DNA from: Candidatus Thorarchaeota archaeon
GTDB taxonomy: Archaea > Asgardarchaeota > Thorarchaeia > Thorarchaeales > Thorarchaeaceae
Reading direction: 5' to 3'
DNA: 12,590 bases
NCBI GenBank assembly: GCA_048882485.1
Contig: JBHLRP010000073.1
Location: 1 to 12,590 of the forward strand
Notes under the pieces: model-generated
Seen by the model: only the letters and a program-made list of their open reading frames with translations
Databases searched by the model: none
What the model was told of the DNA's origin: nothing
Made by a program: the position numbers and the translations under genes
Shown here: in pieces, positions 1 to 12,590 of the stretch
Position numbering within the stretch: the first letter of the stretch is position 1
How the letters are laid out: each line of letters starts with the position of its first letter

Positions 1-50
1 ATGAACTCTCTATATGCCGGAACTGCATCTAGGACCTCATCAAAATTCAA
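1..50 (-). CDS. 5' end of a CDS running off the window, possibly M14-family zinc carboxypeptidase (partial)
   Basis: Minus strand reads GGAGGA (SD)-tggactg-TTG AAT TTT GAT GAG GTC CTA GAT GCA GTT CCG GCA TAT AGA GAG TTC = MNFDEVLDAVPAYREF, open to the window edge. It resembles from memory the N-terminus (..xxPxYxxFxTVDEL) of prokaryotic M14-like peptidases. Only 16 codons are visible. Confidence 0.4.
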   Translation of the reverse strand, partial: MNFDEVLDAVPAYREF

Positions 51-191
51 CAGTCCATCCTCCGCTGGTTGATGCTCTGCATGCAGAAACACAAACCCTC
101 CTTATATTTGCGGAGTTTTATCTCGATTAGGCCACAAGCAAGACCGGAATCCTGATACGGTTTCTGGATATAGTCCACCCGGGAATATAGA

Positions 192-404
192 TTGATTGTA
201 GTCTATCTGATGGTGCTAGGCATCCTGATTGGACTGGCTTTCTATAGCTACATCCGTTTCATCCGAGCATCAGATCGACCTAGTTACCAACCGACTGAAG
301 TAAGTACCATGATTGGTGGCCGAGTGGAGCATATCACTACAGGAGCCGTACCCAAGCTTATGCCTCGTCACTTGATGAGTGAGTCGGAACGGGATGAAGA
401 GTAG
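192..404 (+). CDS. small single-pass membrane protein, hypothetical (70 aa)
   Basis: TTG-start ORF with an N-terminal hydrophobic helix (IVVYLMVLGILIGLAFYSYI), then basic residues and a polar tail ending in acidic ESERDEE. It fills the gap between neighbours. Confidence 0.6.
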   Translation: MIVVYLMVLGILIGLAFYSYIRFIRASDRPSYQPTEVSTMIGGRVEHITTGAVPKLMPRHLMSESERDEE

Positions 405-429
405 CAGCTCAAGCAATGGCTCCCAATGT

Positions 430-441
430 GAGAAGTGGTAG
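430..441 (+). repeat. intergenic direct repeat copy (GAGAAGTGGTAG, one AAG unit shorter)
   Basis: Matches the 4533 and 11650 copies with a 3-nt deletion. Its flanks (cagctca...atgt upstream; atg..ccatt..tctgaat downstream) also resemble those of the 4533 copy. Confidence 0.6.
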
Positions 442-487
442 ATGCTCCATTGATTTAGTTTCTGAATCCTTCAGTGGTTTTTCAAGG

Positions 488-763
488 CTAATCATCTGAC
501 CAATCTCCTAAGGATGTGTCAGCTAATGATTTTCTCTTCTGTCTACTCATGCGATACAGAATGACACTCAAAAGCATCGGCATCAGCACCATCAGGACTA
601 TCAACATCAGAATATTATCCATAGTGAGGGGCGAATATGGTGCCAGAATGGATTGTACTACGGCCATGAGCATAAAGACAGACACAAAAGCGCAGCATAT
701 GGAACATCCTCTATACATCACTCTGAGTGTCGCGTCCAGGCTTTCTCCGCTTCCCGTGGCCAT
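488..763 (-). CDS. small two-TM membrane protein, hypothetical (91 aa)
   Basis: ATG start with GTGGGA upstream. Two hydrophobic segments (CAFVSVFMLMAVVQSIL; ILMLIVLMVLMPMLLSVILY) followed by the basic cytoplasmic tail RMSRQKRK. Confidence 0.7.
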   Translation of the reverse strand: MATGSGESLDATLRVMYRGCSICCAFVSVFMLMAVVQSILAPYSPLTMDNILMLIVLMVLMPMLLSVILYRMSRQKRKSLADTSLGDWSDD

Positions 764-881
764 GTCAATCCCACATCAATAGATTCTCCGCCTTTCAGAT
801 AGAAATTGTGGTTTCAAAGAAGATGGCTCTAATCTTAATTCTAATATGACATGCAATCCATGGTTGCCCCAGGAGTCCATT

Positions 882-1199
882 ATGCAACTACGAAGAATGA
901 AGATAACCGTAGTACGAAGGTACAGTCCAGAAGAAGTGTTTGGACATCCAATGACTCAGTCCTCGTCAGGTAAAACGATACCGGTCTGCCAATTCTTCGA
1001 AGACGGACAGGAGTTCATTGCTGATAACAGCTTCACGATGCCTGAAGGTTTCTGTGGATGGGCTTGGAGGGACTTGACTGTCCGATTCACTAAATTCGAC
1101 CTAGTCGATATGGATTGGCCTGGTCCAAATGTGACGTATGTAGCATGTGGGGACGGCGTGAGGCCAGTCATTTTTCGACTGGAGAAGCTTGATGATTGA
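882..1199 (+). CDS. TIGR04076-family protein (small Cys-containing, probable metal-binding)
   Basis: Family hallmarks: KITVVR, C-x-x-F-x-x-G-Q-E-F, P-x-G-F-C-x-W-A-W, and C-x-D-G-x-R-P-V-x-F-x-L-E at the C-terminus. Start moved from 846 to the in-frame ATG at 882 because AGGAG lies at 871-875. Confidence 0.8.
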   Translation: MQLRRMKITVVRRYSPEEVFGHPMTQSSSGKTIPVCQFFEDGQEFIADNSFTMPEGFCGWAWRDLTVRFTKFDLVDMDWPGPNVTYVACGDGVRPVIFRLEKLDD

Positions 1200-1233
1200 T
1201 CTACGTCATGGAAGCGATTCACAGAAGGCGTTC

Positions 1234-1253
1234 GAAGAGAGCGATAACGGGTG
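1234..1253 (+). repeat. degenerate intergenic direct repeat copy (GAAGAGAGCGATAACGGGTG)
   Basis: Ungapped alignment to 11651-11670 gives 11/20 identities, and every mismatch is a transition, so the purine/pyrimidine pattern is identical. Confidence 0.35.
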
Positions 1254-1323
1254 ACCGGGTATCGACGAGCTTATGTGAAACTCCATCACTCTCATGTCAG
1301 CGCTTGATTTGGGGATTTAGATT

Positions 1324-4300
1324 ATGTACGAGCACTTCGAACCGGTCGACCGAGTCTTCGTTGACCGTGAGGAGCATCTTGATTGGATGTCAGATGCGTT
1401 ACAGCGCTGCAAAGAACAGAGTGTTGTTCTTCATCTTCGCGGCATTGGCGGGATTGGAAAGAGCTCACTCTTGGACCACTGGAAGAACACGATTGACGAT
1501 ACTGTCTATCTTGACTGTGAGAGGTACACTGAGTTCTACGACCGTTTGAATGTCATTGCTAAGGGAGCTGTCCACCTTGGCGTGAATCTGCAGCGTTTCG
1601 ACGTTCTGTGGCAGATTCGACTGCGGTTTGTCGAGGGACTAGAACCGGTCAAAGAGGAGGGCCGAGAATGGGCCAAGGAAATCGTGATGGCAATACCGTT
1701 CATCGGCTCTCTGGCAAGTATCGGCAGTGCTATTGGTGCAGTTGGGGCCAAGGTGGGTCCAAAACTGAAAAGAAAATATGGTGAGCTGGGAGAATGGCTC
1801 CAAGCTCGCCTTGGTACGGACTACATCCAGCGACTGCTCGAAATACTCTGGAAGGAGCCAAGACGAGCGGAGTTTCTCTTTCTTGATGCGTTGTTGGAGG
1901 ACTTGAGCAAACGCAAGACCTTTGAGAGGCCGATCGTGTTCCTGCTGGATCACTCAGAGCGTGTCGACAGCGAAACATGCCGATGGCGATATCGTAGTCG
2001 AGATATCACTGAAACCGAGCTCTGGTATGTATTCTTGACTTCACTCCCCAATTGTGTCGGAGTAATGGCAAGCAGACAAGCCCTGACTGAGGAAGCTAGA
2101 GAGGAACTCGAGATTGAGGAGACCGAGCTCACAGAGCTTGGGAGAGAGAGTTGCGTCGAGCTCCTTGAAAAGCGTGGGGTGACGGAACGTGAGATTCAGG
2201 ATAGAATCGTCAGTGTGAGTGGTGGAAACCCCTTTGTGATAGGAGCGATGTGTGACGTTGCAGATTCTGCCAACCTCTCCCTGAATGATGTGGAAGACCT
2301 GCGGGCCGATACCCTCGAAGCAGTGCGGCTTAAGACATGGAGAAGACTCTTCAGCGAAACACAAGATCTCCTGCGACTAGTAGAAAGAGCAGGCCTTCTC
2401 CCCTCTTTCAATCGAAGGACCATGACTATCATTGCACCAGACATGAGAACAGACCACTGGGATAGACTGATTCGCCTGAGTTTTGTCAAGTACAGAGATG
2501 ACGGTACTTGGGTGCTGCACGACCTTGCAAAGGAGCTAATTGTTGCCGAACTTGGCCCACGGCTTCAGGAATCGACGGATGAGGTGGCCGAACTTCTCGA
2601 GAAGGCTTCGACAGATGAGTCGGACTACACCCTTCTAGGATTGGCTCTATCAATACTAGCACTAGCCGAAGAGAGTGACGCAGCGGCAAGGCTCGGCTCC
2701 ATGGTTTCGGACCTTATATGGAGCAACGATTTCTCTGATGCTCTAACACTTGTTGACGCCGCGCGAATCGACACGAAGAGCGGCCAAGCGGTCATACAGG
2801 GGCTGAGAGGAGGCGTTCTGTGCCAAATGGCCAGGGTTGCTGATGGTGAGCATGCGTTTCGGGAGGCACTTGAGATATTTCGAGAGCTCGAGGAGAGGAG
2901 CCCTGATGATTTCCTAGTGCATTTTGCACGAACGCTGCATTTCCTTGGTTTATTGCTCACAAGAACTGGGAGAAACTCGGAGGGCATTGCCTCTTTCCAG
3001 GAGTCGCTAAAGATCTTCAGGAGCCTTAATGAGAATACACTGGGTTTCCATCCACAGGACATTGCTTGGACTCTCCAAACCTTCGGCTATGCCCTGATGA
3101 AAGTCCACAGACTAGAAGAGGGCGAGAACGCATTTCGAGAGGCACATCGCCTATTCAAGAAGTCCATCCCGACAGCATCATACAACCCCATGATAGGTAT
3201 AACACACTCTCTCCGAACCATAGGTATAGTGCTATGCCTCACAGGTAGGCCTCTAGAGGCTGAAGAAATTCATCGAAACGCTCTCAAAATCTATAGGGAA
3301 CAGATTAACAAAGGAATGGATGACGTTTCTCTCCTACGTCACCTCTGCTTCTGCCTTACCACATATGCAGACATACTGAGAATGATGGGCAGGCCATATG
3401 AGGCGATAGGTCCCCACCAAGAGGCAGTGCAATTGGCCAGAGATCTAGTCAAGAAGGAGCCAGAGGCGCTCGCGGTTTTGGTCCCATTCACTCTCGCCGG
3501 CTATGCGCTACCACTAAGACAGATTGGAAGATACTCTGAGGCGGAGGAGGCTTATCTAGAGTCGATTGAGATATCCAGACAACTGGTGGAAGAAGCGCCT
3601 GATTTATTCTTGAAATTCCTCGCCGTGACTCTCGTTGATTTCGCAGTTCTTCTCCGACAGACTGGCAGAGTATCAGAGGCCGAAGAGAAATATCGTGAGG
3701 CGCTCAGAATCCATAGAGAACTTGCCGCCAAGGAGCGGGGTCAGCACGACTACGAACTGCCTTGGAATCTGAACAATCTCGCAGTTCTTCTCAGAAAGAC
3801 TGGGCGGTCAGCAGAAGCCGAAGAGACGTACAGAGAGGCGCTTGGCATCGCGAGAGATACCAGCCGAGAAGCACCGGAGGCCATCTTTCTCATTGAGCCT
3901 GTTGCCACCATTCTCAGCAACCTCGCAGTTCTTCTTAGACAGACTGGTAGAATATTAGAAGCCGAGGAAGCCATTCTAGAGGCGCTCGAGATCAGAAGAC
4001 AACTTGCCCAGAAGTCTCCCGAATACTTCCTGCATCGTGTTGCCACGACGCTCAACAATCTCAGTGTCCTGTTGGCCGAATCAGGAAGGATGGTGGAGGC
4101 TGAGGAGGCGTTAAGAGAAGCACTTCAGATTCGCAGAAACATTATTGAGAAGTCATCTGGCCTGTACCAACCTTCTGTTGGGTCAACTCTCAACAACCTC
4201 GCTGTCCTTCTCAAGCGATTGGGTCGAACATCTGATGCAGAGAGCGCATATCGTGAGGCGATTGATATTGGTGAAGAGCTAGTATCAAGGGCACCGACTG

Positions 4301-4485
4301 TCTATAAACATGAACTAGGGAGAACCCTCAGTAACTACGCGCTTCTCCTCTCAGAAATTGAAAGCACAGATACACTCCAGAAGATCATGACGAGATTAGA
4401 GAGGCTTGGCATCAAGAGCTTGCCAGAGAGTGAGGAGTGGTCAGAGGAAGAGGAGGAAGAGGCTTGGGCGCCAGGGGCAGCCTGA
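1324..4485 (+). CDS. STAND-class P-loop NTPase (NB-ARC/AAA_16-like) with C-terminal TPR array (1053 aa)
   Basis: FVDREE pre-Walker motif, Walker A GIGGIGKS, Walker B IVFLLDHSE, sensor-1-like VGVMASR, GGNP (GxP) motif and winged-helix LHD motif. Then many 46-48 aa TPR-like repeats (LNNLAVLLRxTGRxxEAEExYREALxI) and an acidic tail. Confidence 0.9.
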   Translation: MYEHFEPVDRVFVDREEHLDWMSDALQRCKEQSVVLHLRGIGGIGKSSLLDHWKNTIDDTVYLDCERYTEFYDRLNVIAKGAVHLGVNLQRFDVLWQIRLRFVEGLEPVKEEGREWAKEIVMAIPFIGSLASIGSAIGAVGAKVGPKLKRKYGELGEWLQARLGTDYIQRLLEILWKEPRRAEFLFLDALLEDLSKRKTFERPIVFLLDHSERVDSETCRWRYRSRDITETELWYVFLTSLPNCVGVMASRQALTEEAREELEIEETELTELGRESCVELLEKRGVTEREIQDRIVSVSGGNPFVIGAMCDVADSANLSLNDVEDLRADTLEAVRLKTWRRLFSETQDLLRLVERAGLLPSFNRRTMTIIAPDMRTDHWDRLIRLSFVKYRDDGTWVLHDLAKELIVAELGPRLQESTDEVAELLEKASTDESDYTLLGLALSILALAEESDAAARLGSMVSDLIWSNDFSDALTLVDAARIDTKSGQAVIQGLRGGVLCQMARVADGEHAFREALEIFRELEERSPDDFLVHFARTLHFLGLLLTRTGRNSEGIASFQESLKIFRSLNENTLGFHPQDIAWTLQTFGYALMKVHRLEEGENAFREAHRLFKKSIPTASYNPMIGITHSLRTIGIVLCLTGRPLEAEEIHRNALKIYREQINKGMDDVSLLRHLCFCLTTYADILRMMGRPYEAIGPHQEAVQLARDLVKKEPEALAVLVPFTLAGYALPLRQIGRYSEAEEAYLESIEISRQLVEEAPDLFLKFLAVTLVDFAVLLRQTGRVSEAEEKYREALRIHRELAAKERGQHDYELPWNLNNLAVLLRKTGRSAEAEETYREALGIARDTSREAPEAIFLIEPVATILSNLAVLLRQTGRILEAEEAILEALEIRRQLAQKSPEYFLHRVATTLNNLSVLLAESGRMVEAEEALREALQIRRNIIEKSSGLYQPSVGSTLNNLAVLLKRLGRTSDAESAYREAIDIGEELVSRAPTVYKHELGRTLSNYALLLSEIESTDTLQKIMTRLERLGIKSLPESEEWSEEEEEEAWAPGAA
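3641..3990 (+). repeat. DNA-level tandem TPR-coding repeats
   Basis: TCGCAGTTCTTCT-x-xGAxAGACTGG recurs at 3641, 3779 and 3923 (spacing 138 and 144 nt). TATCGTGAGGCG occurs at 3691 and again near 4249. Confidence 0.8.
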
Positions 4486-4532
4486 AATACACTCGAGTTG
4501 TCACAGCTCATATGACATTCTCTAGCATGTCA

Positions 4533-4550
4533 GAGAAGAAGTGGTAGTGG
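4533..4550 (+). repeat. intergenic direct repeat copy (GAGAAGAAGTGGTAGTGG)
   Basis: The first 15 nt are identical to 11650-11664, and the copies share 17/18 identity over 18 nt. Confidence 0.8.
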
Positions 4551-4610
4551 ATGAGTGACCATTTCATTATCTCTCTGAATTTGAGTCTTGTACCAGTTCT
4601 GTAGTCCATA

Positions 4611-5552
4611 CTAACTGGATTTGTAGAGATCTGTGCTCAGGTACTTGACGCCTGAATCAACCAGCAACGTGACCACTGTGGCACCAGGTCCCAGTCTCTT
4701 GGCTATTCTGATTGCTGCCGCTACATTTGCTCCTGATGAGGTGCCTGCGCAGAGCCCCTCTTCTCTCGCCAGCCGTCTTGCCATCGCCTTGGCATCCTCA
4801 GTTGGAATGCGAACAATCTCGTCGACTAGACTACTATCCCATAGGGGTGGGAGAAATCCTATCCCAATGCCTTCTATATCATGTGAACCACTCTCCCCTC
4901 CCGACAACACGGGGGACTCGTCCGGTTCAACGGCGACAATTTTCACCCGTGAATTTCGTTCTCTCAATGTTCTCGAGGTACCAATAATGGAACCGGCAGT
5001 CCCAGCCACATGCACAAAGGCATCGACTAGGCCATTCGTCTGTTCCCATATTTCTTCACCCAATTGGAGATAGCCAGACACATTGTCCTTATTGTACAGT
5101 TGATTTGTCCAGTAAGTACCTGGTTCATCACTCAGCTCTCGGGCGGTTTCTATCATCTTCTCGATTAGTTCTTTCCTAATCCCAAGACCCTCGCTTGGAA
5201 CAATTGTGACTTCTGCACCAAGAGCCCTCATATAGTCTAGCTTCTCTTGACTAAACGCATCAGAGGAAACGACACGAAAACGATATCCTTTGATAGCGCA
5301 GATGAATGCCAGCGATGTTCCTGTGCTGCCTCCAGTATATTCCACCACTGTGCCACCAGGACCCAACTTCCCGTCCTCCTCTGCTTTTTCAATCATGGCT
5401 TGAGCCATGCGATCTTTCATACTTCCCGTGGGATTCTCCCATTCTAGCTTGACTAGTACTCTACCATGGTCTTGAGGAACCACCTTTTTCAACTGCACTA
5501 AGGATGTATTCCCAATCGCATCCACGGCATCTTCGGCAATCTTCACGCCCAT
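4611..5552 (-). CDS. PLP-dependent cysteine synthase (CysK/CysM/CBS) family protein with non-canonical motifs (313 aa)
   Basis: IGNT.LV start, KLEWENPTGSMKDR (PLP lysine), GTAGS phosphate loop, AVEP, HDIEGIG, EGLCAGTSSGAN and DSGVKYLST. The substrate loop is TGGST instead of TSGNT, so cysK is not assigned. Confidence 0.9.
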   Translation of the reverse strand: MGVKIAEDAVDAIGNTSLVQLKKVVPQDHGRVLVKLEWENPTGSMKDRMAQAMIEKAEEDGKLGPGGTVVEYTGGSTGTSLAFICAIKGYRFRVVSSDAFSQEKLDYMRALGAEVTIVPSEGLGIRKELIEKMIETARELSDEPGTYWTNQLYNKDNVSGYLQLGEEIWEQTNGLVDAFVHVAGTAGSIIGTSRTLRERNSRVKIVAVEPDESPVLSGGESGSHDIEGIGIGFLPPLWDSSLVDEIVRIPTEDAKAMARRLAREEGLCAGTSSGANVAAAIRIAKRLGPGATVVTLLVDSGVKYLSTDLYKSS

Positions 5553-5581
5553 ACCTCGCGGGCCTAATGTTTCTCCTGTGC

Positions 5582-5587
5582 TATATA
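5582..5587 (-). promoter_or_regulatory. putative archaeal TATA box for the cysteine-synthase-like gene
   Basis: TATATA about 30 nt upstream of the ATG at 5552, a spacing consistent with a leaderless or short-leader archaeal transcript. Confidence 0.4.
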
Positions 5588-5689
5588 CTGTTCGAATCTG
5601 GCTCTAATTTACGGAGCAGCTAGACAGTAGTTCTGTTTTTTGCACCAGTTAGTTGATGAATGACTAGAGTGAATTCCTACCAAGTATCT

Positions 5690-6193
5690 CTAGTGCCCGG
5701 TCCTAAGTCTGTGCACTATTAGGCCCACATACATCACCACGCCAAGAACCCCCATCCAAACGCAGAGGCTATACACCTCCATTGAGAGAGCGGGATTGTA
5801 TAACGGATTCGTTGTCAGCGGATAGAATGGACGGATATCACTGTATAACGGAGAGTCCAGTAAGACATGGAGTATGGTGCCCAGGACACCTGCAAGCACG
5901 AACAGCCTTAGACTCGTCCTGCTATCTGTTTCCAGCAAGAGAATCTTGTAGAGTGGATACAAGTATCTCTCAAGAAGTAACATGATATATCCAATCACAA
6001 GACTCACAAGGAACGCCAGTAGGAATGTATGGAAGTATCCATGTAACGGATATTCCAGTCCGAACATAATCACTAGGAATGGCTCAACATCAAGCATTAC
6101 ATTGGCTAATATGAAGGTAGGAGTGTGCATGTACTCTCTCAGAGGAAGCCCAAGGCACACTGCTGGACCGAGATGAAAGGGCGTGAATGGCAT
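5690..6193 (-). CDS. membrane-bound metal-dependent hydrolase (YdjM/DUF4184-like, 167 aa)
   Basis: MPFTPFH N-terminus, DVEP, HGYFHT, HVLLD and PFYP motifs in a multi-TM protein. Start moved from 6274 to the ATG at 6193 because GGAGTGA lies just upstream. Confidence 0.8.
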   Translation of the reverse strand: MPFTPFHLGPAVCLGLPLREYMHTPTFILANVMLDVEPFLVIMFGLEYPLHGYFHTFLLAFLVSLVIGYIMLLLERYLYPLYKILLLETDSRTSLRLFVLAGVLGTILHVLLDSPLYSDIRPFYPLTTNPLYNPALSMEVYSLCVWMGVLGVVMYVGLIVHRLRTGH

Positions 6194-6342
6194 TGAAAAC
6201 TCACTCCTTGACTCATCGATGATGCAATCCACAGCAAATGTGGCTTGCGCTCTCAAATACCTTCCTTTAGGCAAGTCTCTGTACCATTATGATGGTGAAT
6301 GGTCAACGAGTACGGATGGTTTCAAATCAGGAAAGATGAATG

Positions 6343-6358
6343 GAAGTGATAGCGAGTA
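6343..6358 (+). repeat. intergenic direct repeat copy (GAAGTGATAGCGAGTA)
   Basis: 14/16 identical to 11655-11670, and both mismatches are G>A transitions. Confidence 0.6.
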
Positions 6359-6384
6359 TGATGGGTTGCATTCTAAAGTCCCTA

Positions 6385-9234
6385 TCACCTACTCTCTCGC
6401 TTTCTGAGTCCTACCCAAAGCATCACAACGATGACAATAGCTCCTACTCCCATGCCGATGATGAACGTCATCAGAGGATCAGGGTGTTCCGTTGGAACAA
6501 TCGCTGAGTTTGATGTTGTAGTCGTGGTGGTCGTAATTGTAGGAATAACCTCAACTAAAATTGCAGCCCATATTGTATTTCCATAGATATCATTGACGTA
6601 CACCCTTAATCCGTATATTCCAGGCTCAAGAATGCCTATAGTGCGAACTCGTCCAGTCCAATCGATTGTGAAGTGAACTGTGTCATCGACCCACCACTCC
6701 GCAATACCGGATAGGTCTGTTGCGTTGAAGTCACAGATAAAACGTGTACCATATACCAGTGTCTGATTCTCAGGCTGCTCACTCCATATTGGCGGCTTCG
6801 TGTCGACCACCGTCACAGTGAAGATTGTGCTGATGATATTGTTTGATGTATCATTCACCCAAACCTGCACAACATAGGTTCCCACCTGTAAGATTTCTAT
6901 TGCCATCATCAATCCACCCTTATCAACGGTGAAGTGCATGGTGTCATTAACCCACCAACTATCTAGCAATAGATCTGTGGCATTTAGGTCAAAGACGAAG
7001 TCGTTTCCATATTCAACAATCTGATCTTCAGGCACCTCAGTCCACACTGGTGATGTAGTGTCGACCACCGTTACTGTGAAGGTTCCATTGAGTGTGTTCC
7101 CCGATGTGTCATTCACCCACACCTGTATTCCATAGACACCTGGAGGCATGATTCCAGCAGTTGAAACTACTCCATCGGCATCAACAGCAAAATGCACGGT
7201 GTCGTTAAGCCACCACGTGTCTAGTAAGAAATCCGTTGCATTCAGCCTGATTACAAAGCTCTCTCCAACCTCAATAGTTTGGTTTCTGGGTGGCTCTATC
7301 CATTCAGGACGTGTAGTATCAATTACTGTCAGAGAGAAGACTTCCGATAATGTGTTACCTAGTGTATCATTGACAAAGACCTGTAGTCCGAACACTCCTA
7401 GAAAAAGGACTGTGTTATTTGCAATCCTTCCAATTTGGTCGATATCGAAATTCACTGTGTCATTCAGCCACCAAGTATCAAGGCCAGGTGGCGGTGCAGT
7501 TGCATTCAAGTCGTAGAGAAAATCGTCGCCAAGCTCTAGTAGCCTGTTGGCAGGAAGCTGCAACCAACTTGGAGGCGATCCAGGTGGTAGCATGAGAGGG
7601 TACAAGTCAACATTGCTGAGAAACGTGTAGGGAATATCTCCTACCCCATCCTGATTCGCGTCAGGGCCACTATAGTCTGACCAGTAGTTGTGGTCAAAGA
7701 CATTGCTAATTGCATTATCATAACCATTGAGGGGGGAGTTATATGCAAAGACGTTCCACCGAATGTAGTTGTTCGCAGTATCTGAAAAGAGAACGATGCC
7801 ATTGTCATTGCCGCTGAACGTGTTCTGAGTCAGGTTATTATTGTTGGCCATTGTGGCGTGAATGCCATAGTTATTACTTGTGCAAGTGTTGTTAATCATA
7901 GTGTTGTTGTTCGCATTCATAAGAAGTACTCCATAGTTGCTGTTGCTGCAGGTATTGTTCTCAACAGTGTTGAAGCTAGATGATTCAATAAAGATGTCAT
8001 GTTGGGAGGCACCCCTACAGGTGTTGTTGACTAGAAAGTTAGAATCGGACCACCGTAGATAGATGCCGTTGTTTCCACCGCCAGTAGAATTATTGTTGGC
8101 AATGATGTTAGAAGTGGATGAATCTAGATTGATGCCATCCCAGCTATTACTACGGCACAGATTGCCAGTCACATTGTTAGAATCTGAAAAAGAGATTGTT
8201 ATGCCATTACCATTGCTGGAGCATGTGTTGTTGGCGATAGTATTGGAAGTGGATGCATCCAGATAGATACCATAAGCATTGTTACTCGAGCAGATGTTGT
8301 CAGTCACATTATTGAAATTCGCGAAATATAGCCGAATCCCATCTTCATTGTCGTTACAGATGTTATTGATCACACTGTTGGAGTCGCCTTCTATGTAGAT
8401 ACCTAAGTTGCTACTAATGCAAGTGTTATTCGTCACTGTATTGGTGTTGGATCCTTGTATGTGGATGCCAAAGCTATTGCCAATACAGGTGTTGTTACTC
8501 ACAGTGTTGGATCCAGCCCCATCTACCCAGATTCCTAATGTGTTACCATTACAGGTATTATTAGTCACAATATTGAAACTTGATGAGAATAGTTCGATAC
8601 CATCGCTGTTGCCATTACAGGTGTTGTTGATTATTGTAATGGAGCTTGACATATCTATAGAGATGCCGCTAGTGTTGATGTTAGAGGTATTGTTGACTAA
8701 AGTGATTGAATCACTCATCTGCATTAAGATGCCTATAGTATTGTCAGTGCAGTTGTTGTTGTCTACAATATTAGAACTGGCTTCCAACAGATAGACACCA
8801 TAGCTGTTTCCTGTAATGGTATTATTGATGAGTGTACCATTACTGACATTGAACAAGTAGATTCCTGCGCCTATAGTGGCACCAGTGAGAATGCAGCTGC
8901 GGACTATGAAGTGCACCTGTGTGTTGCTGATAGAGATACAGTCTCCCACTATCCCGCCACGATCAATCTCCAGATTCTCAATAATGAACGGATTTCCTAC
9001 TGTGCCATTGCCAGCCCACCCCTCGGCAGACGCAGTCGAATTGAAGTTGCTGTCGCCATTAATACTGATTGGCCCATGAGGAGTGCCTGAACCAACTCTA
9101 ATTCCTTCTTCTGGTCCTGAACTAAGCGCCGTTGATTGATGAATCGTTCCACCAAGACTCGCAACAGACGCCATGGTCAATAAGAGGGTCACTAATGAGC
9201 CTAAGACCCAGCGAGTTCCAGTCTTTCCATGCAT
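6385..9234 (-). CDS. cell-surface protein: signal peptide, NosD-like right-handed parallel beta-helix, four Ig/cadherin-like repeats, Thr-rich linker, C-terminal TM anchor (949 aa)
   Basis: Hydrophobic leader and HGPISINGD cap. About 22-aa repeats GIxLxxSxxNxIxNNTCxxN, then NYWSDY..DANQDGVGDIPY. Four 86-88 aa repeats (PxW..P.NQ..E.G..F..DLNATD...WW.NDT..F..D..G...G.YG.QVWVNDT.GN), TTTTTT, a TM segment and RKRESR. Start moved to 9234 because GAGGAG lies 9 nt upstream. Confidence 0.85.
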   Translation of the reverse strand: MHGKTGTRWVLGSLVTLLLTMASVASLGGTIHQSTALSSGPEEGIRVGSGTPHGPISINGDSNFNSTASAEGWAGNGTVGNPFIIENLEIDRGGIVGDCISISNTQVHFIVRSCILTGATIGAGIYLFNVSNGTLINNTITGNSYGVYLLEASSNIVDNNNCTDNTIGILMQMSDSITLVNNTSNINTSGISIDMSSSITIINNTCNGNSDGIELFSSSFNIVTNNTCNGNTLGIWVDGAGSNTVSNNTCIGNSFGIHIQGSNTNTVTNNTCISSNLGIYIEGDSNSVINNICNDNEDGIRLYFANFNNVTDNICSSNNAYGIYLDASTSNTIANNTCSSNGNGITISFSDSNNVTGNLCRSNSWDGINLDSSTSNIIANNNSTGGGNNGIYLRWSDSNFLVNNTCRGASQHDIFIESSSFNTVENNTCSNSNYGVLLMNANNNTMINNTCTSNNYGIHATMANNNNLTQNTFSGNDNGIVLFSDTANNYIRWNVFAYNSPLNGYDNAISNVFDHNYWSDYSGPDANQDGVGDIPYTFLSNVDLYPLMLPPGSPPSWLQLPANRLLELGDDFLYDLNATAPPPGLDTWWLNDTVNFDIDQIGRIANNTVLFLGVFGLQVFVNDTLGNTLSEVFSLTVIDTTRPEWIEPPRNQTIEVGESFVIRLNATDFLLDTWWLNDTVHFAVDADGVVSTAGIMPPGVYGIQVWVNDTSGNTLNGTFTVTVVDTTSPVWTEVPEDQIVEYGNDFVFDLNATDLLLDSWWVNDTMHFTVDKGGLMMAIEILQVGTYVVQVWVNDTSNNIISTIFTVTVVDTKPPIWSEQPENQTLVYGTRFICDFNATDLSGIAEWWVDDTVHFTIDWTGRVRTIGILEPGIYGLRVYVNDIYGNTIWAAILVEVIPTITTTTTTTSNSAIVPTEHPDPLMTFIIGMGVGAIVIVVMLWVGLRKRESR
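6544..7575 (-). repeat. four tandem 86-88 aa extracellular beta-sandwich repeats
   Basis: Conserved Trp codons of the PxW motif at 7564-7566, 7300-7302, 7042-7044 and 6784-6786 (spacing 264, 258, 258 nt). Confidence 0.85.
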
Positions 9235-9406
9235 AGGTGATTTCTCCTCAGCCGCGATGGATGCGTTTGAGGGTTGTCCATGCGTGTCCAAATACCAGAA
9301 TTCAATGCAGCATTTCTTTCAGCGGTTTCCTTCGCAACTTCCTCAATATTTCGTCTTCTTCCACTTATTAATGAGCACTGAGGAAATCGCAACGCTGTTT
9401 CTGATT

Positions 9407-9428
9407 GATGAAGTGGCTACGGGTAGAT
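9407..9428 (+). repeat. intergenic direct repeat copy (GATGAAGTGGCTACGGGTAGAT)
   Basis: 18/22 identical to 11652-11673 without gaps. It lies between divergently transcribed genes. Confidence 0.6.
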
Positions 9429-9573
9429 GGCGGGCTTCGGAAATCTTATGTCGAAACCCGGCACATAGTTCTAGTTCAGAGTGTTGTCATAGCTATGGCA
9501 CAGCTTCAAAGCTCTCTGTTCGTCTGAGAATGCAGCGACTTCTTACGTTCCAACACTAGTAGGAGGAGAATAT

Positions 9574-11607
9574 GTGGGAAGAAACCAACTGACCGGCACC
9601 ATATTGATAGTGGTTATGATTGTGGGAGCTGGCTCTGTCCTTGCCTTCGCCACTCAGCCTACTAGACCACCAATTGACTCGTATGTATATGAGATGGAAC
9701 CATATAATGGGTACTTTATCGTGTCTATCGACCCTCACTATCATTATGGCGACGATGGAAGTATTGCAGTGATTGAACAGGTCTACGAAACCCTGTATAC
9801 CTATCCATGGGGAAGCGGCGAACGTGGAGACCATCCTGAGAGCACTCCAACCATACCACTCTTGGCTGCGGGTCCACCGACGATATCCGAGAACGGTACT
9901 GTCTACACTATAGAACTGAGGCAAGGCGTCACCTTCCATGATGGGACTCCATTTAATGCCAGCGCAGCAGTGTGGAACTTCAAGAGAGCCATGAAGATGG
10001 GTCTGCGTTATGCCGAACTGATCAAGGGTGGGACGGAAATGAAGGATGTTGCCCGGGCATACGGCTCGACTTCAGATGAGTTCAAGGATGTGTTTGAAGC
10101 CTGGGAAGCCACAGACGCAGTAGAGGCTAGCGGTACATATGAAATCACCTACAGACTGGAAGAAGCGGTCGCATTCTTCATTCCAGTAATGACCGACCCA
10201 ACTTTCTGCATGATGAGCCCTACCTTCACCGAGAAACATGCAGTGAATCATAGCGATTCATTCGGAGTAGAATATGGCGAGATATTCACCTACATGTGCA
10301 ACCACACTTGTGGGACTGGCCCCTACAAGGTGGTTGAGTTTAAGAGAAGTGAGCACGTCCGCATGACACTCAACCAGGACTACTGGAGAGCTGAAGCGAC
10401 TGAGGCTACGATTGCACCTCCACTCTATGCTGGCTCGATAAGGGAGATTTGGTTCAAGGCTAACGAAGACCAGACAAGCATGAACCTGAACCTCAAGAAT
10501 GGAGTCGCTGACGACACTTACTGGCCGTCATCGCATGCAGACGAGATCTATGACAGCGTCACACTTGGTAGCAAAGACCCTAACATCTTCTTCAGAACCG
10601 GTGGCGTGTCCTCTTACATGAGTGGTTTCCGGTTCCAGATGGGAATAATGAACTGGACTATCGGGTCGAACACCTTTGAGATTTACTCCCCATTCCACTG
10701 GAGAGGACTCAGGAAGGCCGTGGCGTATCTCCTCGACTACGATGCCTATATCCAATCGGTAACCAGTGGCTGGAACGTCAAGGCACAAGGACCGATTCCG
10801 GCCTGGATGCCTTACCATAACTCGAGTCATTGGACTGAGCATTATGAACCAGAGATTGCAGTCGGGTATTGGAATGACGCCATGCAAGATCCCGATTTCG
10901 TGGCTGTCATGAACGCAATCAGGGGCAAGATCCTACTCCCCTACCATGTCTTCCAGAACCCCCTAGAACTGATCTCGTTGCTGCTGAAGGACGGTTTCGA
11001 TGCCATGAAACTACTGCCTGAGATGAACACCACGGGATTGGACTACGAACCAATGATTACGCCTGCGCCCTCCTATATTGGCAGTCCTCGTGAAGAGCCG
11101 CTGCTACTGTCAGATCAATGGATTGCTAGGTACGCTGACCCTCATGACCTCGTATTCTACTACCTACACTCCAGTGGTTATTATGCGCCGTCGCAGGGCT
11201 ACAACAACAGTGTGATGGACGACTTGATCATGCAAGGCAGGGCTGAAGCCGACCCAGTTGTCAGACAAGGCATCTACAACCAAATTCAGGAACTAGCTGC
11301 CTACGCCCAACCATTCCTGGGGCTGTACTCCCCCAAGGAGTTCACCACGTTCGGAGCATGGCTGAAGGGCATTGGCATGAGATACCAGCCAATGTCCTCG
11401 TACTACTACATCTACCACGTGTACAAGGATTATACGACAACGGACACGACGACCACACCCGGAGATCAGACCACAACGGGCACAACAACCTTCACATCGC
11501 CAGAGCTTCCCGACATCGGCTCACTAGTGCCTATCTACTTTCTAGCAGGACTCGGATGGGCAGTGGTGGTTGTTATTCTCATTGCATTTCTAAAGTGGGA
11601 ATCTTGA
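9574..11607 (+). CDS. ABC transporter substrate-binding protein, family 5 (peptide/nickel type), with N-terminal TM, Thr-rich linker and C-terminal TM (677 aa)
   Basis: IDP, VYETL, PLLA, YTIELRQGVTFHDGTPFNA, GTGPYKV, LRKAVAYLLDY, WIARYADP, YNNSVMDDLI and RQGIYNQIQ motifs of SBP_bac_5. SD AGGAGG at 9561-9566 and a GTG start. Confidence 0.9.
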   Translation: MGRNQLTGTILIVVMIVGAGSVLAFATQPTRPPIDSYVYEMEPYNGYFIVSIDPHYHYGDDGSIAVIEQVYETLYTYPWGSGERGDHPESTPTIPLLAAGPPTISENGTVYTIELRQGVTFHDGTPFNASAAVWNFKRAMKMGLRYAELIKGGTEMKDVARAYGSTSDEFKDVFEAWEATDAVEASGTYEITYRLEEAVAFFIPVMTDPTFCMMSPTFTEKHAVNHSDSFGVEYGEIFTYMCNHTCGTGPYKVVEFKRSEHVRMTLNQDYWRAEATEATIAPPLYAGSIREIWFKANEDQTSMNLNLKNGVADDTYWPSSHADEIYDSVTLGSKDPNIFFRTGGVSSYMSGFRFQMGIMNWTIGSNTFEIYSPFHWRGLRKAVAYLLDYDAYIQSVTSGWNVKAQGPIPAWMPYHNSSHWTEHYEPEIAVGYWNDAMQDPDFVAVMNAIRGKILLPYHVFQNPLELISLLLKDGFDAMKLLPEMNTTGLDYEPMITPAPSYIGSPREEPLLLSDQWIARYADPHDLVFYYLHSSGYYAPSQGYNNSVMDDLIMQGRAEADPVVRQGIYNQIQELAAYAQPFLGLYSPKEFTTFGAWLKGIGMRYQPMSSYYYIYHVYKDYTTTDTTTTPGDQTTTGTTTFTSPELPDIGSLVPIYFLAGLGWAVVVVILIAFLKWES

Positions 11608-11649
11608 GTACAAAGTACTGGAGCAATCTGAAATGCTGGAGAGGGTTTT

Positions 11650-11673
11650 GAGAAGAAGTGGTAGCGGGTAGAT
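11650..11673 (+). repeat. best-preserved intergenic direct repeat copy; minus strand ATCTACCCGCTACCACTTCTTCTC, tRNA-iMet 3'-end-like
   Basis: Reference copy of the repeat. The minus strand contains CCCGCTACCA followed by a pyrimidine tract. Confidence 0.8.
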
Positions 11674-11729
11674 TGCAAAAGCGTTTAACGGAAGACTTAA
11701 CTCAAATACCTCTAAAATACGGATTTGAC

Positions 11730-11747
11730 CTATTAGATATCTAATAG
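11730..11747. promoter_or_regulatory. perfect 18-bp palindrome CTATTAGATATCTAATAG, putative operator
   Basis: CTATTAGAT/ATCTAATAG are exact reverse complements. The site is about 110 nt upstream of the second SBP gene. Confidence 0.6.
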
Positions 11748-11856
11748 TCTAGAGCTCCACCTGTCATCGGAGAACGGAAGCCCGTCACCCACTTTGTTCT
11801 GTGAAGTCCTAGGTCAGTAGAAACTAGGAGATTGGTAGCCAAGAGGGAGGAGAATA

Positions 11857-12590
11857 ATGGGAAGAAATCAAATGATTTCCATAGTAATGATTGTAATCGT
11901 GATTATGGGAGTTGGGGTTGCCTTCTTCTTCATGCCTCAGCAGACCAGACCCGCTCCTGATGTGTATGTCTATGAAACGATAGACAATCCCCTCCATTTC
12001 GACCCACACATTGCCTACGACAGAGGGAGTGGTGAGATAATTGATCAATGCTACGAAACGCTCTATACCTACCCGTGGGGAAGTGGCGAACGTGGGGGCT
12101 ATCCTTTAGTTGAACCGACCGTACCACTCTTGGCCGCAGGTCCGCCGACCATAACCGAGAACGGCACCGTCTATACGATAGAACTCAGGCAGGGCATCAC
12201 GTTTGCGGACGGGACTCCATTCAATGCCAGTGCAGCAGTGTGGAACTTCAAACGAGCCATGAAATTGCACCGCCTCATTGACTATACTATCGCCGAACCG
12301 ATAAAGGGTGGACTGGCAGTGGTAGCCGCTATTAGTTCCGGCCCGACCTCACCTGAGTTCATCGCTGCGTTCGAGACTTGGGACGCTACAGACGCAGTAG
12401 AAGCGACCAGCACCTACGAGGTCACCTACAGACTGGAAAAAGCGGCTGCATACTTCATACCAGCAATGACCTACAACGTTGGCTGCATGATTAGCCCCAC
12501 ATTTGCGGAGAAGCATGCATCGACTCCTGGAGCCAAATACGGAGTGGACTACGGCGAGAAGTTCACCTACATGTACAACCACACTTGCGG
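11857..12590 (+). CDS. second family-5 ABC substrate-binding protein, paralogue of 9574..11607 (partial, runs off window)
   Basis: GGAGG at 11846-11850 and ATG at 11857. Translates MGRNQMISIVMIVIVIMGVGVAFFFMPQQTRPAPDVYVYETIDNPLHFDPHIAYDRGSGEIIDQCYETLYTYPWGSGERG...ELRQGITFADGTPFNASAAVWNFKRAM..., open to the end. Absent from the ORF track because it has no stop codon in the window. Confidence 0.9.
   Translation, partial: MGRNQMISIVMIVIVIMGVGVAFFFMPQQTRPAPDVYVYETIDNPLHFDPHIAYDRGSGEIIDQCYETLYTYPWGSGERGGYPLVEPTVPLLAAGPPTITENGTVYTIELRQGITFADGTPFNASAAVWNFKRAMKLHRLIDYTIAEPIKGGLAVVAAISSGPTSPEFIAAFETWDATDAVEATSTYEVTYRLEKAAAYFIPAMTYNVGCMISPTFAEKHASTPGAKYGVDYGEKFTYMYNHTC

Follow-up and report, generated by a model that had tools for sequence, protein, structure and literature searches.

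The intergenic repeat that punctuates this stretch of a Thorarchaeota genome is very probably the tail of the initiator tRNA-Met (tRNA-iMet) gene, its copies acting as junctions between gene modules. We also favour, with less assurance, the fuller explanation that the copies are tRNA-derived sites of a tRNA-anchored variable island, whose modules are exchanged site-specifically by a recombinase acting in trans.

Copies of the motif in the window

The window analysed here is the whole of a 12.6 kb contig (12,590 nt) from a Thorarchaeota genome of 3.96 Mb, the assembly of which is coded G000. Five clear copies of the motif (430-441, 4533-4552, 6343-6358, 9407-9428 and 11650-11673) were found together with a decayed sixth (1234-1253) and a weak seventh candidate (5647-5668), all intergenic and all on the + strand. 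A preliminary description of this DNA had reported a same-orientation intergenic repeat in most gaps; the five clear copies and the decayed one bear this out, and the gene content of the modules is as it was listed there. The features of the window are as follows, with tRNA fragments given in the tRNA sense.

1-429, no strand: conserved left flank, containing an M14 carboxypeptidase-like gene, 5' end only (about 1-92, - strand), and an ORF of 70 aa (192-404, + strand)
430-441, - strand (tRNA sense): tRNA-iMet 3'-end fragment, copy 1, without 7 nt present in the G064 orthologue (G064_8495, alignment A2)
442-1233, no strand: module of a 91-aa membrane protein (488-763, - strand) and a TIGR04076 protein (846-1199, + strand)
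1234-1253, - strand: tRNA-iMet 3'-end fragment, copy 2, decayed, part of the STAND cassette
1254-4532, + strand: STAND (AAA_16) + TPR NTPase cassette, with a conserved 65-nt leader at 1259-1324
4533-4552, - strand: tRNA-iMet 3'-end fragment, copy 3, the variant travelling with the PALP module
4553-5646, - strand: cysteine-synthase-like PLP enzyme module (gene 4611-5552)
5647-5668, - strand: candidate decayed motif copy, weak, homologous to a truncated G064 copy
5669-6342, - strand: YdjM-like membrane hydrolase module (gene 5690-6274)
6343-6358, - strand: tRNA-iMet 3'-end fragment, copy 4
6359-9406, - strand: beta-helix/NosD-type surface protein module (gene 6385-9291)
9407-9428, - strand: tRNA-iMet 3'-end fragment, copy 5; a block shared with G064 (94% identity) starts at 9410
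9429-11649, + strand: solute-binding protein (SBP_bac_5) cassette 1, with a leader of about 130 nt
11650-11673, - strand: tRNA-iMet 3'-end fragment, copy 6, the best kept, with an exact 14-nt core; the block shared with G064 stops at 11676
11674-12590, + strand: solute-binding protein cassette 2, truncated where the contig stops

A search with the 10-mer core, allowing at most one mismatch, revealed 5 matches in the window compared with 0.65 expected, a number reached in none of 200 shuffles; four of them correspond to motif copies, and the remaining one (12316) falls inside the coding region of SBP2. The exact 10-mer occurs only 12 times in the genome, three of them on this contig. When a 14-mer consensus drawn from the tRNA genes of relatives was used with up to two edits, the window gave 4 matches, compared with 0.115 expected from the rest of the G000 genome (Poisson P = 6.6e-6). 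The 15-mer common to the copies at 4533 and 11650 occurs nowhere else in the genome. The copies at 9407 and 11650 do not count as mutually independent, because they lie within the homologous upstream regions of two paralogous binding-protein genes. Close copies were confined to this contig, and hits in the rest of the genome showed no extended match; the motif is rare elsewhere and lacks the many genome-wide copies on both strands that characterise a REP- or MITE-like element.

The degenerate copy at 1234-1253 fails on score alone but is accepted as a motif copy because it is homologous to better-kept copies that occupy the same position, before the same STAND leader, in G066, G065 and G070 (alignment A2). 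The candidate at 5647-5668 is also below the score threshold; it shares a 10-nt lead-in and its position with the truncated G064 copy (L021, about 10405-10425), and on this sequence comparison it is likely to be a decayed motif copy.

Identity of the motif

Reverse-complemented, the motif is the 3' end of the gene for the initiator tRNA-Met, comprising the 3' strand of the acceptor, the discriminator, the encoded CCA and a pyrimidine-rich trailer. Alignment A2 revealed 21/24 agreement between the motif and the reverse-complemented tRNA end with its trailer, and in relatives the core runs on into the T arm and the CAT anticodon loop. The corresponding tRNA of G064 has an A1:U72 pair, its anticodon stem is closed by three G-C pairs, and its score against the Rfam tRNA model is 59 bits; an Rfam scan of the window and the G064 locus gave nothing beyond the tRNA itself. 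The repeat is therefore a displaced tRNA gene fragment, as in islands of the Islander type, and the 3' end of a tRNA gene is the classic attachment site for tRNA-targeted integration.

Two other origins were considered and rejected. The end of a small ORF (E-K-K-W-stop), or read-through from the upstream gene, does not fit the reading frames. A retroelement primer-binding site fails because the copies include the gene trailer, which mature tRNA lacks, and the window holds no reverse transcriptase. The tRNA origin of the repeat had gone unrecognised in the preliminary description.

Module exchange among relatives and in metagenomes

To the left, positions 1-77 of the window are identical to the end of contig C55, and C55 11914-19895 followed by window 1-1226 is syntenic with G064 at 84-95% identity. 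Blocks that G000 has in common with G064 (90-94% identity) have endpoints at 1226, 4531, 9410 and 11676, in every case no more than 8 nt from a motif copy. In relatives, modules of the window (STAND-TPR, cysteine-synthase-like, solute-binding proteins and the TIGR04076 unit) recur beside other neighbours, with homology breaking at the motif, and the cassette and recombination-scar reading therefore holds.

The TIGR04076 module has the conserved flank as its left neighbour in G000 and G064, and a STAND gene in G066 and G062:C190. The STAND-TPR cassette is missing in G064 and G066, where the TIGR04076 flank is joined directly to the next motif copy; a metagenome contig joins 1200 to 4531 and so carries the same STAND-less joint. 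The right neighbour of the cysteine-synthase-like gene is YdjM in G000, SBP in G064, STAND in G066, G065 and G061, and TIGR04076 in G058, for which gene order was read within one gap-free piece because its 'single contig' is a scaffold with N runs. In G043 the tRNA-iMet gene lies next to this cysteine-synthase-like gene, the two being divergent. The YdjM-like module lies behind another motif copy in G059 and, like the surface protein module, is missing at the G064 locus. G064 has four SBP units in a row with a motif copy before each, and SBP cassette 2 has a different leader from the G064 unit in the corresponding position. Motif variants move along with their module: the copy 3 variant adjoins PALP in G064, G066 and G058 irrespective of what lies to the left. 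Site reuse, variable content in close relatives and recurring tRNA-end repeats, the marks of an additive flexible genomic island, are thus all present.

Among public metagenome contigs, 6 of the 12 joints fell at motif copies, including 9419, 9421 and 9424 at copy 5 and 11649 and 11650 at copy 6. Joints that go back along the window were considered as circular forms and are explained instead by the tandem binding-protein paralogues. No circular cassette junctions were seen in the public contigs, which cannot show rare forms and so provide no evidence either way. In runs X6 and X7, parts of the window were without cover.

Could the copies be fossil scars of old integrations, with current variation arising purely from homologous recombination, unequal crossing-over and tandem duplication of short repeats or paralogues? 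We regard this as rather improbable. Several copies are indeed decayed in alignment A2 (430, 1234, 5647 and 6343), the binding-protein units are tandem paralogues with 74-84% identity and homologous leaders, and the copies at 9407 and 11650 could stem from tandem duplication alone. However, a repeat of 14-24 nt is short for homologous recombination, the core is invariably the point at which the unrelated STAND, PALP, SBP and TIGR04076 modules are joined, in no fewer than four different orders, and the STAND gene, which has many paralogues within the genus, still has a copy before its leader where these paralogues lie on other contigs or scaffold positions.

A role for the motif as a cis-regulatory, terminator or RNA-processing element under its own selection, for example acting through an RNA complementary to the initiator tRNA 3' end, is far less probable still. 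Upstream of the two binding-protein genes, where the sequence has otherwise diverged, no block is better conserved than the motif, and every copy except 9407 lies 22-60 nt from some stop codon. Against this, the motif keeps one orientation whichever way the flanking genes run, its copies decay without constraint, the folds of five copies, taken as DNA with their flanks, were unremarkable (z 0.06-0.62 compared with shuffles), Rfam gave no match, and the leader of the binding-protein genes is also present at other places in the genome that lack the motif. Such an element would also leave the shuffling of modules unexplained. The earlier interpretation of the repeats as recombination junctions of a cassette array, and not promoters or terminators, is sustained by modules that are present, absent or reordered in relatives, with breakpoints at the motif.

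Position relative to the tRNA gene

In G064 and G062, which belong to the same genus, the syntenic array ends at the tRNA-iMet gene, with the array on the tRNA 5' side and the fragments inverted relative to the tRNA. In four genomes from other genera of the family (G043, G035, G027 and G046) the fragments lie downstream of tRNA-iMet and are co-oriented with it, and in G022:C42 about 20 co-oriented copies of up to 57 nt are spread between accessory genes over 32.7 kb. An intact tRNA-iMet gene was not found in the G000 assembly (90.5% complete). G000 carries co-oriented 3'-end arrays of other tRNAs on C71, C82, C103, C20, C26 and C58.

Under the island explanation, the repeat is a minus-strand remnant of the tRNA-iMet gene, consisting of its final ~11 nt, encoded CCA and trailer, and would serve, or once have served, as a recombination site, one for each one- or two-gene module. 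Crossing-over inside the ~14-nt core would insert, delete and re-order modules, leaving the purine-rich left part attached to the left-hand module and the right part to the right-hand one. The inverted 5'-side layout of this genus is not predicted by simple serial integration and counts against this explanation, as do the absence of an intact tRNA-iMet gene from the G000 assembly and the failure to find a recombinase; a rearrangement at an att copy may have placed the array, inverted, on the tRNA 5' side.

Search for a recombination enzyme

No match to PF00589, PF16795 or PF00239 was obtained in G000, and this assembly yielded neither a tyrosine nor a serine recombinase. The preliminary description proposed a search of the flanks for a tyrosine recombinase; none lies there. 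No integrase gene was identified in the window, C55 or the G064 locus, and neither an integrase nor an integrase fragment in the array, its flanks or the G000 assembly. The integrase gene inside the island and beside the tRNA that typifies Islander-type islands is thus absent. PF00589 was likewise absent from 57 of 86 family genomes, G064, G066, G062 and G022 among them.

Several candidate sources were examined and rejected. Integrase loci in the same genus (G065, G060 x2, G068 and G058) have neither the motif nor a tRNA nearby. Two integrase matches on contigs with tRNA-iMet pieces (G081:C24 and G014:C43) could not be linked to them; these matches lie 17 kb off or amount to a weak fragment of 89 aa on the tRNA 5' side. 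A scan of viral contigs for an attP-like tRNA-iMet end gave 5 matches, all of them unrelated tRNA-Met genes of different sequence.

Because the assembly encodes no recombinase, we infer that one would be supplied in trans for site-specific exchange, for example as the tyrosine integrase of a transient mobile element; action in trans, taken by itself, is a tentative proposal. It is possible, though unlikely, that the same tRNA-derived array arises without an integrase, either through a nuclease, host or selfish, that cuts the tRNA end or its copies and is followed by short-homology repair, or through an undescribed recombinase family. This would agree with the lack of tyrosine and serine recombinases in G000 and in most array-carrying genomes of the family, and with the presence of arrays at several tRNAs in one genome. 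However, the arrays have no candidate enzyme linked to them. The sole nuclease-looking product, a small PD-(D/E)xK-like ORF beside the tRNA in G043 and G046, has no Pfam or PDB match and was rejected, as it occurs in only 9 of 86 genomes and in none of this genus. Moreover, mobile elements that could bear an integrase are routinely missed by MAGs.

It is similarly doubtful, as a wider claim, that Thorarchaeota, and perhaps Asgard archaea generally, capture one-gene cassettes tagged with tRNA tails independently of an integrase, at many tRNA loci and by an undescribed kind of enzyme. If true, this would be a functional analogue of the integron that arose separately in the archaeal lineage nearest eukaryotes. 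Asgard archaea have large genomes with many acquired genes, and their route of gene uptake matters for models of eukaryote origin. The locus displays, at nucleotide resolution, single accessory genes (a defence-type STAND NTPase, surface proteins and transport binding proteins) stacked and swapped at an initiator tRNA. Should the enzyme be new, it would add both a novel tool for recombination and a novel type of gene-capture platform; if it is an ordinary integrase on unbinned elements, the locus would still be of use as a precisely mapped marker for following gene flow among these archaea.

Comparison with known systems

The sites are tRNA-derived attachment sites, neither a new class of site nor an integron. 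Of the integron-like platform with novel sites put forward in the preliminary description, the cassettes and scars stand, while the novelty and the integron do not, the site being a tRNA-iMet 3' end without intI, attI or attC hairpin. Like integrons, including integrase-less CALIN arrays, the locus has rows of small cassettes, each with its own recombination site, shuffled between relatives. Unlike integrons, it has no IntI, its core is linear and tRNA-derived, with no attC hairpin in the folds described above, and no intI, attI and common promoter stand at the head of the array; cassettes face both ways, with genes on both strands behind their own leaders.

Islands of this sort are already known in bacteria, both as additive islands with repeats of the tRNA last 20 bp and as tycheposon islands. 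What is unusual here is the combination of one- or two-gene cassettes, no detected recombinase and an inverted array on the tRNA 5' side. In 'Ca. Methylopumilus', the additive flexible genomic island fGI-2 at tRNA-Lys is marked by repeats of the last ~20 bp of the tRNA (PMC10872708). As in fGI-2, direct copies of the 3' end of one tRNA punctuate an island of accessory genes with content that varies between close relatives; our locus differs in its Asgard host, the initiator tRNA, modules mostly of one or two genes, the inverted array on the 5' side and the arrays at several tRNAs in one genome.

Prochlorococcus tycheposon islands and tRNA-targeted tandem accretion leave partial tRNAs at integration sites (bioRxiv 10.1101/2020.12.28.424599; Islander, PMC4383910). 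In tandem accretion newer elements push older ones inward, and degenerate remnants and extra partial tRNAs become scattered (bioRxiv 10.1101/2020.12.28.424599; PMC4383910). Partial tRNA copies are similarly strewn through the variable island described here; tycheposon islands, in contrast, contain tyrosine recombinases, replication modules and fragmented integrases. Within Asgard archaea, tRNA genes are used as integration sites by the Heimdallarchaeum elements, aloposons and HeimV1 (PMC8813620). Our locus shares this use of a tRNA gene, but those are large elements with integrases or giant genes, whereas the window holds stacks of one-gene modules.

Repeat copies and their probable tRNA origin

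Re-scanning of the window, which is the whole of contig C73 in the 157-contig, 3.96-Mb assembly of this genome (G000), revealed the repeat at the places claimed in the preliminary description, on a single (+) strand and intergenic throughout. The re-made gene map also matched the gene content described there.

Repeat copies
432, 4538, 6343, 11655; + strand; exact or near-exact copies of the 10-nt core; intergenic
9410; + strand; 19-mer copy with three mismatches; intergenic

Gene map
small membrane protein and TIGR04076 protein
STAND/TPR NTPase
cysteine-synthase-like PLP enzyme
YdjM-like hydrolase
beta-helix surface protein
two SBP_bac_5 (solute-binding) proteins

The 10-mer core, allowing up to one mismatch, gave five matches in the window vs 0.65 expected, one of which (12316) falls within the SBP2 coding region. 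Exact 10-mers occurred only 12 times genome-wide, three of them on C73, and a genome scan found the 15-mer common to 4533 and 11650 to be unique to C73. A tRNA-derived 14-mer, used as an independent probe with up to two edits, gave four window hits compared with 0.115 expected (P = 6.6e-6). The copy at 5647-5668 is weak, and the 9407/11650 pair is not mutually independent because their two units are paralogues.

The 19-mer was scanned across 86 genomes of the same family, and its many near matches were sorted by context into two classes. Sequences of the first class extended beyond the core through a T arm to an anticodon loop reading CAT, and represent whole tRNA-Met genes in reverse complement; those of the second class had just the final 11-25 nt plus the trailer. 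The tRNA from the same genus (genome G064, locus L021 19400-19478) scored 59 bits to Rfam tRNA and displayed an A1 paired with U72 and an anticodon stem closed by three G-C pairs, established marks of archaeal initiator tRNA. Read on the minus strand, the window motif consists of the acceptor 3' strand, discriminator A, encoded CCA and a CTTCTT-type trailer; G000 tRNA genes generally possess an encoded CCA and trailers of this type. Twenty copies from seven genomes (G000 included) were aligned under two tRNA ends. The motif is very probably the 3' end of initiator tRNA-Met and a recombination junction. No intact initiator tRNA gene was found in the G000 assembly; this absence represents an assembly gap, since the gene is essential.

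Module exchange at the copies

The final 77 nt of contig C55 and window positions 1-77 are identical, and thus C55 and C73 abut in the assembly graph. The last 8 kb of C55 together with window 1-1226 were syntenic with G064. Blocks shared by G000 and G064 at 90-94% identity spanned 1-1226, 4531-5557 and 9410-11676, and four of their five inner ends were no more than 8 nt from a copy. In G000 the STAND cassette (about 1254-4532) has a copy on either side; it was absent from G064 and G066, where the TIGR04076 flank abuts the copy preceding the PLP-enzyme gene. The G064 locus also lacked the hydrolase and beta-helix modules, and instead carried four binding-protein units, each with a copy ahead of it, followed by the tRNA-iMet gene. 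Module neighbours differed among the relatives, all of which are MAGs: the PLP enzyme was followed by the hydrolase (G000), a binding protein (G064), STAND (G066, G065, G061) or TIGR04076 (G058, a scaffold with gaps), and STAND by the PLP enzyme (G000), the binding-protein leader (G061) or the membrane/TIGR04076 unit (G066, G062). These data, with gene shuffling and breakpoints at the motif, bear out the earlier reading of a cassette array.

Within each copy, the right half travelled with the right-hand module and the purine run with the left-hand module. This partitioning, as read from the alignments, is the behaviour expected of a cassette carrying its own recombination site. Shuffling of modules between relatives speaks against a regulatory element, as do the orientation of the motif, the decay of its copies and its lack of a fold, and we regard that explanation as highly improbable.

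Public sediment and soil metagenome contigs, matched at 90% likeness, partly from related populations and counted as further relatives rather than as single-strain activity, showed 12 joints on the window, six of them at copies (4531, 9419, 9421, 9424, 11649, 11650); one joint repeated the STAND-less form. The reading of the locus is based on MAG and metagenome contigs, in which no excision at the molecule level was seen. A reading of the copies as fossil scars, with ordinary recombination and duplication doing the reshuffling, is distinctly unlikely.

At STAND paralogues elsewhere in the genus (other contigs and scaffold positions), a copy lay 8-35 nt before the conserved leader. This 65-nt leader (window 1259-1324) is conserved before dozens of genus STAND paralogues, and DNA matches to it begin at 1259-1263 in many genomes.

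Orientation of the array and arrays at other tRNAs

The array of G064 and G062 has the tRNA gene, on the + strand, at its right end, so that the fragments face the opposite way from the tRNA and occupy its 5' side. In other genera (G043, G035, G027, G046) the fragments were on the downstream side of the tRNA and shared its orientation, as in classic tRNA integration. In G043 a normal downstream array is made up of the tRNA, the TIGR04076 gene and its copy, and a further two copies; the PLP-enzyme gene is the divergent neighbour of the tRNA. Compared with G043, the genus studied here has kept the orientation of the tRNA/PLP pair to the outer flanks, whereas the array is inverted and on the other side of the PLP gene, and the PLP and tRNA genes have had additional cassettes inserted between them. 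An inversion at att copies, or an excision followed by re-entry there, may have given rise to the inverted layout.

In G043 (L023, from G043:C2, about 10345-10365), 12 nt of the tRNA-iMet 5' end are repeated some 50 nt ahead of the gene, hinting that insertions may occur on the 5' side of the tRNA too. Between tRNA-iMet and the first fragment, an ORF of 151 aa with a PD..ExK-like motif was observed in G043 (L023 9659-10114) and G046 (C188:618-1070, C229:1018-1470); it occurred in 9/86 genomes and had no Pfam or PDB match.

A single 32.7-kb contig of G022 contained about 20 copies, all in one orientation and up to 57 nt long, with genes for hydrolases, transporters, LRR, TPR and beta-helix proteins between them and no integrase among its genes. 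G000 itself harboured co-oriented 3'-end copies of other tRNAs, spaced 1-3 kb apart, on six or seven further contigs; these series are further cassette arrays.

Co-oriented tRNA 3'-end copies on other G000 contigs
Ala-TGC: four on C71, two on C132
Gly-CCC: five on C82, two on C103
also two each on C20, C26 and C58

Search for a recombination enzyme

Six-frame searches of G000 identified no Phage_integrase, archaeal integrase or resolvase domains; in control genomes, matches were obtained for Phage_integrase (14/14), resolvase (12/14) and archaeal integrase (3/14). A tyrosine recombinase of any kind was present in only 29/86 family genomes, with none in the array-rich G022, G064, G066 and G062, and no motif copies were found at the integrase loci of the genus. 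The tyrosine recombinase domain was not found in 57/86 family genomes or in G000, and thus a XerA-type dimer-resolution gene was not detectable in them; absence of such a gene is unusual for archaea. Because plasmids and viruses are frequently missing from MAGs, an integrase may still be supplied in trans.

We favour exchange of modules within the ~14-nt core of att sites derived from the tRNA. The likeliest agent is a site-specific recombinase that works in trans, an assignment of the enzyme that we make tentatively. A route independent of an integrase, through a nuclease and repair or an undescribed recombinase, appears rather unlikely.

Relation to known systems

Additive islands with repeats of the end of a tRNA have been described in 'Ca. 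Methylopumilus' (PMC10872708), the published tycheposon islands of Prochlorococcus contain decayed elements and partial tRNAs in scattered positions (10.1101/2020.12.28.424599), and integration at tRNA genes is known for Asgard elements (PMC8813620). Our literature search, limited in extent, found no published description of one-gene cassette stacks bounded by tRNA tails in Thorarchaeota. The integron-like platform suggested initially did not hold, since integrons possess IntI, an attC fold and a common promoter, whereas this locus lacks all three. We have filed the locus as a variant of the tRNA-anchored additive island.

Features of the binding-protein and beta-helix genes

The binding-protein leader (~130 nt, window 9431-9573) contains an imperfect palindrome at about 9485-9500 and was also seen, with no tRNA motif beside it, at G000:C1:324972-325105 and many genus loci; a common operator or an element of the 5' UTR is a possible function. 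Compared with its paralogue, binding-protein gene 1 has an additional base just past the ATG that the paralogue uses (window 9571-9580 vs 11858-11866), and thus either starts at the overlapping GTG (9574) or has its first codons frameshifted. The beta-helix gene contains internal series of 258-nt and 66-nt repeats (window 6660-7480 and 7850-8850; repeat families D2-D13).

Follow-up and report, generated by a model that had tools for sequence, protein, structure and literature searches.

Displaced copies of the initiator tRNA 3' end as probable junctions of an array of small gene blocks in an archaeal genome of the Thorarchaeota

Genomic islands and tandem arrays that are anchored at tRNA and tmRNA genes and built by tyrosine integrases were reportedly described by Williams in 2002. 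Integrons consist of IntI, attI and arrays of attC cassettes, and have also been reported in Archaea. Archaeal tRNA-anchored integrative islands have been reviewed (PMC8371274), and in the Thermococcales, Int-pTN3 and integrated elements drive chromosomal inversions (PMC5495485, PMC8371274). In Asgard archaea, the elements HeimV1, HeimM2 and the aloposons are located at tRNA and rRNA genes (Wu et al., 2022, PMC8813620).

Here, we describe an array of short repeats and gene blocks beside the gene for tRNA-iMet, of which no published description was found in the literature searched. Compared to a classical att site, the repeats share the identity with a tRNA 3' end, but no integrase gene was found and the copies are not located downstream of, and in the same orientation as, the intact tRNA in the two relatives G005 and G002. 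The locus is probably an integrase-free, tRNA-iMet-anchored array of one- or two-gene blocks, in which the 3'-end copies serve as recombination junctions and the orientation results from a flip of the tRNA. The evidence consists of a specific match in sequence, linkage to the tRNA, the coincidence of copies with junctions, occupied and empty sites, and an inversion in genus g17.

The analyzed window is one whole contig (C73) of 12,590 nt from G000, a 3.96-Mb archaeal MAG of 157 contigs that is 90.5% complete. The tRNA genes of G000 encode the CCA end, many contain introns and tRNA-Sec is present. Relatives carry the public labels Thorarchaeota, Hermodarchaeota or Promethearchaeota. The closest relative, G005, is a Hermodarchaeota-labelled MAG whose orthologous segments have 90-94% identity to the window (94% in the region of the repeat copy at 11650), and G004 is a closed Thorarchaeota chromosome.

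The repeat and its identity with tRNA-iMet

The focal repeat at positions 11650-11678 had been described as the 3' end of an initiator tRNA gene plus its downstream tract, and the letters quoted for the minus strand (11678-11650) match the sequence exactly. Since tRNA-iMet is absent from the G000 assembly, its sequence was taken from relatives. A weight matrix of the repeat was built solely from 14 array copies in five genomes, with the tRNA-iMet ends of G002, G003, G005 and G024 left out. These four 3' ends scored 21-29 bits, as compared to at most 6.5 bits for each of the 29 tRNA 3' ends of G000. In an ungapped alignment, 17 of 17 bases of the 11650 repeat are identical to the tRNA-iMet gene of G024, covering the acceptor strand, A73, CCA and 6 nt of the trailer, and the 18-nt core has a single mismatch to the tRNA-iMet gene of G003. 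The specificity of the matrix and these matches bear out the proposed identity. The reservations that had accompanied it, namely a likeness of only about 10 nt and a spacing to the T-loop that is 3 nt short, can be dropped, as the 17-base match requires no 3-nt gap. Because the match reaches into the trailer, the copy is derived from the tRNA gene rather than from the mature tRNA. The sequence located 5' of the T-stem strand in the 11650 copy is non-tRNA, and several tRNA trailers in G000 resemble the pyrimidine tract of the motif.

At this site, the plus strand complements the final 16 nt of the tRNA except for one mismatch and is situated in front of peptide-transporter genes, as might be expected of an element that acts at the RNA level, either through a plus-strand transcript complementary to the tRNA-iMet 3' end (a primer-binding site or T-box) or as a minus-strand tRNA-like RNA or terminator. 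We consider such a function exceedingly improbable, and it is largely refuted. The match runs into the trailer, which the mature tRNA lacks, and the complementarity is broken at two to four positions in paralogous copies; complementarity of the primer-binding-site or T-box type was rejected. ARAGORN identified no tRNA in the window and the Rfam tRNA model gave no match at the motif at E-values up to 1, with no cloverleaf detected by either. A generic terminator was also rejected, since the 7-mers of the motif occurred at the expected frequency in 2262 downstream gene flanks, in which T-rich words were enriched 3-4 fold. Likewise, a structured leader formed by long-range pairing of the motif with a segment ~130 nt downstream was discarded, as the pairing partner is conserved at loci where the motif is absent.

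The plus strand was also evaluated as a direct copy of the tRNA 5' end with its leader, but only the 7-nt acceptor word fits (13 of 26 positions, versus 21-22 of 26 for the inverted 3' end) and this solution was rejected for this locus. A search with a 15-nt word against all public genomes returned chance matches in bacteria only.

The copies of the repeat in the window are as follows (scores are from the weight matrix; the SBP genes are listed further below):

427-450, minus strand: repeat copy, ortholog of a 26-bit copy in G005 (L016:2490-2515)
4533-4558, minus strand: repeat copy of 34 bits, between the STAND-TPR gene and the PALP gene, at the right junction of a 3.3-kb indel
6338-6363, minus strand: possible degenerate copy of 9.8 bits, at chance level and unproven
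9405-9430, minus strand: repeat copy of 26.6 bits whose acceptor part is changed at three positions, bordering the SBP-A promoter module on its upstream side
11650-11678, minus strand: focal repeat of 37 bits, a displaced tRNA-iMet 3' end with the T-stem 3' strand, acceptor 3' strand, A73, CCA and pyrimidine trailer

Three of the additional copies that had been claimed, at 4533, 9407 and 430, were recovered (as 4533-4558, 9405-9430 and 427-450), but the one at 6343 corresponds to the 9.8-bit sequence, and matches of at least 10 bits occur by chance at ~0.5 per shuffled window. A "degenerate" copy near 1234 was not detected. The homology to G023 ends ~48 nt from 6338-6363. The first 15 nt of the 4533 copy are identical to the 11650 copy, and orthologous copies are present in G005 (L016:3304), G002 and G011. 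The copy at 427-450 has lost 9 nt internally, between short direct repeats. The 11650 copy is located 45 nt past the SBP-A stop codon and upstream of SBP-B, inside the 249-nt gap between both genes; its ortholog in G005 is L016:11019-11044, and the homology to G005 stops at 11676. Homology to G005 picks up again at the 9405-9430 copy, which has a position upstream of SBP-A that is equivalent to that of the 11650 copy relative to SBP-B.

The copies in the window exceed the number expected by chance. The 19-nt core, allowing for up to three mismatches, was found twice in the window as compared to 0.01 expected, and 3 of the 12 exact copies of the 10-nt word at 11655-11664 in the genome are on the 12.6-kb contig. 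Outside of the contig, only 8 positions in G000 scored 16 bits or more, which is about the number expected by chance.

Gene blocks, junctions and promoter modules

The blocks, genes and upstream regions that adjoin the copies are:

1227-4530, plus strand: block with the STAND NTPase-TPR gene, absent from G005 and adjoining the 4533 copy at its right junction
5558-9404, minus strand: 3.8-kb block absent from G005 at this place that encodes a beta-helix/NosD-like protein and a YdjM-like membrane protein, with its right junction inside the 9405 copy
9431-9573, plus strand: putative promoter/leader module of SBP-A, with a BRE/TATA-like box (~9435-9455), a 16-nt palindrome (~9484-9499), a 7-bp hairpin and a Shine-Dalgarno-like GGAGG
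9574-11607, plus strand: SBP-A, the family-5 solute-binding component of an ABC transporter; its ortholog in G005 is the third of four paralogs arranged in tandem
11679-11856, plus strand: upstream region of SBP-B, divergent, with a TATA-like box (~11689-11703) and a perfect 18-nt palindrome (11730-11747), without a match in G005
11857-12590, plus strand: SBP-B, a paralog of SBP-A, cut by the contig end

We compared the window to G005 and found that three of the five homology breakpoints are at the edge of or inside a repeat copy (4530/4531, ~9407-9419 and 11676/11677), for which the probability by chance was estimated by hand at ~2e-5. The third breakpoint marks the start of SBP-B past the 11650 copy. 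Only one end of the STAND-TPR block has a recognizable copy. In G012, a 1.15-kb block with a small ORF and a NUDIX gene contains a repeat copy at each end, while the same two flanks in G010 surround a single hybrid copy, which represents the empty site. Direct repeats thus flank an insert in one genome, and a single copy marks the empty site in its relative. The att-like boundary role that had been suggested for the copies is in agreement with these comparisons, in that copies are found at junctions of block gain or loss both between G000 and G005 and between G012 and G010.

The cargo between the copies is unrelated (PALP, STAND-TPR, beta-helix, CAAX protease, NUDIX and SBP genes), is encoded in both directions and has promoters of its own, and no mobile-element genes were found in the gene blocks. 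In G023, G011 and G024, the copies flank a CAAX protease, the PALP gene and others. Small ORFs that adjoin the copies encode a TIGR04076-family protein and small membrane proteins. The STAND NTPase-TPR gene is located at 1324-4485, and G010 has a homolog with 71% identity next to its equivalent array. Repeats with a 66-nt period form a long run at 7796-8830 within the beta-helix/NosD-like gene (6385-9291, minus strand).

The SBP paralogs are 75-84% identical to each other. The module of ~140 nt in front of SBP-A (9431-9573), which would provide its promoter, is recovered at many other loci in the genus (L019-L046), with up to 7 modules per genome, before genes for products with a membrane or signal segment at their start. 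The module may be the operator of a regulon. Upstream of SBP-B, the palindrome of the common module is replaced by the one at 11730-11747, which suggests a different regulator for this gene.

A promoter box is located at a fixed or near-fixed distance in 8 of the ~15 copies, and this spacing could indicate that the repeat has a regulatory role instead. Seen in that way, the repeat would be an activator or repressor site of the SBP promoters with a merely coincidental likeness to tRNA-iMet, to which the location of all copies in intergenic regions would also conform. This is very unlikely, as the promoter module is found over 20 times in the genus without the tRNA-like repeat, about half of the repeats have no adjoining promoter, and the specificity for tRNA-iMet and the physical linkage to its gene are each improbable by chance.

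The module follows 8 copies at near-constant spacing and is often found elsewhere without a copy, from which it follows that the copies at 9405 and 11650, as well as four copies in G005, have also been spread by tandem duplication of the SBP block. Att-like integration is thus not the full account of how the copies originated that it had been taken to be, since 9405 and 11650 were also propagated along with the SBP genes and their promoter. Tandem duplication could be extended to the whole array, if one ancient inverted tRNA end became fixed beside an SBP promoter and was multiplied by such duplications and occasional unequal crossing-over only, as an inert relic with no role of its own. The equivalent positions of 9405, 11650 and the four G005 copies upstream of paralogous SBP genes, and the free decay of the acceptor part among copies, are consistent with this scenario. 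We nevertheless regard it as unlikely, because copies also flank unrelated genes without the SBP promoter module (PALP, STAND-TPR, NUDIX and CAAX protease), because the copies in G011 bear a trailer variant of the tRNA in G011 itself, which suggests continuing exchange, and because the same type of array recurs in other genera. The latter was seen in a class-wide survey of 87 genomes, which were scored for a 14-nt tRNA-iMet end; many of these contain 2-7 clustered copies as compared to 0-1 in the controls, and the clustered ends are co-oriented in most.

Location and orientation of tRNA-iMet

The tRNA-iMet gene could not be identified in the G000 assembly, neither by ARAGORN in the window and in the whole genome, with and without introns, nor by pattern searches for the 5' half, the anticodon arm, the T-arm and the promoter. 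In G005, the order of genes at the locus is PALP, four tandem SBP paralogs with a motif copy before each, tRNA-iMet, RpoE/Rpb7, PIN, aIF2-gamma and S6e, with 115 nt between the last SBP paralog and the tRNA-iMet gene, which is located 2.4 kb to the right of the ortholog of the 11650 copy. Another contig from G000, C108, starts ~150 nt past the position equivalent to that of the tRNA in G005 and matches G005 with 93% identity over 5.4 kb. The synteny with G005 and the start of C108 place tRNA-iMet in linkage with, and to the right of, the window. A linkage of the copies and tRNA-iMet within 10 kb has a probability of ~0.3% by chance.

In both G005 and G002, the intact tRNA-iMet is encoded on the plus strand, inverted relative to the copies, and the array is on the 5' side of the tRNA. 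A minimal array is present in G002, with a TIGR04076 gene, a repeat copy, one small gene, the promoter and tRNA-iMet in the same inverted relative orientation; the first 17 bases of this copy agree with the consensus, after which it diverges. No further copies were found behind the tRNA in G009, G011, G024 and G004. The preliminary description had predicted a tRNA-iMet gene to the right on the minus strand, and held that an oppositely oriented gene would speak against it. By synteny, the linkage and the location to the right are as predicted, but the strand in G005 and G002 is not, and a simple attL/attR series is refuted by that same standard.

Several relatives have a tRNA-iMet gene with two introns that was missed by ARAGORN. 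The introns are in the D-loop and T-loop in G003 (L074, ~12057-12205), and in the D-loop and on the anticodon side in G041 (L204, 204-347) and G042 (L205, 1384-1523). In G003, the promoter is separated from the true gene start by a degenerate copy of the tRNA-iMet 5' end, which is situated ~55 nt before that start (L074, ~12000-12016). In G005, a 10-nt word from the D-arm recurs 3' of the tRNA as both arms of a hairpin (L016, 13511-13520 and 13551-13560). In G000, G002, G009, G010, G011, G012, G023 and G024, contigs tend to end at or just upstream of tRNA-iMet, or the gene is absent. A repeat-rich and possibly invertible locus may be the cause of the contig breaks and the missing tRNA-iMet in most genomes of the genus.

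We also compared G041 and G042 from the sister genus g17, whose common left flank terminates in a 3'-end copy in minus orientation. In G041, an intact minus-strand tRNA-iMet ends with this left copy, and a fragment in plus orientation is located past the promoter. In G042, the reverse arrangement of body and promoter places the intact tRNA-iMet on the plus strand and leaves the left copy as the fragment. The inverted segment of ~190 nt comprises the tRNA body and promoter between inverted 3'-end copies (G041 207-418 corresponds to G042 1523-1312 reversed), and the tRNA is intact in both genomes. This comparison demonstrates that an inversion between inverted 3'-end copies flips the tRNA and yet keeps the gene whole. 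Both orientations of a segment between inverted repeats were observed in genus g17 only, and a dedicated invertase was not seen, in that no Resolvase domain was identified in G041 or G042. For the present genus, the layout in G005 and G002 is what would be expected if the tRNA had flipped beside an array that was built behind a minus-strand gene.

Six-frame searches for the Phage_integrase domain (PF00589) gave no match in G000, G005, G010 and G023, while the same search was positive in 14 of 14 control genomes. The Resolvase domain (PF00239) was not matched in G000, G005, G002, G041 and G042, with positive results in 12 of 14 controls. The genomes in the recombinase searches were 73-95% complete; in the whole of G000 (90.5% complete), neither domain was found, and hence not even a recombinase of the Xer type was seen. 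The single LAGLIDADG match in G000, in a frame of 709 aa, is on another contig and unlinked to the array. No recombinase or nuclease was tied to the array by these domain searches.

These results bear on whether the copies are classical att sites, that is, attL/attR scars of serial insertions by a tyrosine integrase into the 3' end of a minus-strand tRNA-iMet to the right. The 3' ends of tRNA genes are the usual attB sites in archaea and bacteria, and these may be as short as the acceptor end and may extend past the gene (PMC8371274). The copies form direct repeats, one site has been identified in both its occupied and its empty state, and the tRNA is linked and to the right. Even so, we regard serial integration as quite unlikely. 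Besides the lack of Phage_integrase and Resolvase matches in genomes searched alongside positive controls, the blocks hold an ordinary gene or two and no mobile-element genes, the copies in G005 and G002 point the opposite way to the intact tRNA, and the trailer is present on every copy, whereas serial integration would keep it on the last copy only. Overall, the earlier reading is partly supported: it was right on the identity with tRNA-iMet and on the linkage, and wrong or incomplete on the strand and on the integrase, of which none was found in G000 or G005.

A mechanistic model and comparison with known systems

Our preferred model of an integrase-free array suggests the following. Insertion of DNA at the 3' end of tRNA-iMet would push the old ends away and thereby generate displaced copies. 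Blocks would be gained, lost and re-joined at these copies, and blocks with a promoter of their own, such as the SBP genes, would be amplified in tandem along with their copy. At this locus, the body and promoter of the tRNA were most likely flipped by recombination between its own 3' end and an inverted copy, which would leave the array inverted and on the 5' side. The copies may recombine to this day. Short repeats could act as junctions merely because they are used by ordinary homologous recombination. It is also possible, although we put forward this part of the model tentatively, that the spare 3'-end copies are the working sites of a candidate site-specific enzyme that inserts, removes and reorders single-gene blocks and flips the tRNA body with its promoter, always with an intact tRNA.

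If the copies are active sites, Asgard archaea would hold an integron-like system for the storage and exchange of accessory genes that needs no recognizable integrase, with a cargo that here includes peptide-transporter binding proteins, a STAND NTPase and surface proteins. Such a system would be tied to the one tRNA that cells cannot do without, and would have a bearing on how genes move and genomes expand in those archaea that are most closely related to eukaryotes. The sequence of ~26 nt offers a concrete target for finding the missing enzyme.

As in tRNA-anchored islands, the repeats are copies of the 3' end of a tRNA gene and bound accessory blocks beside that tRNA, and an occupied site has one block and one repeat more than an empty one. 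Unlike these islands, no integrase was found in the array or in the genome, the blocks contain single ordinary genes without mobile-element genes, every copy bears a trailer, and the array is inverted and on the 5' side of the tRNA. Integrons likewise have cassettes of mostly one gene, a short recurring site in between and a content that varies among close relatives. The array differs from integrons in that neither IntI nor a tyrosine recombinase domain was found, its site stems from a tRNA gene, and the cargo points both ways with promoters of its own. No hairpin or palindrome resembling attC was conserved around the copies as judged by eye; a 7-bp inverted repeat surrounds the 11650 copy and not the others.

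The Asgard elements share with the array the Asgard hosts and the site-specific insertion beside tRNA or 16S genes, and HeimM2 contains a homing-endonuclease-like gene instead of an integrase (PMC8813620). However, HeimV1, HeimM2 and the aloposons are single large elements of 8-44 kb with hallmark genes, as compared to single-gene blocks parted by copies of the tRNA tail. In the Thermococcales inversions, as in the array, recombination between inverted tRNA-linked repeats flips the DNA in between. The repeats in the Thermococcales are at least 104 bp, an integrase has been identified and large chromosome segments flip, whereas the repeats described here are ~25-30 nt, no recombinase was found and the flip can be confined to the tRNA body and promoter. 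The nearest published kinds to the array are tRNA-anchored tandem islands, integrons and the integrase-driven inversions of the Thermococcales.
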